Virus record (IMG/VR): IMGVR_UViG_3300030294_000005
Coordinates: 124,001-188,000 of that record
Length of the DNA: 64,000 nt
Reading direction: 5' to 3' (one strand)
Shown here: positions 1-64,000 of the stretch, piece by piece
How positions within the stretch are numbered: position 1 is the first letter of the stretch
Layout of the letters: each line of letters opens with the position of its first letter
Position numbers and translations under genes: made by a program
The notes under the pieces: model-generated
Seen by the model: the letters and a program-made list of their open reading frames with translations, nothing else
Databases searched by the model: none
What the model was told of the DNA's origin: nothing

Positions 1-3
1 AAT

Positions 4-816
4 ATGATTAGTCAATTATATAAAAGAATAAATTATTCTTCAGAATTTTCATATATTATATCAAGATATATAAGAGAATATGATATATCAAAAGCAAATA
101 TAAATATATTATATTCTTTAAATTTAATAACTAAATCTCAATATGAATATTTAGATAAAGCAGATAGAATGGAAAGACAGGTTATAATAGGATTGATGCA
201 ACAGAAAGATAATAACATTTCTATTGCATTGAAAAAAGGAATAATAGAAGCAAAGGAACAATTCTTTGTTTCAAATAATATACAAGATAATGAAGTATTA
301 TGTATAAAGAATGATGCTATATTTCTTATAGATAAGATAGCAGTAAATACTAAGTTTGGTATCGTTGAATTTAAAAATAAAAATACATATACTTCATATT
401 ATAAATTACCATATAATAATATTGAATTATATTATTATATTGATATAGTAAATAATTTAGAAGTCTTAACCGTTAAAGGAATAAAAGAAGATGCTGCAGT
501 ATTACATAATAATTACTTTATAGAATTTCTAAAGGTTCTATTCTGTTCAACAGAGACAGAATCAATAGAAGATACTATAGCATTATTAGTTACTTTTTAT
601 AATAATTATATACAGTTAAATTTAGAAACAGAATATTATAGAGAGTTCAATTCTGAATCTTTAATAAGATTAAAAAGAATGTCTAGATTGTATTCTTTTA
701 AAGCTGACTTCTTAGAAGAGAAGAATAAGGAGTATATAGATATATCTTTTAATCTTAATATATTAAGATTCCTGCATCAAATCTATTCTGGATTATTATT
801 TTCTAGAAAAAGATAA
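4..816 (+). CDS. divergent family-B-like DNA polymerase catalytic fragment (split polymerase); may extend upstream of the window
   Basis: Motif A-like EYDISKANINIL and motif C-like IKNDAIF in PolB order and spacing; no exonuclease domain in 270 aa; phiKZ-like phages carry split divergent PolB genes. Confidence 0.5.
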   Translation: MISQLYKRINYSSEFSYIISRYIREYDISKANINILYSLNLITKSQYEYLDKADRMERQVIIGLMQQKDNNISIALKKGIIEAKEQFFVSNNIQDNEVLCIKNDAIFLIDKIAVNTKFGIVEFKNKNTYTSYYKLPYNNIELYYYIDIVNNLEVLTVKGIKEDAAVLHNNYFIEFLKVLFCSTETESIEDTIALLVTFYNNYIQLNLETEYYREFNSESLIRLKRMSRLYSFKADFLEEKNKEYIDISFNLNILRFLHQIYSGLLFSRKR

Positions 817-837
817 ATAAATATAGGGGGTATTATA

Positions 838-1422
838 ATGAAAATTATTAATTTAAGAAAAGGTGATAAATTAAAATATGTTAAAAGTGCTGTAATGGCT
901 GGTGCTTGCGAAGGTCAAATTAGTATTATACATTCTGCCAAAAATGAAGACATATCTATAAGTGGTGGAGTTTATGGTATACCTATAAATGGATTATGTG
1001 AGAATTATAAATTTATTAAAGAAGATGGTACTTTAGAAGATATAACTAAAGGATTAGGATATACCGATTTTATAGTAAGAGCAAAAAATTTAGCATTAGC
1101 ATGTTATAAAATAGGAATTGGACAACCATATAGTATAGATTTACCAAAAGAATATTTAAATGAATTAATGCAAGATACATTATTTCAGATATGTAGTTTA
1201 GACGATTCTGCTGCTATTACTCCAGAAAAAAGTCATAAAAATTGGATGGATAGAAAAATTAGATATGGATGGATATATGGTGAAACTGAAAATTTAGAAA
1301 AGAAAACTCATCCAAATCTAATCCCATTTAATAGTCTTTCTGAAATAGAAAAAAATAAATATGTAATAAATAATTTAATGTATAAAGAATTTGAAAAGTT
1401 ATGGAATGAGATATTTAAATAA
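838..1422 (+). CDS. RyR-domain-containing protein
   Basis: C-terminal HKNWMDRKIRYGWIYGETENLEKKTHPNLIPFNSLSEIEK matches the RyR repeat pattern H..W...K...GW.YG......KTHP.L.P...L...EK. Confidence 0.7.
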   Translation: MKIINLRKGDKLKYVKSAVMAGACEGQISIIHSAKNEDISISGGVYGIPINGLCENYKFIKEDGTLEDITKGLGYTDFIVRAKNLALACYKIGIGQPYSIDLPKEYLNELMQDTLFQICSLDDSAAITPEKSHKNWMDRKIRYGWIYGETENLEKKTHPNLIPFNSLSEIEKNKYVINNLMYKEFEKLWNEIFK

Positions 1423-1434
1423 TATAATTAGGGG

Positions 1435-1722
1435 ATGGGATATCATATGTTTAAAAAATTAAGAAAATGGTATGTATTAAATTTATATAAAAAATTTGAT
1501 ACAACTGCTAACTTAGCTTATCATCTATATAAAAGATGGTTGATAATAAATATTATAGGATTTATCATATCATTTATTTTATATATGAGTTTTAGATTTA
1601 ATTTTATTAAATGCAATGATGGATCTATTTTAATAAGTACTTTTATGATAATGATTTGTTTTATAGGATGGAGTGTAACATCTATCGCTGGAATGAAAGA
1701 TAATTCGAGGAAAATAAAATGA
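1435..1722 (+). CDS. hypothetical membrane protein (2 TM)
   Basis: ORF track; two hydrophobic segments; purine-rich RBS. Confidence 0.6.
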   Translation: MGYHMFKKLRKWYVLNLYKKFDTTANLAYHLYKRWLIINIIGFIISFILYMSFRFNFIKCNDGSILISTFMIMICFIGWSVTSIAGMKDNSRKIK

Positions 1723-1949
1723 AAAAATGTTTTGGTAATTATTTTGTAGAAAATATGTGTGAAGATCATAGCTGTACAGAAAAAGGGTGTTTTGCTAGAA
1801 CAATGATCAGTAGAGGTGCATGTGCATGTCCTTATAAAGAAAATTGTACTTTATTAACACAAAGAAGACAAACAAATTATAGAAAAGAGAATAATCGTAA
1901 AATATCAGATTGTGGATATTATGAAGAGTATTCTAATAAAAGATGTTGA
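1719..1949 (+). CDS. Cys-rich hypothetical protein, possibly frameshifted near 1860
   Basis: ATGA overlap with the upstream gene; 7 Cys in the first 40 aa; an alternative frame is open from 1861 to 1974. Confidence 0.4.
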   Translation: MKKCFGNYFVENMCEDHSCTEKGCFARTMISRGACACPYKENCTLLTQRRQTNYRKENNRKISDCGYYEEYSNKRC

Positions 1950-2079
1950 TAATTACAATTCATTGATAAACTAGATATTATTGTTAAACTTATCTGAACA
2001 AGAATGTAAGGGAGGATACTATCAAAAGACGCATTGCTAAATAGACTATTTTATAAAATCATAAAAGAGGTGTAATATA

Positions 2080-2331
2080 ATGATTAATAGATTTTTTAGA
2101 GCATTGGGCGGAGATCCTAAAGATGGTGATGTTGTTAGATGCATAAAATCTTTTATAGTAGTTCCTCAAGTTATTGCATGTGCAACAGCTATTTATGTTG
2201 GATTTAAGCACTATAATCAACATCCTATTCTTTGCTTAGCATTAGCATATATAAGTGCTTTTTTTGCTTGGCAGGCTGGATGGGGTATGAGTATAGAGAG
2301 ATTTATAAATATAGAAAAAGATAATGAATAA
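2080..2331 (+). CDS. small membrane protein, paralog of 57135..57398
   Basis: GAGGTG RBS; 2 TM segments; shares AWQ.GWGMSIERFI motif with 57135..57398. Confidence 0.75.
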   Translation: MINRFFRALGGDPKDGDVVRCIKSFIVVPQVIACATAIYVGFKHYNQHPILCLALAYISAFFAWQAGWGMSIERFINIEKDNE

Positions 2332-2347
2332 TTTATAAATAAAAAAC

Positions 2348-2380
2348 AGGGTAAGATGCAATAGCATCTTACTCTTCTTT
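2348..2380. terminator. bidirectional terminator hairpin between convergent genes
   Basis: Stem GTAAGATGC/GCATCTTAC, A-run on the left and T-run on the right. Confidence 0.6.
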
Positions 2381-2815
2381 TTTTACAGAATTCTTTTGTA
2401 TAGAAAATTGCATAGTAAATAAATAAACTCGTTCACTCAATAATTTATCAAAATTATCTATATTATATACTAATGATATTTTAGATATCAGAGTAGGAGA
2501 TATTCTATCTACAACTTTATGTGCAACATCTTGTGTTATTATTTTTTCTAAGTCAGCATCAACATAATCAATATCATTACGATATTCTATATTTAAAACA
2601 GTATATTCAGTAAAACATTCTTGTATAACCTTATCTAATAATGCAAATGTATCATCCTCTATATTAGATGATATGTTTAATTCATATTCCTTTAAGTCTA
2701 ATTCTCTTTTTTTAATACTTATTAATTTAATTAAAAAATAAGCCAATGCTAAAAATGCTACAGCTACAGAAAATATTAGTGTATAAAATAATATTATATA
2801 TATTAATTCTTTCAT
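2369..2815 (-). CDS. hypothetical protein with N-terminal TM helix
   Basis: AGGAGG RBS; hydrophobic N-terminus. Confidence 0.75.
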   Translation of the reverse strand: MKELIYIILFYTLIFSVAVAFLALAYFLIKLISIKKRELDLKEYELNISSNIEDDTFALLDKVIQECFTEYTVLNIEYRNDIDYVDADLEKIITQDVAHKVVDRISPTLISKISLVYNIDNFDKLLSERVYLFTMQFSIQKNSVKKEE

Positions 2816-2843
2816 AATTTTAGTCCTCCTAAATTTTATTGAT

Positions 2844-2855
2844 TATATATTTGTT
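2844..2855 (-). promoter_or_regulatory. late-type promoter motif AACA-N6-TA
   Basis: AACAAATATATA on the minus strand upstream of 2369..2815. Confidence 0.45.
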
Positions 2856-2884
2856 ACAAGAATAAAAATATATAGAGAATTACC

Positions 2885-3556
2885 CTATATATTTCTAACT
2901 TGATTATTTAATGAGGACCAGTTTATTATTTTTTCACGTAAATCTAATAAATTAGAATCAATAGATTTACCTTCGTTTTCAATAGCTCTTTTTATATAGA
3001 ATAATATTTTGAAAGCTATATCTTGAGATATACCAGTATTATATTTCTCTAAAAATTTATACCAATTACCAAAACACATTGAAGGACTTATATAAAATTC
3101 TTCAGTATTATGTTCTAATTGATGTGCTGTTAGTGATAACATCACTAATGCAATCATATTTTTTCCATGTTCCTGTTTAAGTAATTGTACTAAATCAAAT
3201 GTAGATATATACCCTTTGGTATTTAATACATGCTCTGTTATTATTATTGCTACATCATAAATTGTTAATATACAATGATGCATTTCTATAGATGCCATTT
3301 CAGCAGTTATATTACCATTGAATTGACAATGATCCAATCCTAAACCCATTAAATATCCTTTATAGTGTTTATATCTTTTAGATTTTCTAAATCTAGAAAC
3401 GGCACTATCTAAGAATTTTTTATAAGTCTCTATATCTAATAATGTTTCTTTAGTTTGATAAAATGATATTTCATAAGGACTATTAGGACTTGTTATAGTG
3501 GGGTTAAAAAATTGATTATATATTTCTATATCAGGAAATTTATTATAATCACTCAC
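2885..3556 (-). CDS. conserved-looking phage protein, possible HNH/His-Me-like fold
   Basis: GGAGGTG RBS with GTG start; CQF...EMHH...LSLTAHQLEH His-rich pattern. Confidence 0.55.
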   Translation of the reverse strand: MSDYNKFPDIEIYNQFFNPTITSPNSPYEISFYQTKETLLDIETYKKFLDSAVSRFRKSKRYKHYKGYLMGLGLDHCQFNGNITAEMASIEMHHCILTIYDVAIIITEHVLNTKGYISTFDLVQLLKQEHGKNMIALVMLSLTAHQLEHNTEEFYISPSMCFGNWYKFLEKYNTGISQDIAFKILFYIKRAIENEGKSIDSNLLDLREKIINWSSLNNQVRNI

Positions 3557-3584
3557 TATTGTGTCACCTCCATTGGTATTATAT

Positions 3585-3596
3585 TATATTAATGTT
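3585..3596 (-). promoter_or_regulatory. late-type promoter motif AACA-N6-TA
   Basis: AACATTAATATA on the minus strand. Confidence 0.5.
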
Positions 3597-3638
3597 AAAA
3601 CATATTGAGACCCTTATATATGGTAAAATATAAATTGA

Positions 3639-3661
3639 TTATATATTATACATATATATAG
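3639..3661 (+). promoter_or_regulatory. early-type promoter motif
   Basis: TTATATATTATACATATATATAG upstream of 3690. Confidence 0.45.
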
Positions 3662-3689
3662 AATAAAAATATAAAAGGAGATGATTTAA

Positions 3690-4286
3690 ATGAAAATTGC
3701 ATCAGATGCATTTATGATAGATAAGAAATATTCTATGATAAATGATAATCTAAGTATTCCTATAAGTATAGAAGATATATCTAGCGATGCCAAATCTATT
3801 GTTGTACTTTTTCATGATTTAGATCTAAATTCTAATCAATGGGTACATTGGATTATGGTAGATATACCTGTAACTACTACTTGTATTAAAGAAGGCGTTT
3901 CTAAAACTATTAATATCCCAGATGGTAGTATTGAATTGAAAAACAGTTTTGGTAATATTGGTTATGATGGACCATGTCCACCAGAGAGTGATGATGCACA
4001 TGAGTACGAATTATCTATTTTTGTAATGAAAACTGAAAAATTAGATATGTCAAAACTATTAAACCTAGATACAATACTAACTTATACTTTATTTACTATG
4101 ATATTTTTATCTGATATTTTAAGTGAATACTCAATTTCATCATTTTTTAAAACTGATAAAACAATAACCAATCCTAAATTAGATAAATCTATATCTGATG
4201 TTATAATAACTTCAGATTCTACAGATCCATATGCTAGATCTAAGGAAACTGTAGTAGGTGGAATTCAATATTATGGAGGAAAGTAA
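3690..4286 (+). CDS. YbhB/YbcL-family (PEBP / Raf kinase inhibitor-like) protein
   Basis: WVHWIMVDIP, NSFGNIGYDGPCPP and HEYELSIF motifs. Confidence 0.85.
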   Translation: MKIASDAFMIDKKYSMINDNLSIPISIEDISSDAKSIVVLFHDLDLNSNQWVHWIMVDIPVTTTCIKEGVSKTINIPDGSIELKNSFGNIGYDGPCPPESDDAHEYELSIFVMKTEKLDMSKLLNLDTILTYTLFTMIFLSDILSEYSISSFFKTDKTITNPKLDKSISDVIITSDSTDPYARSKETVVGGIQYYGGK

Positions 4287-4565
4287 ATGGGTGACGATGA
4301 AGAATTTTGTTCTGAATTAGAAAGGGGTAAAAAAATTGTTAAAAAAATAGAAGTGTTAAAAGATCTTATATTAGGAGTGAATAACGATTCTAATATAATA
4401 ATTAATAATACATATCTAATAGGACAAGCTTCTGTTATAAGTACTGTATTATTAATGGAGAATGATGAAAAATTAACTGCTAATGAAATTAAAAATCAAT
4501 TAAAAGAAATAATAAAAAATAATCCTGAATTAAAAAAATATGTAGATACTATTATGGGAGAGTGA
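4287..4565 (+). CDS. hypothetical protein, tandem paralog of 4572..4883
   Basis: Shared YL[IL]GQA.[VI]IS.VL.ME and IIK.N..LK.YV..[IV]M patterns. Confidence 0.75.
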   Translation: MGDDEEFCSELERGKKIVKKIEVLKDLILGVNNDSNIIINNTYLIGQASVISTVLLMENDEKLTANEIKNQLKEIIKNNPELKKYVDTIMGE

Positions 4566-4571
4566 TTAATA

Positions 4572-4883
4572 ATGAATAACGAAAAAGTTTTAAACAATGA
4601 ATTAAAAGAAAATACTAAAATAAGTGTTGATGAAGTAGAAAAGAAACGTGTAAAAACTGCAATTGAGGATATTGTAAAAAAGATATTACAAGAAAAAAAT
4701 TCTGATTTAACTAATGCAGTAGAGAATGTTTATCTATTAGGACAAGCTTTTATTATATCAGGTGTTTTAATGGAAGATCCAGAAAAAACAACTTTTGCTA
4801 AATTTCAAACTCAATTAAGACATATCATAAAAGAAAATGATAAACTAAAAGAATATGTTCATGAAGTTATGAAAAATATTTAA
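4572..4883 (+). CDS. hypothetical protein, tandem paralog of 4287..4565
   Basis: Same shared motifs; GGAG RBS. Confidence 0.75.
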   Translation: MNNEKVLNNELKENTKISVDEVEKKRVKTAIEDIVKKILQEKNSDLTNAVENVYLLGQAFIISGVLMEDPEKTTFAKFQTQLRHIIKENDKLKEYVHEVMKNI

Positions 4884-4914
4884 GATAAGAGCTTTATTGC
4901 TCTTATCTTTTTTA
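4882..4914 (+). terminator. intrinsic terminator
   Basis: AAGATAAGAGC/GCTCTTATCTT stem followed by a T-run. Confidence 0.75.
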
Positions 4915-4941
4915 TATTATATTTTTAGGGGGATGGTTTAG

Positions 4942-5496
4942 ATGATAATAAAGTTAGATAAGATAGTTAAAGAGAAGACTTGGAATAAGGATATAGTTAT
5001 AGTACAATTTTATAATACAGAAACTCATGAATTTTCTGTAATGGATTTTATTACAGGTAAGAAATTCAAACATGCTACAGCATTAAATTGTGATCATTTA
5101 TCATTTGTAGAAGAGAAAGATTCTAATGATGATGTTATAAAATATTTAATAGATTTAGGTATTAAAAAATTAAGTAATATACCTTCAGAGTATGGTGAAT
5201 TAATTAATCCTACAAAAGATAAAATGAAATTAATCAGCTCTAATTTAAAAGAAATAAAGAATACCGAATTAGAATTAAGAGATGGAAGATATTATAATGA
5301 AAGTAATAAATTAATAATAAGTACTATATCATTGCTGTGTGATTGTTTAATATCAATTGAAGGTGGATGTAATTGGCCTAATATTAAAATGTTACAAGAC
5401 GAAGGATATAAAGTATATGCTGGTGAAAAAGATAGTTTTGGATGGTTAACTGGGTGCGTTGAAATTGATAAAGAGCATATTATCATATATGGATAG
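4942..5496 (+). CDS. hypothetical protein
   Basis: ORF track; GGGGG RBS; C-terminal GEKDSFGWLTGC...YG module. Confidence 0.75.
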   Translation: MIIKLDKIVKEKTWNKDIVIVQFYNTETHEFSVMDFITGKKFKHATALNCDHLSFVEEKDSNDDVIKYLIDLGIKKLSNIPSEYGELINPTKDKMKLISSNLKEIKNTELELRDGRYYNESNKLIISTISLLCDCLISIEGGCNWPNIKMLQDEGYKVYAGEKDSFGWLTGCVEIDKEHIIIYG

Positions 5497-5506
5497 GAGT
5501 AATCTA

Positions 5507-6001
5507 TTGAAAGTAATATTTTTAGATATTGATGGTGTTTTAAATACAGAAAGATATGTAATTGAGCAATATAAAAAAACAGGAAAACCTCATAGTACAC
5601 ACCATTCAGAATTTGATCCAATATGTATGGAAAATCTAAAAGATTTTATTAAACAAACTGATGCATATATTGTTATTAGTTCATCTTGGAGATTAGGAAA
5701 TCACAAAACTGATAAAGGTTGGAAAACTTTAATTAATAGATTTAATACATACGGTTTACTAGATAGAATTATAGGGTGTACTCCTTGTTTAGATGATCAA
5801 TATAAAGATATGTGTTGTAGAGGACATGAGATTCAAAAATGGTTAGATGATAATAAAAATATAGATAACTTTGTAATAATTGATGATGATAGAGATATGT
5901 TTCATTTGATTAGTAAGTTAGCAAAATGTAATTTTAAAGATGGGTTTAGTGATAAAGTGAAACAAAAAGCATTAGAGATTATAAATAAGATAAGAGTTTA
6001 A
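5507..6001 (+). CDS. HAD-superfamily hydrolase (Swiss Army Knife RNA-repair-like HAD)
   Basis: KVIFLDIDGVLN, IVISSSWR, RGHEIQKWL and FVIIDDD motifs; start moved to TTG 5507 after a GGAG RBS. Confidence 0.85.
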   Translation: MKVIFLDIDGVLNTERYVIEQYKKTGKPHSTHHSEFDPICMENLKDFIKQTDAYIVISSSWRLGNHKTDKGWKTLINRFNTYGLLDRIIGCTPCLDDQYKDMCCRGHEIQKWLDDNKNIDNFVIIDDDRDMFHLISKLAKCNFKDGFSDKVKQKALEIINKIRV

Positions 6002-6025
6002 TACTTTTATCTTTTTTATTTTTTT
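5987..6025 (+). terminator. intrinsic terminator
   Basis: AAGATAAGAGT/ACTTTTATCTT stem and long T-run. Confidence 0.6.
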
Positions 6026-6026
6026 G

Positions 6027-6038
6027 TACATATAAATA
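6027..6038 (+). promoter_or_regulatory. late-type promoter motif variant TACA-N6-TA
   Basis: TACATATAAATA upstream of 6068. Confidence 0.45.
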
Positions 6039-6067
6039 ATAACTTATATAAAAGAGGTGATATAGAT

Positions 6068-8494
6068 ATGGAAAAAGCTAAAATACTAACAGACAATATA
6101 CCTGTATTAGATGATATAATGTATAATACAAAATTATTAATTCTTAGAAGTGTATTAAAAGATCAAAGTAGTGCTGATATTAATGAAACAGTAGAGAGTA
6201 GAAGAAATGGAGATAAATTTACATTATGTACTGAAGGATATGGTAGATTTGAAATGTTTGAATATAAAGAATTGATATTACGAGAAGTATTAATTCCAGA
6301 ATATTTAATAATGGATTGTGTTGAAGACAATACCAAAATTCCTAGTATGTATAGAGATTTATTATTAAGTCTAACAACAGAAAGATTTCTAGCAAACTAT
6401 AATGAATTAAATAATTATTATAGAATGTTGGGTGGGTTGCCTGATATAGGAGATGAAGGTATTATATTAGATCCAACACAATATGATCTAACTGATATTG
6501 TTGGTATTGATTTTAGTCAAAAAGTTCATGAGATGTCAAAAGATGAAGCTGATATTCTTTATGCTTTAGGTATAATAGATACAGTATTAATTGATAACCC
6601 AACTAAAAAATATTTAAACTATTTAGGCTCTAGAAAGATATCTATTTATCAGGCTAGAAAGGCTGATAGATTTGAACTTTTATATATTCCAGAAGGGGTA
6701 GTTCCATTAGAAATATTAAATAGATTTAAGACTAAAATAATACTAAATAGATTATATACATTAAGAACTATATATTCAGATGCTTATAAATTTGGATCAG
6801 ACTATTATGATAATTTTATTGCAATATTAATATTGATTCAAACAACTGTAGACATGATTACTGAACTTCCAGACTATATAATAAAAAGAGAAGTATTTGA
6901 TTATAGAATGGTTCAACTTATATTTGAATCAAATGGAATTGATTATTATCCAGATATACCATTTAGATATCAAAAAGCATTAATAACCAATCTTAATAAA
7001 TTATTAAAATATAAAGCTACTACTATAGACGTAGTAGATATTTGTGCATTGTTTGGATTCGACAATATAAAGGTATTTAAATACTATATCTTACGAGATA
7101 GAAAATTAGATAAAGATAAAAATTATGTATTCTCATACACAGATGGTGTAGATGATACTGGTAATCCAACTCATACAGAAGATAAAGCTGGAGAGTATGA
7201 TCTTAGATTCATCAAAGTACCAATTGATGGGAACGTAGATAAAAGTTTATATGATAATACAATGATTAGCGATTATGATGATATAGTACTTGGAGATAAG
7301 TATTGGAATGGAATAGAAGAACATGAAGTAGTTAAAGCAAAAATGATAGAAATGGAATTTAATTATTTACAATCTAAATACTTTTCTATAGATACAATAT
7401 ATGATTTAACTTCTGTGACATTTGATGTATGCTATTTTTTCAATATGATATTTGATAATGATCGATTTGAAAAACAAATACTTATAAAAGTTCCATATAT
7501 AAATAGTACAGCATCATTTAAGTTAGTAGATCTTATATGTTATTTATTTGCATTAGGATATGAGTATCAAGGAATAGAAGATTCTATAATGGATACTCAA
7601 ACTAAAGTTCTTCATATAAAAGGATTTAATTTTGAAGCTGACTTAGCTTACCTTGCTAACTATGTTAAAGAGCAAGGATACACAATGAAAGACTTAGGAG
7701 TTGATGAATTTAAGATTCCATCATCTACGATGACATTTAATCAGTTACTAGATATATTTACTAATAATAAAAAGATATATGATCATTTAGCATATGAAAT
7801 ATTACATGCTAATAATAAAAGAACTTATGACATATATAAAAAATTATATGATGCATTAATGATAACTGAATTAAATATGAATATATTTAAAAATAAAGAT
7901 GGGGTTATGTATAAAACCTATACAGAGTTTTTAAAAGATAGAGATACTTTATTATTTTATTCATTATATCAGATAAGACAAATAACAAATGTAATGAGTA
8001 AGAAGCAACAGATAAGTGATTATATAGATAGCATAGTGTATGCACTGGAAGAATATATAACTGATAAAGAGTTCTATAATAATATTTTTTCATACATACC
8101 AACAGTATCTGCAGAATCAGTAAAATATTATATATTTAAAGTAATAGATTTCTTTAAATCATATAAGGTTCAATTAATGAATATAAATATAATCTATATA
8201 TTCGGAAGAATAGATACGTTTGTTAAAATGATAGACGATATATCTATACAGTATTCATTAACTAAAACAGATGTATTAAAATATATAGATAATAAATTAA
8301 CTAATGTAAGTATGACAAAAGAAGAACGAGATATATTACATGAGAAGTTATATATTGATCCAACTTATTGGTCAAATTTATTTTTTAGTGATTATGCAAT
8401 TCGTAAAGATACAGTAATTAATACATCAGAAATAATATTTTCAGAAAAACAAGTGTATAGAGATAGATTAGATATAAAACAAATTAATAATTAA
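6068..8494 (+). CDS. large putative virion structural protein (baseplate/tail-associated)
   Basis: 808 aa ORF, GAGGTG RBS, late-type motif upstream; function inferred from context only. Confidence 0.5.
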   Translation: MEKAKILTDNIPVLDDIMYNTKLLILRSVLKDQSSADINETVESRRNGDKFTLCTEGYGRFEMFEYKELILREVLIPEYLIMDCVEDNTKIPSMYRDLLLSLTTERFLANYNELNNYYRMLGGLPDIGDEGIILDPTQYDLTDIVGIDFSQKVHEMSKDEADILYALGIIDTVLIDNPTKKYLNYLGSRKISIYQARKADRFELLYIPEGVVPLEILNRFKTKIILNRLYTLRTIYSDAYKFGSDYYDNFIAILILIQTTVDMITELPDYIIKREVFDYRMVQLIFESNGIDYYPDIPFRYQKALITNLNKLLKYKATTIDVVDICALFGFDNIKVFKYYILRDRKLDKDKNYVFSYTDGVDDTGNPTHTEDKAGEYDLRFIKVPIDGNVDKSLYDNTMISDYDDIVLGDKYWNGIEEHEVVKAKMIEMEFNYLQSKYFSIDTIYDLTSVTFDVCYFFNMIFDNDRFEKQILIKVPYINSTASFKLVDLICYLFALGYEYQGIEDSIMDTQTKVLHIKGFNFEADLAYLANYVKEQGYTMKDLGVDEFKIPSSTMTFNQLLDIFTNNKKIYDHLAYEILHANNKRTYDIYKKLYDALMITELNMNIFKNKDGVMYKTYTEFLKDRDTLLFYSLYQIRQITNVMSKKQQISDYIDSIVYALEEYITDKEFYNNIFSYIPTVSAESVKYYIFKVIDFFKSYKVQLMNINIIYIFGRIDTFVKMIDDISIQYSLTKTDVLKYIDNKLTNVSMTKEERDILHEKLYIDPTYWSNLFFSDYAIRKDTVINTSEIIFSEKQVYRDRLDIKQINN

Positions 8495-8516
8495 TGATTT
8501 ACTCTATAATATAAAA

Positions 8517-8528
8517 AACATATAAATA
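8517..8528 (+). promoter_or_regulatory. late-type promoter motif AACA-N6-TA
   Basis: AACATATAAATA. Confidence 0.6.
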
Positions 8529-8552
8529 ATAATGATAAGGAGGAATAATTAT

Positions 8553-9359
8553 ATGAATAAAGAAATGCAATTATTTGAAAAGGGTAAATATAATGATAGT
8601 GTAGCATATAATAAGACCGTAATAGAAATAAGGGATGCATTCACACATGAATGTATGTTTAGAGGTTCAAATAAAGTAATACTAGCTGGATCTGCATTCA
8701 CTGCGGCAAAACATTTTAATATATCTCCATTAGCTAAAACTCCATCATATAATTCTGTATTAGGATTAGATAATACTGTATCAGAACCATTTACTGATCC
8801 TGGAATAAGAAGAGATGAGCAGGTATTTTTATTTGCTGTAGGAACTAATGGATGTGGACTTGAAAATAGTCAGGTATATGATGTAGACTATTCTAAATGG
8901 ATTAAACCAGAATTTTTAGTCCCATTTAGATATCAATTAAAAACAAATGATTTAGATCCTACTTTAAGAGATAAGTATTTTGGAAGAAAAGTATATGGAG
9001 ACAATATTCTATATTATTTTAAATCATTTGAGACTACACCAGAACTTAAGCAACAATATTCTGATGGAACTCCTATAGATGAAAATGTATATCTATCTAA
9101 TAGAGTTGATGAAATAGAATCATATGTTGAGATACAGTTAAAAGTAACTAAAGATGACTGTAGAGATTTCTTTATAGGAACTACTGGTATTAATGATGCT
9201 AAAGTAAATAGTATTTCATTATTAACAGGTTGGAAAAAGCAAATAGATGGGTATGATTATTTTCAAGATATAAGACCACTAACTGAATTACATTTTCCAA
9301 ATGAACCATTAATAGATCTTACAAAAGGTTTAGATATTATATATCAAATATATTATTGA
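8553..9359 (+). CDS. putative virion structural protein
   Basis: AGGAGG RBS before ATG 8553; late-type motif upstream; beta-rich composition. Confidence 0.5.
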   Translation: MNKEMQLFEKGKYNDSVAYNKTVIEIRDAFTHECMFRGSNKVILAGSAFTAAKHFNISPLAKTPSYNSVLGLDNTVSEPFTDPGIRRDEQVFLFAVGTNGCGLENSQVYDVDYSKWIKPEFLVPFRYQLKTNDLDPTLRDKYFGRKVYGDNILYYFKSFETTPELKQQYSDGTPIDENVYLSNRVDEIESYVEIQLKVTKDDCRDFFIGTTGINDAKVNSISLLTGWKKQIDGYDYFQDIRPLTELHFPNEPLIDLTKGLDIIYQIYY

Positions 9360-9362
9360 TAC

Positions 9363-9393
9363 ATAGAGGGTGTAACCCTCTATTATCTTTTTT
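9363..9393 (+). terminator. hairpin / probable partial terminator
   Basis: ATAGAGGGT/ACCCTCTAT stem, T6 a few nt downstream. Confidence 0.5.
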
Positions 9394-9407
9394 AAGGAGG
9401 AAATTAT

Positions 9408-10625
9408 ATGAAAAGAAATGCAAAAATAATATCTAAAAAAGAAGATTTAGATTTATTATTAAATATAAAAGAAGATGATATTACATTATCTTTTATAATG
9501 GATAATTTTGGAGAATTTGATGGAAAAAAAAGATTTGATTCTTATGATGAATTAGAAATTCCAAAAGGTATGTATGGTGCTGAAGGAATTAAAAATAAAA
9601 ATGTATTTACTACTACTGTAGGAATATGGATTTTTAATAAATATTTTATTGAAAAAGATTTATTTAATATATTTAAATATATTAATAAAACTGTTGGTAA
9701 GAAATTATTCAATGAAATAAATGAAAAACTTTCATATGCAGTAATGGAAGATGATATTGAGTTAGAAGTATTAAAAAGATATTTGATGAAGACTCAAAAG
9801 TTCATGCCATTTGTATCTATACTATCTCCAAGTTATACTTTAGCTATGCTGACTTGCACTAAAGATATAGAAAAGAAAAAGAAAGAGTTATTTAAGCTGT
9901 ATGATAAGGAAGTAAAATCTGGAGACCCATTAATTATAGATAAGATTCAAACAGAACTGTTAACCTATTCTAGAGAATTATTAAAAGATGATCCATCAAT
10001 GGATACATATGATTCAGGAGCTAGAGGATCGTTTGATAATAATTTTAAGAATTTATTTATAATGAAAGGCCTAGTAAAAGATCCAGATCCTAATAAAGGA
10101 TATAATGTAGCGACTTCTAGTTTTATGACTGGTATTAAAAAAGATGAATACCATATATATGCTAATTCATTAGCAGCTGGCCCATATGCTAGAGCTAAGA
10201 AAACAGAGGTAGGAGGATATCTAGAAAAATTATTTCTTTCAGCTTATCAACATATTGTATTAGATAAGGCAGGAAGTGATTGTGGTACAGCAAGATATTT
10301 AACTGTTGATTTTTCAGAAGAGAGAATACAAGATTATATGTATTCCTATATAGTAGAAGGAAAAGAATTAGTCGAGATCACTTCTAAAAATATGGATAAA
10401 TATAAAAATAAGATTGTAAAATTAAGATTTTTCTCTTTATGTGAAGGAAAGAATACATGTAATAAATGTGCTGGTAATTCATTTTATAGATTAGGTATTA
10501 AGAATGTAGGAATGACTGCACCACAGGTTCCATCACGTTTAAAAGTATTAAGTATGAAAGGGTTTCATGACTCTTCTGAAAAGTTCGTGGAGATGGACCC
10601 TTGCAAAGCGTTTAGTATTAAATAA
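9408..10625 (+). CDS. rpoC: split RNA polymerase beta' middle fragment (probably virion RNAP)
   Basis: SGARGS, bridge-helix-like GPYARAKKTEVGGYLEK, DCGT...C...CNKCAG zinc site, trigger-loop-like Q......LSMKGFH. Confidence 0.85.
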   Translation: MKRNAKIISKKEDLDLLLNIKEDDITLSFIMDNFGEFDGKKRFDSYDELEIPKGMYGAEGIKNKNVFTTTVGIWIFNKYFIEKDLFNIFKYINKTVGKKLFNEINEKLSYAVMEDDIELEVLKRYLMKTQKFMPFVSILSPSYTLAMLTCTKDIEKKKKELFKLYDKEVKSGDPLIIDKIQTELLTYSRELLKDDPSMDTYDSGARGSFDNNFKNLFIMKGLVKDPDPNKGYNVATSSFMTGIKKDEYHIYANSLAAGPYARAKKTEVGGYLEKLFLSAYQHIVLDKAGSDCGTARYLTVDFSEERIQDYMYSYIVEGKELVEITSKNMDKYKNKIVKLRFFSLCEGKNTCNKCAGNSFYRLGIKNVGMTAPQVPSRLKVLSMKGFHDSSEKFVEMDPCKAFSIK

Positions 10626-10641
10626 TATGGGAGGTAATAAA

Positions 10642-11157
10642 ATGATACCATTTTTTAAATCAAATAAAATTTCATATGAAGAGTTTGATAAAAAATATAG
10701 ACCAATATTAATAGAAATTGCTAGAGATTGTATAAGTAAAGCAAAACTTATGTATAAAAATCCATTATATAAAAAAATTGAAGATATTAAATATGTAGCT
10801 GCAAACTCTAATTTAGAAGAGGATCAAGTTCAAGCTGGACAACTACATACTTATATATTTGAAGATAACTATATTGATATTATTATTAACGTTATAGATG
10901 GACAAGATGGTGTATGTACATCTGCTGGTGCTAAATTTTTAGATGAGATTGAAGCTTATTTAAAAAATAAGTTCAAATCTAAACTTAGTGAAGACGGAAA
11001 AGAAATAATAACAATAGAGACTGGTGATGGCGATGAAGGATGTGTATATGTTGAATTTAATTATAAGTTATTAGCTTTTTATGTTAGAGATATAAAATAT
11101 AAACCTATAAAAGAAACTGTTTTAGAGAGGGTATTATCAAATGTAAAAATTTTATAA
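10642..11157 (+). CDS. hypothetical protein
   Basis: GGAGGT RBS before ATG 10642. Confidence 0.75.
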   Translation: MIPFFKSNKISYEEFDKKYRPILIEIARDCISKAKLMYKNPLYKKIEDIKYVAANSNLEEDQVQAGQLHTYIFEDNYIDIIINVIDGQDGVCTSAGAKFLDEIEAYLKNKFKSKLSEDGKEIITIETGDGDEGCVYVEFNYKLLAFYVRDIKYKPIKETVLERVLSNVKIL

Positions 11158-11175
11158 ATAAATATTTATTATATA

Positions 11176-11212
11176 ATATATAGATAAGAGAGATCTTATC
11201 TATATATTTTTT
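11176..11212 (+). terminator. intrinsic terminator
   Basis: ATATATAGATAAGA/TCTTATCTATATAT stem and T-run. Confidence 0.6.
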
Positions 11213-11226
11213 AAGGAGGAATTAAA

Positions 11227-11640
11227 ATGAAACTAAAATGCTCAAAATATCCTAAAGAAAAATGTGAACATCTTGAAAATAAAACATATGATACATGTCT
11301 TGGTGGTTGTAAATTTAATCTATATCAAAATGCTGGTATAATTTATACATACGATGGCTTTAAGAAGTTTAGTGAAAATATTAATAAAGAAACGCCAATT
11401 ACAGAAGAGGTAAATAAATTAATATTAAATGATTTAAGAAATACATTAATAACTCGATATATACAATTAGAATTTAAAGATGGAAAGATATTAAGTTTTG
11501 AAGATGTAGAGGGTAGATCTTATATGTATAAAACTTATGGAAAATTAAAAGTTAAGAAAATTAAAATATATAATCTACAATGTTTAACAGTTATAGTAGA
11601 TGATTGTGATGCTAATGAGTATTGTAAAAAAATTGGTTAA
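11227..11640 (+). CDS. hypothetical protein with Cys-rich N-terminus
   Basis: AGGAGG RBS; ORF track. Confidence 0.75.
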   Translation: MKLKCSKYPKEKCEHLENKTYDTCLGGCKFNLYQNAGIIYTYDGFKKFSENINKETPITEEVNKLILNDLRNTLITRYIQLEFKDGKILSFEDVEGRSYMYKTYGKLKVKKIKIYNLQCLTVIVDDCDANEYCKKIG

Positions 11641-11658
11641 ATTTTAGGAGGTATTAGT

Positions 11659-12018
11659 ATGAAACCTATAATGCAAAAGAATATGCATAAACCAGAAGAT
11701 GGTATAATAGGAGATTGTTATAGAGCTTGTATATGTTCATTACTAGAAATAGATGACGTTGATATTCCTAATTTTGTAGAAGATAAGAACTATCCTCTTA
11801 ATGTAGTTGAGTTTCTTAGAACTAAAGGATTTAGAATGGGTAATAGTATAGAGGAACCAAAAGATATGGAATACTATATGGTTTTTGGAATGAGTCCAAG
11901 AGGATTTAGGCATTCAGTAATTTATAGTAAAGGTAAATTAGTTCACGATCCTAATCCTGAAGGTGGAGGAGTTATTCCAGATTTATATGTATGGTTATAT
12001 CCAAGAGAATGTGACTAA
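11659..12018 (+). CDS. hypothetical protein (possible papain-like Cys/His/Asp triad)
   Basis: GDCYRACI...HSVIY...HDP pattern; AGGAGG RBS. Confidence 0.65.
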   Translation: MKPIMQKNMHKPEDGIIGDCYRACICSLLEIDDVDIPNFVEDKNYPLNVVEFLRTKGFRMGNSIEEPKDMEYYMVFGMSPRGFRHSVIYSKGKLVHDPNPEGGGVIPDLYVWLYPRECD

Positions 12019-12029
12019 ATAAAATTATA

Positions 12030-12065
12030 TAATACAATAGCATTTTAGCTATTGTATTATTTTTT
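12030..12065 (+). terminator. intrinsic terminator
   Basis: TAATACAATAGC/GCTATTGTATTA stem and T-run. Confidence 0.75.
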
Positions 12066-12067
12066 GG

Positions 12068-12090
12068 TTATATATTATAAATATGAATAA
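12068..12090 (+). promoter_or_regulatory. early-type promoter motif
   Basis: TTATATATTATAAATATGAATAA, identical 23-mer also at 14687. Confidence 0.65.
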
Positions 12091-12115
12091 TAAAACAAAG
12101 GAAGGATGATATAAA

Positions 12116-12379
12116 ATGAAAGAAAGAATTGATAATATTATTAGTAACTCAGAAAAGGTGATAACTATACTAGCAAATATTAATTTAAATGATATGCCAG
12201 AAATAGTATCAGATAAATTAAAATTAGTGAATGTTAAAGTAACTGAAAGATTAAAATATTTAAATGATAATTATAATACCATCATATCTGATAAGTATGG
12301 TTATGATGAGTATCAGAGAATATTAGCCGAAGAAAAGTATATTAATGAATTGATACTAGTACTATCTGAATATAAATAA
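12116..12379 (+). CDS. hypothetical protein
   Basis: AAGGAAGG RBS; ORF track. Confidence 0.7.
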   Translation: MKERIDNIISNSEKVITILANINLNDMPEIVSDKLKLVNVKVTERLKYLNDNYNTIISDKYGYDEYQRILAEEKYINELILVLSEYK

Positions 12380-12404
12380 TAAACTAAGGAAGGATGATAG
12401 AAAA

Positions 12405-12983
12405 ATGTCAAAAATTTATTTATGTTTAAAATGTATGAAAATCTATGATAATGAATCTTTAGCACCATCAAAATCACCATATTATAAAGTATGTCCAGAC
12501 TTATATTGTGATAATAGAGAGATGTTTGAAATAGATGAAAATATGATTCCTATAATAATAAAATTAAATGATAAAGGATTTAAAACCAAGTTCTGTTGTT
12601 CTGGGCATGTTTTCGAACCATTAGATATTTATGTAAAATTTGATGATAATTTAATCAATAATATTAATATGTATATAAGGCTAAACCTTATGCCTAAGTT
12701 ACCAGAGTTTTTCATGATAGAAGGTGATTCAATAAGATTAAAGAAACGAGGATTAGTTAATAATGAATTTAAATATTTTACTGTAGGAAAGTATAATGAA
12801 TATATGATTAAATCATTTGATGAAATTATTGACATTAGTGATACACAGGTATATATTAATAAAATTAATTACATGAATGACTGTATACAATCACTTTATA
12901 ATTGGATAGATGAAATATGGGATATATCTAAATATAAAGATATAGTTAATGAAAAGGGGTTTATAATATATGAAAAACTTTAG
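12405..12983 (+). CDS. hypothetical zinc-binding protein
   Basis: CLKC...CPDLYC and KTKFCCSGH motifs. Confidence 0.7.
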   Translation: MSKIYLCLKCMKIYDNESLAPSKSPYYKVCPDLYCDNREMFEIDENMIPIIIKLNDKGFKTKFCCSGHVFEPLDIYVKFDDNLINNINMYIRLNLMPKLPEFFMIEGDSIRLKKRGLVNNEFKYFTVGKYNEYMIKSFDEIIDISDTQVYINKINYMNDCIQSLYNWIDEIWDISKYKDIVNEKGFIIYEKL

Positions 12984-13464
12984 ATTAAAAGAATTAAGAA
13001 TTAAGAATAAACTTACACAAGAAAAATTAGGAGAATTAGTAGGACTAACTAAGCAAGCTATATCAAGATTAGAAATGAATAAAAATAAATACACTGATAA
13101 TAATTTAATAAAAAAATTAGCAGTTGTTTTAAATTCAACACCTGAATACATATTAGGTCTTAGAGATAGTAGTATACAAGAAAATATGATTAATAACCCA
13201 CCTATATATAGTAGTAATAAATCATTTGATAGTAGATATGGATGTAAATGTGGTAATTTAATGGGACGTATTCATAGTGGTATTATATGCGAAAATTGTA
13301 ATACTGCAGTAAAATTTATTGAAGAAGAATATGATGATGATTTTTTAAATATAGTAATTCAATGTAAAATGAAATTAAATAAAACTGATATTAATATTAT
13401 AAAAGATATTATGAAAACATTTATAAAAAATAGAAAGGGGAATAATAAAAATGAAATTGAATAA
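12970..13464 (+). CDS. XRE-family HTH regulator with an inserted copy of the RNAP beta' zinc-binding domain
   Basis: N-terminal RLKELRIKNKLTQEKLGELVGLTKQAISRLE...LAVVLNSTPEYILG; internal RYGCKCGNLMGRIHSGIICENCNT resembles 15970-16062. Confidence 0.85.
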   Translation: MKNFRLKELRIKNKLTQEKLGELVGLTKQAISRLEMNKNKYTDNNLIKKLAVVLNSTPEYILGLRDSSIQENMINNPPIYSSNKSFDSRYGCKCGNLMGRIHSGIICENCNTAVKFIEEEYDDDFLNIVIQCKMKLNKTDINIIKDIMKTFIKNRKGNNKNEIE

Positions 13465-14182
13465 GCAATTTTTTAAAAATATACTATTTAAATTTATTGA
13501 TAATTCAAAAATAGAAGATTCGTCTTCTTCAACAATACCAAATTCTAATAAAGAGTATTATGAAAATTTCAATGCATACTCTTCTTGTAATTGGCTCGAT
13601 TTTAAATCTATGATAAAAAAGTATGGATTTAAGAAAGGGCTATCTTATAAATTTATAAATATTTCTTACCATACAAAATATAAAGAAGAAGCTATTTTAT
13701 ATTATCATAAAGAAAAAGGTTTAATATTATGGGCAACATCATTCTTTGGAACTTCTTTAAATGGTGGAACTGTTTATGGCCAAGTGAAAATAAATGAAGA
13801 GAATGAATCAGATGTTGGCAAAGCTTTAGATTGCTCACATGATTCATTTGGATATTATGATAAAGAGACCCGAAGTTCTACATTAAAAGATGCAGTTTAT
13901 TTTGATATAGATGTTAGAGATGGAATGATATCTAAATTGAATATAATAGAATCCGTTGCTGATTTTCAAAGTATTTGGACAACGAAAAATAAAAGTATGA
14001 AGCCTTTTGTATATTTATCTGATTTTACTGAAAGGCAAAAAAATAAACATTTTAATTGTGCAGATTCAACAATAGATAAATTAAATAGATCATGTAAAGA
14101 GGTTAAAGATATAGTTGGAATTGAAGATTATATAGCTAGAGAAATTTATTTTAAGGAGAAGCATAATAATGAAGGATTTTAG
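13451..14182 (+). CDS. hypothetical protein
   Basis: ORF track; overlaps the upstream gene; AAGGGG RBS. Confidence 0.75.
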   Translation: MKLNKQFFKNILFKFIDNSKIEDSSSSTIPNSNKEYYENFNAYSSCNWLDFKSMIKKYGFKKGLSYKFINISYHTKYKEEAILYYHKEKGLILWATSFFGTSLNGGTVYGQVKINEENESDVGKALDCSHDSFGYYDKETRSSTLKDAVYFDIDVRDGMISKLNIIESVADFQSIWTTKNKSMKPFVYLSDFTERQKNKHFNCADSTIDKLNRSCKEVKDIVGIEDYIAREIYFKEKHNNEGF

Positions 14183-14501
14183 AGAATTATTAGAAGCCGA
14201 TATAGAAGAACAAAAATATAGACTATATAAATCTGTACGAATTGGTAAATTCGATATATCTATTCAGGGTAGTGAGAAACATTTCTGTACACCAAGACTG
14301 ACAACTAATCTTTATGAATATTCTAAAATGGAAATAGCAATATGTGAAAATGGTAAATGGATTAGTATATTAAATGATAAACGATTTAATGATTTTAATA
14401 TAAAGATAAAATGGGACGAAAGTGATCGACCTATAGCTGAATATGTTGATATCTCAGCAATACAAGCATTGTGTGATTATATTGAAAAAAATCTAATATA
14501 A
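14169..14501 (+). CDS. hypothetical protein
   Basis: AGGAG RBS; SIQGSEKHFCTPR motif. Confidence 0.75.
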   Translation: MKDFRELLEADIEEQKYRLYKSVRIGKFDISIQGSEKHFCTPRLTTNLYEYSKMEIAICENGKWISILNDKRFNDFNIKIKWDESDRPIAEYVDISAIQALCDYIEKNLI

Positions 14502-14516
14502 TAAAAAGGAGACAAT

Positions 14517-14681
14517 ATGCTAAAATGTAGATGGTGTGGAAAAGAAATAACGGAAGAGCAAAGTAAAGAATTTGAAGGAACATGTGGTCCTACCCATATG
14601 GAATCAATATGGCGTATTCAAGAAGTAGATAGGATGTTTGCTGTTATGAAAGAAGATAGAGAAAAAGTTAAAGTTATTTAA
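14517..14681 (+). CDS. small CxxC hypothetical protein (54 aa, not in ORF track)
   Basis: AAGGAG RBS; MLKCRWCGKE...TCGPTH...KVKVI*. Confidence 0.65.
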   Translation: MLKCRWCGKEITEEQSKEFEGTCGPTHMESIWRIQEVDRMFAVMKEDREKVKVI

Positions 14682-14686
14682 TTCAA

Positions 14687-14709
14687 TTATATATTATAAA
14701 TATGAATAA
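14687..14709 (+). promoter_or_regulatory. early-type promoter motif
   Basis: TTATATATTATAAATATGAATAA. Confidence 0.65.
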
Positions 14710-14770
14710 AGTTAGTAGTTATCTTTATTTATAAAAAAATATAAAACTATATACAAAGGAGATTATTAAA

Positions 14771-15079
14771 ATGATCAAAAATTTTAACAAATTCATAGGA
14801 CACGTTTCTGAGATAAACGATAATGAGGCAATGGGTATTATAGATGGTATATACCATGGCATTGTAAATTATTATAATAAAGATACAAATAAAGCTAGGA
14901 ACATAGAATTGATTACTGATACTGTTGATTTCAGAGATTTAGTTTATGTTAAATCTATTGACTTAAGTAATCCAGTATCTATATTTACAAATATAGGTGA
15001 AAGTGCAATTTATCTTTTAGAGAAATTTCCTAAATTAAAACGTCTTTGGAAAGTTGAATTGCATGACTATACTGCTTAA
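14771..15079 (+). CDS. hypothetical protein
   Basis: AAGGAG RBS; ORF track. Confidence 0.75.
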   Translation: MIKNFNKFIGHVSEINDNEAMGIIDGIYHGIVNYYNKDTNKARNIELITDTVDFRDLVYVKSIDLSNPVSIFTNIGESAIYLLEKFPKLKRLWKVELHDYTA

Positions 15080-15101
15080 TATTTAAAAGGAGATATATGA
15101 T

Positions 15102-15290
15102 ATGCAAGGTAGATTTAAGAAAAATCATATTATAATAGGAGATAATCAAGTATTAAAAATTCCTAGTAATGTAGATATAGAAATAATAGAAGTTCAAAAT
15201 CATCCTGAATTTGGAAGAAGATATAAAATTCTAGGATGCAAAGGATGGATTAAACATGAATGCTTTGAATATGTGATTGGTTATATTTAA
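15102..15290 (+). CDS. hypothetical protein
   Basis: AAGGAG RBS; ORF track. Confidence 0.65.
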   Translation: MQGRFKKNHIIIGDNQVLKIPSNVDIEIIEVQNHPEFGRRYKILGCKGWIKHECFEYVIGYI

Positions 15291-15293
15291 TTT

Positions 15294-15331
15294 AATAATA
15301 CTTGCAAATTTATGCAAGTATTATTTTTTTT
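15294..15331 (+). terminator. intrinsic terminator
   Basis: AATAATACTTGCA/TGCAAGTATTATT stem and T-run. Confidence 0.75.
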
Positions 15332-15350
15332 AATAAAATACATTAGATAT

Positions 15351-15362
15351 AACAAATATATA
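15351..15362 (+). promoter_or_regulatory. late-type promoter motif AACA-N6-TA
   Basis: AACAAATATATA, followed by hairpin AGATACATA/TATGTATCT at 15369-15390. Confidence 0.4.
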
Positions 15363-15405
15363 ACTAAGAGATACATATTGCTATGTATCTTAATATAGTT
15401 TTAAA

Positions 15406-15428
15406 TTATATATTATAGATATGATTAA
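15406..15428 (+). promoter_or_regulatory. early-type promoter motif
   Basis: TTATATATTATAGATATGATTAA, heading the operon that contains beta'N. Confidence 0.6.
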
Positions 15429-15452
15429 ATTATGAAAGGCGGATAAAATATT

Positions 15453-15719
15453 ATGGAAAAAAAGAAAAAAGTTATTAGTTTTATTGCAAAAAATAATGAG
15501 TACATTACTGTAGGTGAATTAAAACAGCACTTAGATGATTTCGACGATCTATTACCTATAACTGTATTTAATAAAGATGGAGAAATTGAATCATTAACTA
15601 ATGGTAATATATATAAATATAATCTAAATAAAGGATTAATAGATCCATCAGATCCTCAATATGATAATTATAAAGAATCAGATGGGTTTGATAAAACTTT
15701 ATTATTATATCCAATGTAA
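15453..15719 (+). CDS. hypothetical protein
   Basis: AAGGCGG RBS; N-terminal KKKKVISF. Confidence 0.7.
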   Translation: MEKKKKVISFIAKNNEYITVGELKQHLDDFDDLLPITVFNKDGEIESLTNGNIYKYNLNKGLIDPSDPQYDNYKESDGFDKTLLLYPM

Positions 15720-15747
15720 TATATACTTAAAGAGGAGACGAATGTAA

Positions 15748-17265
15748 ATGGGAGAATTGAATGTATCATACAGTTATCCATATAATGCAAATTATACTTA
15801 TAACGTATTATTAGAGAGGGTTAATTTAGATGAAGAAAGAGAAATGTCTATTTTAAAAGGTAGAGGTTTTGTTATAAGAAATTATCAAAGTGATATTAAG
15901 AAAGATATTAAAAATCAAGACGGAATATTTTCATCTAAATTCGGAGCTACATTGCAAGATGTAAATCCATTTGCAGATAGATATAAATGTCAATGTGGTC
16001 GTTTAACTGGACGTATTCATCATGGTATAATGTGCGAGATTTGTAATACTAAAGTAAGTTATGTTGATGATGACTTTGAATATTTCGGATGGATAGTATT
16101 GAAAGATCCATATTATATCATACATCCAAATCTATATAAAGCAATAGCTAATTTATTTGGTACTATGAATAAACAATCCGTATTAGATAGTATATTGGCT
16201 CCAAAAGATGAACGAGATCAGGATGGGTATATAGTAGAACAAGAGATTAATAAGAAAGAACCATTTGTTGGAATAGGAATACTTGCATTCAAAGAAAGAT
16301 TCGAAGAAATAATGAAATTCTATTTAAAGAAAACTCCAGGTAAGAAAGAGTATTATGAAAATATAATGAAGAATAAAGATAAAGTATTTACTCAATCTAT
16401 ACCAGTATATACAATACATTTAAGACCTTATAAAGTTTCTGGAGAGAAATTTGAATTCGAAGGAACAAATTCAACTTATAATATGATGTGTAAGTTAATG
16501 GCTTCTATAAATAATGATGAACTTAAAGTGTTTAGACAGAGGAAGTCAAAGAGCCAATTATTATATGATCTAAATGTAAAATTTCAAGATTTATATAAAG
16601 AATTAGAATTAATAATATCTGGTAAGAAAGGTTCTATACGTTCACTGTTTGGTGGTAGATATAATTTTACTTCCAGATGTGTTATAGTTCCAAATCAAAC
16701 ATTAAGAATTGATGAAGTAATAGCACCTTATGCCGCAATGGTTGAATTACTCCAACAAAGCATAATAAATATATTACAGAAATCATATAATATGAGTTAT
16801 AGTGATGCTTATAATATGTGGTTTATGTCACAGACAGAGAAAGATACTAGAATAGAAAAAATAATATTAAGTATTATTCATAATCATGATCGAGGAGTTC
16901 CTATATTACTTAATCGTAATCCTACAATAAATTATGGTTCAATAATGCAAATGTTTATAGTAGGGATTACAGATACTTATACATTAGGTATGCCCCTACA
17001 AGTATTACCTTTATTTTCTGCTGACTTTGATGGTGATGTTTTAAATATGTTGTATATTATAAATAAAACATTCTTAGAAGAGGCATTCAATAAATTAAAT
17101 CCAAGAAATGCTATGTATATTTCAAGAAATGATGGTAAATTTAATAATGCTGTTAATCATACAAAAGATCTTCTTATCAATGCTAATACATTCATAAATT
17201 TATCAAGAAAATATTATTCAAAAGAACAATTAGAATTGATAGAAAGGATAAAAGAAATGTTATAA
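15748..17265 (+). CDS. rpoC: split RNA polymerase beta' N-terminal subunit with catalytic site (probably non-virion RNAP)
   Basis: CQCG...CEIC zinc site, FGWIVL, KKGSIRSLFGGRYNFTSRCVI, LLNRNPTI, catalytic SADFDGDVLN. Confidence 0.92.
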   Translation: MGELNVSYSYPYNANYTYNVLLERVNLDEEREMSILKGRGFVIRNYQSDIKKDIKNQDGIFSSKFGATLQDVNPFADRYKCQCGRLTGRIHHGIMCEICNTKVSYVDDDFEYFGWIVLKDPYYIIHPNLYKAIANLFGTMNKQSVLDSILAPKDERDQDGYIVEQEINKKEPFVGIGILAFKERFEEIMKFYLKKTPGKKEYYENIMKNKDKVFTQSIPVYTIHLRPYKVSGEKFEFEGTNSTYNMMCKLMASINNDELKVFRQRKSKSQLLYDLNVKFQDLYKELELIISGKKGSIRSLFGGRYNFTSRCVIVPNQTLRIDEVIAPYAAMVELLQQSIINILQKSYNMSYSDAYNMWFMSQTEKDTRIEKIILSIIHNHDRGVPILLNRNPTINYGSIMQMFIVGITDTYTLGMPLQVLPLFSADFDGDVLNMLYIINKTFLEEAFNKLNPRNAMYISRNDGKFNNAVNHTKDLLINANTFINLSRKYYSKEQLELIERIKEML

Positions 17266-17271
17266 ATAATT

Positions 17272-17303
17272 AAGAGTAGTGATTATAATATTGCTACTCT
17301 TTA
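17272..17303 (+). terminator. hairpin / probable terminator
   Basis: AAGAGTAGTGAT/ATTGCTACTCTT stem with 2 GU pairs. Confidence 0.5.
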
Positions 17304-17328
17304 AATTAAAATAATGGGGGTTATATTA

Positions 17329-17793
17329 ATGAATATGGTAGAAATATTAAATCTTACAAGATACATAAAATCTGATCTAAGAGTAATACCTGAAGTAATA
17401 AATAGTAGAGTGATTGTATCACTGTATCATGTAGATGATGATATATTATATGATACACATCATGAAGTTATTCTCAATGCTATAGTAGCAGCAGAAACAG
17501 AAATGTTGAATGCTATAGGAATAAAAGAAATTGTCGAACCATACTTTTATGCATTATTAAATAATGATAGATTATTAAAATTACAACGTGAAATAGAAAA
17601 GGCACTATCTAAATTTAAAGAAGAAAATGAAAATACTGATATATTATTAGACAATCTAAAGAAAGTATTACTTATAGAAAATATTATAGACTATGATGAT
17701 GAAAGTTCAGATTTAGTACATATGATAAATAAGAGGACTTCTAAAGAAACTCTTAATAAAATAAGTTCACATAATAGTAATAGAATTTATTAA
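17329..17793 (+). CDS. hypothetical protein
   Basis: GGGGG RBS before ATG 17329. Confidence 0.7.
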   Translation: MNMVEILNLTRYIKSDLRVIPEVINSRVIVSLYHVDDDILYDTHHEVILNAIVAAETEMLNAIGIKEIVEPYFYALLNNDRLLKLQREIEKALSKFKEENENTDILLDNLKKVLLIENIIDYDDESSDLVHMINKRTSKETLNKISSHNSNRIY

Positions 17794-17808
17794 AAGGGGG
17801 AATATGAT

Positions 17809-17913
17809 ATGCATACTAACTCAATTTTGGCGATAATTGTAATAGTTATATTATGGATATCATTATTCATATGCATGAATCTATTATATAATAGATCAAG
17901 AAAAAATAAATAA
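17809..17913 (+). CDS. 34-aa single-TM peptide (not in ORF track)
   Basis: AAGGGGG RBS; MHTNSILAIIVIVILWISLFICMNLLYNRSRKNK. Confidence 0.55.
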   Translation: MHTNSILAIIVIVILWISLFICMNLLYNRSRKNK

Positions 17914-17962
17914 TTAATATATAAATAACATAACTGAAAAAATATATTAAAGAGGTGAGATA

Positions 17963-18469
17963 ATGGAAGGTTGTGTAAAATTATTTTGTTCAAAAGAATC
18001 AAAATTAAATGAAGATATTAATGATTATATAAATCAATATAAATTAGACAATTATATTTATCTAACACCAACTAGTTCTACTATGATAATAATTAAAGGT
18101 ATTGGTATGATCCCTGAAAATACTATAAAATCTTTAGTTAGTTTTTCTCAAGTAAAAGCTTCAGAAGAAGAAATAAAACAAATTAATTGTGATAAAGAGA
18201 AAAAAGCTAGATTTTGGGATAATATATATTGTTGCCTTATTAGAAAAAATCTAGAAACTGGTGGAATAACATTTTGTGTATTTGGAGAATATATAGATAT
18301 ATATAAGGTGTTTGGTATAAATATATCAAAAGATAAAACCTATATAACTGTTTATGAAAGAGCTGATGTTCCACCAAGTATATCTATTAAGCTTCATAAT
18401 AAATATCCTAATTTTTTAGCATATATCCATGAATATGTAATACCAGAATTAGAAAAGATTTTATTATAA
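17963..18469 (+). CDS. hypothetical protein
   Basis: GAGGTG RBS; ORF track. Confidence 0.75.
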   Translation: MEGCVKLFCSKESKLNEDINDYINQYKLDNYIYLTPTSSTMIIIKGIGMIPENTIKSLVSFSQVKASEEEIKQINCDKEKKARFWDNIYCCLIRKNLETGGITFCVFGEYIDIYKVFGINISKDKTYITVYERADVPPSISIKLHNKYPNFLAYIHEYVIPELEKILL

Positions 18470-18490
18470 TAAAGGAGATGAATAGTTGTA

Positions 18491-18655
18491 ATGATGCTTT
18501 CACGAAAACAGATAAATAGATATATTATATCTATTGAAAGCAAAAAGAAAAGGTTAAGCAATAAAGCAAAATCAAGACTTATAAAAGATTATAATAGATA
18601 TTCTAGTATTAGATTAAAAGAAATGATGGCAAAATTAGATAGTGCTTTACAATAA
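18491..18655 (+). CDS. 54-aa basic hypothetical protein (not in ORF track)
   Basis: AAGGAG RBS; MMLSRKQINRYII...KLDSALQ*. Confidence 0.55.
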   Translation: MMLSRKQINRYIISIESKKKRLSNKAKSRLIKDYNRYSSIRLKEMMAKLDSALQ

Positions 18656-18663
18656 AGGAGAGG

Positions 18664-19191
18664 TTGCGAATGATTGAATTAAGTAATTTATCAAGAAAAG
18701 GATTAGTATCATTAATAGAGGGATATGATAATTATATTAAAAATGATATATGTGAGGACGAACAAAATTCTTTAAACAGATACCCAGTTAGTATAAATGA
18801 GTATATGAATAATGAGTTCCTACTTAATAAGTCAGAGGATCAATATAAATTAAAAGTAATAAATTTTGGAGAAGAATATACTGATATATTTAGCGAAACA
18901 TCTTTTAATATAATGGAAGTATTTGAAAAGGTTTTAGATGTTAATAATATTACAATTCCTGATATAAATAGAGAAGGAAATGAAGATGAAGCTAGAATAT
19001 TCGGAGACACATACTATTCTATGGAATCAGAAGTTGAAGATATTGTATTAGATTGTGTAAAACGAATATATGATGACTATACTAATAATAATAAAAACAT
19101 ACCTGAGGATTATACTGATATTTATAAAAAAAGTATAACCGAGTGTATCAATCTATTTCATGAAGGAATGAATAATAGTATTAGGGGTTGA
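18664..19191 (+). CDS. hypothetical acidic protein
   Basis: AGGAGAGG RBS; ORF track. Confidence 0.75.
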   Translation: MRMIELSNLSRKGLVSLIEGYDNYIKNDICEDEQNSLNRYPVSINEYMNNEFLLNKSEDQYKLKVINFGEEYTDIFSETSFNIMEVFEKVLDVNNITIPDINREGNEDEARIFGDTYYSMESEVEDIVLDCVKRIYDDYTNNNKNIPEDYTDIYKKSITECINLFHEGMNNSIRG

Positions 19192-19472
19192 TTAACATAT
19201 ATAAAATTTTAAAAAATAAATTGAATGAACTACTTAAAAAAGTAGTTCATTTTTTTAATACCGAAACAAGCTATATAAGAAATTGTAATCAATGTAAATT
19301 TATTAGTATTACAGAAGAGAAACAGACAAATAAAAATATTAATCATGTTTGTTTAAAACATAGAATGAAAGTATTTCATAGAAGCTGTTATCCTAATATA
19401 GAGCATCTATACATATATCCATGTGAATCTTGTAATGGAAAAGATTTTCAAATTAGGATAGAAGGAGAATAA
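19188..19472 (+). CDS. hypothetical zinc-binding protein
   Basis: CNQC...CLKH...CESC. Confidence 0.65.
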   Translation: MINIYKILKNKLNELLKKVVHFFNTETSYIRNCNQCKFISITEEKQTNKNINHVCLKHRMKVFHRSCYPNIEHLYIYPCESCNGKDFQIRIEGE

Positions 19473-19476
19473 AAAT

Positions 19477-19773
19477 ATGGACTTATTTAATAAATTAAAA
19501 AATAAATATGATTATATTCATATTGAATTTTCAGACTATAGCCAAAAAGAATTAAATAAAAAAATAAAAGAATTCCAAGATACTATTAGAAAAGAGAATA
19601 TGACAATTCCTAATATTAATGACCAAATAATATTAACTAATCCATATTATTTTGATAAGATAATAGGATGCCTTCATAATTATGCTGCAGAGATAAACGG
19701 TCATATATTAAAAGATATTAAATATACAATTGCAATGTTTGTTACCTATGATGATAGTGTATTAAATAGATAA
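19477..19773 (+). CDS. hypothetical protein
   Basis: AAGGAG RBS; ORF track. Confidence 0.7.
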   Translation: MDLFNKLKNKYDYIHIEFSDYSQKELNKKIKEFQDTIRKENMTIPNINDQIILTNPYYFDKIIGCLHNYAAEINGHILKDIKYTIAMFVTYDDSVLNR

Positions 19774-19779
19774 TCAATG

Positions 19780-19824
19780 AATGCTATTATGTAATAACAT
19801 ATACATAATAGCATTTTATTTTTT
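19780..19824 (+). terminator. terminator hairpin that contains a late-type promoter motif
   Basis: 14-bp stem AATGCTATTATGTA/TACATAATAGCATT and T-run. Confidence 0.7.
19796..19807 (+). promoter_or_regulatory. late-type promoter motif AACA-N6-TA inside the hairpin
   Basis: AACATATACATA spanning the loop and 3' arm. Confidence 0.5.
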
Positions 19825-19845
19825 ATAAGTAAGGAGGATATAATT

Positions 19846-21087
19846 ATGGATGAAATAGATAAACTTTATAGCTCATTATGCATTCCCTCATCTGCAAACT
19901 CTTATGGAATTGCAATTGAATATATGAGAAATTGGTTTGTATCAAAATTTGATGTAGATTATTGGAAAGTTGTTTATGTAGATGGAAAGTTTATATTGGA
20001 TGACTTTAGAAAATTTAATCATCACGACTCTATTAAAACAATGAAACCTTCTTTATCAATTGTTCCACAAGTTACATTTGAACATGATAGAGAACGAGTA
20101 GATTTATATCAAGGAAGTTTACATCAATTAATAAATAGATCTAGAGAAGATTCAGCATTCTTTAAAGATCGTGATAAAAATATGTTTGTAAGTTTAATGA
20201 TGGAACAATTACAAATGAATTTTACATTTAGAATGAAAGTAAGTTCAAGAGCACAACAAGTAGAATTGTATAAATATATTCAAATGGCATTTAGAATAGG
20301 ATCTACACAAGGGGAATATATAGATATAGATTTTCATATCCCATATACTTTAATTTTACAATTAGCTGCTGATAGTGGATTCGAAATTATTGATGAAAAG
20401 ATAAAAAACGTATTATCTTTCGTTAAATATTTAAATGAACACTCCATACTTCCTATTTTATATAAGTATAGGAATGTAAATGGTAAGAATGAGTTCTTTA
20501 TAAGGATGCCCAATATGTATGCTCATATATCATGTCAAGATGCACCATCAGCAGATGATGGAGACCGTGAAGGTATGATATTTAATAACTTTATGATAGA
20601 TATGAATGTAATATTACAAATGCCAATGCCAAAGGCATATTCATTTTATTCATTAAAACCACCAGATATTATAAAGCATATTGATACTAATGATACTGGT
20701 AGTCCTGCTGTTATAAGTATTGAACTTATGAATTATCCAGAGAAGAATTCTAAAGGTTGGGATAAATTTATAACTACTGATTATTATGAAGAAAATATTA
20801 TTAAACCATTAGTAATAGATTTTGCTGAATTATTTGATGATAGTGAAATATTAAGAACTATAAAATATAATAATAATATTCAGATATCATCTAGTATATT
20901 TATAGATTTTATTATAAATAATAACGGGAAGATAATACCATATACAATAGATTGGAAAGAGTTAAAATTAAATACAGATACTGTAGTTATATCAGAAAAT
21001 ACTAATATAGCTATATATATAGATTTAGGATATATAAATGATACAATAATAAATTTAACAGAATTGAATGAAGATAGACTTAGATAG
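19846..21087 (+). CDS. putative virion structural protein
   Basis: 413 aa, AGGAGG RBS, late-type motif upstream; function inferred. Confidence 0.5.
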   Translation: MDEIDKLYSSLCIPSSANSYGIAIEYMRNWFVSKFDVDYWKVVYVDGKFILDDFRKFNHHDSIKTMKPSLSIVPQVTFEHDRERVDLYQGSLHQLINRSREDSAFFKDRDKNMFVSLMMEQLQMNFTFRMKVSSRAQQVELYKYIQMAFRIGSTQGEYIDIDFHIPYTLILQLAADSGFEIIDEKIKNVLSFVKYLNEHSILPILYKYRNVNGKNEFFIRMPNMYAHISCQDAPSADDGDREGMIFNNFMIDMNVILQMPMPKAYSFYSLKPPDIIKHIDTNDTGSPAVISIELMNYPEKNSKGWDKFITTDYYEENIIKPLVIDFAELFDDSEILRTIKYNNNIQISSSIFIDFIINNNGKIIPYTIDWKELKLNTDTVVISENTNIAIYIDLGYINDTIINLTELNEDRLR

Positions 21088-21102
21088 TCTATCTTCTTTT
21101 TT
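21070..21102. terminator. terminator between convergent genes
   Basis: GAAGATAGACT/AGTCTATCTTC stem and T-run. Confidence 0.7.
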
Positions 21103-21562
21103 ATTTATAAAATTTATTTATAGCATCCAACATAGATACTGAATTTGTTGCTTCATTGTTTCTAGTAATAACTTCATCTATTGTTGTATTAATATCTGGT
21201 TCTTCTTCATCTTCTGAATAGTTATCAAACTCTTCTAATAATTTATTTGTAAATATTAAATTATTTATATATCCTTTAACATTTACATCATCTATTTTAT
21301 TAGATATTGTTATATTTTCTTTTTCTAACTCAATATAAAATGTATCTCTAATTTCTTCACAAACATTATCCATATTAATAGTTTCTATATTTGTTTCTTT
21401 TAATATATTTCTGCATATAGATAATAGTAAATATTCATAATCATCTATATTGAATTTATTATGTGTATTAAATTTATAATCAGACCTTCTACTTAATAAA
21501 AAATATCCTATTATTAATAATTCTATAGCACATAATAACATCAAAATTTTATTCATAATCAA
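21101..21562 (-). CDS. hypothetical protein with N-terminal TM helix
   Basis: GGGAGAGA RBS; hydrophobic N-terminus. Confidence 0.7.
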   Translation of the reverse strand: MIMNKILMLLCAIELLIIGYFLLSRRSDYKFNTHNKFNIDDYEYLLLSICRNILKETNIETINMDNVCEEIRDTFYIELEKENITISNKIDDVNVKGYINNLIFTNKLLEEFDNYSEDEEEPDINTTIDEVITRNNEATNSVSMLDAINKFYK

Positions 21563-21586
21563 TCTCTCCCATATAATTTTATTATT

Positions 21587-21618
21587 AAAAAAGAAGAAGA
21601 GAATATTCTCTTCTTCTT
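21587..21618 (-). terminator. intrinsic terminator (minus strand)
   Basis: Perfect palindrome AAGAAGAAGAGAATATTCTCTTCTTCTT with an adjacent A-run. Confidence 0.7.
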
Positions 21619-21633
21619 ATATTGTTTAATATT

Positions 21634-22251
21634 TTATTTAGTGCTATCAGTTACAATAGGAGTAGCAACATGATCAAGCTCATCAGTAGTATCCACTTCT
21701 GCTTCAATAGGAACTTTAACTCCATCTGCTATTTTATCAGTTACTTCAGCAGGTGTATCATTACCTTCAATTTTATCAGTAGCAGTATCTTTACTTGTTG
21801 TTAAATCAATAACTGTTGCTGCATTAATAATAGAAGGTTCAAGTTTATCTATAGATGCACCATTGACTAAATATTTTGATGCATTAATTTTAGCTAAAGC
21901 TGCATCAACTAATTGATCCAATAATGTTATTCTTTGATCTGTAATTGTTAAATTAAATTGTTCACATAATTGAAGAACATATGACATTACTTGATCTCTT
22001 GTTGTAGTATTCATTGATTCATCAATGAATTTAGTAGTAAGAATAATTATATTTGAAATAGTTTTAAATTCTTTATTATTTGTTAAGTTTAACTCATTAA
22101 CAAATTCAACTGATAGCCCTAATACACCTACAACTTGATCTAAATCTGTATCGGTTATTAGGTTTTTGCTCTTTAAATATTTTGATAAAATAACAAATAA
22201 CAATGTTGCGGCAATAATTAATAATATTAATACTATAGAATAGTCTGGCAT
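21634..22251 (-). CDS. LL-H-family holin-like membrane protein with acidic tail
   Basis: N-terminal TM followed by SKYLKSK and a helical domain ending LLDQLVDAALAKIN. Confidence 0.45.
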   Translation of the reverse strand: MPDYSIVLILLIIAATLLFVILSKYLKSKNLITDTDLDQVVGVLGLSVEFVNELNLTNNKEFKTISNIIILTTKFIDESMNTTTRDQVMSYVLQLCEQFNLTITDQRITLLDQLVDAALAKINASKYLVNGASIDKLEPSIINAATVIDLTTSKDTATDKIEGNDTPAEVTDKIADGVKVPIEAEVDTTDELDHVATPIVTDSTK

Positions 22252-22272
22252 TTTAAATGCACTTCCTTTTTT

Positions 22273-22572
22273 TTATTTTGTAGTTTCCTCGATTACAGCA
22301 GGATCAATAGAATCCGTGGTAGAAGTTCCAGAAGATGGATCATTTGTAATTGCAGTTGCCGCTGTGGTTATCTTGTAATAATTTTCAATTCCCGCTTTAC
22401 CAAAATATGATACTATTACAGTCATTGGTAATGGTAAGATAGATCCATATAATTGAAATAAATCTTTTCCATATTTTATATAAGCAAATTCAACTGAAAA
22501 AAATGCTATAATATAAAATATAACTATAACCCATGCTAATTGCTTTGATGTAGTTAAAGTTTTAATATTCAT
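22273..22572 (-). CDS. small 2-TM holin-like membrane protein
   Basis: AGGAGG RBS; two TM segments, YFGKAGIEN. Confidence 0.5.
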   Translation of the reverse strand: MNIKTLTTSKQLAWVIVIFYIIAFFSVEFAYIKYGKDLFQLYGSILPLPMTVIVSYFGKAGIENYYKITTAATAITNDPSSGTSTTDSIDPAVIEETTK

Positions 22573-22592
22573 AGTTATTAAGCCCTCCTTTT

Positions 22593-22604
22593 TATAATAT
22601 TGTT
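22593..22604 (-). promoter_or_regulatory. late-type promoter motif AACA-N6-TA
   Basis: AACAATATTATA on the minus strand. Confidence 0.5.
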
Positions 22605-22618
22605 ATTTTATTACAATT

Positions 22619-25555
22619 TTATTTGATTAATATATTCCCATCCGAATCAGTTTCAACATAAGGAATAGTTTCTGCATAATCATAAGATATTAATTCAGGC
22701 AAATTATCTGAATTTATTTTAATTGTAATAGTTCTTAAGAAATAGTCTCTTATTATTTGTTTTGTTATTTCACTATTATCAATTTTTCCAGTCTTAATAT
22801 CACTCTCTGTATTATTTATAATGTTTCCATTTGAATATAACATGTTTAAATCAGTATCACTTAATGAATCAATAGTGCTATCATATATATTATTATTTGA
22901 GCTAAATAATTCATTAATTGTATCTTCATCATTAGCATGTCTTAATATTGATAAATTACTTATAGTTCCAATATTATTTAGAATCTTAGCTTTATGAGAA
23001 TCTATATTTAATATACTATCTGAACTTACTTTTTTGCCATTCATAAATACAAAATATAGATCTTTATCAAAGGCATATGGTAATTTTAATTTATCAATAA
23101 GTATATTACCATCAGTTGGAATTATAGGAGCTGCTGCTACTTCACTTATTTCTTCTGGAACATAGAAAAAATCTATTTTATCATTTGCTTTTAATGGGAT
23201 TCCTATATATAATGATATCTCATCAAAAGGATTAATTTTATTTACATTAGTTAATTGAAAATCAGCGATGTCTATTTTTCTTCCGTTTATGAATATCATA
23301 TAGTTATTCTTATTCTGACAGTATGCAAATTCTTTAGGTAATCTAAAGTTAGCAATTGACTGTTTTAATATAACGTAATAATATCTAAATTGTCTAGAAG
23401 AAGCGAAATATAGGGTTCTATCATAATAATATGAATCCTTTAATGTTATGCTTATTCTAGATTCATCTATTCTTTCTGCTGAAAAATCAACTTTATATCT
23501 AAGATAATCACTATTTGGTATATCAAATGTTTTATTATAAGCATCTCTTGAAAAAATTCTTAGATTCTTAATATCTATATTAGAGTCTAAATAGTAGATG
23601 TTATCGTTATCTGATATAATTTTACTTTCCAATATTCTATTATCAATATCTTTAAACATAATTATTTCTACAATATCAGTAGACTTGATTCCTATGATAG
23701 GAAAGGTAAAACTATTTCCAAAATAAGTGGTATAACTATAATACTTATATATTTCTCCATTTACAAATATTATAGGATAGTTTAATAGTCCTTGTTTATT
23801 AGTTCTTGACATCGTTATATATCCAGTATTACTTACTATACTTAATAAATAGGTTCCAGTATATTGATGTACATCTATTTTATTTAATTCTTTATATACA
23901 TCACTCAACAGTCCTGGATTATAATTTATGATATAATATAACGCACTAGTTATATTATCTGAATATGATCTATTTTTATCAAATTTAAAATCAAACGGTT
24001 CTGCTAATGCTTCAATATAAGTTGGAACAATAGTTGAAGAAGTTATTACATTTATAGCATTAGTTGTATTTGGTATATTTAATATATTATCTTTAGATTG
24101 ATTTCCATATATATAATAAAATAGTTTATATAGAATATTATTTACATAATATCCACCATCATCTACTAAGAAAGTATTCAATCCATAAAAGTCTATTTTT
24201 CTATCACTATATAACTTTCCATTCTTAAATATTAATGGATTAGTTTCTGAAATTTTATAGTTTGGATTAATACCAGTAGATTGAACTTTGCCTGGGGTTA
24301 GATAGTTACTTTCATAATAAATATATGGATCATCTAAATCTACAGTACATGATTGTCCATTTAACGAAGTAACACAAAATCCACTTTCATCAAACGCAAA
24401 TATATTATTTGGAGATAATACTGATTGATTTTCATTATATTTAATATTAAATGGTAGTATTACCATCTCAGGTTCTGGTAATATAATATTATCTTTCAAA
24501 TCTATAAAAGATAAATCTTTAAATGTTGATTTATTCTGAGAGTAACAACTATATCCATATTGTTTAGGTCCTACAAATAATTGTAGAACTGGATCAGAAG
24601 TAAGATCTATAGATAGTTTTGTCATCGGATCTAATGTATTACTATTGAATTGACTTGTTGTAGCATAAACAGTAGTTTCAGCTCTTTCTATTTTTATAGT
24701 ACATCCTCTTGGTAATGCAGCCCATCCTGTTCCAGTGGCATTGGTTATAAATCTACTGCCATCTATTATTAGTTTTTGATTACTCTGACCATAATTATAT
24801 ACAATCATCCATTTTGCTAATATTCCATTAACAAGCATTCCACCATTAGTAGTTCCTGGGCATCTTATTGCACTTAATGTATGCTCTTTACCCGTTTCAT
24901 CTTTATGAAATGCTATTACTGTTCCTATGATATCATCATCAGGATCAACAGATGTTATAGTAACTTGATGCACATAATCACTATATTTTTTATCACTAAT
25001 AAATCCTATATAGGTTGTAGAATTTATGGAGCATTCTACTGCTTCAGTTGCTGGATTATATATCCATTGAGATAATTCATTTACATTTGCTGGAAAAGTT
25101 CCATAAGTATTATGAGAAAATCTTTCCCATGTATTAAATATATCTTCCATAGAAGCTGTTTTACTCATTGGTACGTAACATGAAGACAGATCAAAGTTTT
25201 CTATCAATATATATCTATCTTTAAAATCATGTACTAATTTTATATTTGACCATTTAATAAATTTTCCATTTAAAAAAATTAGAAATGGGTGTAGTTCTTT
25301 ACCAGTTACCATATTAGCAATATAGTCTGTAAATATAGTTCTTTTTAGATTGTAGTATATTGGTAGATTCTTTATTAATAATATGAGTCTTCCATCATTA
25401 TATACAAATTCTTGACCATCTATAAAATATGTTTGTTGTACTTCTGCTGTCATTTTGTAAAGTGCAGGAACTTTACATTCCTGCACCTCTTTTAATACTA
25501 AATTTGTATTATGCCTAAGATCTTCAATTTTCTTAATAATTTTATCTAGTATCAT
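22619..25555 (-). CDS. large putative baseplate/tail structural protein with inserted lectin-like domain
   Basis: 978 aa; repeated [LI]F.NG(K/E) beta motifs; DDDIIGTVIAF segment resembling TSP C-terminal/L-lectin fold. Confidence 0.55.
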   Translation of the reverse strand: MILDKIIKKIEDLRHNTNLVLKEVQECKVPALYKMTAEVQQTYFIDGQEFVYNDGRLILLIKNLPIYYNLKRTIFTDYIANMVTGKELHPFLIFLNGKFIKWSNIKLVHDFKDRYILIENFDLSSCYVPMSKTASMEDIFNTWERFSHNTYGTFPANVNELSQWIYNPATEAVECSINSTTYIGFISDKKYSDYVHQVTITSVDPDDDIIGTVIAFHKDETGKEHTLSAIRCPGTTNGGMLVNGILAKWMIVYNYGQSNQKLIIDGSRFITNATGTGWAALPRGCTIKIERAETTVYATTSQFNSNTLDPMTKLSIDLTSDPVLQLFVGPKQYGYSCYSQNKSTFKDLSFIDLKDNIILPEPEMVILPFNIKYNENQSVLSPNNIFAFDESGFCVTSLNGQSCTVDLDDPYIYYESNYLTPGKVQSTGINPNYKISETNPLIFKNGKLYSDRKIDFYGLNTFLVDDGGYYVNNILYKLFYYIYGNQSKDNILNIPNTTNAINVITSSTIVPTYIEALAEPFDFKFDKNRSYSDNITSALYYIINYNPGLLSDVYKELNKIDVHQYTGTYLLSIVSNTGYITMSRTNKQGLLNYPIIFVNGEIYKYYSYTTYFGNSFTFPIIGIKSTDIVEIIMFKDIDNRILESKIISDNDNIYYLDSNIDIKNLRIFSRDAYNKTFDIPNSDYLRYKVDFSAERIDESRISITLKDSYYYDRTLYFASSRQFRYYYVILKQSIANFRLPKEFAYCQNKNNYMIFINGRKIDIADFQLTNVNKINPFDEISLYIGIPLKANDKIDFFYVPEEISEVAAAPIIPTDGNILIDKLKLPYAFDKDLYFVFMNGKKVSSDSILNIDSHKAKILNNIGTISNLSILRHANDEDTINELFSSNNNIYDSTIDSLSDTDLNMLYSNGNIINNTESDIKTGKIDNSEITKQIIRDYFLRTITIKINSDNLPELISYDYAETIPYVETDSDGNILIK

Positions 25556-26487
25556 ACCGCCTCAGCTCCTACCTTTAAAATACAAGTCGTAAACGTTATA
25601 AGTTTATTTCCTATTATTTTCTCAATTGTTTTCTGATTGTTTAAATAACAACCTACATATACATTTGTCATCATTGTTGCAAAAGCAGGATATAATTCTA
25701 ATGCAAAATGACTGCCTGTTCCATATAAATATATCCATTTCTCTAAGAATACATCTAAAGTTAATTTAGGAATCTTTAATATCTTTCCTATCTCTTGAAT
25801 AAAGAAGTTTATATTTATAAATGCTTTCTCAATATCTAATTGTAAAAATAGTATTTCTTCTTCTCTTTCAGATAGTCCAGATATAGTTCTTGCTACAGCC
25901 TTACTATTATCATCTAAATCTTTTTGAAGTATATTTATTTGATAATATAATGCTGATAAATATAAACATTTATCTCTAGAAGTAGCTGCAGATGTTATCT
26001 TATATAAATAGTCTACTATATAAGTAAATAATGAACTGAAACAATATGCTCCATCTCTTATTATTTCAGTTTTCATTAATAGTCTCTTTGAATCCATATA
26101 ATATATCATTGTATTTAATGCAGATACTAGATACGCAATAAATATATCTATATTACCACATGTATATTTACCATCAACTAGATTTATTACATCAGCATCA
26201 ATAAATATCTTTAGTTTTTTATCCCCAGATTTTATATCACTAGCTGCAAATACTTTAAATGCTTTTGGTAATGGATTTTCAGATTTTAATAATATAATAT
26301 TTTTAGACATTAATACTTTAACTAAAGAATTAGATACTTGTCTTTTCTTTACTTCATATACAATATCAGAAAAGGCATCACCATCTGTATCTATTACATC
26401 TGAATTCATTATAAACTCAAATATTTTCTTCTCATACTGTCCTAGATTATATAAATAGGTATTAGAATAATTTTTAGTATTTTCCAT
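25552..26487 (-). CDS. conserved-looking hypothetical (putative virion) protein
   Basis: AGGAGGT RBS; operon with 22619..25555. Confidence 0.6.
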   Translation of the reverse strand: MENTKNYSNTYLYNLGQYEKKIFEFIMNSDVIDTDGDAFSDIVYEVKKRQVSNSLVKVLMSKNIILLKSENPLPKAFKVFAASDIKSGDKKLKIFIDADVINLVDGKYTCGNIDIFIAYLVSALNTMIYYMDSKRLLMKTEIIRDGAYCFSSLFTYIVDYLYKITSAATSRDKCLYLSALYYQINILQKDLDDNSKAVARTISGLSEREEEILFLQLDIEKAFININFFIQEIGKILKIPKLTLDVFLEKWIYLYGTGSHFALELYPAFATMMTNVYVGCYLNNQKTIEKIIGNKLITFTTCILKVGAEAV

Positions 26488-26492
26488 AATAA

Positions 26493-27335
26493 TTACCTCC
26501 TTAAAATTAACTTGTCTGATGAGAATCCTGATGCTTTCTTATGTCCACCACCACCATACTTTTCAGCAAGTTTTGAACAGTCTACATCATCGTTAACAGT
26601 AAATATAGAATAAGATACTATGTCACCTTTGAAAACAAATGTAGATACAATATCATAATCATTTATTCTATCACCAAATATCATACCATTATCTCTTTTA
26701 TTTACGGCTAAGCATTTCAGATCTTCAAATGTACATTCAAAACCATACTTAGTTATATATTCTAAATTAATTTTTAATACATATTGATATATAACTTTTC
26801 CATTTTCAATAATTTCATTAGTGGTTTTATCATCCATAAGCATCCATGTACTTGACAATGCTGAATAATCTAATGCTTCAAGACCAAATTTAAAATTAAT
26901 TGTTTCATCTTTAAATTTATATATCCAACAATCAAAATCACTTACCAATTGAATATATCTAGGACAATCCTCTAACTTATCAACATTATTTAAATACATA
27001 TAAGCTAATGCTGCTCCAGATATATTATTTTTTCTTAATCCTTTAATCTTATCATACTGTGGAAATTTTTTAATCAGTTTAAAACTTGATTCGTGATGAT
27101 CTATCCATTCAACATTCTTAGTAATTTTTAATAAAGCAATAAGACTATCTACAGTTTCAATACTAAAAGAATAATCTACAATATATACTTTTTCATTTTT
27201 ACTTAATATATCTAGAGGAATAGTTCTATCATAATTCATTTCAATATAGTCTTTAGGATTATAATTATTTTCATGTTCTGCAACTATAGCAGCAGCTGAT
27301 CTACCATCTATATCATCATGATGATAACATTTCAT
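26493..27335 (-). CDS. DHH/DHHA1 phosphoesterase
   Basis: HHDDIDG, IVDYS, WIDHH, GGGGHKKASGF motifs; start moved to second Met after AGGAG RBS. Confidence 0.9.
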   Translation of the reverse strand: MKCYHHDDIDGRSAAAIVAEHENNYNPKDYIEMNYDRTIPLDILSKNEKVYIVDYSFSIETVDSLIALLKITKNVEWIDHHESSFKLIKKFPQYDKIKGLRKNNISGAALAYMYLNNVDKLEDCPRYIQLVSDFDCWIYKFKDETINFKFGLEALDYSALSSTWMLMDDKTTNEIIENGKVIYQYVLKINLEYITKYGFECTFEDLKCLAVNKRDNGMIFGDRINDYDIVSTFVFKGDIVSYSIFTVNDDVDCSKLAEKYGGGGHKKASGFSSDKLILRR

Positions 27336-27363
27336 CTTTTCATCTCTCCTTTTCATTTTTATT

Positions 27364-27375
27364 TACTTATATGTT
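27364..27375 (-). promoter_or_regulatory. late-type promoter motif AACA-N6-TA
   Basis: AACATATAAGTA on the minus strand. Confidence 0.6.
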
Positions 27376-27437
27376 AAAAAATATAATTTTATACTATGTA
27401 CTTAACTTACTAATAATTTAAGGGGGTAAGTAAATAT

Positions 27438-28169
27438 ATGATAGAGAGTGAGTTAAAATCATATAATATTGATTATGATTTAATAGATAGCAATAAATAT
27501 TTTTATAATAAAAATCCTGTTCCAAGAGTAACACAATTATTAAGTGAAATACATGAGGACTATCTAATGATGTGGGCAAATTCATTAGGGTTTAGACATA
27601 AAAAATATAAAGATGAATTAAATACTGCTGCTTTTATAGGAACTAGTGTTCATAATTTTATAGAAGAGTACTTAAGAAAAAAGATATATACAGAGTTAAA
27701 ACAACAAGATAGCGAATACTATAAAAAAATAAACAATGGGGTTAATTCATTTTTATTATGGTATTTAGATGTATTTAGAAATAATAAAATAGATATTGTT
27801 GGAATGGAACAACAATTAGTATGTCCATGGTTTGGTGGAACATATGATTTACTTATAAGAATAAATGGTAAGTTATATCTTGGTGATTTTAAAACAAGTA
27901 ATCATATAGGATATAAATATTTTATGCAATTAGCAGCATATAAATATATACTAGAAAATTATCAAAATATAAAAATAGACGGATGTCTAATTCTTCAATT
28001 AGATAAAAATGTCATAGGATATGAAGAATACTTTCTAGATTTTAATAATAAAGAACACTCAGAATTTATGCTTCAATGTACTAATACTTTTTTATCATTA
28101 GTATATACTTACTATAATAAACTACAAACAATGGATATGTATAAAAATATTTTTAATAAGAGGAGATGA
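27438..28169 (+). CDS. PD-(D/E)XK (Cas4/RecB-like) exonuclease
   Basis: PRVTQLL, GTSVH, GGTYDLL, GDFKTS, QLAAY. Confidence 0.85.
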   Translation: MIESELKSYNIDYDLIDSNKYFYNKNPVPRVTQLLSEIHEDYLMMWANSLGFRHKKYKDELNTAAFIGTSVHNFIEEYLRKKIYTELKQQDSEYYKKINNGVNSFLLWYLDVFRNNKIDIVGMEQQLVCPWFGGTYDLLIRINGKLYLGDFKTSNHIGYKYFMQLAAYKYILENYQNIKIDGCLILQLDKNVIGYEEYFLDFNNKEHSEFMLQCTNTFLSLVYTYYNKLQTMDMYKNIFNKRR

Positions 28170-28612
28170 GTTTAACAATGGGAGATAATAGAATAATAAA
28201 TTTTATTTTAGAAGGGCATAGTTTTATTTCTAAAATATTATACTATTTTAAATTAAAAAAAGAAATAATTAATTATGATACATTAAATGATTATTTCAAT
28301 TTTCTGAATTATTTAGAAAAGATATTCTTTTATAATAATTCAATGAAGTCACCAATAAGCACACACTTTAATAATACTGGTAAATATATAATATTAGTAG
28401 ATAAAGCTAAAAATCAAATATATATTTCTTGTAAAAGTGATGGAGAATTATCTATTAGGATATATAGAAAAGTTGGACATGATATGGAAAGTAATATCAA
28501 ATTTAATTATAGTGAATTTGATAAAGTAACAGCATATGATAAATTTATTATAGAAAGTATATTTAGAACTGTAAAGTTACGTATATCATCACTATATCTA
28601 GAATATGTATAA
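28166..28612 (+). CDS. hypothetical protein
   Basis: ATGA overlap; AGGAG RBS. Confidence 0.7.
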   Translation: MSLTMGDNRIINFILEGHSFISKILYYFKLKKEIINYDTLNDYFNFLNYLEKIFFYNNSMKSPISTHFNNTGKYIILVDKAKNQIYISCKSDGELSIRIYRKVGHDMESNIKFNYSEFDKVTAYDKFIIESIFRTVKLRISSLYLEYV

Positions 28613-28620
28613 AAATAAAT

Positions 28621-28652
28621 AAGACATAGCATTGCTGCTATGTCTTTCTTTT
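28621..28652. terminator. terminator between convergent genes
   Basis: AAGACATAGCA/TGCTATGTCTT stem. Confidence 0.7.
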
Positions 28653-29087
28653 ATTACATACTTTATTAGGTGGGGTACTATTTATTTTAGTACTTGTCTT
28701 ATTGATAGGCTTGGTATTTACTTTACCAACTGGCCTAGTTCTTCTTTTATTTTTACCATCCAATTCATCTAAATCAATATTAATATTACTTTTAGTAATA
28801 ATAGTTAATACTGTTTTTAGCACAACCTTCGCTAAATCATATCCGAATAATCCGCCGACACCAGCATAAATTGTAATTGATATAATATCTGAGGACTTTA
28901 AATATTTTACTGCAAACAGCCCTACAATCCATCCGCTAAATCCATGTAGAATCACTTCTGCAAAAAAAATAAAAAATGATTCAGTATTATCTTTAGATTT
29001 ATCGTTTATTTCTTTAGATATAGCCCCAAAAAAAGCTATTATAGCGGTATATAGTATAGTAGAGAAGTTATTATTTCCTAGTATCAT
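28638..29087 (-). CDS. holin-like membrane protein (3 TM, basic tail)
   Basis: AFFGAI, GFSGWIVGL, AGVGGLFG TM segments; Lys/Arg-rich C-terminus; downstream of endolysin. Confidence 0.6.
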   Translation of the reverse strand: MILGNNNFSTILYTAIIAFFGAISKEINDKSKDNTESFFIFFAEVILHGFSGWIVGLFAVKYLKSSDIISITIYAGVGGLFGYDLAKVVLKTVLTIITKSNINIDLDELDGKNKRRTRPVGKVNTKPINKTSTKINSTPPNKVCNKRKT

Positions 29088-29112
29088 AGTAAACTTCTCC
29101 CTTACAATTGAT

Positions 29113-29904
29113 TTATGATTTTTTAATACCCTTTTGATTTAAAAATACATATATAATCATATTAAATATACATATTATTATAGATAGTGCCACAAATATA
29201 TCAGTAATATTTATAATCGTATCTATCTCTTTGAATGTGTCACTAAATGTAGCTTCAACTTCATCTTTCTGGGTTCCAAGTGCTATTAGCACTTTATGAT
29301 AATTCCCATTCTTAACTCCACCTGTGGTTTTTGATTCATCCCCGAATCCTAAAAATCCTGATGGAATAACAATCCATTCTAAATATTCTGGAGAACCATC
29401 TACGTTCCACCAATTTTTATCATATGTGTTTATAGTACTGATCCCTTGCCTCATTTTAGATATTACTGTACTTGCTTGTATCTTATCTACATGCAATTCT
29501 GATTCATCTTTCATATATCTACCATTAGTAATAAATTGTGGTGTATCGCAAATAGGACTATTGTCCCATATAAATTTTTCATTTGATAAATTTATCATAA
29601 ATGCTTCACCAGTATTACCACCATTTAATACGCCAGATATATTTCTCTTAGCCCATAATTGCAATGATTGCTCATTTAAGGGATCTACAGTATTATGGTT
29701 AACATCATACATAAATTGGTCCTGTAAATTTGATAATTGCCTTTTAGCTTGTACTCTCCATTCAGTCTCGATATTGGTTTTAGTACTAGCTTTTAAACTT
29801 GATAGTTGAGAAATAATATAATTGCCACTTGTTATCAAAACTATACAGACCAAAAATACTACAATATTAATAATGTTTTGTTTAATATTATAAGTTTTTA
29901 TCAT
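29113..29904 (-). CDS. bitopic membrane protein with extracytoplasmic sensor-like (Cache-like) domain
   Basis: TM at each end flanking about 200 aa; located between endolysin and holin-like gene. Confidence 0.55.
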   Translation of the reverse strand: MIKTYNIKQNIINIVVFLVCIVLITSGNYIISQLSSLKASTKTNIETEWRVQAKRQLSNLQDQFMYDVNHNTVDPLNEQSLQLWAKRNISGVLNGGNTGEAFMINLSNEKFIWDNSPICDTPQFITNGRYMKDESELHVDKIQASTVISKMRQGISTINTYDKNWWNVDGSPEYLEWIVIPSGFLGFGDESKTTGGVKNGNYHKVLIALGTQKDEVEATFSDTFKEIDTIINITDIFVALSIIICIFNMIIYVFLNQKGIKKS

Positions 29905-29980
29905 AGTTCACACCTTCTAATAAAATTAATTAAATTTTTTATCATATAATATATTTTTTAATTTATATAATCACCTCCCT

Positions 29981-29992
29981 TATCTATATGTT
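29981..29992 (-). promoter_or_regulatory. late-type promoter motif AACA-N6-TA
   Basis: AACATATAGATA on the minus strand. Confidence 0.55.
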
Positions 29993-30016
29993 ATAGCAAA
30001 TTGACTGATTAGACAA

Positions 30017-30058
30017 CAAAAATAGTACATAGTATTAAACTATGTACTATTATTTTTT
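30017..30058. terminator. terminator downstream of endolysin
   Basis: AATAGTACATAGT/ACTATGTACTATT stem with A-run on the left. Confidence 0.65.
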
Positions 30059-30061
30059 ATA

Positions 30062-30964
30062 CTAACCTATTAAACTATTCCATGTATTAGGTCCTACTAC
30101 ACCATCTGAATCAAGATGACGAGCTGGAACTAATTGCCATTCCCTAACTTTAGCATCAGTATTTTTACCAAATGAACCATCTACAACTGCTCCAAGTTTA
30201 TATTGAATAAATCTTGTAGCATATTCGTAGTGTGGTTTAACAACCCCATCTACTGGTCTTGATAAAATTTGTTTAAGTGCTGTTTGTGTTACTGAACCTG
30301 CTAGTCCATCAGCAGCTAATTTAAGAGCTTGTTGGAAATTATATACAGCATTCTTAGTAAGTTTACCATATATTCCATCAGCTGTACCACATTTAAATCC
30401 TAATTCATTTAATTCTTGTTGTACTGTAGATACCAATGAACCTGTATCTCCAACTTGTAACCAATCTCTTGATTCTGTATTGATTGGTGTAATTACAGTT
30501 ACTGGAGCAATAGATCCTGAAGTAGATAATATTAATCCCTTAATTTCATTAAGAGGATATTTAGAACCTGGACAACTTGTAGGATAGACTTCTCCATGCC
30601 CTTTAATATTAACAATATGATATTTAGTACATAGATGCTTACAAAGTTCAACTATGGCTGCTTTTTGTACTGCAGGCATATCCTCTGTCATATATTCCCC
30701 TTCTGCACATATTCCAATACTATGTGAATTATATCCAGGGCAATGAGCACCTTCTGCATTTTCAGGTCTTCCAGTATCTATTATACCAGTTTTTCTTACA
30801 AAATATTGATATCCTATGCATAGCCATCCTCTGGCTTTATGCCATCCATCAACATCTAATACTGTACAAGATTTTGATTCAGCATGATGTAGTATAATAC
30901 TATCTGGAACATTATCTAACGTAAATTGACCATTAACTATAAGATTAGTTTGTACTATTTCCAT
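30062..30964 (-). CDS. endolysin: Amidase_2 N-acetylmuramoyl-L-alanine amidase with peptidoglycan-binding domains
   Basis: IILHH, IGYQYFV, GAHC.GYNSHSIGICAEG, GH....TSCPG; LQVGDTG..V..VQ..L..DGIYG and DGVVG..TW. Confidence 0.92.
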   Translation of the reverse strand: MEIVQTNLIVNGQFTLDNVPDSIILHHAESKSCTVLDVDGWHKARGWLCIGYQYFVRKTGIIDTGRPENAEGAHCPGYNSHSIGICAEGEYMTEDMPAVQKAAIVELCKHLCTKYHIVNIKGHGEVYPTSCPGSKYPLNEIKGLILSTSGSIAPVTVITPINTESRDWLQVGDTGSLVSTVQQELNELGFKCGTADGIYGKLTKNAVYNFQQALKLAADGLAGSVTQTALKQILSRPVDGVVKPHYEYATRFIQYKLGAVVDGSFGKNTDAKVREWQLVPARHLDSDGVVGPNTWNSLIG

Positions 30965-30994
30965 TTAAACATTCACTCCTTAAATTTATATTTT

Positions 30995-31006
30995 TATTTA
31001 TATGTT
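30995..31006 (-). promoter_or_regulatory. late-type promoter motif AACA-N6-TA
   Basis: AACATATAAATA on the minus strand, upstream of endolysin. Confidence 0.6.
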
Positions 31007-31290
31007 TATATTATACCTTTTAGATATGATGAAAAGTCTTTATTATGAAAATTTGTACTACTCATAGTGTCTATACTATATTTTTCTATATTAATAGCAT
31101 AATGAGTTTTATCATCATATATTTTTATCCATACATATTTAGTATTGTTTATAAACATAACCCAATTATCAATAATTCTTATTGGATATATTATTTCACC
31201 TTTATCAATAAATCCAATAGTTACTTTTCCTTTATAGTCATTCTTCATTGCAACTCTATCTTGGATGATGGTAAACATTTCATTATCCAT
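31006..31290 (-). CDS. hypothetical protein
   Basis: Abuts 31292..32431 in the same orientation. Confidence 0.55.
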   Translation of the reverse strand: MDNEMFTIIQDRVAMKNDYKGKVTIGFIDKGEIIYPIRIIDNWVMFINNTKYVWIKIYDDKTHYAINIEKYSIDTMSSTNFHNKDFSSYLKGII

Positions 31291-31291
31291 C

Positions 31292-32431
31292 TTATATATT
31301 CATTATCAGCATTTTGATCATTGATACTGACATATCCGTTTTATTTTCTAAACATTTACCTATAACTGTCCCAGGTGTATAATTTTCACATTTCATTGCA
31401 ACTCCTGGTATTTCAGAAGAGACTAATAAATCTCCATCTTCAACCATTCCTATAACTTTTACATGTACTCTTCCAGCAAGACCTACAGAGATATAATTCT
31501 CTTCATCTTTATCATCACCTTTTCCACCTAAACATTGTCCATATTCACCAGAATATACTCCAACAACTTTCTTATCATATTTTCTAGTTGATTTTGTATA
31601 ATTACCAGTTCTAGAATCTTTTACAATAACATCTCCTACTTCAATAATGTCATCAAGATTTCTTTCAAAGAATTCTGCATAATCATTATAGACCGCATTA
31701 TATACTCTTGTTGCATACATATATCCACTGTAGTTTATTCTAGAAGTTCCTGTAGGTGCAGTTGTAGAATTATCAAAAAATTTATCAGTATTAGGTGTTG
31801 CTGGTGCTCCATATTGTAAATATCTTGTAGAATCTAATCCATCGAATAAATCAGTATCATGTGCTTTAAAAGCATCACTAATAAGATATTTATATAATTT
31901 ATTTAATGCATTTGATGTTGGTGATGAATTTAAAGCGACAGAATCGTAGTTATCATACAATATTACTGTTCCTCTTTGAGTAGTCGATGCATCTTTAAAA
32001 TTAACCAAATCGTCTAATGATTCTCCATTACTATTAAATACACATCTTAGCATAGTTCTTGGACCATATGCTACACCATTTTTTGTTAATGTTATTGGTA
32101 CTAATTGATCACTTGGAATTAGATAACTTGGTATTTCATAACTATCCGTAACTACTTGCCATATATTATTATGATTATAAATATAAAATACATATTTTGG
32201 TGTAGGTATGCTTCCATCATTTACAATATATAAATTAAATGAATCTGGAATTAATGTATCTAATACTAAGTGCGATACAACATATATAACGTTAGTAAGT
32301 ACAACTCTATTATTATTTATATCATCATAATAATATTTATTATCTTGACCATGATGTAAATGCCCAGATATAATAGGTGTATTGTTTATATCAGTTCCTA
32401 AAAATTCTTCAATATACACTAAAGCTGCCAT
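31292..32431 (-). CDS. tail fibre/spike-like protein with C-terminal Peptidase_G2/IMC-like autoproteolytic chaperone domain
   Basis: AVYNDYAEFFE, VGVYS, VGLAGRVHVKV.G.VE.GDLLVSS..PGVAM, VIGK.LE. Confidence 0.75.
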   Translation of the reverse strand: MAALVYIEEFLGTDINNTPIISGHLHHGQDNKYYYDDINNNRVVLTNVIYVVSHLVLDTLIPDSFNLYIVNDGSIPTPKYVFYIYNHNNIWQVVTDSYEIPSYLIPSDQLVPITLTKNGVAYGPRTMLRCVFNSNGESLDDLVNFKDASTTQRGTVILYDNYDSVALNSSPTSNALNKLYKYLISDAFKAHDTDLFDGLDSTRYLQYGAPATPNTDKFFDNSTTAPTGTSRINYSGYMYATRVYNAVYNDYAEFFERNLDDIIEVGDVIVKDSRTGNYTKSTRKYDKKVVGVYSGEYGQCLGGKGDDKDEENYISVGLAGRVHVKVIGMVEDGDLLVSSEIPGVAMKCENYTPGTVIGKCLENKTDMSVSMIKMLIMNI

Positions 32432-32452
32432 ATTAATTACCTCCTTTTATTT

Positions 32453-33337
32453 TTATTGTGGAACAGGTATTTGATTATTATACTCTTCTACAGTTAAAAG
32501 CCATGATACTCCACTATCAAAAGTTTCAAATTGAAACTTATAATTAGAAACTGCTGTATCAGTACACTTAGGAATTGTGAATGTAGTTCCTGGATAATTA
32601 TTAGTTATTTTTATATCAGATATTATACTTCTAGCTATAAATACATTAGATTCAAATATTAATTGAAAATCTGTTACAAATTGAGTTATCTGCCATTTAA
32701 TTATAGAGTACTCGTCTACTGTAGCTGGTAAATAAACATTAGCAAAATTACCAGTTAGATTATAACTTTTTTCAGCATGTGCTACTAAATAAATTTTGTT
32801 ATTACTAGCAGTAAGAACTGGTACTATTTTAAGATCACCATCTACTGCATCATATCCACTACCAACTCCACTATTAGGCAAAGATCCTATTAATTCACTC
32901 ATAGGCATCCATCTTATTCCAGTAGCTGTTTTTTGAGCAATAGCTAAAACATCAGCACTAGCATAATTATCAACTTGGATATTTCCATTAAATATTCTTA
33001 AAGACCTCATATCTATTGCATTATCTTTTATAATATAAGAGAATCCATTTCCAGGATCTTTTATCTGAACAGTATTGTTTACATCAATATACATTTGATT
33101 TAAAAATTCTGTTAAATTTACAGCACCCAATCCTTGTATTTCAACAGTTAAATTCTCTGCACTAAGATCACTAATCTGCTCTAATATTTTTTGTGTAATA
33201 TTAAATATTACTGATTTATCTGTAGCTGAGACTATATATATATTTCCATTAGTATAGTCAACTAGTAATTCTTTAGGTACAGCTTTATCTTTTTCAGAAT
33301 AATCTAGAGCTATAACTGGATATCTTGTCATTGACAT
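32453..33337 (-). CDS. putative tail-associated structural protein
   Basis: AGGAGGT RBS; operon with the tail-fibre gene; late-type motif upstream. Confidence 0.5.
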   Translation of the reverse strand: MSMTRYPVIALDYSEKDKAVPKELLVDYTNGNIYIVSATDKSVIFNITQKILEQISDLSAENLTVEIQGLGAVNLTEFLNQMYIDVNNTVQIKDPGNGFSYIIKDNAIDMRSLRIFNGNIQVDNYASADVLAIAQKTATGIRWMPMSELIGSLPNSGVGSGYDAVDGDLKIVPVLTASNNKIYLVAHAEKSYNLTGNFANVYLPATVDEYSIIKWQITQFVTDFQLIFESNVFIARSIISDIKITNNYPGTTFTIPKCTDTAVSNYKFQFETFDSGVSWLLTVEEYNNQIPVPQ

Positions 33338-33372
33338 ATTTATTACCTCCTTTTATTTACAAATAATAGTTT

Positions 33373-33384
33373 TACTTAGATGTT
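33373..33384 (-). promoter_or_regulatory. late-type promoter motif AACA-N6-TA
   Basis: AACATCTAAGTA on the minus strand. Confidence 0.55.
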
Positions 33385-33437
33385 TATATTTAAAATCTAC
33401 ATATTAAGTCTATAATATAATAATATACTTATATCAA

Positions 33438-33449
33438 AACATTTAAATA
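33438..33449 (+). promoter_or_regulatory. late/middle-type promoter motif AACA-N6-TA
   Basis: AACATTTAAATA upstream of the SbcD-like gene. Confidence 0.5.
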
Positions 33450-33465
33450 AGGAGTTGATAGATAT

Positions 33466-34653
33466 ATGAGAAAAGTAATAAGCTTTGTAAATGAAGAGAA
33501 TGAAATATATAATTTACATAAAGAAAAAAATATTAGTAGAGGTACATTAGTAGAAATTCACATTTCTGATATTCATTTTGGTAAACTAGATTCTAAATAT
33601 CAATATGATATACTAAATGAACAATTCTTAAATAAAATAAATGAAATACATTTTGATATATTATCAATAGATGGAGATATTTTTGAACATAAATTTATGT
33701 CTAACTCAGATGTTGTAATGTATGCATCATTATTCATAGATAGATGTGTAGATATATGCAGAACTAAATCTGCAACTTTTATAATAATTGCTGGAACTAA
33801 ATCTCATGATGATGATCAATTAAAATTATTTTATCACTATTTATCAAATTCTAATATTGATATTAGAATTGTAGAAGAGGTTAAGTTTGAATATATCAAA
33901 GGAGCAAAAATATTATGTATTCCAGAGTTATATGGAAAAGATGAAAATTATTATAATAAATTCTTATTCCAATCTGGATCATACGATTCTATATTCATGC
34001 ATGGTGAATTAAAAGGAGCTATATATGATAGAAAGAATAAAGGAGAATCTTATGTATTTGATATAAAAGATTTTGCTTTATGCAAAGGCCCTATATTAAG
34101 TGGACATGTTCATACAGGGGGTTGTTTTAATACTTATTTTTATTATGATGGATCTCCTTATCATATGCAGTTTGGAGATGATGATGAAAAAGGATTTTTA
34201 ATAGTATTGCATAATCTAGATACGAATATGCATTATACTCACTTAGAACCAATAACATCATTTAGATATGTTACTTTAAATTTAGACTCTATGCTTATAT
34301 CAGATCCAAAAGAAATAATAGAGTATGTAAATAAAGTAAAAGAAGATACTAATATTAAATATGTTAGATTAGAGTTTCTTAAAGAGTTATCAGATGCTGA
34401 AGTAGCTAATCTAGAACTTATTAAGAACTATTATAGAACTGATAATAATATAAAATTTAAAATAGAAAATTATAAGATTAAACAAATTCAAGAATCTAAT
34501 ATAGAAATATTAGATAAATATAAAGAGTATCAATATATATTAGATAAAAATATGTCTGAATACGAAATTCTTAGTAGATATATAAATCAACAAAAAGGCT
34601 TTACTTATATAACCACTGAAGAACTTATATCAATATTAAAGGAGGAAATATAA
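33466..34653 (+). CDS. sbcD: SbcD/Mre11-like metallophosphoesterase nuclease
   Basis: ISDIHFG, IDGDIFE, AGTKSHD, FMHG, SGHVH, YDGS motifs. Confidence 0.8.
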   Translation: MRKVISFVNEENEIYNLHKEKNISRGTLVEIHISDIHFGKLDSKYQYDILNEQFLNKINEIHFDILSIDGDIFEHKFMSNSDVVMYASLFIDRCVDICRTKSATFIIIAGTKSHDDDQLKLFYHYLSNSNIDIRIVEEVKFEYIKGAKILCIPELYGKDENYYNKFLFQSGSYDSIFMHGELKGAIYDRKNKGESYVFDIKDFALCKGPILSGHVHTGGCFNTYFYYDGSPYHMQFGDDDEKGFLIVLHNLDTNMHYTHLEPITSFRYVTLNLDSMLISDPKEIIEYVNKVKEDTNIKYVRLEFLKELSDAEVANLELIKNYYRTDNNIKFKIENYKIKQIQESNIEILDKYKEYQYILDKNMSEYEILSRYINQQKGFTYITTEELISILKEEI

Positions 34654-34841
34654 TGAGTAAAAGAAGAAAAAAATATATAGTCTTAAGAATAGTTCATACA
34701 AAACTTGTTAAAGAAATTATAATAAGTATCAACAAACCTTTTTAATATGATCCATTCATATCTAAACCGCCTATGGTATATACGTTTTCTAATAATTATG
34801 TACCGTCAATATTCTTTCGATTAAATAATATGAGTAAATAG
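34653..34841 (+). pseudogene. short ORF interrupted by an in-frame TAA (or a 30-aa basic peptide)
   Basis: TAATG coupling and GGAGG RBS; TAA at 34743-34745, frame stays open to TAG 34841. Confidence 0.25.
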
Positions 34842-34846
34842 TAATA

Positions 34847-34885
34847 TTAGTAAGGGTCAGATACTCTTACTAATTATATTTTTTT
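34847..34885 (+). terminator. intrinsic terminator
   Basis: TTAGTAAGGGT/ACTCTTACTAA stem, T-run downstream. Confidence 0.55.
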
Positions 34886-34890
34886 ATTTT

Positions 34891-34902
34891 AACATTATTA
34901 TA
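34891..34902 (+). promoter_or_regulatory. late-type promoter motif AACA-N6-TA
   Basis: AACATTATTATA. Confidence 0.55.
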
Positions 34903-34927
34903 ATATTGAAAATTGGAGGGATTAATT

Positions 34928-35602
34928 ATGTATGTAAAATTAATTATGAGTGGAAATATAGGTGGTAGTCTTGGTCTTGAAAGTATAGAAACGGTTAATT
35001 TTTTAGATTCTTCTAGTGTTATAATACCTTTATCCTATTCTAATATAATATCATGGAATTATGATTATGGATGTAATACAACATCTTTAAGTAATCTAGT
35101 TTTAGATATAAATGGAGCATATTCTGGTAGAGCTGTACCTGGACTTAGTAATAATAGTGGTGGAACATCAACTGGATTACTAATACTTTACTCAACTGCA
35201 AATGTAGCTAAAATACTATTACAATCAACATCTGCTACTTATGCAGCAAAATATGTAGATATATATACCTCCCCTAATAACATAACTTATACTTTTATTA
35301 GTAGAACTACATTTACAACATCATCTCAAACAATAATTTCTAATTTACCCATTTCTAAATATTTAATTAAACAATATTCAGCCTACTATTCTATTAAACC
35401 AGCATACTACGATATAAATGCAAAGCAATATATTCCATTAACATTAGCTGGTGGATTAGTTCCTAATAAAGCTGATATAGATTTATATGGATTTGATAAT
35501 CTTGCTAATATTACTTCTTCTGTTACTGTTGGAACTGAAACATTTAAACCTATTGATAAATTATTGAGTAGTTTTCAATTAAAAGAATATAAAGCTAAAT
35601 AA
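34928..35602 (+). CDS. putative receptor-binding/accessory virion protein, tandem paralog 1
   Basis: GGAGGG RBS before ATG 34928; discoidin-like N-domain; C-terminal module shared with the next gene. Confidence 0.6.
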   Translation: MYVKLIMSGNIGGSLGLESIETVNFLDSSSVIIPLSYSNIISWNYDYGCNTTSLSNLVLDINGAYSGRAVPGLSNNSGGTSTGLLILYSTANVAKILLQSTSATYAAKYVDIYTSPNNITYTFISRTTFTTSSQTIISNLPISKYLIKQYSAYYSIKPAYYDINAKQYIPLTLAGGLVPNKADIDLYGFDNLANITSSVTVGTETFKPIDKLLSSFQLKEYKAK

Positions 35603-35614
35603 GGAGGACATAAT

Positions 35615-36298
35615 ATGTATATAAAATTAGTTATAAGTGGTGATTTAGGTAGTGGTGTTTTTGAATGTGCATTAACTGAAATAGATATTTACGATACCAC
35701 AAATACTAAATTAACATTATCATCAACAAATGTAATACAATCTACATATACTATTAATAATACTGCAACATATATAAATAATTTATTTAATGGTATATTT
35801 ACTAAAAAAACTACACCTTATTATGATAATTATTATAATAGTGGTAACTCTGTTACAATGATAATTAATTTAAATGGTATAGCAGCTATAAATAAAATTG
35901 TATTAGAGTCTTATTGTTATGCAGAAGGGGCAAAATATGTAGATATATACTATTCTTTAGATAATATAACGTATATATATTCTGGTAAAGTTACATTTAC
36001 TACAACGCTTCAAGTTATTAATTATATACAAACAATGCCTGTTAGTATCATTAAATATTTAATTAAACAATCCAATAGTTATTATTCTATTAAACCAGCA
36101 TATTATGATATAAATACTCATATATTTATACCTTTAACATTATCAAGCGGTTTAGTTCCTAATAAAGCAGATATAGAACTGTTTGGGTTTGATGACGCAT
36201 CTAGTTTAACTACATTGACAACTATAGGAACTGAGACATTTAGACCAGTTGATAAGTTATTAAGTAATTTTCAAATTAAAAAATATAAAAGTAAATAA
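35615..36298 (+). CDS. putative receptor-binding/accessory virion protein, tandem paralog 2
   Basis: Shared KYLIKQ...YYSIKPAYYDIN...GLVPNKADI.L.GFD...GTETF.P.DKLLS.FQ.K.YK. Confidence 0.6.
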   Translation: MYIKLVISGDLGSGVFECALTEIDIYDTTNTKLTLSSTNVIQSTYTINNTATYINNLFNGIFTKKTTPYYDNYYNSGNSVTMIINLNGIAAINKIVLESYCYAEGAKYVDIYYSLDNITYIYSGKVTFTTTLQVINYIQTMPVSIIKYLIKQSNSYYSIKPAYYDINTHIFIPLTLSSGLVPNKADIELFGFDDASSLTTLTTIGTETFRPVDKLLSNFQIKKYKSK

Positions 36299-36305
36299 TT
36301 ATAAG

Positions 36306-36337
36306 ATCTAAGACTATAATATAGTCTTAGATTTATT
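36306..36337 (+). terminator. hairpin / probable terminator
   Basis: ATCTAAGACTAT/ATAGTCTTAGAT stem. Confidence 0.6.
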
Positions 36338-36400
36338 CCCTATACTTACCAGATGCTATACATATAGAATGCTTGTCTAATATTAAATTACATTAAATAT

Positions 36401-36412
36401 AACATTAAAATA
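36401..36412 (+). promoter_or_regulatory. late/middle-type promoter motif AACA-N6-TA
   Basis: AACATTAAAATA upstream of DnaB. Confidence 0.45.
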
Positions 36413-36439
36413 ATAATAATTATGAGAGGTGATCATAAT

Positions 36440-38221
36440 ATGAATTTAGAAAGACGGCAGAAGTACGCTGGTAGTAGGACTGTGACTAATTCTGATACAC
36501 AAATAGATATAAATTTTAGTATAGATACCTTATCTGTATTTTGTTCATATGTATTATCAGAAAATAAGAATATAAGGAAGTCTCATTTAATTAATCTAAG
36601 AAATTTATTTGATATCATAAATGTAGACTTATATAAAAATGATATAGAAAAAATGAAAAGATTAAACTTTATTAAAAAAGGATTAGAAGGTAAACTTCTT
36701 AAGAATCTAAATAATCCTGCATTGATTGTAAAATATATTAATGGTGGTATAATAGATGACGATGTTATAGATGTATATGGATTTGCATACATATCTAATC
36801 AGGAATTAGACTGGATAAATCAAACAGTATCAGAAGCTTTAGCGTGTGCATTTATATATAATGATATAGATAGAATGATGGATATATGTACAAGATTTAA
36901 AGCAGCAGACTATACATCTAAGTCTGCAATTGTAAAAGAATATGAGAATTTAGTAATAGAATCTCAAACAAAATTTAGAAGAGTAAAAGTTGAAACTCAA
37001 TCAGAGATGACTTTCACATTAAGAAAAGGATTAATGGAAGAAGTAGTTTCAGATATTCATGAACAACTTCTTAATCCTAGTAGAAGATTAATAACTGGAA
37101 TGCAAGGTATTAATGAAATGCTAGGTGGTGGATTTGAAAGTGGTAGAGTGTATATGCTATTAGGAATGACTGGTGGTGGTAAATCATTATCATTACTTAA
37201 TATAGCATATCAACTTAAGAAATATAATAAAAACTATAAAGCTAAAGATCCAACTAAGATACCAGTAATAGTATTCTTAACAATGGAGAATACTGTTAAA
37301 GAAACAGTTCAAAGACTATTTAATCTAGTAGTAAATGATGATATGGAGAACTATTCTGTAGAAGATGCTATAAATCTATTAAGAACTGATGGTGAGTTAT
37401 ACTTAACAGATGAATCACCAATAGATATATTAATAAAATATGTTCCAAATAGATCAGTTGACACAGGATATCTATATACAATGACTGAGGACTTAGAAGA
37501 TGAAGGTTATGAAGTAATAGCACTTATTCAAGATCATATTAAACGAATAAGATCTTGTTATCCTCAAACAGATTTACGAATAGAATTGGGAGCAGTAGTT
37601 AATGAATTAAAAATATTCTCAGTTATTAAAGATATTCCAGTTATAAGTAATTCACATTTAAATAGAGATGGAGCAAAGACCATAGATGAAGGTGCCCGTC
37701 AAAATAAAGCAGATTTAACAAGAATGTTAGGACGAGCTAATATAGGTGAATCAATGCTAATGTTAGATAATTTGGATTGTGCATTTATTATAAATATGGA
37801 GTATGATGCTGAAGGAAATAAGTATATGGTATTTAAACGAATAAAGTTGAGATACAAGGCAACTAATAGAGACTATATTTGTCAACCATTCGTTAAGGGT
37901 AATGATATTAAATTTATAGAAGATTATTATTCAGCAGTTCCATTATTTAGAGATAGTTTGAAAGCATTACCTAATGAAGTATCTTTATATAATACAGGAT
38001 TGCCTAATTCCAGAATGAATACCTATAATAGTATAAAAGATATAGATAGTGTTCTGAAAAATAATAATAATATAGATGATAATATTTTCAGTGCAACTAG
38101 GTACAAGCAGTCACCTATTGTTGATAATAATGGAGTAATAGATATGGTAACAATGCCAATAGCTATTGCAGGAAGACCATCTTCTCCTATTAGGAGACAA
38201 GCTATAAGATTTGTAAGTTAA
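36440..38221 (+). CDS. dnaB: DnaB-like replicative helicase
   Basis: LITGMQGINEMLGGG, Walker A GMTGGGKS, FLTME, IQDHI, ISNSHLNR; start moved to ATG 36440. Confidence 0.85.
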   Translation: MNLERRQKYAGSRTVTNSDTQIDINFSIDTLSVFCSYVLSENKNIRKSHLINLRNLFDIINVDLYKNDIEKMKRLNFIKKGLEGKLLKNLNNPALIVKYINGGIIDDDVIDVYGFAYISNQELDWINQTVSEALACAFIYNDIDRMMDICTRFKAADYTSKSAIVKEYENLVIESQTKFRRVKVETQSEMTFTLRKGLMEEVVSDIHEQLLNPSRRLITGMQGINEMLGGGFESGRVYMLLGMTGGGKSLSLLNIAYQLKKYNKNYKAKDPTKIPVIVFLTMENTVKETVQRLFNLVVNDDMENYSVEDAINLLRTDGELYLTDESPIDILIKYVPNRSVDTGYLYTMTEDLEDEGYEVIALIQDHIKRIRSCYPQTDLRIELGAVVNELKIFSVIKDIPVISNSHLNRDGAKTIDEGARQNKADLTRMLGRANIGESMLMLDNLDCAFIINMEYDAEGNKYMVFKRIKLRYKATNRDYICQPFVKGNDIKFIEDYYSAVPLFRDSLKALPNEVSLYNTGLPNSRMNTYNSIKDIDSVLKNNNNIDDNIFSATRYKQSPIVDNNGVIDMVTMPIAIAGRPSSPIRRQAIRFVS

Positions 38222-38231
38222 TAAAAAGAAT

Positions 38232-38256
38232 GAAGTATAGCATTAAGCTATACTTC
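38232..38256. terminator. terminator between convergent genes
   Basis: GAAGTATAGC/GCTATACTTC stem. Confidence 0.65.
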
Positions 38257-38661
38257 TTTACTATTATAAGCATCTATATTATCTTTTTCAGCATTATATA
38301 TTGATGATAGAATAAATTCTAATGTGTCCTTTTTTAACATTCTTACTTTTTTAAAATTAAAATCTTTCACAGTGTAGATACTATTTATATATAGTATTAT
38401 AAAATATAATTCTGCATCGCCATATACATCATAAGCTAATAGTTTAGGCTTGTACAAGTATCTAATATATTCTTTATCATCAAATTCTATAAAGACAGTT
38501 AGGTCATCTATTTCTTTTATATAATCATTTAATACATTATATGAAATAATTTTTTGAGTAGCACTGATGTAGTCTAAGAAACATAACGAATCATATGAAA
38601 TATTATTGTCATTATCATTAGTTATAAATTGTTTTATAGTATAAGTTTCTTCTGGTTTCAT
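38248..38661 (-). CDS. baseplate wedge-like protein (T4 gp53/LysM-like)
   Basis: YKPKLLAYDVYGDAELYFIILYIN pattern. Confidence 0.6.
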   Translation of the reverse strand: MKPEETYTIKQFITNDNDNNISYDSLCFLDYISATQKIISYNVLNDYIKEIDDLTVFIEFDDKEYIRYLYKPKLLAYDVYGDAELYFIILYINSIYTVKDFNFKKVRMLKKDTLEFILSSIYNAEKDNIDAYNSKEV

Positions 38662-38675
38662 TTATAATTCCTCCT

Positions 38676-39047
38676 CTATCTTGGTGGTTCTATTATAATA
38701 GGACTATTAATTATACGTTGTAATATAGAACATTTATTTATATTACCACCTACAAATATTACAATATATTTATCACCTTTTAAACCTTTATAATTTCCTC
38801 CTGCTGCATTAAAAGGAACAAACAATTCTATATAATTACATGTAGTATAATTATTAGCATTGATTAAATCTTTATTTACTAAATTTGTTTTTAAAGTTAC
38901 ATGTGTTTCTAATACTATACTATTATTATTTAAAAATGTAAATATTGTTGGTATAGTAAATTTTACTATTGTATTAAATTCATAATCTTCCAATGCTATA
39001 GCAATTTCGGAATATTTGAAATCTGACTCTTCTATATAATTATTCAT
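38676..39047 (-). CDS. putative baseplate/tail protein
   Basis: Operon with the gp53-like gene; OB-like GDKYIVIFVGGN. Confidence 0.45.
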   Translation of the reverse strand: MNNYIEESDFKYSEIAIALEDYEFNTIVKFTIPTIFTFLNNNSIVLETHVTLKTNLVNKDLINANNYTTCNYIELFVPFNAAGGNYKGLKGDKYIVIFVGGNINKCSILQRIINSPIIIEPPR

Positions 39048-39064
39048 AATTTTACACCACCTAT

Positions 39065-39076
39065 AACATAAAAATA
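39065..39076 (+). promoter_or_regulatory. late-type promoter motif AACA-N6-TA
   Basis: AACATAAAAATA, facing the minus-strand copy at 39083. Confidence 0.45.
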
Positions 39077-39082
39077 ATAAAT

Positions 39083-39094
39083 TAATATATTGTT
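39083..39094 (-). promoter_or_regulatory. late-type promoter motif AACA-N6-TA
   Basis: AACAATATATTA on the minus strand. Confidence 0.5.
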
Positions 39095-39128
39095 ATGCAC
39101 ATTAAAGTTAAAAAGGAGATGAGTAACA

Positions 39129-39563
39129 ATGATTCATGAATTAACAGAAAAAATTATGGCTAATATAGGATTGGACATAGACAATGATTTTAAAATTGTG
39201 GATCAAGATTATGGCAATACTATAATGATGGATAAAAAATATTTAAAATGTAGTTATAATATACAAGAACCTATAATAGGAAAAGATGATATATTATTTA
39301 ATCCAATTATGAATATAAAAGTAATGGAATTTATCTTTGCTTATTTTTTAGAAAAGTATCAATTGCTAAATCAAACTTATATAATGTCATATTGTCAAAT
39401 GAATAATACAAGTAAGGAAACAGCACTATATGTAAGAGGTACACATAATACAGTATCATATTTTTATAAATCAGATACTTTAAAATATATAGATATAATC
39501 TTTAGATTATCTGGATATAAAAATATTGAATTTTTAAAAAAATATGATGGACGAGTGAGATAA
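39129..39563 (+). CDS. hypothetical protein
   Basis: AAGGAG RBS; ORF track. Confidence 0.75.
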   Translation: MIHELTEKIMANIGLDIDNDFKIVDQDYGNTIMMDKKYLKCSYNIQEPIIGKDDILFNPIMNIKVMEFIFAYFLEKYQLLNQTYIMSYCQMNNTSKETALYVRGTHNTVSYFYKSDTLKYIDIIFRLSGYKNIEFLKKYDGRVR

Positions 39564-39586
39564 TTATCTCACTCTTATTCTTTTTT
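39553..39586 (+). terminator. palindromic hairpin / terminator
   Basis: GAGTGAGATAATTATCTCACTC followed by T-rich tract. Confidence 0.55.
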
Positions 39587-39594
39587 AATAGGGC

Positions 39595-40797
39595 GTGATA
39601 TATTTGAAAACACCAAATGAAGGCCAACAAAAATTAATAAATGAAGCAGTAGATTGGTTTCATAATAGTTCAGAACAGGTATTTCAATTTGCTGGAAAAG
39701 CAGGTAGAGGAAAAACATTTGTTTTGCTTAAAATAGTAGAGGCTTTGGGAGTACCTTTAGATCAAATTGCATGTATGAGTTATACAGGGTGTGCTTCATT
39801 AGTTATGAGAACAAAAGGATTAACTGGTGCTAAGACTAATCATTCATGGTTATATAATCCAGTCGAAGGTTATAAATATGATAAAAGTGGAATTATTTTA
39901 AAAGATAATTATCTTAATAGGCCATTAACTGAACTACATTTTATTCCAAAACCATTAGAAGGAATAATTCTAATGATTATAGATGAGGCTAGAACTACCC
40001 CACTTCATATGAAAGCAGAAATAGAATCTAGAGGAATTAAAATAATAGCATGTGGTGATGTATCCCAATTACCTCCAGTAGCAGATGAACCAGCATATTT
40101 AGTTTCAGGAAAGATTCATATGTTAACAGAATGTATGCGTCAAGCAAAAGATTCTCCAATACTATATTTAGCTGAACGAGCGATAAATGGTTATGCTATC
40201 CAACCTGGGTATTATGGTAATTGTTTAGTAATATATGATGATGAATTAACAGATGAAATGATAAAGTGTTCTGATATTGTATTATGTGGAAAAAATAATA
40301 CAAGAGATTTAATAAATAAAAAAGTTAGACGAGATATTCTTAATATTAAAACAGATTTACCAGCATGTGGCGAAAAATTTATATGTAGAAAGAATAACTG
40401 GAAAGAAGAATTAGATGGTATAAATTTAACAAATGGACTTGTTGGAACTGTTATTAATTCTCCAGGAATTCAAAGATTTGATGGGAAAACTTTTGGTATT
40501 GATTTTAAACCAGATATATTAAATAGTTATTTTGAAGATCTAAAATGCGATTATAACTATCTAATTGCACCATTTGAGCAAAAGAAATATTTAAAGAATG
40601 ATAGATATTCTTTGGGTGATAAGTTTGAATTTGCATATGCTATAACTACCCATCTAAGTCAAGGTAGTGAATTTAATAATGGTATATATATTGAAGAATA
40701 CTTATCTAAAGAAATTCAACCAAATCTTAACTATACTGCAGTTACTAGATTTAGAGATGGAATGATATGGGTAAAGAGAAGAAGAAAATTTTATTAG
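39595..40797 (+). CDS. SF1B RecD/Dda-like helicase
   Basis: GKAGRGKT, IIDEA, GDVSQLPPV, LTECMRQ, AYAITTHLSQGSEF, YTAVTR. Confidence 0.9.
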   Translation: MIYLKTPNEGQQKLINEAVDWFHNSSEQVFQFAGKAGRGKTFVLLKIVEALGVPLDQIACMSYTGCASLVMRTKGLTGAKTNHSWLYNPVEGYKYDKSGIILKDNYLNRPLTELHFIPKPLEGIILMIIDEARTTPLHMKAEIESRGIKIIACGDVSQLPPVADEPAYLVSGKIHMLTECMRQAKDSPILYLAERAINGYAIQPGYYGNCLVIYDDELTDEMIKCSDIVLCGKNNTRDLINKKVRRDILNIKTDLPACGEKFICRKNNWKEELDGINLTNGLVGTVINSPGIQRFDGKTFGIDFKPDILNSYFEDLKCDYNYLIAPFEQKKYLKNDRYSLGDKFEFAYAITTHLSQGSEFNNGIYIEEYLSKEIQPNLNYTAVTRFRDGMIWVKRRRKFY

Positions 40798-40807
40798 GAG
40801 GGATATT

Positions 40808-41149
40808 ATGAAAGCTACAAAAAAAGAAATTCAAAGATATAAAAATTTATTATTTAAAAAAGGATATAGTTGGCAGTGCTGTTCTGGATCTAGTGATGAA
40901 GATATTATTAAAATTATGCAACAAAATTATCCATTAATTTTAAAAAGATCTCGTATAAATAGAACTCCATTTATATCATTACAAGAAGGAGCAGAGGAGT
41001 GGATATGTAATAATTGTGGTAATCATTTTATCGTATCTACTATTGAAAGAACTTTACGTATAGTAAAAGATCAACGATGCCCTATATGTAAAAAAGTAGA
41101 TACTGGTATATTGGCATCAAGTGTAGATAAGAAAATAGTTGATATATAA
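40808..41149 (+). CDS. hypothetical zinc-ribbon protein
   Basis: CNNCG...CPIC. Confidence 0.7.
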   Translation: MKATKKEIQRYKNLLFKKGYSWQCCSGSSDEDIIKIMQQNYPLILKRSRINRTPFISLQEGAEEWICNNCGNHFIVSTIERTLRIVKDQRCPICKKVDTGILASSVDKKIVDI

Positions 41150-41189
41150 TAATACTTTATTTATAACACTATAGTAAAAACACAAATAA

Positions 41190-41212
41190 TCATATATTAT
41201 ATTTATGATAGA
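41190..41212 (+). promoter_or_regulatory. early-type promoter motif
   Basis: TCATATATTATATTTATGATAGA, closely similar to 60593. Confidence 0.55.
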
Positions 41213-41255
41213 ATTATAGTATTTTATCATAATAAGTATGAAAGGAATTGATATT

Positions 41256-41666
41256 ATGTCAAAAGAGGTAATAAAGATTTTAGGGCCAAATGAAAGAAGT
41301 GAAAAAATAGAAAAGCTACTTTCTGAAAAACTAATTGTAGGAGAACCAGAAAGTGATAGTAGAATTAAAGGTTCGGAAGATAGAAAATATTTATTATTAT
41401 ACTATTTTTCAGATGAGAAAGGAGAAGAAGATCAAAAATCTTTTGAATTTATAATTGGTAGAATGGCTACCTATAAATTTATAAAAAGTATAATAGAAGA
41501 CATAAATATTCATAAATCAAAAGTTCTAGTTGAAACTGTAACGCTAAACGAATTAATCAGTGTTTATGAATTCATGAAACATATATCTTCAATAATAGAA
41601 GATGATGATAAGGATTCATTTGATATAGAAGATTATAATACTGGAGATTATGACGACGAGGTTTAG
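41256..41666 (+). CDS. hypothetical acidic protein
   Basis: AAGGAA RBS before ATG 41256. Confidence 0.75.
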   Translation: MSKEVIKILGPNERSEKIEKLLSEKLIVGEPESDSRIKGSEDRKYLLLYYFSDEKGEEDQKSFEFIIGRMATYKFIKSIIEDINIHKSKVLVETVTLNELISVYEFMKHISSIIEDDDKDSFDIEDYNTGDYDDEV

Positions 41667-41680
41667 GGGGGAAGTTTGTA

Positions 41681-42097
41681 ATGAAAGAAAATAATTTCTT
41701 TACGCAGAATATAGAAAGGTACGGAGAAAACTTTCTAGATTTTATAAATGCTAGAGATATACAAAACCAGTCAATTAATATATTTAGAAGTATTGCTAAA
41801 GGTAGAATAAACATAGATAAATATGGGCATTATTTTACATTTAGCCAATTTTTAGAACCATGTATTGAATCAGCAAAAATGAAATATATGCTATATTCAA
41901 TATCATATCAAGCACTGTGCTATTATTCAAATAGCGTAACTAATGCTCAAGTAATTTCTATATTGGATTATCATCAGAAATGCTTTGAAGCATATAGTAT
42001 AATATTACAAGAATTGACTAACATAAAAGTAGACAAAGATATTAGTCATCTATATATAATGGCTAGTAATCTATCTAGATATAAGTATAACTTATAA
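41681..42097 (+). CDS. hypothetical protein
   Basis: GGGGGG RBS; ORF track. Confidence 0.75.
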   Translation: MKENNFFTQNIERYGENFLDFINARDIQNQSINIFRSIAKGRINIDKYGHYFTFSQFLEPCIESAKMKYMLYSISYQALCYYSNSVTNAQVISILDYHQKCFEAYSIILQELTNIKVDKDISHLYIMASNLSRYKYNL

Positions 42098-42116
42098 AGG
42101 AGAGTGAGAAAAATAA

Positions 42117-42473
42117 ATGACAAAAGATTGTTTAATTTTAGTAAGAGATTATTTTCAAAGTTCTGGATTACAGCTATTTGTAAATAATACATTATTATAT
42201 AGCGAAAAATCCAAGTTTACAACTTTAGTTTGGGATGATGCTAATGAGTTAGTATATTGTTTTAGGCCAAATCAAAGTGCTTATGATCAAGATGTAAAGA
42301 GAATGGTAGTAGATGCTAATGACTATGATAATGTTCAGACTCTAATTACAAAAGTTACAAGGGATGAAATGGTTACTTTATTAACTACTTTGAAATCGTC
42401 AGGTGTCGTAACCGATGATATCGAAAAAGAGATTTTATTATCATACGATAGTTTGAATAATAAATTATTATAA
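42117..42473 (+). CDS. hypothetical protein
   Basis: AAGGAG RBS; ORF track. Confidence 0.75.
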   Translation: MTKDCLILVRDYFQSSGLQLFVNNTLLYSEKSKFTTLVWDDANELVYCFRPNQSAYDQDVKRMVVDANDYDNVQTLITKVTRDEMVTLLTTLKSSGVVTDDIEKEILLSYDSLNNKLL

Positions 42474-42490
42474 AGCAAACAGAAATATAA

Positions 42491-42513
42491 TTATATATTA
42501 TTAAGATGTATAA
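42491..42513 (+). promoter_or_regulatory. early-type promoter motif
   Basis: TTATATATTATTAAGATGTATAA. Confidence 0.55.
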
Positions 42514-42551
42514 AAATAAATTATGATAAAATTTTAAGGAGGAATAGATTT

Positions 42552-43373
42552 ATGTTTAATCAACAACCATTCGGACAAGGTAATTTTGGTGGATATCCGC
42601 AGGGAGGTATGCAGTATGCACAAATGCCTGTAGCAAAAATGACACAGGTATTAACTCCTGAACAAATGAAACAATTAAGAACAACTAGTAGCCAGTTTAG
42701 TTTGCAGGTTGATCCAATTGAGATCACCAGATCACTATGCACACATAAAGATAATGGTAAGATTGCTTTAATAGATAATCAAGATGGCAGTGTTACATGT
42801 ACAATATGCGGTGCAAAGTTTAAACTAGTTGATTGGGAAGTTGTACAGGTACAAGAAGTAACAAATATGTTTATAGATGTACTTCAATCAATTAAGACTT
42901 ATTATCTTGATATTCCAGAAAGTTATGTAACAGAATACTTCAAGATGATTCCACTACTAGAGAAAGTTCCAAAGTTCTTTGAATTAGCTTACCATAACTT
43001 TAAGAAATATGAGCAGGGAAATCAGTTCCAACAAAATAACGGAATGTATGGTTTCAATATGCTTAGTGCAATAGCTGGGCCAGGAATGATGAACCCAGGA
43101 TTTAATCAAGGACAGCAAGGATTTGGTCAAGGCGGACAACAAGGATTTGTTCAAGGTGGACCAGTAGGTGCTCCAATGTATCAACCAGCAGGTGGATATG
43201 GTAGTCCATTTGTAAGTCAAGGATACCCAGGACAATATCCACAGGGCCAAGAATATCAACAACCATGCCAACCACAGCAACAACAACCAGTACAACAGCA
43301 ACAACCAGCACAGTCAGTACCAACAGGTCAACAAGGACCAACAGTACAGACTACAAAAATGTTTAATTTATAA
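42552..43373 (+). CDS. zinc-finger protein with G/Q/P/F-rich low-complexity tails
   Basis: CTH...CTICG metal site; GFNQGQQGFGQGGQQGFVQGG repeats; poly-Q/P C-terminus; AGGAGG RBS. Confidence 0.8.
   Translation: MFNQQPFGQGNFGGYPQGGMQYAQMPVAKMTQVLTPEQMKQLRTTSSQFSLQVDPIEITRSLCTHKDNGKIALIDNQDGSVTCTICGAKFKLVDWEVVQVQEVTNMFIDVLQSIKTYYLDIPESYVTEYFKMIPLLEKVPKFFELAYHNFKKYEQGNQFQQNNGMYGFNMLSAIAGPGMMNPGFNQGQQGFGQGGQQGFVQGGPVGAPMYQPAGGYGSPFVSQGYPGQYPQGQEYQQPCQPQQQQPVQQQQPAQSVPTGQQGPTVQTTKMFNL
43098..43160 (+). repeat. imperfect coding tandem repeat GGATTT(N)3CAAGG...
   Basis: Three GF.QG units in DNA and protein. Confidence 0.7.
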
Positions 43374-43380
43374 TTAAATA

Positions 43381-43415
43381 AATAAGGGTGTGAGAGAAAA
43401 TCTTGCACCCTTATT
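43381..43415 (+). terminator. hairpin / probable terminator
   Basis: AATAAGGGTGTGAGA/TCTTGCACCCTTATT stem. Confidence 0.65.
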
Positions 43416-43472
43416 CCTATTAAAAATATTATAAATAGAGTTCTAAATATTTTTTTATAATAAGGTGAGTAA

Positions 43473-44303
43473 ATGATTAGAATAAATGGTGATTGGGAAT
43501 TAGTCGAATCTGATACTGGTCAAAGAAAATATGGTAATATAATTTCTAAATATAAATGTAAAAAATGTAATGATACTAAGTTAATGCCTAAGTATTATAC
43601 TAATAAAAATGTGATATGTGAAACCTGTACTAAAATATTTCTTGATTCTATTATAAATAAACAATTTGGAAATTGGATTATAATAGAATATTCTCATAGA
43701 GATAGATATAGTAGACGTTTTTATAAATGTAGATGTGTATTATGTGATACTATTCATACAGTAGAACTGTCTAATATATTAAATGAAACTACAAAATCAT
43801 GCGGTTGTCTGACTAAATATTATCAATCATATAGTAATTTTAAACATGGATTATATAAACATCCATTATATTTTATATACCATTCTATGTTGCAAAGATG
43901 TCAGAATAAAAATAATGATAATTTTATACGATATGGTCAACGAGGTATATATGTATGTGATGAATGGTTGGGAGAAGATGGATTAATAAATTTTTATAAT
44001 TGGTCAATAAATAATAAATATATACATGGATTATCTATACATAGAATAGATAATGATGGCCCATATGCACCATGGAATTGTAAATGGGTAACTAGAGAAG
44101 TTCAACAAAATAATACAAGAGGAAATCATTATGTACAGTTGAATAATACTATGTATACAATAGCAGATATTTCTAGAATGAGTAATATCCCTTATAGCAA
44201 AATAAGTTATGCTATATTAAATGGAAAATCTGTACATGAGGTTTTACAAAAACTTAACAAAAAAATAAGTATTATTAGTTTTGCAAAGAAGGAGGAACAA
44301 TAA
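43473..44303 (+). mobile_element. free-standing HNH-type homing-endonuclease-like gene
   Basis: CRCVLC...TKSCGC, HPLY..YHSMLQRC, RYGQRGIYVCDEW, LSIHRIDNDGPYAPWNCKW..REVQQNN; TAATG-coupled to gyrB. Confidence 0.75.
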
Positions 44304-46627
44304 TGAAGACAGAACAGAATAAGGATATACTTGAAAGCATTAAAAACTATTCTAATGAAATATTAACTTTAGAAGATTTTATTACTGCAGTTAGACAATT
44401 GCCAGGAATGTATTTAACTGGAATAGGTAATAGAGGATTTTTAGGTATGTTTAGAGAAGTATTACAAAATGCTTTTGATGAACTTAATAGAAAGATGATC
44501 AATAAATCTCCATGTGATCATATTATTGTATATTTTGAAGAAGGAACAAATATTTCTGGTATAGAAGACAATGGTAGAGGAATACCTTTTGATAAAATAA
44601 TTGATATATTTTATAAACAGCATACTTCATCTAATTATAATAAAGAATTAGGTGCATATACAGCTGGAAAAAATGGAGTCGGTACTAAAATAACTAATGC
44701 TCTTAGTACATGGTTTACAATTGAATCATATATTTTAGGAGAGGCTAGAAAAGTTGATTTTATAGAGGGTTATGCTTCCGATAAAGGTATACAAGTAATT
44801 AAGAATAAAGATAATAAACAAGGCACTAAAATTTTATTTAAACCTAGTTATGAAGTTATGGGTGAAATAACAGTAACACCACAGGATATAATAAATTTAT
44901 TAGAATTACTTGTACCATTAACTCCAATAGGATCAATAGTAGATTTTGTTGGAATAGATATAAATAAACATAAAATAGAAAAAAGATTTATTAGTGAAGA
45001 TGGAATAATAACATATTTAATTAGAAAAACTGTGTCTCCATTAATAAAACCAATAGTATTTTTTAAAGATAATGGAACTATGAGAGCTGAAATAGCATTT
45101 ACCTATAACTCTTCTGAGATACAATCAGAAGATATAATAGGATTTGGTAACTTTTGTTATACATCAAAAGGAACACATTTACAAGGATTTGTAGACGGCT
45201 TATGTAAATATTTTAGAGATTATATGAATAAAATATATCTAGTAAAAAATAATAAAATATCCATTATAGATAGTGATATAAAAACAGGATTGAAAGCTGC
45301 AATATCAGTAGCTCATTTAAATCCTCAATTTATAGGACAAGATAAAGATGAATTAGATAATAAGGATATGTATGGATTTGTAAAATATCTAACAATTAAT
45401 TCTTTAGAAGAGTGGTCAAAAAATAATCCTAATGATTTACAAAAAATATGTAAGTTTATGAGAGACGTTGCAGAAGTCAGAATAAAATCCGATGAAGGCA
45501 AAATTAAATTATCGAACAAATATAAATCATCAGCCCTTTCTGGGCTACCATCGAAATATGAAAAACCAAGTGGTAAAGAACATTTAGAGTTTGTTATAAT
45601 GGAAGGTGATTCTGCTTTAGGTTCTGGAAAGAACAGTAGAGCTAGAGCAAGACAGGGATTGTTCCCTGTTAGGGGTAAGATTCCAAATGCATTTACAACT
45701 ACAAAAAAGGACTTCTTAAATAATGAAGAAGTATCTGGAATTATAGCTATAGTAAATGGTGGTTGGGGTAAATCATTTGATATAAGTAAAGTTATTTGGG
45801 AAAAAGTAATATTCATGCCTGATGCTGATAAAGATGGTTGTCATATAGCAAATCTTTTACTAAAATTCTTTCTATTATATATGAGACCAATGATAGAAGA
45901 TGGAAGAGTATATAGAGCAGTTCCACCATTATATGGAGCAAAACAAGGCAAAAAATATATATACTTTACTAATAAATTAGACTTTGTAAAATATACTCAA
46001 AAGATATTTTTACAATCTAACACAGTATTATTTCCTAATGGAAAGAAATTAACAGAACTTCAGATTATGGAAGTATTATTCAGGAACGTAGATTTTACTT
46101 ATGAACTTGAAAGAATAGCTAATAGATATGCAATAAATCCATACTTACTAGAACTGATATGCCTTAATGTAAACAATAGTTCATTTTCAGATTTAGTAAA
46201 GAAAACTTATAGATTTGTAGATGTAGAAAAGAAAAATAGAACTTTAATTATTAGCGGCCTGATAGATTCTAAATATCAAACTATATTTATAAATGATCAT
46301 TTCATAAATGATATAAAAGATCTTATAGATTTGATAGAGGCTAATCAGTTTAAATATTACTTAGTAAATAATAATATAGTATCTATATATTCATTAATGA
46401 AATTATTTGAGAAAAGTAAACCAGATGTTAATAGATATAAAGGATTAGGTGAGATGAATAGTTTACAACTTGCTGATTCAACATTGCATCCAGATGGTCA
46501 AAGAACTATTATGCAATATACATTAGCAGATGCACTTAAAGAAATAGAAGAAATTAGATATCTAGAATCTAATAAATATGAACTGATAAGAAATGCAACA
46601 GCGTCTAGATCTGATATATTAGGATAG
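44303..46627 (+). CDS. gyrB: type IIA DNA topoisomerase subunit B (GyrB/ParE-like)
   Basis: VRQLPGMYL, EVLQNAFDE, EDNGRGIP, GKNGVG, MEGDSA, PVRGK, PDADKDG, RYKGLGEM. Confidence 0.95.
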   Translation: MKTEQNKDILESIKNYSNEILTLEDFITAVRQLPGMYLTGIGNRGFLGMFREVLQNAFDELNRKMINKSPCDHIIVYFEEGTNISGIEDNGRGIPFDKIIDIFYKQHTSSNYNKELGAYTAGKNGVGTKITNALSTWFTIESYILGEARKVDFIEGYASDKGIQVIKNKDNKQGTKILFKPSYEVMGEITVTPQDIINLLELLVPLTPIGSIVDFVGIDINKHKIEKRFISEDGIITYLIRKTVSPLIKPIVFFKDNGTMRAEIAFTYNSSEIQSEDIIGFGNFCYTSKGTHLQGFVDGLCKYFRDYMNKIYLVKNNKISIIDSDIKTGLKAAISVAHLNPQFIGQDKDELDNKDMYGFVKYLTINSLEEWSKNNPNDLQKICKFMRDVAEVRIKSDEGKIKLSNKYKSSALSGLPSKYEKPSGKEHLEFVIMEGDSALGSGKNSRARARQGLFPVRGKIPNAFTTTKKDFLNNEEVSGIIAIVNGGWGKSFDISKVIWEKVIFMPDADKDGCHIANLLLKFFLLYMRPMIEDGRVYRAVPPLYGAKQGKKYIYFTNKLDFVKYTQKIFLQSNTVLFPNGKKLTELQIMEVLFRNVDFTYELERIANRYAINPYLLELICLNVNNSSFSDLVKKTYRFVDVEKKNRTLIISGLIDSKYQTIFINDHFINDIKDLIDLIEANQFKYYLVNNNIVSIYSLMKLFEKSKPDVNRYKGLGEMNSLQLADSTLHPDGQRTIMQYTLADALKEIEEIRYLESNKYELIRNATASRSDILG

Positions 46628-46650
46628 AGATTTATTTCTTTATCCTTTAT
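46621..46650 (+). terminator. hairpin between topoisomerase subunits
   Basis: AGGATAGAGA/TCTTTATCCT stem. Confidence 0.4.
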
Positions 46651-46701
46651 ATAACTAAATAATAAATATAAATTTCTTAGATACGGACGGGAGGTATACA
46701 C

Positions 46702-49071
46702 ATGGCTAATGTAATAAAAGTTAATGTATTAGAGCAATATAAAATTGATGGAATAGAATATGCAATGTTTGTAAATAGAAGTAGAATGGTTCCTGACATG
46801 AAAGATGGATTAAAGAAAATCCATAGAAGAATCATGGATGCAATGTATAATTATGAAAGATGTATAGATAGAACTGTCAAATCATCTGCCATAGTAGGAA
46901 CTATAATGAAAGTAAATCATCCACATGGTGATATTGCTATATATGGTGCAATGAAACCTTTAGCTAATTGGTTTCAAATAAAGTATCCATTAATAGATAC
47001 TCAAGGAAACTTTGGTAATCCTCAAGGTGATGATGCTTCAGCACCAAGATATACTGAAGCAAAACTATCAAAATTTGCAATGGATTGTATGATTTCAGAA
47101 TTAAAAGAAACAAAAAATGCAGTAGATTGGTTAGAGACTTATGATGGACAACATATGGAACCAGAATTTTTACCAGCGTCTCTACCTATATTATTAATAA
47201 ATGGAGCATTTGGTATTGGATTTGGATTAAGGACAGAAATACCAAGTCATAATTTAGCTGAAGTTATAGATGCTACATTAAAGATAATGCATAATCCAGA
47301 TTCTCAAGTATTATTGATTCCAGATCATTGTCAAGCATGTGAGATTTTCGATACTAATTGGAAAGCAATATGTAATAAAGGACAAGGTTCTTATAAAATA
47401 AGAGGAATTATAGATATAGGAGAGTTTGATAAAAAACCAGTACTAATTATTAGATCTGTTCCAGATCAAACATTCTCAAATACAATTATAGAAAAGGTTA
47501 CAAAATTAATTGAGAGTAAAGAATTAGTTCAAGTTGTGGATTTAATAGATCATTCTTATACTGATAAGAAAACTGATAAAGATGTATTAGAATATCTTAT
47601 AGTATTAAAGAAAGGTTCAGATCCAAAGTATGTGAGAGATGTTATATATAAAAAGACTGAGATGCTACAATCATGTAGAGTTAACTTTGAAGTTCTTGAT
47701 GGTATAACTCCATTAAGAATGTCATATAAATCATATATACAATCTTTTATAGAATTTAGAAAAATAACAAAGTTTAGAGTATATACTAATAAACTTCAAG
47801 AAGTTCAAACTAAGTTTCATGAAATGCAGACATATATAACTGTACTTCAGTCTGGTGAAATAGATACTATTATAAATATGATAAGGCATCAGACAGAAAT
47901 AAATGATACTCAAACTATGGAATATCTTATATCTAAATTACACATAACAGATTTACAAGCTAAGTTTGTACTCGGTACTGATATAAGAAGATTGTCTATT
48001 GGATATCTGAATAAATATATTGAAGAGTCTACTAGGCTGCAGGGATTGATTGATATATATATGAATAAAATAGTTAATGATGGTGAAATAGAAAAGGATA
48101 TAGAAGAGGAACTTATCTATTACAAAAAGAAATATGGAGTTCCTAGAATGTGTAAAGTTGTTAATGAAGATGAATTATCAGCAATACCACAAGGCGACTT
48201 TAAAATCATAATAACAAATAATAATTATTTAAAGAAGATATCGCCCAATGATTCTATTGGTAATTTAAAAGGTGATTCAGTAAGATCAATAATAAAAGTT
48301 AAAAATACTGAAAATATTTTACTGTTTGATGAACAAGGAAAAGTATTTAAATTGCCTGTTTGCAAAATACCATTATCTGAGATGCACGGTAATGGGGTAG
48401 ATATAAGGATGATTATAAAGAATCTAACCTCTAATATTTCTACAGTAATGTATGAACCTATATTGAAAGATATTACAAATAAGACTAGAAAACATTTCAT
48501 TGTAATACTTACAAATGAAGGAAATATAAAGAGATTAGATATAGAAGATTTCCTATCTGTACCACCAAGCGGAATTCTATATGTTAAATTAGATAAAAGT
48601 GATTTTGTTAGAGATATATCTATAGTTCCAGACAAGCATGATATTATAGTATATTCTAAATCAAAGGCATTAAGATTTAATATAGAAGATGTTCCTCATC
48701 AGAAAAGAAATACAAAAGGTTCAAGAGCAATGGCTGCAGATGTTGTTGATGGATTATCATTAATAAAATCAAATACATCAGATGTAGTAGTTATAACTAA
48801 ATTAGGTAGAATAAATAAATTTAGTATAGCAGCTTTACCAATATTGGAAAGAGGAAAAGCTGGTTCTAAAGTTATTAAATTATCAAAAGAAGATGAGATA
48901 CACAATATATTTAATGTGAATAATAATGATATAGTTAGAATAGTTACCGAGACTGGTATTCATGATATAACTGTATCTGAATTACAAGATGGTAGTAGTA
49001 TAAGTGCTGGTAATAAAATGATACCTAGTAGAGAGACAATATTTAAATCTTATATAAAGAAGAAAGAATAG
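46702..49071 (+). CDS. gyrA: type IIA DNA topoisomerase subunit A (GyrA/ParC-like)
   Basis: RMVPDMKDGLKKIHRR, HPHGD, catalytic SAPRYTE, NGAFGIGFG...IPSHNL, beta-pinwheel CTD repeats. Confidence 0.95.
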   Translation: MANVIKVNVLEQYKIDGIEYAMFVNRSRMVPDMKDGLKKIHRRIMDAMYNYERCIDRTVKSSAIVGTIMKVNHPHGDIAIYGAMKPLANWFQIKYPLIDTQGNFGNPQGDDASAPRYTEAKLSKFAMDCMISELKETKNAVDWLETYDGQHMEPEFLPASLPILLINGAFGIGFGLRTEIPSHNLAEVIDATLKIMHNPDSQVLLIPDHCQACEIFDTNWKAICNKGQGSYKIRGIIDIGEFDKKPVLIIRSVPDQTFSNTIIEKVTKLIESKELVQVVDLIDHSYTDKKTDKDVLEYLIVLKKGSDPKYVRDVIYKKTEMLQSCRVNFEVLDGITPLRMSYKSYIQSFIEFRKITKFRVYTNKLQEVQTKFHEMQTYITVLQSGEIDTIINMIRHQTEINDTQTMEYLISKLHITDLQAKFVLGTDIRRLSIGYLNKYIEESTRLQGLIDIYMNKIVNDGEIEKDIEEELIYYKKKYGVPRMCKVVNEDELSAIPQGDFKIIITNNNYLKKISPNDSIGNLKGDSVRSIIKVKNTENILLFDEQGKVFKLPVCKIPLSEMHGNGVDIRMIIKNLTSNISTVMYEPILKDITNKTRKHFIVILTNEGNIKRLDIEDFLSVPPSGILYVKLDKSDFVRDISIVPDKHDIIVYSKSKALRFNIEDVPHQKRNTKGSRAMAADVVDGLSLIKSNTSDVVVITKLGRINKFSIAALPILERGKAGSKVIKLSKEDEIHNIFNVNNNDIVRIVTETGIHDITVSELQDGSSISAGNKMIPSRETIFKSYIKKKE

Positions 49072-49096
49072 AGCAATTGCTCTATTCTTTTTATTT
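49063..49096 (+). terminator. intrinsic terminator
   Basis: Perfect palindrome AAAGAATAGAGCAATTGCTCTATTCTTT and T-run. Confidence 0.8.
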
Positions 49097-49107
49097 GATG
49101 GGGGTCA

Positions 49108-49386
49108 ATGATGAAAAGTAATATTATAGTTAATAAGATTATGGATGTTATTAAAAAATATATAGATAAACCAAATGTTGGGCAATTATATTATGGAGAG
49201 AGTACAAATGTAGTACGTATATCATTAGAAAATACATCAGTAGCATTTATAATAACAAGTCCTAAGCATATAATAACCCATGTGGATCTTTGCTACCAGA
49301 ATTGTTTGATTAAGAAATATATAAAAAGAGATTCAATTAATGATTTAATTAAAGAATTATCTGCTTTTGTAGGACAAGATATATAA
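49108..49386 (+). CDS. hypothetical protein
   Basis: GGGG RBS; ORF track. Confidence 0.7.
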   Translation: MMKSNIIVNKIMDVIKKYIDKPNVGQLYYGESTNVVRISLENTSVAFIITSPKHIITHVDLCYQNCLIKKYIKRDSINDLIKELSAFVGQDI

Positions 49387-49420
49387 AAAAGAAAGAATAG
49401 GATCTCTCCTATTCTTTTTT
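49385..49420. terminator. bidirectional terminator
   Basis: AAAGAATAGGA/TCCTATTCTTT stem flanked by A- and T-runs. Confidence 0.8.
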
Positions 49421-50740
49421 ATATTTTTTAGCAGCATCTTCATATTGTTGATGATTATCTATAGTATCTACTAGATCTCTTACATCTCCACCAACTAATC
49501 TATATACTGTTGCACAATATATTCTAGATACAAGGTATGGATCTTTTATACTATTTTTTATTTTATTTTGAGCTGGACTAAGCATATTATCTTCTAACCC
49601 TTTTTGTAAATCTTCAATATCTGATAATATACATTCTTTCACATGTGGATCTAAATCATTTTTTTCTACTTCTTTTTGTAGATATTTTATTTGTTGATCT
49701 ATTCTACTAGGGGTATTTGGATGACAATCAAATCCAGTAAGAATAACTTCCATTGGTAAAATCATTAATTTATAAAAATTAGATATTAATGGCATCTTTT
49801 CTATAACTCCATTAGTTATACTACCACCTGATGAGAATGTCATCTTAGTTAATGCTGAACCTAACTCAGATCCATATCCATATATTGTTGCAAAATTATC
49901 AGATACCTTTTCCCCATTATATCCTAAATATGTAGATAATATTTTTAATGGAGTCATCTCTTTTAGTTGGCCGACTAAAATTAATGGTAAAATGCTAATC
50001 ATTGATATGCTATTAAATACAAATAAAAAAAATACTTTAAGATTACCAGTTTCAGTAATCATAACATCTATACCATTAACAACACCTAATAAAAAATCAA
50101 ATATTTTTGGAGCATCCTTATTCTTTTTTTTAAAGTGGGTGCTAAATCCTATAAATATTTGATTCAATATTGGGATTGATAATATTCCTTCACCCAATGA
50201 TTTAATAAATATCATAGGTGCAAGAATAAATAAAATAACTTGTTCAATTAAATGAGCTATATAAACAATTTGTTGTAATACATAAAAAACTGTGCTACGT
50301 CTGTCTATATTATAAGAAAAACTATGACCAATTTCATGTAATAATATAGCTAATACTTCTTCATCAGAAAATTTTTTATTTAATAATAATCCAGTACTTA
50401 TACATACTAGGGTAGTATACCCATTTTCAGATTTAAATTTAAACCCACTATTAGTAGCATCCATACTTTTTCCAGGAGTAAGTCCTATTGGTAATGTATA
50501 TGCTTGATCATATATATCGTTTACTACATACAGGGTAAATGATTTAAATCCAAATTCCTTTTCTATCATCCTATTAAAATTTAATAATTCTGGATCTATA
50601 TTTATTTTAGTACTAAATGTAATATTATTATTTATAAATTGATTTCTAAATTTTGAAAATTGAGTCTGTATTTTTAATATATTTTTTGTCTTTCCAAAAT
50701 ACACCTCCTCTATAATTTTAGGAATTTTATATATACCCAT
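49409..50740 (-). CDS. zincin metallopeptidase (M48/HtpX-like), hydrophobic
   Basis: EEVLAILLHEIGH, EKVSDNFATIYGYG..LGSALTK, HPNTPSRI. Confidence 0.75.
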   Translation of the reverse strand: MGIYKIPKIIEEVYFGKTKNILKIQTQFSKFRNQFINNNITFSTKINIDPELLNFNRMIEKEFGFKSFTLYVVNDIYDQAYTLPIGLTPGKSMDATNSGFKFKSENGYTTLVCISTGLLLNKKFSDEEVLAILLHEIGHSFSYNIDRRSTVFYVLQQIVYIAHLIEQVILFILAPMIFIKSLGEGILSIPILNQIFIGFSTHFKKKNKDAPKIFDFLLGVVNGIDVMITETGNLKVFFLFVFNSISMISILPLILVGQLKEMTPLKILSTYLGYNGEKVSDNFATIYGYGSELGSALTKMTFSSGGSITNGVIEKMPLISNFYKLMILPMEVILTGFDCHPNTPSRIDQQIKYLQKEVEKNDLDPHVKECILSDIEDLQKGLEDNMLSPAQNKIKNSIKDPYLVSRIYCATVYRLVGGDVRDLVDTIDNHQQYEDAAKKYKKE

Positions 50741-50768
50741 TATAATGCCTCCTTTTAATTATAATTCT

Positions 50769-50780
50769 TATTTATATGTT
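50769..50780 (-). promoter_or_regulatory. late-type promoter motif AACA-N6-TA
   Basis: AACATATAAATA on the minus strand. Confidence 0.6.
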
Positions 50781-50813
50781 TAAGAATAAATTTGTTATAT
50801 TCAAATTATTCAA

Positions 50814-50836
50814 TTATATACTATAGATATGAATAA
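50814..50836 (+). promoter_or_regulatory. early-type promoter motif
   Basis: TTATATACTATAGATATGAATAA. Confidence 0.6.
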
Positions 50837-50872
50837 AAAAATAATAAAAATTTTAAGGAGTTGTATTAAAAA

Positions 50873-51112
50873 ATGTTAAGCACTTTGACAGCAATAAGCA
50901 ATTTAAATATATATCATGAGATTAGTCATAAAGGATCTTATGTAGACGTAGTTGTAGGAGAATGTAAAAACATAAAGATAAAAGTATTCCAAAAATTCTA
51001 TAATGTATCTGTAAAAGGTAATGAAAAATGTGTAAGTAGAAATTATGCACATGATCATAATTTTGTAGAAGCAATAATAGAAATGGAAAAACTTGCATCT
51101 ATATGTTTATAA
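50873..51112 (+). CDS. hypothetical protein
   Basis: AAGGAG RBS; own promoter motif and terminator. Confidence 0.7.
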   Translation: MLSTLTAISNLNIYHEISHKGSYVDVVVGECKNIKIKVFQKFYNVSVKGNEKCVSRNYAHDHNFVEAIIEMEKLASICL

Positions 51113-51114
51113 TT

Positions 51115-51147
51115 AAATCAGTATGAAAAATACTGATTTATTTTTTT
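51115..51147 (+). terminator. intrinsic terminator
   Basis: AAATCAGTAT/ATACTGATTT stem and T-run. Confidence 0.7.
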
Positions 51148-51163
51148 ACATTTTTTATTTACA

Positions 51164-51175
51164 AACATATGAATA
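51164..51175 (+). promoter_or_regulatory. late-type promoter motif AACA-N6-TA
   Basis: AACATATGAATA heading the operon containing the short beta fragment. Confidence 0.6.
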
Positions 51176-51192
51176 AGTAAAAGGAGGTCATA

Positions 51193-52371
51193 ATGATGGA
51201 AGAAGATAAAGCAATATTAAAAGGTGTATATCCTATAATATCATCTAGTCTAGTAAAAAATACTACAAAATTTAAAAACTTAATAGCTGGGTTCATAGAA
51301 AATCGTTCTAAAGATTTATTTGATACTGCTCCATGTAATAGACTACAATTTTTAAAAGATGATGTAGATAATTTTTATAAGGTAATGAATATAACTGAAA
51401 CTGATATAGAAGATGAGGTAAAGAAAACTTATTATTGGAAGATTGCTGATTTTAATCCAAGAGCTGCTAAAGATCCATTAACAGTAGCATTACTAAGTTG
51501 TGTAAGATATTTCTTTATAAAGAAAGATCAAAAGAATCTTGAATTAGCAATGATATATTTAGCTTTCTCTGGAAAGTTCTATCCAAGTATACATTCTGGA
51601 TCATATCCAGTAGCTGCTCCTGAAGAAAACAGATATGTAATGGATTATGTTGTAAATGAAAAACTAACTAATAAATTTGATATAAAACGAGAGGGTAGTG
51701 TATTTGGAGCTATAAAAAGTATATGTTTAACATGGGTAGCTACTTATGATGATAGACTAAAATCATTTGATGATGAAGATATTGTATATTTAATACAACA
51801 ACTTCATGGACGAATAAAATCATTTATGATAAATATTGCAGAAATATACTATGAGGTGTATAAGAATAAAGATAGTTATTTTGTATATAATTCAGATAGT
51901 TTATCAGATGATAATTATCATATAGCAGATAATGATTCTTTAAAAATAGAAAGGCATGTTGAAAATACAATGTCTTATATATCAGGAACTGGTGTTGATT
52001 ATAAGATATGTAAAATGTCATCTAATAGTAATGTAAAGACAGATGAGGTAAAAGAGATAATAGAAGCTGTCACCTCTAATAATATAAATGTTGGAGAAGT
52101 AAAAGAATTAATTAGATTAATAATAACTCAATACTTCCTAATATCTAAAACTAAAGATGTAAGAGATGTTGATTTTATAACTACGTCTATTGCAGCTAAA
52201 CCAAATACTAAAGATAAGAATATACTAAGACAAAAACAAATAATAGAAAATTGGTTAGATAACAATTCTATAGCATATAGAAGAAGAAAATCTAGATTAG
52301 CGACTAAGAATAATTACTTTAAATCTATTCTCACTTACTTCACTATTCTTATTCACAATTCTAATAAATAG
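51193..52371 (+). CDS. conserved-looking hypothetical protein (late operon with RNAP beta fragment)
   Basis: 392 aa, AGGAGGT RBS. Confidence 0.7.
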   Translation: MMEEDKAILKGVYPIISSSLVKNTTKFKNLIAGFIENRSKDLFDTAPCNRLQFLKDDVDNFYKVMNITETDIEDEVKKTYYWKIADFNPRAAKDPLTVALLSCVRYFFIKKDQKNLELAMIYLAFSGKFYPSIHSGSYPVAAPEENRYVMDYVVNEKLTNKFDIKREGSVFGAIKSICLTWVATYDDRLKSFDDEDIVYLIQQLHGRIKSFMINIAEIYYEVYKNKDSYFVYNSDSLSDDNYHIADNDSLKIERHVENTMSYISGTGVDYKICKMSSNSNVKTDEVKEIIEAVTSNNINVGEVKELIRLIITQYFLISKTKDVRDVDFITTSIAAKPNTKDKNILRQKQIIENWLDNNSIAYRRRKSRLATKNNYFKSILTYFTILIHNSNK

Positions 52372-52383
52372 GGGTTGGTATAA

Positions 52384-52680
52384 ATGCATTCAAATAAAAT
52401 ATTTACTATAAAAGAATTATCATTTAATTTACCAGACGATTTTAATGGAACAGTAACAGATGCATTAGAATTAATAGTTAAATACAGAAAAAGTAAACTG
52501 GCTATTAATAATAGGATTGTTGGTCCTATATTAAAAACTGAGAAAGAACAACTAGAGGGTAAACCTACAATTGATCAATTATTAGAAAATAATACTAATA
52601 GATTATCATTTCAAATTGGTATTAGATTCTTTGAAAATGGCATATGGGTAGATAAAGTTGAAGATGAAAGGATGTTATAA
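52384..52680 (+). CDS. hypothetical protein
   Basis: AGGGG RBS; ORF track. Confidence 0.7.
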   Translation: MHSNKIFTIKELSFNLPDDFNGTVTDALELIVKYRKSKLAINNRIVGPILKTEKEQLEGKPTIDQLLENNTNRLSFQIGIRFFENGIWVDKVEDERML

Positions 52681-52682
52681 AA

Positions 52683-53414
52683 ATGGAATTAACTAATAAA
52701 AAAAGACAAGATGTTGAAAGTTTGATTTATAAAGTTTTTGATGCAGTCGATACTACTAAAACAAATAGTGAGCATTATAAAGGAATCTTTTCTAAAATGA
52801 GTAATGATGAATTTATGAAATTTTGCAAATTAAGATTCCCATTTAAGTTTCATGTAAAACCTTTTGATATACAACCAACTATGAATGAATGTAAAAATGC
52901 TTTAGATATATTAAAAGTACCTTTATTAGAAAAGGTGAGTCTTCCATACTTATATATAAATAAAGATGGTAAAGCAGTAAGTTCACAAGAGTGCTTAGTT
53001 GGATATATTCATCTTAAAAAAGTTAAACAATTTATAACAAAGAAGAATTCTATGTCAACAGATATAGCTCAAAGAGATATGAAAACTGGATTATTGACTG
53101 GAAAAGATAAAAATGGAAAAACATCAGATAGAGAAATGGAATCATTAGCTGTTATGGGATTAGAGAAATCTATTGATGAATTTTCAAGATCAAGAGCAGA
53201 TTCTATGAAATCTAAAAACGTAATGTATAATACTATAAATACAGTAGGGCAGGTTAGTTTAGAAGATGTTCCTGTCGATAAAGATGATTCACTTTCTAAA
53301 AATTTATTGAATGCATATTTGATAGGTAGTCATTTAAAAAGTAATTTAATTCTTCAAGACTACTATTTAATGTATACTTTAAAAAATAAAAAGGGATCAT
53401 TAGAGCGTAAATAA
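52683..53414 (+). CDS. rpoB: split RNA polymerase beta C-terminal fragment (probably virion RNAP)
   Basis: VGYIHLKKVKQ (G..Y..KL.H equivalent), SDREMESLAVMG (R.GEME..AL equivalent), EFSRSRAD. Confidence 0.75.
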   Translation: MELTNKKRQDVESLIYKVFDAVDTTKTNSEHYKGIFSKMSNDEFMKFCKLRFPFKFHVKPFDIQPTMNECKNALDILKVPLLEKVSLPYLYINKDGKAVSSQECLVGYIHLKKVKQFITKKNSMSTDIAQRDMKTGLLTGKDKNGKTSDREMESLAVMGLEKSIDEFSRSRADSMKSKNVMYNTINTVGQVSLEDVPVDKDDSLSKNLLNAYLIGSHLKSNLILQDYYLMYTLKNKKGSLERK

Positions 53415-53426
53415 AGATATTTATAA

Positions 53427-53490
53427 TTATATATTATATAAATGATTATATATATTATATAAGCAATTATATAAATATACTATATATATA
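53427..53490 (+). promoter_or_regulatory. tandem early-type promoter motifs in a nearly pure AT tract
   Basis: TTATATATTATATAAATGA followed by a second TATATATTATATAA and a third degenerate copy. Confidence 0.5.
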
Positions 53491-53529
53491 ACAATGAAAT
53501 AAATAGTTTAATGAGGAGGTTGATACGAA

Positions 53530-53670
53530 ATGAACAAAACCGATGACAAACTTGGTTTTATTACTGAGGTTGGTGACCTAGGGCTTGGGTTCGATGAACT
53601 ATCAAGCGAGGATAAAGACAAACTAAAAAAGATTAATACCGACAAAGAAGATAGTAAAGAGGATAAATAA
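53530..53670 (+). CDS. 46-aa charged peptide (not in ORF track)
   Basis: GAGGAGGT RBS; MNKTDDKLGFITEVGDLGLGFDELSSEDKDKLKKINTDKEDSKEDK*. Confidence 0.7.
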   Translation: MNKTDDKLGFITEVGDLGLGFDELSSEDKDKLKKINTDKEDSKEDK

Positions 53671-53683
53671 TATCCTCTTTTCT
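53656..53683 (+). terminator. hairpin terminator overlapping the stop codon
   Basis: AAAGAGGATA/TATCCTCTTT stem. Confidence 0.6.
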
Positions 53684-53706
53684 ATAATAATTAGGGGGAA
53701 TTCATT

Positions 53707-54465
53707 ATGAGAAAATTTGTAAAAATATATTTATTAACATTGGTAGTGTTCATTACTGTTATAAGCATAGTAGTATTACATTACGAAACTAAGGTAACAG
53801 CAATAAACACGAGCAACAAAATTTATGTAGAAAAATTAAATTCTACTCATAAAGAAGAAATTTTAAAATACGAAACATATGAATATTTATATAATGATAA
53901 CATGACACAACTAGCTCAAGAGCAAGTAAAATATAAAGAGCTTAAAGCAGATTATGATTCTTTTAAAAGTAATGTAGCATTTACTAAACTTAGCCAGACA
54001 TATTCGAGAGGCGGAGCAGATGATGATTTAACTAAATTTAGTCCAATAACAACAGATGAACTCAATGCGTGGATAAAAGCTAAAGCTCCAGCAAATTCAC
54101 CATTTATAGGAAAAGGAGATTCATTTATATTGGCTTCAAAAGATACAGGATTAGATCCTAAATATATAGTAGCCCATGCAGCATTAGAATCAGGATGGGG
54201 GACTTCTAGTTTAGCAAAAAGTAAAAATAACTTCTATGGAATAGGAGCGTTTAATTCGTCTCCAAATTCAGCATATAACTTTGATACAGTACGAGATGGA
54301 ATAGTATCTGGTGCTAAATGGATTTATGATAACTACATCAGTGAAGGGCAAAATACATTAGAGAAAATGATTTATGGACATAAAGCCTATTGTGTGACAA
54401 ACGCAGGCGTTCCAGATTCGGAATGGATTACTAAAGTGGGAAGTATCATGGTACGAGATTATTAA
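53707..54465 (+). CDS. membrane-anchored GH73 glucosaminidase
   Basis: N-terminal TM and coiled coil; YIVAHAALESGWGTS, KNNFYGIGAFNS. Confidence 0.88.
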   Translation: MRKFVKIYLLTLVVFITVISIVVLHYETKVTAINTSNKIYVEKLNSTHKEEILKYETYEYLYNDNMTQLAQEQVKYKELKADYDSFKSNVAFTKLSQTYSRGGADDDLTKFSPITTDELNAWIKAKAPANSPFIGKGDSFILASKDTGLDPKYIVAHAALESGWGTSSLAKSKNNFYGIGAFNSSPNSAYNFDTVRDGIVSGAKWIYDNYISEGQNTLEKMIYGHKAYCVTNAGVPDSEWITKVGSIMVRDY

Positions 54466-54553
54466 TTATATAATAATAAACTAAAATATGCATTAAAAAC
54501 AAATAATACACAACAATTATTAAAATATAATATATTAAAGGGAGAGGATTAAT

Positions 54554-55756
54554 TTGCGTACACGTATAATAGGATTAGGTGCTGCTGGAAATAAAGCTGC
54601 AATAGCAGTTATAGAAAAAAGCATACTCAGTAAAGAGGAAGTATTATTATTCAATAGTACCATCAAGGATGTACCCGACGCTTGGAGAAGTATAGCAATA
54701 CAATTTACAAATGTTAGTAGAGGCGGATGTGGTAAAGAACGACAAGCTGGAAAAGATTTATGTTTAGAATTTCTAGGTTCCGAAAGGGTCAAGCAATTGG
54801 ATTCGTTTATTCAAGATGGTGAAGATAATCTAATAATAATAGTATCCTCTTCTGAGGGCGGCACTGGTTCTGGTTCTTCTGCAATTATGGCTCAATATAT
54901 CAAAGATGTTCTAGGTGCAAATGTTATGCCATTTGTATTTGATGGATTTGAGGAAGATAGCAGAGGATTACAAAATACAATAGAATACTTTAAAGATATG
55001 CAGGATAAATATATTATTCAGGCAATATCCAATAAGAAATTCTTAGATGGTCCAAATAAATTTAAAGCTGAGAAAGCAGCTAATGATGAATTTGCAAGAC
55101 GTGTTTCAATAATAAATGGTAGTATGCTAATTGATTCAGATCAGAATATTGATGAAACTGATTTGTATAAAGTAGTAACAACTGCTGGATTTATGACTGT
55201 AGGATATACTGAGTTAAATAAAATAAAGAATATAGCTCAGTTTAATACAGTATTAACAGAATGTATTGATAATGATAAATCATTAGACATATCAACTAAA
55301 TCTGCAAAAAGAATTGCAGTAATAATCAATGCAAAAGAAGAAACAAAAGATTCAATAGATTTTTCATTTAGTGTATTAAAAGAAAAATTTGGTAGCCCAT
55401 ATGAAATATTTACTCATGCTCAGTTTGATGAAAGTCAACCAGAATATGTAGCATTCATAGTTTCTGGATTGGAACTACCGATTGATGATGTACAAGAAGT
55501 TTATGAAAAATATAAAAAAGAATCTGAAAAAGTTTCAAAAAGAAAAGATGGTTTCTTTGAAGCTGCATCTAAATTAAAAGGAAATGAAATTGATGCAATG
55601 TTTAATTTAGAAGTTCCATCAAAAGAAGTTACTACAGATAGATCTAAATTTCTAAATACATTCAAGAAAAATATAAAAACTGAAACTGTTCCTAACAAGG
55701 AAATTGATGCTAGTATAACTGATGTAAAAAATAATCAGTTTATTACTAAATACTAA
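54554..55756 (+). CDS. tubulin/FtsZ-family GTPase (PhuZ/TubZ-like)
   Basis: IIGLGAAGNKA, GGCGKER..G, signature EGGTGSG, T7-loop-like NIDETDL; TTG start with GGAGAGG RBS. Confidence 0.9.
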   Translation: MRTRIIGLGAAGNKAAIAVIEKSILSKEEVLLFNSTIKDVPDAWRSIAIQFTNVSRGGCGKERQAGKDLCLEFLGSERVKQLDSFIQDGEDNLIIIVSSSEGGTGSGSSAIMAQYIKDVLGANVMPFVFDGFEEDSRGLQNTIEYFKDMQDKYIIQAISNKKFLDGPNKFKAEKAANDEFARRVSIINGSMLIDSDQNIDETDLYKVVTTAGFMTVGYTELNKIKNIAQFNTVLTECIDNDKSLDISTKSAKRIAVIINAKEETKDSIDFSFSVLKEKFGSPYEIFTHAQFDESQPEYVAFIVSGLELPIDDVQEVYEKYKKESEKVSKRKDGFFEAASKLKGNEIDAMFNLEVPSKEVTTDRSKFLNTFKKNIKTETVPNKEIDASITDVKNNQFITKY

Positions 55757-55773
55757 AAATTGGAGGTGTTATC

Positions 55774-56667
55774 TTGTTAGATAGTTTTATGAATGATTTA
55801 GAAAATAAGAAAACAGAAACTACATTAGTAGATATAAATATAATGGATACACCGATATTTAATATACAAGTACTATATGATAAGTTATCTAATATAGATA
55901 AAGTGTCAGATAAAGAATTGTATTCTTTATTAAAGATAGGATATAAAGATTTACTAAAAGATATCTTTAATAAAGATACACCATTATATTTAACATTGTT
56001 AACAAATTCAAAATTTATTACAATATTTATACAGGTCTTGAGTTCAGAAATTCTTGACTATGATTGTAAAGTATATTGTAATAAGATAGCATATGATTAT
56101 CTTACATTGTCAGAAAATAAAGATAAGTACATTCAACAGTTGTACTACACTTTATCTAAAGTTGTTAATCGAGGAATAATTCCTGGGCTATTGGGCCTTG
56201 GGATACAAGAAGATTTAGCATCTTATATAGCATTGGCAAGGTACTCATCATTAAAAGAAATGATAAATGTAGAAAGAGTTAATTTCATAATCATCTCTTC
56301 TTCCAAAGAACATGTTATGGCAGAACAGATGATAGTATGGATATATGAAAAATTATTTGATAGAGTTACTCCTTTATTTGAAGGAGTTATGTTCGATATT
56401 CTTACGGAGGATGATGAAGATAATTATACTGATAACATGCTAGAGACGTATTCTACGATCTCTCTAGCTGTATTAGATATAATGAATAATCTTCCATCCC
56501 AGGATATCAGGAAAGTCCTGATATCCTATGTAGGAGACTACGAACTAGTTTATAGAAAGCCAAATCAAAAAACAACAAGATTTTCTATGGACTCTTTATC
56601 AACTGATTATTCAAGAATAAATCAAGCAATAGAAGATTTAAAACTAGAAACAATCTATGTTCCTTAG
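55774..56667 (+). CDS. hypothetical helical protein co-transcribed with tubulin
   Basis: GGAGGTG RBS with TTG start; 17 nt after tubulin stop. Confidence 0.75.
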   Translation: MLDSFMNDLENKKTETTLVDINIMDTPIFNIQVLYDKLSNIDKVSDKELYSLLKIGYKDLLKDIFNKDTPLYLTLLTNSKFITIFIQVLSSEILDYDCKVYCNKIAYDYLTLSENKDKYIQQLYYTLSKVVNRGIIPGLLGLGIQEDLASYIALARYSSLKEMINVERVNFIIISSSKEHVMAEQMIVWIYEKLFDRVTPLFEGVMFDILTEDDEDNYTDNMLETYSTISLAVLDIMNNLPSQDIRKVLISYVGDYELVYRKPNQKTTRFSMDSLSTDYSRINQAIEDLKLETIYVP

Positions 56668-56679
56668 GGATGAATTTAG

Positions 56680-56710
56680 TATAAGAGGCTGCAGCCTCTT
56701 ATATTTTTTT
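56680..56710 (+). terminator. intrinsic terminator
   Basis: Perfect palindrome TATAAGAGGCTGCAGCCTCTTATA and T-run. Confidence 0.8.
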
Positions 56711-56742
56711 ATATTAAAATTATAAATAGGAGATGTATTAAT

Positions 56743-57132
56743 ATGATTGAAAAGAAAATAATAAGAGTAGGAAAACCAACAAAACTATCAGAACCTAATT
56801 TAAATGGAATATTATATGAACCAATATCTTTAAAGAATGCAATAAATACTTTTTTAAAAAATGAAGATCATATACCTAATGTTGTAGTTTTAGATTCTAG
56901 CTATGATTCTTTTAAAGATAATGAATATTATACTATAGACTTAAATAAAACATTAGGATATTGTATTGATATTGCTGATGATTATATAGAAATACTAATA
57001 GATGATTACTATTCTTTTATTAGTAAATTTAAAAATCCAATAGCAATGCTTAGATTAGTAGGCGAGAGAGGTAATAATGTCGGCGAATTTAATGTTAAAA
57101 AAATAATAGCTATAGATATAAGGGAGAAATAA
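56743..57132 (+). CDS. hypothetical protein (weak resemblance to T4 gp21-type prohead-protease fold)
   Basis: AGGAG RBS; NLNGILYE..SLKNAI pattern only. Confidence 0.6.
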   Translation: MIEKKIIRVGKPTKLSEPNLNGILYEPISLKNAINTFLKNEDHIPNVVVLDSSYDSFKDNEYYTIDLNKTLGYCIDIADDYIEILIDDYYSFISKFKNPIAMLRLVGERGNNVGEFNVKKIIAIDIREK

Positions 57133-57134
57133 AT

Positions 57135-57398
57135 ATGAAAATGAAAAATATATTTAAAACATTAAGTGGCAGACCTAAAAATGGAAATATAACAGAAACT
57201 ATTAGACCTCTTATATTTTATCCACAATTACTATTCTGTATAATAACAATGTTCTTAGGATTCAGTAGCACATATCCAATAGAAAAACTTATGTTTTCTG
57301 TTGGTTCAATTGCTTTAGCTTGGCAATTAGGCTGGGGTATGAGTATAGAAAGATTTATAAAATCTGAAAAAAATAAAGATGACCTAACATCTAAATAG
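57135..57398 (+). CDS. small membrane protein, paralog of 2080..2331
   Basis: AWQLGWGMSIERFI motif; 2 TM. Confidence 0.75.
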   Translation: MKMKNIFKTLSGRPKNGNITETIRPLIFYPQLLFCIITMFLGFSSTYPIEKLMFSVGSIALAWQLGWGMSIERFIKSEKNKDDLTSK

Positions 57399-57409
57399 AG
57401 GTGATAAAT

Positions 57410-57655
57410 ATGATGTTATGGGAAGAAGAAATTATTAAAAAAATAAGAGATAATGTATATTCAAAAGCTATAATACAATCTAGAATTGGTACTGTAGTTA
57501 ATATAACATCAATGCTTATATATAATCGTTATGTGTTTGAAAAAAAAGCAACAATATCTAAAATATTTTATCATATATTATCAGATATAATGCATGATAA
57601 AAAATATAGGGGGAGTTTGAGTTTAAATGAAACTATTATACAACGGAATACATAG
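57410..57655 (+). CDS. hypothetical protein
   Basis: GAGGTG RBS before ATG 57410. Confidence 0.65.
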   Translation: MMLWEEEIIKKIRDNVYSKAIIQSRIGTVVNITSMLIYNRYVFEKKATISKIFYHILSDIMHDKKYRGSLSLNETIIQRNT

Positions 57656-57956
57656 AAGAGTTGGATTTATAGTCCAACATTCTGGTGGATATAATCGTGA
57701 ATATCATATAACTAAAATGTCTGAAAGATTAGATATAGATAGAGATACATTAGCTATGCTTTTTAAAGAAGCTTCAAAAAGTAACATATTACAATATATT
57801 GATTTATTAGAAACAGGAGTTCCTATAGAGAAAGTATTTAGTATGGTAGATAATGATAATAGAATAGCACATGAAAGAATGATAAGATTTATGGCTTATA
57901 CTTCAAAATATTTTACAGCATTTAATTATCTAGATAAAGGTAGGGGATATCTATGA
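57627..57956 (+). CDS. hypothetical protein
   Basis: AGGGGGAG RBS; ORF track. Confidence 0.7.
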   Translation: MKLLYNGIHRRVGFIVQHSGGYNREYHITKMSERLDIDRDTLAMLFKEASKSNILQYIDLLETGVPIEKVFSMVDNDNRIAHERMIRFMAYTSKYFTAFNYLDKGRGYL

Positions 57957-58063
57957 TTATAGGATTGATGATAACTGGAGTTTTCTTATTTTTAATATTA
58001 GATGCTTCAGAAAAGTCAGGTAAAGCATATTTAGAATATCTTAAAAATAATCCAGATGAGTAA
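57953..58063 (+). CDS. 36-aa single-TM peptide (not in ORF track)
   Basis: AGGGGA RBS; ATGA overlap; MIIGLMITGVFLFLILDASEKSGKAYLEYLKNNPDE. Confidence 0.55.
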   Translation: MIIGLMITGVFLFLILDASEKSGKAYLEYLKNNPDE

Positions 58064-58075
58064 GGAGAATTAATT

Positions 58076-58342
58076 ATGAAAGAGGATATTAAAGAATTAT
58101 TAATAGAGAATGAAGAATTACGTAAATTATATAATATTGATGTTATTTTCAAAAAATGTATTGATGTTGCAGATAAAACTAATATGAATATTAAAGAAGC
58201 TTTAATCTTTACTTTAATTAAAGTATTTGAAGTTAAGAAAATATTATATGATAATATGATTAAGATTACTTTAGAATCTAATTTAAAATTTAAATTAGAT
58301 AAGGATGCTAAATTTGTAAAATTAGAAGAGGAGAGTAAATAG
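58076..58342 (+). CDS. hypothetical protein
   Basis: AAGGAG RBS. Confidence 0.7.
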   Translation: MKEDIKELLIENEELRKLYNIDVIFKKCIDVADKTNMNIKEALIFTLIKVFEVKKILYDNMIKITLESNLKFKLDKDAKFVKLEEESK

Positions 58343-58930
58343 ATGAAGATAGATTATGCTACTATAATGATTATATTAACCATTATTCTAGTTCCTATAA
58401 TAGTTCCTACATTAATTTTATGGTTAACCCATATAACTATGACCAAAGATTATTCTGAGAAATGGGCTTGGGGTAGTTTTAAGTCATTTAAAATTCAATT
58501 TGAAAAAAGTAATATGAAAAAAAATGAGTATCCTTTAGGAGGATACTCTAGCGGATTTGATTGTAAATGTGAATTTAATTTAGGTATTATAAAATTTAAT
58601 TATATAGGAATGTTACTCAATCCTATAGATTATATTAGAGCTGCATTGTATATCAAATCATTACCTAAAACTATACCTGATACTTTTGATTGGGAAGAAT
58701 TTAAAAAGGTATATTATATTATACTTATTAAAGATCATGAGCATCCTAAATATATACAGGTTTTAGATAATGGATATTTAATAACACCAGAGATTTGTGA
58801 TTCTACAAGATATACTTATAAGTATGATGCCGAAAAAGAATTAGATATAGTATCAGAAATATTTAAAAATAGAACATTTGAAATAATGGATATAGATGGA
58901 TATCTTAGTAGAGTGGATAGTTCGATATAA
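58343..58930 (+). CDS. hypothetical protein with N-terminal TM
   Basis: GAGGAG RBS; hydrophobic N-terminus. Confidence 0.7.
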   Translation: MKIDYATIMIILTIILVPIIVPTLILWLTHITMTKDYSEKWAWGSFKSFKIQFEKSNMKKNEYPLGGYSSGFDCKCEFNLGIIKFNYIGMLLNPIDYIRAALYIKSLPKTIPDTFDWEEFKKVYYIILIKDHEHPKYIQVLDNGYLITPEICDSTRYTYKYDAEKELDIVSEIFKNRTFEIMDIDGYLSRVDSSI

Positions 58931-58960
58931 AATGGGTTATTCAACCCATTTTTATTTTTT
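58929..58960 (+). terminator. intrinsic terminator
   Basis: AAAATGGGTT/AACCCATTTT stem and T-run. Confidence 0.7.
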
Positions 58961-59009
58961 ATTATAATGATAACTATTAAATAACCAATATATTTAGGAG
59001 GGATATAAT

Positions 59010-59315
59010 ATGAGTAATAATTCAGATCTTGAAACAGTTACTATGGAATTAATAGAATCTGACAAACTTACAAAAAATAGTAATGTCTATCCAGCTTCAA
59101 TTTTAGATAATAATAAAGAACTTCATTCTATAATAACACCTGTTATTACAAAACATAATATAGAAAAGTTATTTATACTAAATAAAGATTCTGTTAAAGA
59201 TATTGAAGATATTAAAAATATCTTAGACTTTATTATTAAAACATTAAATATACGATCAGGTGATGGAACTACATTATATGGTTTAAGTGAAATAATACAA
59301 TATTTAAAACAATAA
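59010..59315 (+). CDS. hypothetical protein
   Basis: AGGAGG RBS. Confidence 0.7.
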   Translation: MSNNSDLETVTMELIESDKLTKNSNVYPASILDNNKELHSIITPVITKHNIEKLFILNKDSVKDIEDIKNILDFIIKTLNIRSGDGTTLYGLSEIIQYLKQ

Positions 59316-59329
59316 AGGAGGAAATATAT

Positions 59330-60580
59330 ATGCCATCATTATTAGCAGAGAATTTTAGAACGGCAGTTTCTAAACTCAAAGATTATCGTATGAAAGTTGA
59401 AACAGAACATTCTGTAGGATATTCTACAGGATTTTTAAGTTTTGATTTTACTAATGGTACAGTTGTTCATGTAAACTCAAAGGAAAAGAAATTCGATTAT
59501 TATTCTATAGGAATTACAGATGGGTCTATGGTAATGGTAATAGGAAGAGCTGGTTGCGGTAAAACTACATGGGTAGTACAAGCGGCTGCAAATATTATAA
59601 GAGCTTTCAAAACATCATGCATATTTCATGATGATATTGAAGGTGGTATAAATGATTCAAGAACTGAATTACTTACAAAATTTCATGGAGATGAATTAAA
59701 AGATAAATATATTCATAGGAATACTGGTATAACAGCAGAAAACTTCTATGAAAGAATAAAGATAGTTCATGATATGAAAATTAATAATAGATCTGATTAT
59801 GAATATGATACAGGTCTTTATGATAGTTCAGGAAATAGAATATTTAAACTAGATCCTACAGTATATATATTAGATTCTTTAGCATTATTAATGCCAGAGC
59901 AGTATACAACTGAGGACGAATTATCTGGACAGATGTCTGCTACATCAACAGCTAGAGCCAATGCTAGTATCTTTAAGAGAATAGTTCCAATGCTAAAATC
60001 TGCAAATATAATTTTATTTGTAATTAATCATATAAATCAAAAGATTGAGATAAGTGCATTCTCTAGAACTAAATCTCAAGTTAGTTATTTAAAACAGGGT
60101 GAAACACTTCCAGGAGGAAATGCTCCAATCTATTTAGCTAATAATATGATAAGAGTAGATGATCATAGTAAGTTAAAAGAATCAGAAGGTTTTGGTATTG
60201 CTGGAACATTAGTAGACTTTACTTTAGTTAAATCAAGAACTAATAGAGCTGGTAGTGTTGCTACCTTAGTATTTGATCAAGAAAATGGTTACGATGAAGA
60301 GTTATCATTATTCTTCCTATTAAAAGAAGCAGGTAAGATTAATGGTGCAGGAGTTGGTTTATACTTAGGAGATAGAAATGATGTTAAGTTCTCACAGAAG
60401 AGCTTTAAAGATAAGATAGCCAAACATGATGATATAAAACAATTATTTATGGAAGAAGTAATAGTAGTATTAAAAGGAATATTAGAAAGTCAAGGATCTA
60501 ATAATAGTGAAACAGAAACCCGTTCTGATTTAGAATTGACCGATACTATTCTAAATATGATAAATGAAGAAGCAGCTTAA
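59330..60580 (+). CDS. recA: RecA/UvsX-like recombinase
   Basis: YSTGFLSFD, Walker A GRAGCGKTT, Walker B YILDSLA, FVINHI, LPGGNAPIY, VKSR. Confidence 0.88.
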   Translation: MPSLLAENFRTAVSKLKDYRMKVETEHSVGYSTGFLSFDFTNGTVVHVNSKEKKFDYYSIGITDGSMVMVIGRAGCGKTTWVVQAAANIIRAFKTSCIFHDDIEGGINDSRTELLTKFHGDELKDKYIHRNTGITAENFYERIKIVHDMKINNRSDYEYDTGLYDSSGNRIFKLDPTVYILDSLALLMPEQYTTEDELSGQMSATSTARANASIFKRIVPMLKSANIILFVINHINQKIEISAFSRTKSQVSYLKQGETLPGGNAPIYLANNMIRVDDHSKLKESEGFGIAGTLVDFTLVKSRTNRAGSVATLVFDQENGYDEELSLFFLLKEAGKINGAGVGLYLGDRNDVKFSQKSFKDKIAKHDDIKQLFMEEVIVVLKGILESQGSNNSETETRSDLELTDTILNMINEEAA

Positions 60581-60592
60581 AAAAATAGATAA

Positions 60593-60615
60593 TCATATAT
60601 TATATATCTGATAGA
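60593..60615 (+). promoter_or_regulatory. early-type promoter motif overlapped by a 12-bp inverted repeat (60604-60636)
   Basis: TCATATATTATATATCTGATAGA; stem ATATCTGATAGA/TCTATCAGATAT. Confidence 0.55.
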
Positions 60616-60670
60616 AGTTATGAATCTATCAGATATTTACATATTCTTAGTGTGAAGGGATGATTATGAT

Positions 60671-62854
60671 ATGGCAGATCCAAGTTTAATTAATAACGTT
60701 TTAGAAGCAGGAAAAAGATTAACATCAAAAGAACAAATGTTAGGTAAAGGATTGAATATGCCTTTTAACGCTCTAAATTCAGGAGCAAGAAAAATAATGT
60801 TTTCTACACAGATGGATCATCGTGTAGATTTGTTTAACCCAGAAGCCCCATTAATAAGCACGGGGTATGAAAATAGATTTGGTGAATATACATCTTCTTT
60901 TATCAAATCTGATAGTAGATATATGGTAATTGCTAAGATAGAAAAATTCTCTCATCTTCCAGGGCATCATTATTATTTAGTGTTAAAGAAGTTTGATAGT
61001 GATGAATATGAAATTATTGAGAGAGTAATGTATGAGCATGTTACTGAAGCTTACGGATATCTATATAATACAAAATATATGGATCATCTAAAGATTGGAA
61101 GTATAGTAGAAACTAATGATGTTATACGAAAAAGCACATCATATGATGAATATGATAATAGAATGGATGGGGTTAATTTAATAACAACATATCTATCTAA
61201 TGAAGATACAAAAGAAGATGGAATTGTAGTAGCAAGGTCTGTAACTGAAAAGTTAGCATGTCCATTAATTAAGACTATCCAAATAATAATCAATGATAAT
61301 GATATACCACTTAATATGTATGGCGATGATAATATATATAAAATAATGCCAGATATAGGAGAGAGCATAAAGAAGGGTATATTGTGTGCTATGAGAAGAG
61401 AGAAAAAAGAAGAATCATTATTTAATCAATCTCTTCAACATCTTCAATCATTAATGATGTCAGATGATAAGTTTATAGCAAAAGGACAAATTATAGATAT
61501 AGATGTATACTGTAATAATCCTGAGATATTAAAAGAATCATACTATGCTACACAAATAAAATATTATAGTGATAATAGTTTTAGATTTATGAATGATATT
61601 GTAAATGTTATTAAACCTATAATAGAAGATAATGTTAATAAGTGTAGTTATGAATTACAGAAAATATATTATGATTGTAAGAAGATAGTAGTAGATGGGA
61701 AGAAGTATATAAAAGATAAACCATTCTCTAATACTATAATAAATATAACTATATTAGAGAAGAGTGTATTAGCAGTAGGAGATAAGATATCTAATAGATA
61801 TGGTGGTAAAGGAGTAGTTTCTAAGATAAGAGAAGATGATCTAATGCCATTATTAAAAGATACAGGTGAGAGGGTTGAAGTAATATTTAATTCAGCAACA
61901 TGTATAAATAGAGAAAATATAGGTCAATTATTTGAGACATCGCTAAACGATATATCTAATAAATTACTTCATTATATGGAGAATGTATTAGATACAGATG
62001 AATGTAATGAGATGTATAGAGATTTGGTTTATTTAACTAATAGGGAACAAGGCGAGAAGGTAGATGAATTATTATCTAGATTATCTCCTGAAGAACAGCA
62101 TTATTTCTTTGACTCTGTAATATCAGATAGTGGCATAATGCTTAGTATGAAACCTATAAGTGATCCAATGAATATTGATATGCTGTCTGCAATATATGAT
62201 AAATTTCCTTATATAAAACAGCATAAGGTAACAGTGCCACAAAGGGATTCTAATGGTAATGTAAGATATCTAGAAACTAGAAGAAGATTGACTTGTGGAA
62301 AACAATATATCTATAGATTAAAACAATATGCTGAAGAAAAGTTTAGTGCGACTTCACTTTCTTCAACAAATATAAGAAATGAAAATAGTAGAAGCTCTGC
62401 TAAAAAATCTTATAAAACAATATTTACAAAAACTCCAATAAGATTTGGAGAAATGGAATCTGGAAACTTATTACATCTTGGTGCAGAAAATGTAGTTATT
62501 AACTTATTACTATATTCCGCATCTCCTAAAGGAAGAAGACTTGCTGAAGAATTATTAATTGGTAATCCGTTTGATATAAATGTTAAATTGGACGACCAAT
62601 CTACAAATAGAGGTGTTGAAATTCTTAATGCATATTTATTAACAATGGGATTAAGAATAGAATTTGTAAAAACACAAAAAACTAAAAAAGCACCTATTAA
62701 GTTTACACCTATTATAGTTCCAGCAAATAGAACTCCAATACGATTTGTTAATCCAGATGATAAGATGATTAAAGAGTATCTAGATAATTTTGGTAAGAAA
62801 TCAAAATCACCTATTAAATTTGTTCCAATATCATTTGTAGGAAGGACTGATTAA
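60671..62854 (+). CDS. rpoB: split RNA polymerase beta C-terminal subunit (probably non-virion RNAP)
   Basis: NSGARKIMFSTQMDH, EDGIVV, GDKISNRYGGKGVVS, NRENIGQLFE, GKQYIYRLKQ, RFGEME. Confidence 0.92.
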   Translation: MADPSLINNVLEAGKRLTSKEQMLGKGLNMPFNALNSGARKIMFSTQMDHRVDLFNPEAPLISTGYENRFGEYTSSFIKSDSRYMVIAKIEKFSHLPGHHYYLVLKKFDSDEYEIIERVMYEHVTEAYGYLYNTKYMDHLKIGSIVETNDVIRKSTSYDEYDNRMDGVNLITTYLSNEDTKEDGIVVARSVTEKLACPLIKTIQIIINDNDIPLNMYGDDNIYKIMPDIGESIKKGILCAMRREKKEESLFNQSLQHLQSLMMSDDKFIAKGQIIDIDVYCNNPEILKESYYATQIKYYSDNSFRFMNDIVNVIKPIIEDNVNKCSYELQKIYYDCKKIVVDGKKYIKDKPFSNTIINITILEKSVLAVGDKISNRYGGKGVVSKIREDDLMPLLKDTGERVEVIFNSATCINRENIGQLFETSLNDISNKLLHYMENVLDTDECNEMYRDLVYLTNREQGEKVDELLSRLSPEEQHYFFDSVISDSGIMLSMKPISDPMNIDMLSAIYDKFPYIKQHKVTVPQRDSNGNVRYLETRRRLTCGKQYIYRLKQYAEEKFSATSLSSTNIRNENSRSSAKKSYKTIFTKTPIRFGEMESGNLLHLGAENVVINLLLYSASPKGRRLAEELLIGNPFDINVKLDDQSTNRGVEILNAYLLTMGLRIEFVKTQKTKKAPIKFTPIIVPANRTPIRFVNPDDKMIKEYLDNFGKKSKSPIKFVPISFVGRTD

Positions 62855-62855
62855 A

Positions 62856-64000
62856 ATGAATGACATAATAAGGAAAGTTTTAGATGAAGTAAGACAAGGG
62901 AATAAAACTTTTCTTACTGATTTAGAAACTATGAGTAAGATAAACTCATATGTAGAAATGGTAATAAAATCAAATACACATTCCAATGATGATATAGAAA
63001 ATATGAAAGGTATGTTAGAGATTTCTAACATACTTTTTAATAACACAGATAGAGATTTTATATTATTAGAGGATGGGGTATATGATTTATTAATTGAAAA
63101 ATGTAAAAAATATGATCCAAATTATTTAGTAGGAGCAAAACCTGTTTATTTTGCTCCTACAAATAATGACTCATTGACTAAACTAAAATCAAAAGTTATA
63201 AGATTTGTTGATCAAGATAAGATAGATGATATGTTATATGGAAATGATATATTCAAATATGAAGAAATAAAAAGAACTGATATATTGAAGAGTCCAATAA
63301 CATTTAAGAATACTGATGTGATAGCTAAGAGAGTAGTAAATACAAAACATAACTATCCAAAATTAGTAGGGACTTTAGATAAGGGTAAATTTGTATTAAG
63401 TTCTCAAGCAAAAGAAAAAGGTGTATATGATGATAATAATGTAAAAATATTAGAAAGGGATTTCTTTAAGAAACATATAGATGATGGAATCTTAGATCCA
63501 AATAGAAAGTTCTATATAGTTGCAGAATTAAAATATGATGGAATTTCTGTTGAAGGAGATGTTACAAATCAGATAGAAGGAGGAAGAACTAGAGGAGATA
63601 CAAATGAAGATATTGCAGCTGACCTAACTCCTATATTAAGAGGTTATAGATTTAGATATGCTCCAATGATAGATGAAGCTTTTGGGATGAAATTTGAAGC
63701 TATAATGACTCATAATAATTTAGCAAAATATAATGTAATCAAACAGAAAGATTATAAGAATTGTAGAACTGCTATCTCTGGATTATTTGCATCGTCTGAT
63801 GCTCCACAGTTTAGAGACTTTATAACATTAGTACCTTTAGCAACTTCTATAGAAGACATTGATAGACTTTCTGAAATAGAATTTATGAATAAGTATTACA
63901 ATTCTGGAGAAAGATTAAGATATTCAGTATTGTATGGTAACTATGTAGATATACTATTTCAGATAAAGAAATTTGTAGAAGAGGCAGAATATCTTAGACC
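62856..64000 (+). CDS. ligA: NAD-dependent DNA ligase, N-terminal part (truncated by window end; not in ORF track)
   Basis: Open frame from ATG 62856: LEDGVYDLL (SDxEYD equivalent), HNYPKLVGTLDK, adenylation ELKYDG, TRGD..EDIAADLT. Confidence 0.8.
   Translation, partial: MNDIIRKVLDEVRQGNKTFLTDLETMSKINSYVEMVIKSNTHSNDDIENMKGMLEISNILFNNTDRDFILLEDGVYDLLIEKCKKYDPNYLVGAKPVYFAPTNNDSLTKLKSKVIRFVDQDKIDDMLYGNDIFKYEEIKRTDILKSPITFKNTDVIAKRVVNTKHNYPKLVGTLDKGKFVLSSQAKEKGVYDDNNVKILERDFFKKHIDDGILDPNRKFYIVAELKYDGISVEGDVTNQIEGGRTRGDTNEDIAADLTPILRGYRFRYAPMIDEAFGMKFEAIMTHNNLAKYNVIKQKDYKNCRTAISGLFASSDAPQFRDFITLVPLATSIEDIDRLSEIEFMNKYYNSGERLRYSVLYGNYVDILFQIKKFVEEAEYLR

What the first reader, a model, noticed from the sequence alone, without database searches (positions are those of the whole stretch)
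12970..13464. XRE helix-turn-helix regulator carrying a captured copy of the phage RNAP beta' zinc-binding domain
Seen: between the HTH and the C-terminal helices sits FDSRYGCKCGNLMGRIHSGIICENCNTAV (13225-13317). It matches FADRYKCQCGRLTGRIHHGIMCEICNTKV of the beta'N subunit (15970-16062) at 19 of 29 residues, including all four Cys, and the DNA is visibly homologous (e.g. GGACGTATTCAT and TGTAATACT shared). Both genes lie in early-motif operons 2.7 kb apart. Known: the beta' ZBD of multisubunit RNAPs contacts promoter DNA, sigma-type factors, antiterminators and the RNA exit region. Inference: a DNA-targeted RNAP-surface mimic. It could titrate or recruit the phage sigma-like subunit, time the early-to-late switch, or act as a decoy for a host defence that senses RNAP. 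I know of no described HTH-ZBD fusion of this kind.
Basis: partly seen in the sequence, partly recalled or inferred. Interest (0 to 1): 0.82.

Follow-up and report, generated by a model that had tools for sequence, protein, structure and literature searches.

The report
Phage regulator carrying copied polymerase zinc ribbon
An uncultivated giant phage has a small early gene in which an ordinary DNA-binding (helix-turn-helix) domain is joined to a diverged copy of the zinc-binding knob of the phage's own RNA polymerase; the chimera is real and unique, but it occurs in one phage genotype only and nothing yet shows that the copied knob still does a polymerase-related job.

Summary
ORF 12970-13464 (164 aa) has an XRE-type HTH (residues 5-62). 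Residues 67-125 are homologous to residues 48-110 of the phage's non-virion RNA polymerase beta'N subunit (15748-17265): BLASTP E 3e-14, and a 118-bp DNA patch at 76% identity. All four Cys and both Gly of the beta' zinc-binding domain (ZBD) are kept. Both genes follow AR9-type early promoter motifs.

The phage's own beta'N is the closest donor. Ten related jumbo phages lack the fusion, and the gene sits in a variable island between conserved polymerase genes. An exhaustive search of 1.84 billion protein representatives found no orthologue, and a pattern survey of IMG/VR found no second HTH-ZBD fusion. All 13 contigs carrying it are at least 99.98% identical, so there is no population signal.

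dN roughly equals dS between the two copies. However, the ORF is intact and the fold-defining residues are retained, which argues against a dead remnant.

Most likely it is a lineage-specific early DNA-binding regulator that co-opted the zinc ribbon as a structural or effector module. The "RNAP-surface decoy" idea is possible but untested. Interest is moderate.

The parts
12029..12060 (+). Intrinsic-terminator-like hairpin with a T-run, ending the upstream transcription unit
   Evidence: 13-bp stem, T tail; sequence.
12067..12086 (+). AR9-type early (virion-RNAP) promoter motif GTTATATATTATAAATATGA, with the predicted TSS at G 12085. It heads the six-gene unit that contains the HTH-ZBD gene.
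   Evidence: The motif occurs 11 times in the window against 1.8 expected, all on the + strand. It fits the AR9 early consensus AAATATATATTAT-(6N)-G (PMC5312081). No transcript data exist here.
12116..14681 (+). Predicted early operon of six small ORFs (87, 192, 164, 243, 110 and 54 aa). All except the HTH-ZBD gene have no assignable function.
   Evidence: The ORFs are tightly packed or overlapping, each with an SD-like sequence.
12970..13464 (+). HTH-ZBD chimeric gene, 164 aa
   Evidence: The identical gene is on 13 contigs.
12982..13155 (+). XRE/Cro-CI type helix-turn-helix domain (residues 5-62)
   Evidence: Pfam HTH_3 E 4.8e-10, 39.8 bits against a cut-off of 23. PHROG 8 and 3, NCBIfam RstR/DicA/HipB and PADLOC CapH/C-protein all match the HTH only and below their family cut-offs.
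13168..13344 (+). Segment homologous to beta'N residues 48-110 (residues 67-125 of the fusion). Relative to beta'N it carries an 8-codon deletion upstream of the ribbon and a 3-codon insertion in the acidic tail.
   Evidence: BLASTP E 3e-14; alignments A2 and A3. Residues 58-82 have AF2 pLDDT below 50, so this part is a likely flexible linker.
13218..13334 (+). Patch with DNA-level homology to 15962-16079 (90/118, 76%). It contains the ribbon ligands Cys92, Cys94, Cys107 and Cys110 (13243-13245, 13249-13251, 13288-13290, 13297-13299).
   Evidence: AF2 pLDDT is about 90 for residues 90-120.
13336..13449 (+). Two predicted C-terminal amphipathic helices (residues 123-134 and 138-160), with no homologue anywhere
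   Evidence: AF2, pLDDT about 72. No match in the window or in the databases.
14686..14705 (+). Second copy of the early promoter motif (exact match to the search pattern)
15294..15325 (+). Terminator-like hairpin upstream of the beta'N transcription unit
15405..15424 (+). Third copy of the early promoter motif (exact match to the search pattern), heading the unit 15453-15719 plus beta'N
15748..17265 (+). Non-virion RNAP beta'N subunit (505 aa), the donor gene
   Evidence: PF00623 E 5.5e-14; PHROG 2987 E 5.9e-62; AR9 nvRNAP beta' 7s00_d E 1.2e-41 and phiKZ gp55 7ogp_A E 5e-21. Annotated hits are nvRNAP beta' genes. The DFDGD motif is present.
15889..16077 (+). Donor segment: beta'N residues 48-110, comprising the pre-ribbon strand region, the ZBD and the acidic DDDF tail

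Best explanation
This is a real, lineage-restricted early gene. It arose when about 180 bp of the phage's own non-virion RNAP beta'N gene (the ZBD and its short flanks) was copied in frame into, or next to, an XRE-type HTH gene, within a fast-changing island of small early genes.

The product is a three-part protein:
- an N-terminal sequence-specific HTH;
- a flexible linker of about 20 residues;
- an intact four-Cys zinc ribbon followed by two amphipathic helices.

I think it most likely acts as an ordinary early transcription regulator of the repressor/controller type. The HTH would read DNA. The ribbon plus helices would form the non-DNA-reading half, serving for folding, spacing, oligomerisation or an auxiliary contact. 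In other words, the ZBD was co-opted as a ready-made stable module and is not kept as a faithful replica of the polymerase surface.

Shown: the domain composition, the homology and its direction, the donor, the promoter motif, and the restriction to one lineage. Inferred: expression, zinc binding, DNA binding, and the role of the ribbon.
For: - Domains and homology.
- The phage's own beta'N is the closest donor. Nucleotide identity is 81/108 against 59-70/108 for seven relatives. Codons are identical at 17 of 19 identical residues. Nucleotide identity exceeds the expectation from codon usage (P = 4e-4). The two copies share states H, I, E and N that are not the commonest residue among 12 other beta'N.
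- Variable island: relatives keep the flanking core genes, but the 5.1-kb interval is replaced by 0.7-2.4 kb of other ORFs.
- Selection for an intact product: a 164-codon ORF in this 26% G+C genome stays open in only 1% of neutral simulations at 0.12 substitutions per site, and in 0.015% at 0.24. All six family-invariant residues, plus the near-invariant Y and V, are kept. Identity to the donor is 10/13 at family-conserved positions against 9/23 at variable ones (Fisher P = 0.04), and the three changes at conserved positions are V>I and D>E.
- Signals: an SD sequence, overlapping neighbour ORFs, and an AR9-type early promoter.
- Structure: the ribbon is predicted with confidence (pLDDT about 90) and the linker as disordered. 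The ribbon superposes locally on the ZBDs of phiKZ gp55 and E. coli beta' (rmsd 1.5-3 A over 30 residues).
- Precedent: HTH_3 plus zinc-ribbon architectures exist in Bacillota (HTH_3 + PF12674).
- Against strict mimicry: substitutions fall on surface-type, family-variable positions, with dN at or above dS.
Against: - There is no orthologue, so no direct test of purifying selection. All 13 contigs are one genotype.
- dN/dS of about 1 between the copies (0.40/0.38 overall, 0.32/0.18 in the core) also fits relaxed constraint.
- Retention of the invariant residues is only weakly improbable if few changes fell in this copy (P = 0.08 at 0.12 substitutions per site).
- The HTH part of the AF2 model is poor because that part had no alignment.
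- No operator, binding partner or expression data were found.
- The ribbon also keeps nearly all residues conserved across beta'N, so continued use of the original interaction surface is not excluded.
Confidence: 0.45

Rival explanations
1. RNAP-surface mimic or decoy. The free ZBD keeps the interaction surface of the nvRNAP beta'N ZBD. Tethered to DNA by the HTH, it binds whatever normally docks on that knob: the sigma-4-like C-terminal domain of the promoter-specificity subunit, nascent RNA, or a host factor. This would delay or redirect late transcription, or absorb a host factor aimed at the polymerase.
For: - The ribbon keeps almost every residue conserved across jumbo-phage beta'N (R-Y before Cys1, L, G-R-I-H, G-I, T-x-V), with the acidic tail kept in character (DDD to EEE).
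- It is co-expressed with nvRNAP subunit genes from the same early promoter type.
- The flexible linker would let the ribbon reach a partner.
- In bacteria the beta' ZBD is a documented docking site. SspA bridges the ZBD and sigma70 region 4 (PMC7515715). HK022 putRNA binds the ZBD (PMC9378689).
- In phiKZ the ZBD lies in a region that the authors consider key for promoter recognition (PMC7618050).
Against: - No partner has been identified. No homologue of the phiKZ gp68 or AR9 gp226 specificity subunit was detected among the five window proteins searched against solved structures.
- Two semi-conserved basic residues are lost in the copy (K>G before Cys1, K>A in T-K-V).
- dN is at or above dS relative to the donor.
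- No related phage needs such a factor.
- A 30-residue knob removed from the clamp may not reproduce a composite interface.
Confidence: 0.2
2. A young, effectively neutral chimeric ORF: a by-product of illegitimate recombination in a hyper-plastic early-gene island. It may be transcribed because of where it lies, but it has no selected function.
For: - It is private to one genotype.
- It sits in an interval that is replaced wholesale in relatives.
- dN/dS between the copies is about 1.
- beta'N genes of this phage group are frequent targets of insertions and splits, so stray exon copies are plausible.
Against: - The copy is 24% diverged at the DNA level, so it is not brand new. Yet the 164-codon ORF has no stop or frameshift in a genome where neutral drift closes such an ORF quickly.
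- All zinc ligands and fold-defining Gly, Y and V residues are kept.
- The SD sequence and translationally coupled neighbours are intact.
Confidence: 0.2
3. Gene conversion, not domain capture. A pre-existing HTH-plus-zinc-ribbon regulator (an architecture known in Bacillota) had its own ribbon overwritten by a short conversion tract from beta'N. The resemblance to the polymerase would then be incidental to function.
For: - HTH_3 + Zn_ribbon_2 proteins exist, and MqsA-type proteins combine a zinc ribbon with an XRE HTH.
- DNA-level homology is confined to a short 118-bp patch.
Against: - Protein homology extends about 50 nt upstream of the DNA patch, into a non-ribbon segment of beta'N (residues 67-83 against 48-64). 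A ribbon-to-ribbon conversion would not explain this.
- No ancestor or paralogue of the HTH or the C-terminal parts exists in the window, in relatives or in the databases.
- No Pfam ribbon family matches.
Confidence: 0.1

Closest known systems
XRE / Cro-CI family helix-turn-helix regulators (Pfam HTH_3, PF01381), e.g. phage repressors RstR and DicA, CapH, and restriction-modification controller proteins
   Same: An N-terminal HTH_3 domain above Pfam's gathering score. The protein is small. The layout is an N-terminal HTH followed by a non-DNA-reading C-terminal half, encoded in a phage early region.
   Different: The C-terminal half is not any known repressor dimerisation, peptidase or sensor domain; it is a copy of an RNA polymerase element. 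Every specific family model matches only the HTH, and below its curated cut-off.
Zinc-binding domain of multisubunit RNAP beta' (the E. coli beta' Cys70/72/85/88 knob; the N-terminal Zn site of phiKZ nvRNAP gp55)
   Same: The same ligand spacing, Y-x-C-x-C-G-x8-G-x2-C-x2-C. It shows direct sequence and DNA homology to the phage's own beta'N and aligns to residues 67-94 of a bacterial beta'. The AF2 ribbon superposes locally on 8que_A and 6n57_J.
   Different: It is detached from the clamp, lid, zipper and catalytic domains. It is fused to a DNA-binding domain. About 45% of residues differ from the donor, and two semi-conserved basic residues are lost.
HTH-plus-zinc-ribbon regulators (HTH_3 + Zn_ribbon_2 PF12674 proteins of Bacillota; MqsA antitoxins, TIGR03830)
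   Same: The general idea of an XRE-type HTH combined with a four-Cys ribbon in one small protein.
   Different: The ribbons show no sequence relationship: Pfam finds neither PF12674 nor MqsA's ribbon here. MqsA has the ribbon at the N-terminus. This ribbon has a traceable origin in a polymerase.
Factors that act at the beta' ZBD / sigma region 4 corner of RNAP (SspA, lambda Q, HK022 putRNA, T4 AsiA as a sigma-4 binder)
   Same: Only a functional analogy with the decoy rival: regulation through the ZBD neighbourhood.
   Different: Those factors bind the ZBD or sigma-4, whereas this protein is itself a ZBD copy. There is no homology and no evidence of binding.
Other non-canonical ZBD carriers found here: P0005 (ZBD fused to a beta' region-G-like segment) and P0003 (two tandem ZBD-like ribbons)
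   Same: A jumbo-phage-type beta' ZBD sequence outside a normal beta'N protein.
   Different: Neither has an HTH or any recognised DNA-binding domain. Each is known from a single contig.

Membership tests
XRE/Cro-CI HTH regulators (PF01381 HTH_3) | Sequence match to the HTH_3 profile above the curated gathering score | tested here: met
   39.8 bits against a cut-off of 23, residues 6-61, covering the full profile 1-55
XRE/Cro-CI HTH regulators (PF01381 HTH_3) | Five-helix bundle fold with the recognition helix | tested here: inconclusive
   The AF2 alignment had no rows for this part, so residues 2-36 were modelled as one long helix with pLDDT 61-73. ESM Atlas nearest neighbours are all HTH_3/HTH_26 clusters, but with scores of 0.84 or below.
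XRE/Cro-CI HTH regulators (PF01381 HTH_3) | Sequence-specific DNA binding, usually as a dimer on a palindromic operator | not testable with these tools
   No operator could be identified. The inverted repeats seen in the intergenic regions look like terminators.
RNAP beta' zinc-binding domain | Four Cys ligands with the spacing C-x-C-G-x8-G-x2-C-x2-C, preceded by Y-x | tested here: met
   C92, C94, G95, G104, C107 and C110 are invariant across 17 sequences. The codon pattern hits only this site and beta'N in the window.
RNAP beta' zinc-binding domain | Homology to beta' and not to generic ribbons | tested here: met
   BLASTP E 3e-14 to the phage's own beta'N; PHROG 2987 E 2.5e-4. Hits in the exhaustive HMMER search are beta'N ZBDs. 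The only PDB hit is a bacterial beta' ZBD, which is weak on its own (E 0.66).
RNAP beta' zinc-binding domain | Part of the beta' clamp next to the RNA-exit channel of a polymerase | tested here: not met
   The protein has no other beta' segment. Homology ends at DDDF, before the conserved GW..L strand. It is therefore a ZBD-derived module and not a polymerase subunit.
RNAP beta' zinc-binding domain | Binds one zinc ion | not testable with these tools
   Inferred from the retained ligands and the confident AF2 ribbon.
Non-virion RNAP beta'N of phiKZ/AR9-type jumbo phages (the donor gene 15748-17265) | Rpb1 domain 2 with the DFDGD catalytic loop, a split-subunit size of about 450-510 aa, and best matches to nvRNAP beta' chains | tested here: met
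   PF00623; 7s00_d E 1.2e-41 and 7ogp_A E 5e-21. Annotated hits are nvRNAP beta' genes.
AR9-type early (virion-RNAP) promoters | Consensus AAATATATATTAT-(6N)-G with transcription starting at the G | tested here: inconclusive
   The sequence fits at 12067, 14686 and 15405, and the motif is 6-fold over-represented, on the + strand only (consensus from PMC5312081). The transcription start and timing cannot be tested here.
HTH_3 + Zn_ribbon_2 (PF12674) regulators / MqsA antitoxins | Match to the family's own ribbon profile | tested here: not met
   PF12674 is not reported at E up to 1. The MqsA models match only the HTH.

The most novel reading that the evidence does not exclude
The protein is a DNA-tethered decoy of the non-virion polymerase's zinc knob. 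Early in infection it occupies the partner that normally docks on the beta'N ZBD (the sigma-4-like domain of the promoter-specificity subunit, or a nascent or host RNA or protein). This would set the timing or targets of late transcription. It would be the first natural case of a regulator built from a piece of the polymerase it regulates.
Probability: 0.15. Interest if true: 0.8.

Novelty: new variant of a known kind. Interest (0 to 1): 0.45.

Why it matters
If the ribbon is functional, this is a clean natural example of domain capture from an essential enzyme into a regulator. The donor, the boundaries and the rough age can all be read from one genome.

It also offers a small, soluble, naturally excised jumbo-phage beta' ZBD. 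That could be used to ask what this knob binds in phiKZ/AR9-type non-virion polymerases, whose promoter recognition is still poorly understood. AR9 lacks the ZBD, while phiKZ and this phage keep it.

If it is only a neutral chimera, it still documents how new small early genes arise in jumbo phages. In either case it is a single-genotype curiosity in an uncultivated phage, so its immediate impact is limited.

Tried and rejected
- **Orthologue searches, all negative apart from the protein itself.** Word-index search of 5.8e9 proteins with the whole protein and with the ribbon region. IMG/VR and JGI metagenome scans. Phage GenBank tblastn, which gave HTH-only hits. Exhaustive HMMER on 1.84e9 representatives.
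- **Mistyped pattern.** One IMG/VR scan was wasted on a pattern with one N too many. I corrected it after testing on the window.
- **Population dN/dS.** Impossible: all contigs are at least 99.98% identical, with no differences inside the gene.
- **P0004 (beta'N N-terminus + LytTR).** I considered this as a second fusion of a DNA-binding domain with a ZBD. I rejected it as a probable assembly chimera: a single 914-bp contig, with G+C jumping from 0.41 to 0.51 at the junction.
- **Short closed ZBD-bearing ORFs in L036, L052 and L104.** I considered these as free ZBD proteins. They are N-terminal pieces of interrupted beta'N genes.
- **Function clues from neighbours.** None came from Pfam, PHROGs, NCBIfam, PADLOC or the PDB.
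- **Rfam.** No RNA family was found in the window or in the interrupted beta'N locus L021.
- **Paralogues.** None were found for the HTH or the C-terminal helices in the window.
- **Foldseek.** E-values are not significant because the confident part of the model is only about 30 residues long. The alignment used for AF2 came from beta'N proteins, so that match is partly circular.
- **Sigma-70 promoter scan.** It is uninformative in this AT-rich DNA: 69 sites found against 70 expected.
Full report
**What is there.** The window is part of a 236-kb uncultivated jumbo-phage contig, IMGVR_UViG_3300030294_000005, with about 25% G+C. ORF 12970..13464 (+, 164 aa) starts at an ATG 10 nt downstream of AAAGGGG. 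It overlaps both neighbouring ORFs by 14 nt and ends at TAA. Residues 5-62 are an XRE-type HTH: Pfam HTH_3 scores 39.8 bits against a cut-off of 23. PHROGs, NCBIfam and PADLOC models of phage repressors, antitoxins and controller proteins match this part only, and below their family cut-offs.

Residues 67-125 align with residues 48-110 of the 505-aa protein encoded at 15748..17265. The alignment is 29/67 identical, E 3e-14.

At the DNA level, 13218-13334 matches 15962-16079 at 90/118, E 2e-20. A codon pattern for Y-x-C-x-C-G-x8-G-x2-C-x2-C occurs exactly twice in the window and in none of 100 shuffles.

**It is a beta' ZBD, not a generic ribbon.**
- The jumbo-phage RNAP beta' profile PHROG 2987 matches residues 80-122, E 2.5e-4.
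- The only PDB sequence hit is residues 67-94 of a bacterial beta' ([26 protein letters not shown]). This is weak on its own.
- An exhaustive HMMER search of 1.84e9 cluster representatives with residues 66-164 gave 11 hits at E up to 1e-3. Apart from the protein itself and two long proteins that match the lysine/asparagine-rich tail, all are ZBDs of about 500-aa jumbo-phage beta'N proteins or ZBD-like ribbons.
- No Pfam ribbon family scores.
- In a 17-sequence alignment, C92, C94, G95, G104, C107 and C110 are invariant, and Y and V nearly so.

**It is not an assembly artefact.** The identical gene lies on 13 contigs from JGI, ENA and Logan assemblies.

**The donor and the setting.** The 505-aa protein has Rpb1 domain 2 and the DFDGD loop. 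Its best solved relatives are the AR9 non-virion RNAP beta' (7s00_d, E 1.2e-41) and phiKZ gp55 (7ogp_A, E 5e-21). Its hits in annotated phages are nvRNAP beta' genes. It is therefore the nvRNAP beta'N subunit.

The AR9 alignment starts only after the ZBD. This agrees with the published statement that phiKZ gp55 has a four-Cys N-terminal Zn domain and the AR9 enzyme lacks it, and that this difference lies in a region key for promoter recognition (PMC7618050). Other polymerase pieces lie nearby. The protein at 9408-10625 resembles cellular beta' around residues 714-905. The protein at 60671-62854 is the nvRNAP beta C-half (7s00_C, E 7.5e-92).

The motif ATTATATATTATARATATGA occurs 11 times against 1.8 expected, always on the + strand. 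It fits the experimentally defined AR9 early (virion-RNAP) promoter AAATATATATTAT-(6N)-G (PMC5312081). Copies at 12067, 14686 and 15405, together with terminator-like hairpins at 12029-12060 and 15294-15325, define two transcription units:
- a six-gene unit, 12116-14681, that contains the fusion;
- a separate unit for beta'N.

Early timing itself is inferred.

**Origin and age.** Ten related jumbo phages, whose beta'N is 40-54% identical, were fetched with 10-kb flanks. None has a second ZBD copy or the HTH gene. They keep the flanking core genes (homologues of 8532-9359, 9408-10625, beta'N and 19846-21087). However, the 5.1-kb interval holding twelve small ORFs here is replaced by 0.7-2.4 kb of unrelated ORFs, including an HNH-like gene in L015. 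The fusion therefore sits in a variable island.

The phage's own beta'N is the closest donor:
- Nucleotide identity is 81/108 in the core, against 59-70/108 for seven relatives.
- Codons are identical at 17 of 19 identical residues.
- Nucleotide identity exceeds what the two protein sequences and the genome's codon usage would give (75 observed against 65.5 +/- 2.7 expected; P = 4e-4).
- The two copies share states (H in GRIH, I, E, N in CNT) that are not the commonest residue among 12 other beta'N.

A complete IMG/VR scan with an AT-codon version of the pattern found exactly two sites on this contig. A third, closer donor is therefore unlikely, though not excluded.

Divergence is substantial. 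Over all 56 aligned codons dS is 0.38 and dN is 0.40. In the 33-codon core dS is 0.18 and dN is 0.32. Reading the alignment by eye, both copies have changed since the duplication. The fused copy keeps K, N and K, which are the commonest residues at those positions among the other beta'N proteins, where beta'N now has Q, R and S. The fused copy has itself changed A>D, D>S, K>G, K>A, V>I and DDD>EEE.

**Is it under selection?** All 13 contigs are at least 99.98% identical and have no difference inside the gene, so there is no population signal. A dN/dS of about 1 between the copies is compatible with relaxed constraint.

Three observations argue against a dead remnant:
- Simulated neutral substitution at the genome's base composition leaves the 164-codon ORF open in only 1% of trials at 0.12 substitutions per site, and in 0.015% at 0.24.
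- The eight fold-defining residues are all kept (P = 0.08 to 0.003 over the same range).
- Identity to the donor is 10/13 at positions conserved in other beta'N, and the three changes are conservative. At variable positions it is 9/23 (Fisher P = 0.04).

These tests are modest, and they rest on the assumption that the whole ORF is as old as the patch.

**Structure.** AF2 was run with an alignment that covers only the ribbon part. It gives pLDDT of about 90 for residues 90-120, below 50 for residues 58-82 (the linker), and about 72 for two C-terminal helices at 123-134 and 138-160. The HTH is modelled badly for lack of alignment rows. Foldseek E-values are not significant, but apart from one spurious full-length alignment (rmsd 21 A) the best local matches are the ZBDs of phiKZ gp55 (8que_A, rmsd 1.5 A over 30 residues) and of bacterial beta' chains. 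This is partly circular, because the alignment came from beta'N proteins. The ESM Atlas finds only HTH families. Among structural neighbours it shows an HTH_3 + Zn_ribbon_2 architecture in Bacillota.

**Is the fusion seen anywhere else?** No. Of 156 ORFs carrying the pattern:
- 128 are beta'-like;
- the rest are beta' N-termini cut by locus ends, N-terminal pieces of interrupted beta'N genes, Cys-rich low-complexity ORFs, or unrelated small ribbons;
- only this phage has an HTH in front of the ribbon.

Two other non-canonical carriers turned up in the HMMER search:
- P0005 has a ZBD joined directly to a segment homologous to the C-terminal 125 residues of the 9408-10625 protein (E 6e-12).
- P0003 has two tandem ZBD-like ribbons.

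Neither has a DNA-binding domain. P0004 (beta'N N-terminus + LytTR) is probably a chimeric 914-bp contig.

**Mechanism.**
- *Shown:* an intact ORF with translation signals behind an AR9-type early promoter motif, encoding an HTH, a linker, a beta'-derived four-Cys ribbon and two helices. It is derived from the phage's own nvRNAP beta'N and is restricted to one lineage.
- *Inferred (my best reading, about 0.45):* it is an early XRE-type regulator in which the ribbon and helices make up the non-DNA-reading half (fold, spacing, oligomerisation or an auxiliary contact). The ZBD was co-opted as a stable module.
- *Decoy idea (about 0.2):* it remains possible, because the ribbon keeps nearly all beta'N-conserved residues, is co-expressed with polymerase subunits, and the ZBD is a known docking site in bacteria (SspA, putRNA). 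Against it, no partner is known, two semi-conserved basic residues are lost, and related phages do without it.
- *Neutral chimera (about 0.2) and gene conversion of an older HTH-ribbon protein (about 0.1):* these are the other rivals.

**Comparison and novelty.** The protein is a member of the XRE HTH superfamily by the profile test. It is not a polymerase subunit, because it lacks every beta' element except the ZBD, and it does not match known HTH-ribbon families. Combining an XRE HTH with a zinc ribbon is a known kind of architecture. A ribbon traceably copied from the RNAP beta' subunit is, as far as these searches reach, undescribed. I rate it a new variant of a known kind. Interest is moderate: it is unique and mechanistically suggestive, but it is a singleton in an uncultivated phage with no evidence of function.

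Noticed in passing
L021:10001-12395 (and L022); L052:4773-5255 (-); L104:1172-1675; L036:1825-2706: beta'N genes of related jumbo phages are often interrupted or split. In L021 and L022 the gene matches in three pieces separated by about 450-nt inserts. In L052, L104 and L036, closed ORFs of 161-294 aa carry only the N-terminal, ZBD-containing part. No Rfam intron family was detected in L021.
   Followed up: partly
L025:5427-6554 (protein P0005, 375 aa): This is a 'mini beta-prime'. A jumbo-phage-type ZBD is fused directly to a segment homologous to the C-terminal 125 residues of the window protein 9408-10625 (the beta' CxxxxxxCxxC region), E 6e-12. It has no catalytic DFDGD domain. It lies on a phage-like contig next to a divergent DnaB helicase.
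   Followed up: partly
L026:1980-3818 (protein P0003, 612 aa): This protein has two tandem ZBD-like ribbons (RYRCECG...CRYCNTKV and RYRCGCG...CKKCYTRI), an acidic tail and no Pfam domain.
   Followed up: no
L024:70-771 (protein P0004, 233 aa): A beta'N N-terminus with its ZBD is joined to a LytTR DNA-binding domain on a single 914-bp contig. G+C jumps from 0.41 to 0.51 at the junction, so it is probably an assembly chimera and not a second fusion of a DNA-binding domain with a ZBD.
   Followed up: yes
window 3638, 12067, 14686, 15405, 41189, 50813, 53426, 60592 (+ strand): An AR9-type early promoter motif (TATATATTAT-N6-G) recurs on the + strand in front of gene blocks, often just after a terminator-like hairpin. 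This suggests that the virion RNAP of this uncultivated phage recognises the same promoter type as that of Bacillus phage AR9.
   Followed up: partly
window 9408-10625 and 60671-62854: Two more RNAP pieces lie in the window. A 405-aa protein matches cellular beta' around residues 714-905 but matches no AR9 or phiKZ nvRNAP chain, so it is probably a virion-RNAP beta' fragment. A 727-aa protein is the nvRNAP beta C-half (7s00_C, E 7.5e-92). This phage's nvRNAP is AR9-like yet keeps the ZBD that AR9 has lost.
   Followed up: partly
window 12405-12983 and 14517-14681: Two other ORFs in the same early operon also begin with CxxC...C-type zinc-ribbon-like motifs (MSKIYLCLKC...CPDLYC and MLKCRWCGKE...). 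They have no detectable relatives beyond a weak PHROG hit.
   Followed up: no
L125 (ORF of 122 aa, - strand, ZBD at residue about 80): A closed 122-aa ORF on a 16.6-kb viral contig carries a cellular-type beta' ZBD ([23 protein letters not shown]). It may be another free or split N-terminal beta' fragment.
   Followed up: no

What the first reader, a model, noticed from the sequence alone, without database searches (positions are those of the whole stretch)
62690..63305. Repeated x-[PVA]-[IV]-x-F short motif in tails and insertions of replication and transcription enzymes: a candidate phage docking code
Seen: the C-terminal tail of RNAP beta has APIKF (62690), TPIRF (62732), SPIKF (62807) and VPISF (62822). 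The ligase has a roughly 70-aa insertion between VGA and HNYP, where bacterial LigA has only a short linker, containing KPVYF (63138), KVIRF (63192) and SPITF (63291). DnaB ends in SPIRRQAIRFVS (38198), SbcD begins MRKVISFV (33472), ORF 15453 begins KKKKVISFI (15468) and the HNH gene ends SIISFAKK (44268). All copies lie at termini or in loops outside the catalytic cores. Known: clamp-binding motifs (PIP box, QLxLF) and SSB tails recruit many enzymes through such short motifs. Inference: a shared, multivalent docking motif for one phage hub, such as a sliding clamp, a replication/transcription-compartment scaffold or a compartment import factor.
Basis: partly seen in the sequence, partly recalled or inferred. 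Interest (0 to 1): 0.72.

Follow-up and report, generated by a model that had tools for sequence, protein, structure and literature searches.

The report
Genome-private docking tag on phage enzymes
An uncultured peat jumbo phage puts the same five-residue tag on flexible ends or loops of its replication, recombination and late-transcription enzymes, and each related phage uses a different tag at the same places, which points to one co-evolving but unidentified docking partner.

Summary
In this 236-kb AR9-like phage genome, [VPAI]-I-[SRKT]-F occurs 28 times within the first 15 or last 45 residues of proteins. Local-composition shuffles give 4.3±2.0. Position-permuted motifs give 0-2 hits per terminus, apart from two that overlap the real motif.

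Carriers are the non-virion RNA polymerase (four of five subunits; four copies on the beta tail), both PolB parts, DnaB, an SF2 helicase, SbcD, LigA (in a 65-70 aa insertion), RNase H, Dam and homing endonucleases. Virion proteins, virion RNAP, TopoII, UvsX, Dda, primase and SbcC lack it.

The key result comes from thirteen related IMG/VR genomes. They carry tags at the same positions of the same orthologues, but each genome has its own sequence (NPFIH, MCKIV, MVTF, PIYF, GMxY, AFSY, FMxR, IWxK and others). A test without hand-written patterns confirms this covariation (p=0.0002-0.03 for seven of eight carrier families; controls 0.38-0.99). Cultured relatives (AR9, PALS_2, phiR1-37) lack the RNA polymerase beta tail, and AR9 orthologues lack every tag-bearing extension.

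A shared, co-evolving docking code is therefore well supported. The receptor was not identified: no clamp, chimallin or PicA homologue was found, and the one complex prediction gave no verdict.

The parts
60671..62854 (+). Non-virion RNA polymerase beta subunit, C-terminal half (orthologue of AR9 gp088).
   Evidence: tblastn to AR9 gives 33% identity over aa 1-673. Pfam RNA_pol_Rpb2_6.
62672..62851 (+). About 60-aa C-terminal tail with four tag copies: APIKF 62690, TPIRF 62732, SPIKF 62807, VPISF 62822. They form two pairs separated by a short helix-like spacer.
   Evidence: The tail lies beyond the AR9, PALS_2 and phiR1-37 homology. All 57 distinct tails of IMG/VR relatives carry an internally repeated short pattern, with at least 20 different sequences.
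62856..64000 (+). NAD-dependent DNA ligase. It runs past the window end, to genome position 189144.
   Evidence: Pfam DNA_ligase_aden, DNA_ligase_OB and HHH_5. AR9 gp094 orthologue.
63153..63350 (+). Ligase insertion between 'VGA' and 'HNYPKLVGTLDK', holding two tag copies: KVIRF 63192 and SPITF 63291. KPVYF at 63138 is a conserved ligase element, not a tag.
   Evidence: Alignment with AR9 and 13 relatives: the insertion is absent in AR9 and present in all 14 clade genomes, with two own-code copies in each.
36422..38221 (+). Divergent DnaB-like helicase with an 86-aa C-terminal extension ending ..SPIRRQAIRFVS.
   Evidence: Pfam divDNAB and DnaB_C. AR9 homology stops at aa 513. Orthologues end in their own genome's tag in 12 of 14 genomes.
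33466..34653 (+). SbcD-like nuclease with a 32-aa N-terminal extension starting MRKVISFV.
   Evidence: AR9 gp002 homology starts at aa 33. The orthologous N-termini carry each genome's own code, e.g. MNFGMNPFIHID, MIPGMVYE, MRKIWRKL.
15453..15719 (+). 88-aa ORF of unknown function starting MEKKKKVISFI.
   Evidence: No Pfam match. No orthologue found in the relatives.
43473..44303 (+). It is one of three paralogues in the genome, and all three end in a tag.
   Evidence: Pfam found no domain in this protein. Endonucleases in relatives carry the resident genome's code (..TMCHIIN*..NMCRIV* in G002).
41238..41666 (+). Small acidic protein (family '165238') with a variant tag near its N-terminus (MSKEVIKIL).
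   Evidence: Orthologues carry own-code copies near the N-terminus in most genomes.
42552..43373 (+). Q/G/P/Y-rich low-complexity protein with a central Cys-His-Cys-Cys domain. It carries no tag and was listed as a receptor or scaffold candidate.
   Evidence: Alignment A1. Pfam gives only a sub-threshold zinc-ribbon hint. Found in 12 of 14 genomes with no AR9 homologue. Not tested for binding.

Best explanation
The tag is a short linear docking motif. It sits on flexible N- or C-terminal extensions or surface loops that this phage clade has added to its enzymes.

**Tagged proteins.** They work on intracellular phage DNA:
- the non-virion RNA polymerase (beta-N, beta-C with 3-5 copies, beta'-C and the fifth subunit);
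- both parts of the B-family DNA polymerase;
- DnaB, an SF2 helicase, SbcD, LigA and RNase H;
- Dam, an AT-hook protein and resident homing endonucleases.

**Proposed mechanism.** All copies in one genome are read by the same binding pocket of one partner, most likely a phage-encoded protein. That partner gathers these enzymes on replicating phage DNA. Functionally this resembles clamp-binding or PIP motifs, which link polymerase, ligase, RNase H and (in T4) late transcription to one platform. Multiple copies on the RNA polymerase would give avidity. The pocket and its ligands have switched sequence repeatedly, so each lineage now has a private code.

**What is shown and what is inferred.**
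- Shown: enrichment at termini, the set of carriers, positional conservation and concerted sequence switching.
- Inferred: binding, a single receptor, and recruitment to DNA.
For: 1. **Enrichment at termini.** Terminal hits are about 7-fold above local composition, and position-permuted patterns stay at background apart from two that overlap the real motif.
2. **Each genome has its own motif.** It is enriched only in that genome's proteome. Diagonal terminal hits are 28, 17, 9, 13, 19 and 6, against 0-3 off the diagonal.
3. **Orthologues carry the resident code at the same terminus or loop in 14 genomes**:
   - nvRNAP beta-C 13/14
   - DnaB 12/14
   - PolB-exo 11/13
   - gp241-like 10/11
   - SF2 helicase 10/13
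   - beta'-C 10/13
   - fifth subunit 10/13
   - LigA loop 10/14
   - PolB-cat loop 10/13
4. **Covariation holds without hand-written patterns.** Matching the RNAP tail to other proteins' termini, own genome against other genomes, gives p=0.0002-0.03 for seven of eight carrier families (beta-N 0.078) and 0.38-0.99 for eight control families. RNAP tail against ligase in 13 further loci gives p=0.0024.
5. **Mobile homing endonucleases carry the code of the genome they live in**.
6. **The extensions are clade-specific additions.** AR9 homology stops before every tag-bearing extension, and AR9, PALS_2 and phiR1-37 lack the RNAP tail.
7. **The one tag region that was modelled is predicted disordered**.
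8. **The carrier set resembles a clamp's clients.** Polymerase, ligase, RNase H and RNAP carry the tag; UvsX, Dda and primase do not. This mirrors T4 gp45 clients against gp32 clients (my own knowledge of T4, not tested here).
Against: - No receptor was found.
  - No DnaN or gp45 clamp signature.
  - No informative Pfam or PHROG hit for about 25 clade-specific proteins.
  - The single multi-candidate complex prediction gave no verdict.
  - The AT-hook carrier did not dock its own tag in cis in an AlphaFold model.
- No clamp loader-like gene was seen.
- A hub shared by more than 13 clients would normally freeze its motif. The repeated wholesale switches need a special driver that is not explained.
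- TopoII, UvsX, Dda, primase and the SSB-like protein also act on phage DNA but are untagged.
Confidence: 0.6

Rival explanations
1. Address tag for a compartment. The tag licenses entry or retention in a phage replication compartment or condensate, acting as a linear signal like an NLS, an encapsulin cargo-loading peptide or the pyrenoid Rubisco-binding motif. The receptor would be a shell, scaffold or importer rather than a DNA-bound platform.
For: - Selfish homing endonucleases and Dam, which only need access to phage DNA, carry the resident code.
- Virion and metabolic proteins do not carry it.
- Clade-specific low-complexity proteins exist: the Q/G/P/Y-rich protein at window 42552-43373 and the AT-hook protein.
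- In chimalliviruses the import determinants also differ between species (PMC12908238).
Against: - No chimallin or PicA homologue was found (an empty search is weak evidence).
- TopoII, UvsX, Dda, primase, SbcC and the SSB-like protein lack the tag although they would also have to enter.
- In chimalliviruses targeting is explicitly not by a terminal signal.
Confidence: 0.2
2. Docking site for an enzyme or quality-control machine. Candidates are a phage kinase, phosphatase or acetyltransferase, a protease (the tag as a degron), or a chaperonin. Such a machine would have to act on all these proteins.
For: - Clade-specific universal proteins without a tag include a GNAT plus P-loop NTPase of 1195 aa.
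- A second such protein looks kinase-like by eye and carries a zinc ribbon. This reading is unverified; Pfam is negative.
- The G000 code fits the regular expression of the eukaryotic PP1 'RVxF' docking motif (recalled from memory).
- The phage encodes a GroEL-like protein.
Against: - Three to five copies on one tail, and conserved paired copies in internal loops of the ligase and PolB, are unusual for degrons or kinase docking.
- The GroEL-like protein is shared with AR9, which has no tags. Its apical-equivalent region is not hypervariable.
- There is no consistent Ser, Thr or Tyr in the codes.
Confidence: 0.1
3. The partner is a host protein, for example the host clamp, SSB or RNA polymerase. 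The code would then differ because the hosts differ.
For: - No phage receptor was found.
- The genomes span 26-36% GC, so the hosts may differ.
Against: - Closely related genomes within one well-supported clade (G000, G003, G010, G012) have very different codes.
- Bacterial hub pockets such as the beta clamp are highly conserved (my own knowledge).
- Cultured relatives on Bacillus, Staphylococcus and Yersinia have no tags.
Confidence: 0.08
4. There is no separate receptor. The tags pair with each other as homotypic beta-strands and glue the carriers into one assembly.
For: - All carriers in a genome share one sequence.
- The copies are multivalent.
- Concerted change would follow automatically.
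Against: - Many codes start with Pro and are flanked by charges.
- Several codes are cationic (FMxR, IWxK) and make poor self-pairing strands.
- This hypothesis was not tested computationally.
Confidence: 0.04
5. Compositional or ORF-calling artefact of an AT-rich genome, with K/I/F-rich termini.
For: - The genome is 26% GC and rich in I, K, N and F.
Against: - Permuted and reversed motifs, and zone-preserving shuffles, stay at background apart from two permutations that overlap the real motif.
- Relatives use codes with G, M, C, W, H and P.
- The covariation test is significant only for carrier families.
Confidence: 0.01

Closest known systems
Clamp-binding motifs: bacterial QL[SD]LF, the archaeal and eukaryotic PIP box, and T4 gp45-binding tails of gp43, gp33 and gp55
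   Same: - Short hydrophobic motif at the N-terminus, C-terminus or a loop.
- Shared by polymerase, ligase, RNase H, helicases, nucleases and methyltransferase.
- In T4 the same platform also couples replication to late transcription.
   Different: - The sequence does not fit either consensus.
- No clamp or clamp loader was detected.
- Clamp motifs are frozen across kingdoms, whereas this code changes between sister lineages.
- The RNA polymerase core subunits themselves carry several copies.
Cargo-targeting peptides: encapsulin cargo-loading peptides, microcompartment encapsulation peptides and the pyrenoid Rubisco-binding motif
   Same: - A terminal or linker peptide shared by functionally related cargo.
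- Often present in several copies.
- Matched to one receptor surface.
   Different: - No shell or scaffold has been identified.
- The cargo here is DNA and RNA enzymes of a phage.
- The code diversity within one clade is far greater.
Protein import into the chimallivirus phage nucleus (PicA/Imp1)
   Same: - Jumbo phages with split multisubunit RNA polymerases.
- Selective handling of DNA-acting proteins.
- The determinants differ between species (PMC12908238).
   Different: - Targeting there depends on surface patches of the folded protein, not a terminal signal (PMC12908238).
- No chimallin or PicA homologue was found here.
SSB C-terminal tip (acidic...IPF) as an interaction hub
   Same: - One short peptide-pocket interaction organises many genome-maintenance enzymes.
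- This phage also has a Whirly/PC4-like SSB candidate with an acidic C-terminal tip.
   Different: - The polarity is reversed. In SSB the hub carries the peptide; here the clients carry it.
Eukaryotic enzyme-docking motifs such as PP1 RVxF
   Same: - The G000 consensus K-x-I-[SRK]-F fits the RVxF expression (recalled from memory).
- It sits in a disordered region and would bind as a beta-strand.
   Different: - Only one of more than 20 codes fits.
- No phosphatase link was tested.

Membership tests
Bacterial beta-clamp-binding motif | Consensus QL[SD]LF / QLxLxL | tested here: not met
   The logo of 30 G000 instances is K-x-[VPI]-I-[SRK]-F-[VIL]. None of the codes seen in the 14 whole genomes and the other RNAP tails fits the consensus.
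Bacterial beta-clamp-binding motif | A DnaN-type clamp is available in the genome | tested here: not met
   A six-frame search with TIGR00663 found 0 matches at E<=10. The host clamp could not be tested.
T4-type clamp system (gp45) | A gp45-like clamp gene | tested here: not met
   PF09116 found no match. PHROGs named no clamp among 20 clade-specific proteins. A structurally divergent clamp is not excluded.
PIP box | Qxx[ILM]xx[FY][FY] | tested here: not met
   No code has this spacing.
Chimallivirus nuclear import | Chimallin shell protein and PicA present | tested here: not met
   phiKZ gp54 and gp69 gave no match in the genome at E<=10. This was a sequence search only, so the result is weak.
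Chimallivirus nuclear import | Targeting by a folded surface patch, not a terminal peptide | tested here: not met
   Here the shared element is a terminal or loop linear peptide. The known rule comes from PMC12908238.
Short linear docking motif (generic SLiM) | Short, located in a disordered or extension region, recurring in unrelated proteins above chance | tested here: met
Short linear docking motif (generic SLiM) | Binds a defined pocket of a partner protein | not testable with these tools
   The only complex job gave no verdict. Biochemistry or an all-against-all structure screen is needed.
Cargo-loading / encapsulation peptide | A shell or scaffold protein with a matching groove | tested here: inconclusive
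   Low-complexity and AT-hook candidates exist. No shell was identified.

The most novel reading that the evidence does not exclude
The tag is a genome-private address code. A linear, evolvable signal licenses proteins, including selfish homing endonucleases, for access to the phage's replication and late-transcription factory. It diversifies rapidly because it works as a lock and key between co-infecting relatives, satellites or host decoys. That would be a form of kin discrimination written into more than 13 proteins at once.
Probability: 0.25. Interest if true: 0.9.

Novelty: new variant of a known kind. Interest (0 to 1): 0.8.

Why it matters
**An unusual evolutionary regime.** Shared docking motifs are normally among the most frozen sequences in biology. 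Here at least 20 different versions exist within one clade of environmental jumbo phages, which has at least 434 members in IMG/VR. Each version has been rewritten in concert on a dozen or more proteins. That evolutionary regime for a hub-client network is not known to me.

**Practical uses.**
- It gives a simple sequence rule for predicting which unknown phage proteins belong to the replication and late-transcription machinery.
- It directly links the non-virion RNA polymerase to the replisome.

**A testable system.** Swapping the five residues between phages should re-address a protein.

**Homing endonucleases.** It suggests that they must acquire the local code to function.

Tried and rejected
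- **DNA-level motif.** Rejected, because codons differ between copies.
- **Composition or AT-bias artefact.** Rejected.
- **Clamp search.** TIGR00663 and PF09116 found nothing.
- **Chimallin and PicA search.** Nothing found.
- **Pfam and PHROGs on about 35 carrier or candidate proteins.** They gave enzyme names for some carriers but nothing for the receptor candidates.
- **ESM Atlas look-ups (leads only).**
  - The 190426 family gave an HTH hint.
  - The SSB-like protein resembles Whirly/PC4.
  - The 61536 family gave nothing.
- **AlphaFold of the AT-hook carrier family.** The tag region is disordered and not docked in cis, and there was no PDB match.
- **AlphaFold of family 61536.** The model is good (pLDDT 88). 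The N-terminal SH3/Tudor/KOW-like barrel scores Z 7.5-7.8, within the range common for unrelated matches, and the rest has no match. This is a lead only.
- **Complex prediction.** Three candidates (190426 family, AT-hook protein 75-311, SSB-like 10-220) against RNAP tail 683-727 scored 0.00, reported as 'no answer'. This counts neither for nor against binding.
- **GroEL-like protein as receptor.** Its apical-equivalent region is conserved, not hypervariable, and it is shared with tag-less AR9.
- **Finding the receptor by covariation.** Abandoned, because code classes are confounded with phylogeny.
- **Looking for tag-less sister lineages in IMG/VR.** The best 80 hits all belong to the tagged clade.
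- **Literature searches.** They found no description of such a code.
Full report
**Context.** The window is positions 124001-188000 of a 236,184-bp single-contig IMG/VR virus record. The record is 26% GC and estimated 95% complete. Its DNA recurs in at least 13 peat metagenome runs. The closest cultured relatives are Bacillus phage AR9/PBS1, at 33% identity over the RNA polymerase gene. Staphylococcus, Listeria and Yersinia jumbo phages are more distant. By synteny and homology, the gene at 60671-62854 is the C-terminal half of the beta subunit of the non-virion RNA polymerase (nvRNAP; AR9 gp088). It is followed by an NAD-dependent ligase, as in AR9.

**Check of the observation.** I called 285 ORFs over the whole genome.
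- P[IV].F occurs 28 times against 12.8±3.5 in within-protein shuffles.
- The stronger signal is positional. [VPAI]I[SRKT]F has 10 hits in the first 12 residues and 13 in the last 20. The 23 patterns made by permuting its four positions give 0-2 hits per terminus. The only exceptions are two patterns (I[SRKT]F[VPAI] and I[VPAI][SRKT]F) that overlap the true motif.
- When the N-terminal zone, interior and C-terminal zone are shuffled separately, the expected number of terminal hits is 4.3±2.0 (maximum 8). The observed number is 28.
- Codons differ between copies, so this is a protein-level feature, not a DNA motif.
- The logo of 30 instances is K(-3), K/S(-1), [V/P/I], I, [S/R/K], F, [V/I/L], followed by N/D/E-rich residues.

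- KPVYF directly after VGA in the ligase is a conserved ligase element, VGA.P[IV].[FY]-like in all 14 clade ligases; AR9 keeps only VGANPPK.
- TPIRFGEME inside the polymerase is a conserved RNAP core motif.

The ligase insertion is real. AR9 has none, whereas all 14 clade genomes have 65-70 extra residues between VGA and H..P.LVGTLDK, with two tag copies.

**Who carries the tag in this genome.** Identities come from Pfam and AR9 homology.

| Carrier | Where the tag sits |
|---|---|
| nvRNAP beta-C | C-terminal tail, four copies |
| nvRNAP beta-N | C-terminal extension |
| nvRNAP beta'-C | C-terminal extension |
| nvRNAP fifth subunit (AR9 gp225-like) | N-terminus, MKIIKFV |
| PolB exonuclease part | C-terminal extension |
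| PolB catalytic part | Internal loop before a conserved DYDFY |
| DnaB | C-terminal extension |
| ResIII/DEAD SF2 helicase | C-terminal extension, two copies |
| SbcD | N-terminal extension |
| LigA | Insertion |
| RNase H | Near the C-terminus |
| Dam methyltransferase | C-terminus, ends NVIKFV |
| Five homing endonuclease-like genes | N- or C-terminus |
| AT-hook / coiled-coil protein | N-terminus |
| Several small unknown proteins | Termini |

For every carrier with an AR9 orthologue, the AR9 homology stops short of the tag-bearing extension. AR9, PALS_2 and phiR1-37 polymerases end in a short acidic tail without repeats.

**The decisive result: a private code in each genome.** A scan of IMG/VR gave 47 related loci at 37-76% identity. 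A profile scan found at least 434 relatives.
- All RNAP beta-C tails carry 2-5 copies of a short motif in the same layout: a pair, a helix-like spacer, then a second pair. The motif differs between lineages. Fifty-seven distinct tails show at least 20 codes.
- I fetched 13 whole or large relatives.
- In each one the lineage's own motif sits at the same terminus or loop of the same orthologous proteins.

Examples for the DnaB C-terminus:

| Genome | DnaB C-terminus |
|---|---|
| G000 | ..RQAIRFVS* |
| G001 | ..EIINPFIHVA* |
| G003 | ..QPMVTFKRDVA* |
| G006 | ..LIRGMIYE* |
| G007 | ..NRAFSYIA* |
| G010 | ..KKFMTRVPA* |
| G013 | ..IDPPFKIRV* |

For the SbcD N-terminus the series is MRKVISFV, MNFGMNPFIHID, MIPMVKF, MIPGMVYE and MRKIWRKL.

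The statistics agree.
- A cross-matrix of six codes against six proteomes is sharply diagonal: 28, 17, 9, 13, 19 and 6 terminal hits on the diagonal against 0-3 elsewhere.
- Across 14 genomes the families split into consistent carriers and complete non-carriers.
  - Carriers: nvRNAP beta-C 13/14, DnaB 12/14, PolB-exo 11/13, gp241-like 10/11, SF2 helicase 10/13, beta'-C 10/13, fifth subunit 10/13, LigA loop 10/14, PolB-cat loop 10/13.
  - Non-carriers: SbcC, UvsX, primase, Dda, one TopoII subunit, the SSB-like protein, the tape measure, virion RNAP beta'-C and virion protein families have no hits at all. The other TopoII subunit, terminase, the GroEL-like protein and the other virion RNAP subunits have none at a terminus and only 1-2 interior hits.
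- To avoid circularity from my own regular expressions, I scored the best 5-mer identity between each genome's RNAP tail and the termini of other families, own genome against other genomes.
  - Seven of eight carrier families are significant (p=0.0002-0.03; beta-N 0.078).
  - Eight control families are not (p=0.38-0.99).
  - The same approach on RNAP tail against ligase in 13 additional non-redundant loci gives p=0.0024.
- Homing endonucleases, which are mobile, carry the code of the genome they occupy (..TMCHIIN* and ..NMCRIV* in G002; NPFEH in G001).

**Interpretation.** Concerted, genome-specific rewriting of the same short peptide on a dozen unrelated proteins is what one expects of ligands for a single co-evolving pocket. 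The peptide sits on added flexible segments, and the one modelled example is disordered.

On what it docks to:
- The carrier set is polymerase, ligase, RNase H, helicases, Mre11-like nuclease, methyltransferase and RNA polymerase. It looks like the client list of a sliding clamp or PCNA.
- The untagged UvsX, Dda and primase resemble the client list of an SSB in T4. This comparison rests on my knowledge of T4, not on a test here.
- That favours a DNA-bound platform linking replication, repair and late transcription.
- Tagged endonucleases and Dam fit equally well with an access or address function, so a compartment or condensate address is the main rival.

**The receptor was not identified.**
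- No DnaN, gp45, chimallin or PicA homologue was detected.
- I shortlisted proteins that are conserved across the clade, absent from AR9 by profile search, and untagged:
  - a Whirly/PC4-like SSB candidate with an acidic tip;
  - an HTH-like protein always encoded immediately upstream of nvRNAP beta-N;
  - a Q/G/P/Y-rich low-complexity zinc-ribbon protein in the window;
  - a GNAT plus P-loop NTPase;
  - a protein with an N-terminal SH3/Tudor-like barrel;
  - several unknowns.

**Evolution.** In a tree of the polymerase core, G000 (VISF), G003 (MVTF), G010 (FMxR) and G012 (IWxK) form one supported clade. The sisters G006 and G007 have GMxY and AFSY. Codes therefore switch between close lineages. 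G012's tail holds both KIW-type and ILTF-type copies, which may be a transitional state. What drives such switching is unexplained.

**Comparison with known systems.** The tag works like clamp-binding or PIP motifs, or like cargo-targeting peptides. It fails the sequence definitions of the former, and no clamp is detectable. It differs from chimallivirus import, where targeting is by folded surface patches rather than terminal signals (PMC12908238). I found no paper describing such a code.

**Verdict.**
- I rate this a new variant of a known kind of system, short-motif docking to a hub. It is remarkable for being private to each genome and rewritten in concert.

Noticed in passing
window 42552-43373 (+): A 273-aa protein in a 26% GC genome has Q/G/P/Y-rich, prion-like or FG-like low-complexity ends. 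These flank a conserved roughly 130-aa domain with an invariant C..H...C..C pattern. It is conserved in 12 of 14 relatives and absent from AR9. It may be a condensate-forming scaffold or an SSB-like linker protein.
   Followed up: partly
genome 199275-200210 (-) = L009:14278-15210: A universal clade-specific protein (14/14 genomes). From N- to C-terminus it has the tag, a disordered linker (Q/Y/P-rich in some genomes), an AT-hook (KKRGRPRKK), a long helical hairpin and a small conserved beta domain. Foldseek against the PDB found no structural match.
   Followed up: partly
genome 19138-19911 (+) = L001:19138-19908: A probable phage SSB. The ESM Atlas model resembles Whirly/PC4-fold ssDNA binders (TM 0.45-0.61). 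It has N/G/S-rich linkers and a conserved acidic C-terminal tip, and it carries no tag.
   Followed up: partly
genome 61536-62462 (+) = L004:16536-17459: A clade-specific universal 308-aa protein folds confidently (pLDDT 88). Its N-terminal SH3/Tudor/KOW-like barrel resembles the RNAP-binding Tudor domains of UvrD/PcrA and CarD at modest Z. The remaining 250 aa match nothing known.
   Followed up: partly
genome 53510-57097 (+) = L004:8510-12094: A 1195-aa clade-specific protein with an N-terminal GNAT acetyltransferase domain, a P-loop (AAA_16/AAA_22-like) NTPase domain and about 900 aa of unknown sequence.
   Followed up: no
genome 230030-233425 and 23681-25757: Two genes are split in G000 but single in relatives. 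The PolB catalytic gene is split, with an HNH endonuclease gene (230707-231501) between the pieces. The fifth nvRNAP subunit is split into 311-aa and 172-aa ORFs that are fused in G003 and G004.
   Followed up: partly
genome 190426-191100 (+) = L009:5426-6097: A roughly 210-aa acidic-tailed protein is always encoded immediately upstream of nvRNAP beta-N. AR9 has its uracil-DNA glycosylase inhibitor at that position. A protein language model hints at an HTH_3 domain. It may be an nvRNAP-associated factor.
   Followed up: partly
genome 120710-123278 (+): A conserved three-gene module. The first protein looks kinase-like by eye, has a zinc ribbon, and is extended by a coiled coil to 445-813 aa in relatives. 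Two adjacent small alpha/beta proteins look like paralogues. Pfam is negative and the function is unknown.
   Followed up: no
window 38679-39047 (-): A small protein ends in a motif like ..KGDKF[IV]VTF[IV]GGD[IV]NKP.I.GR. By eye this resembles the OB-fold N-domain of baseplate spike (gpV/gp5-like) proteins. It sits in the middle of the replication gene block.
   Followed up: no
window 60671-63998: Near-identical DNA is present in at least 13 independent peat metagenome runs. At least 434 IMG/VR stretches encode relatives of the polymerase gene. This is a large, uncultured, environmentally widespread AR9-like clade.
   Followed up: partly
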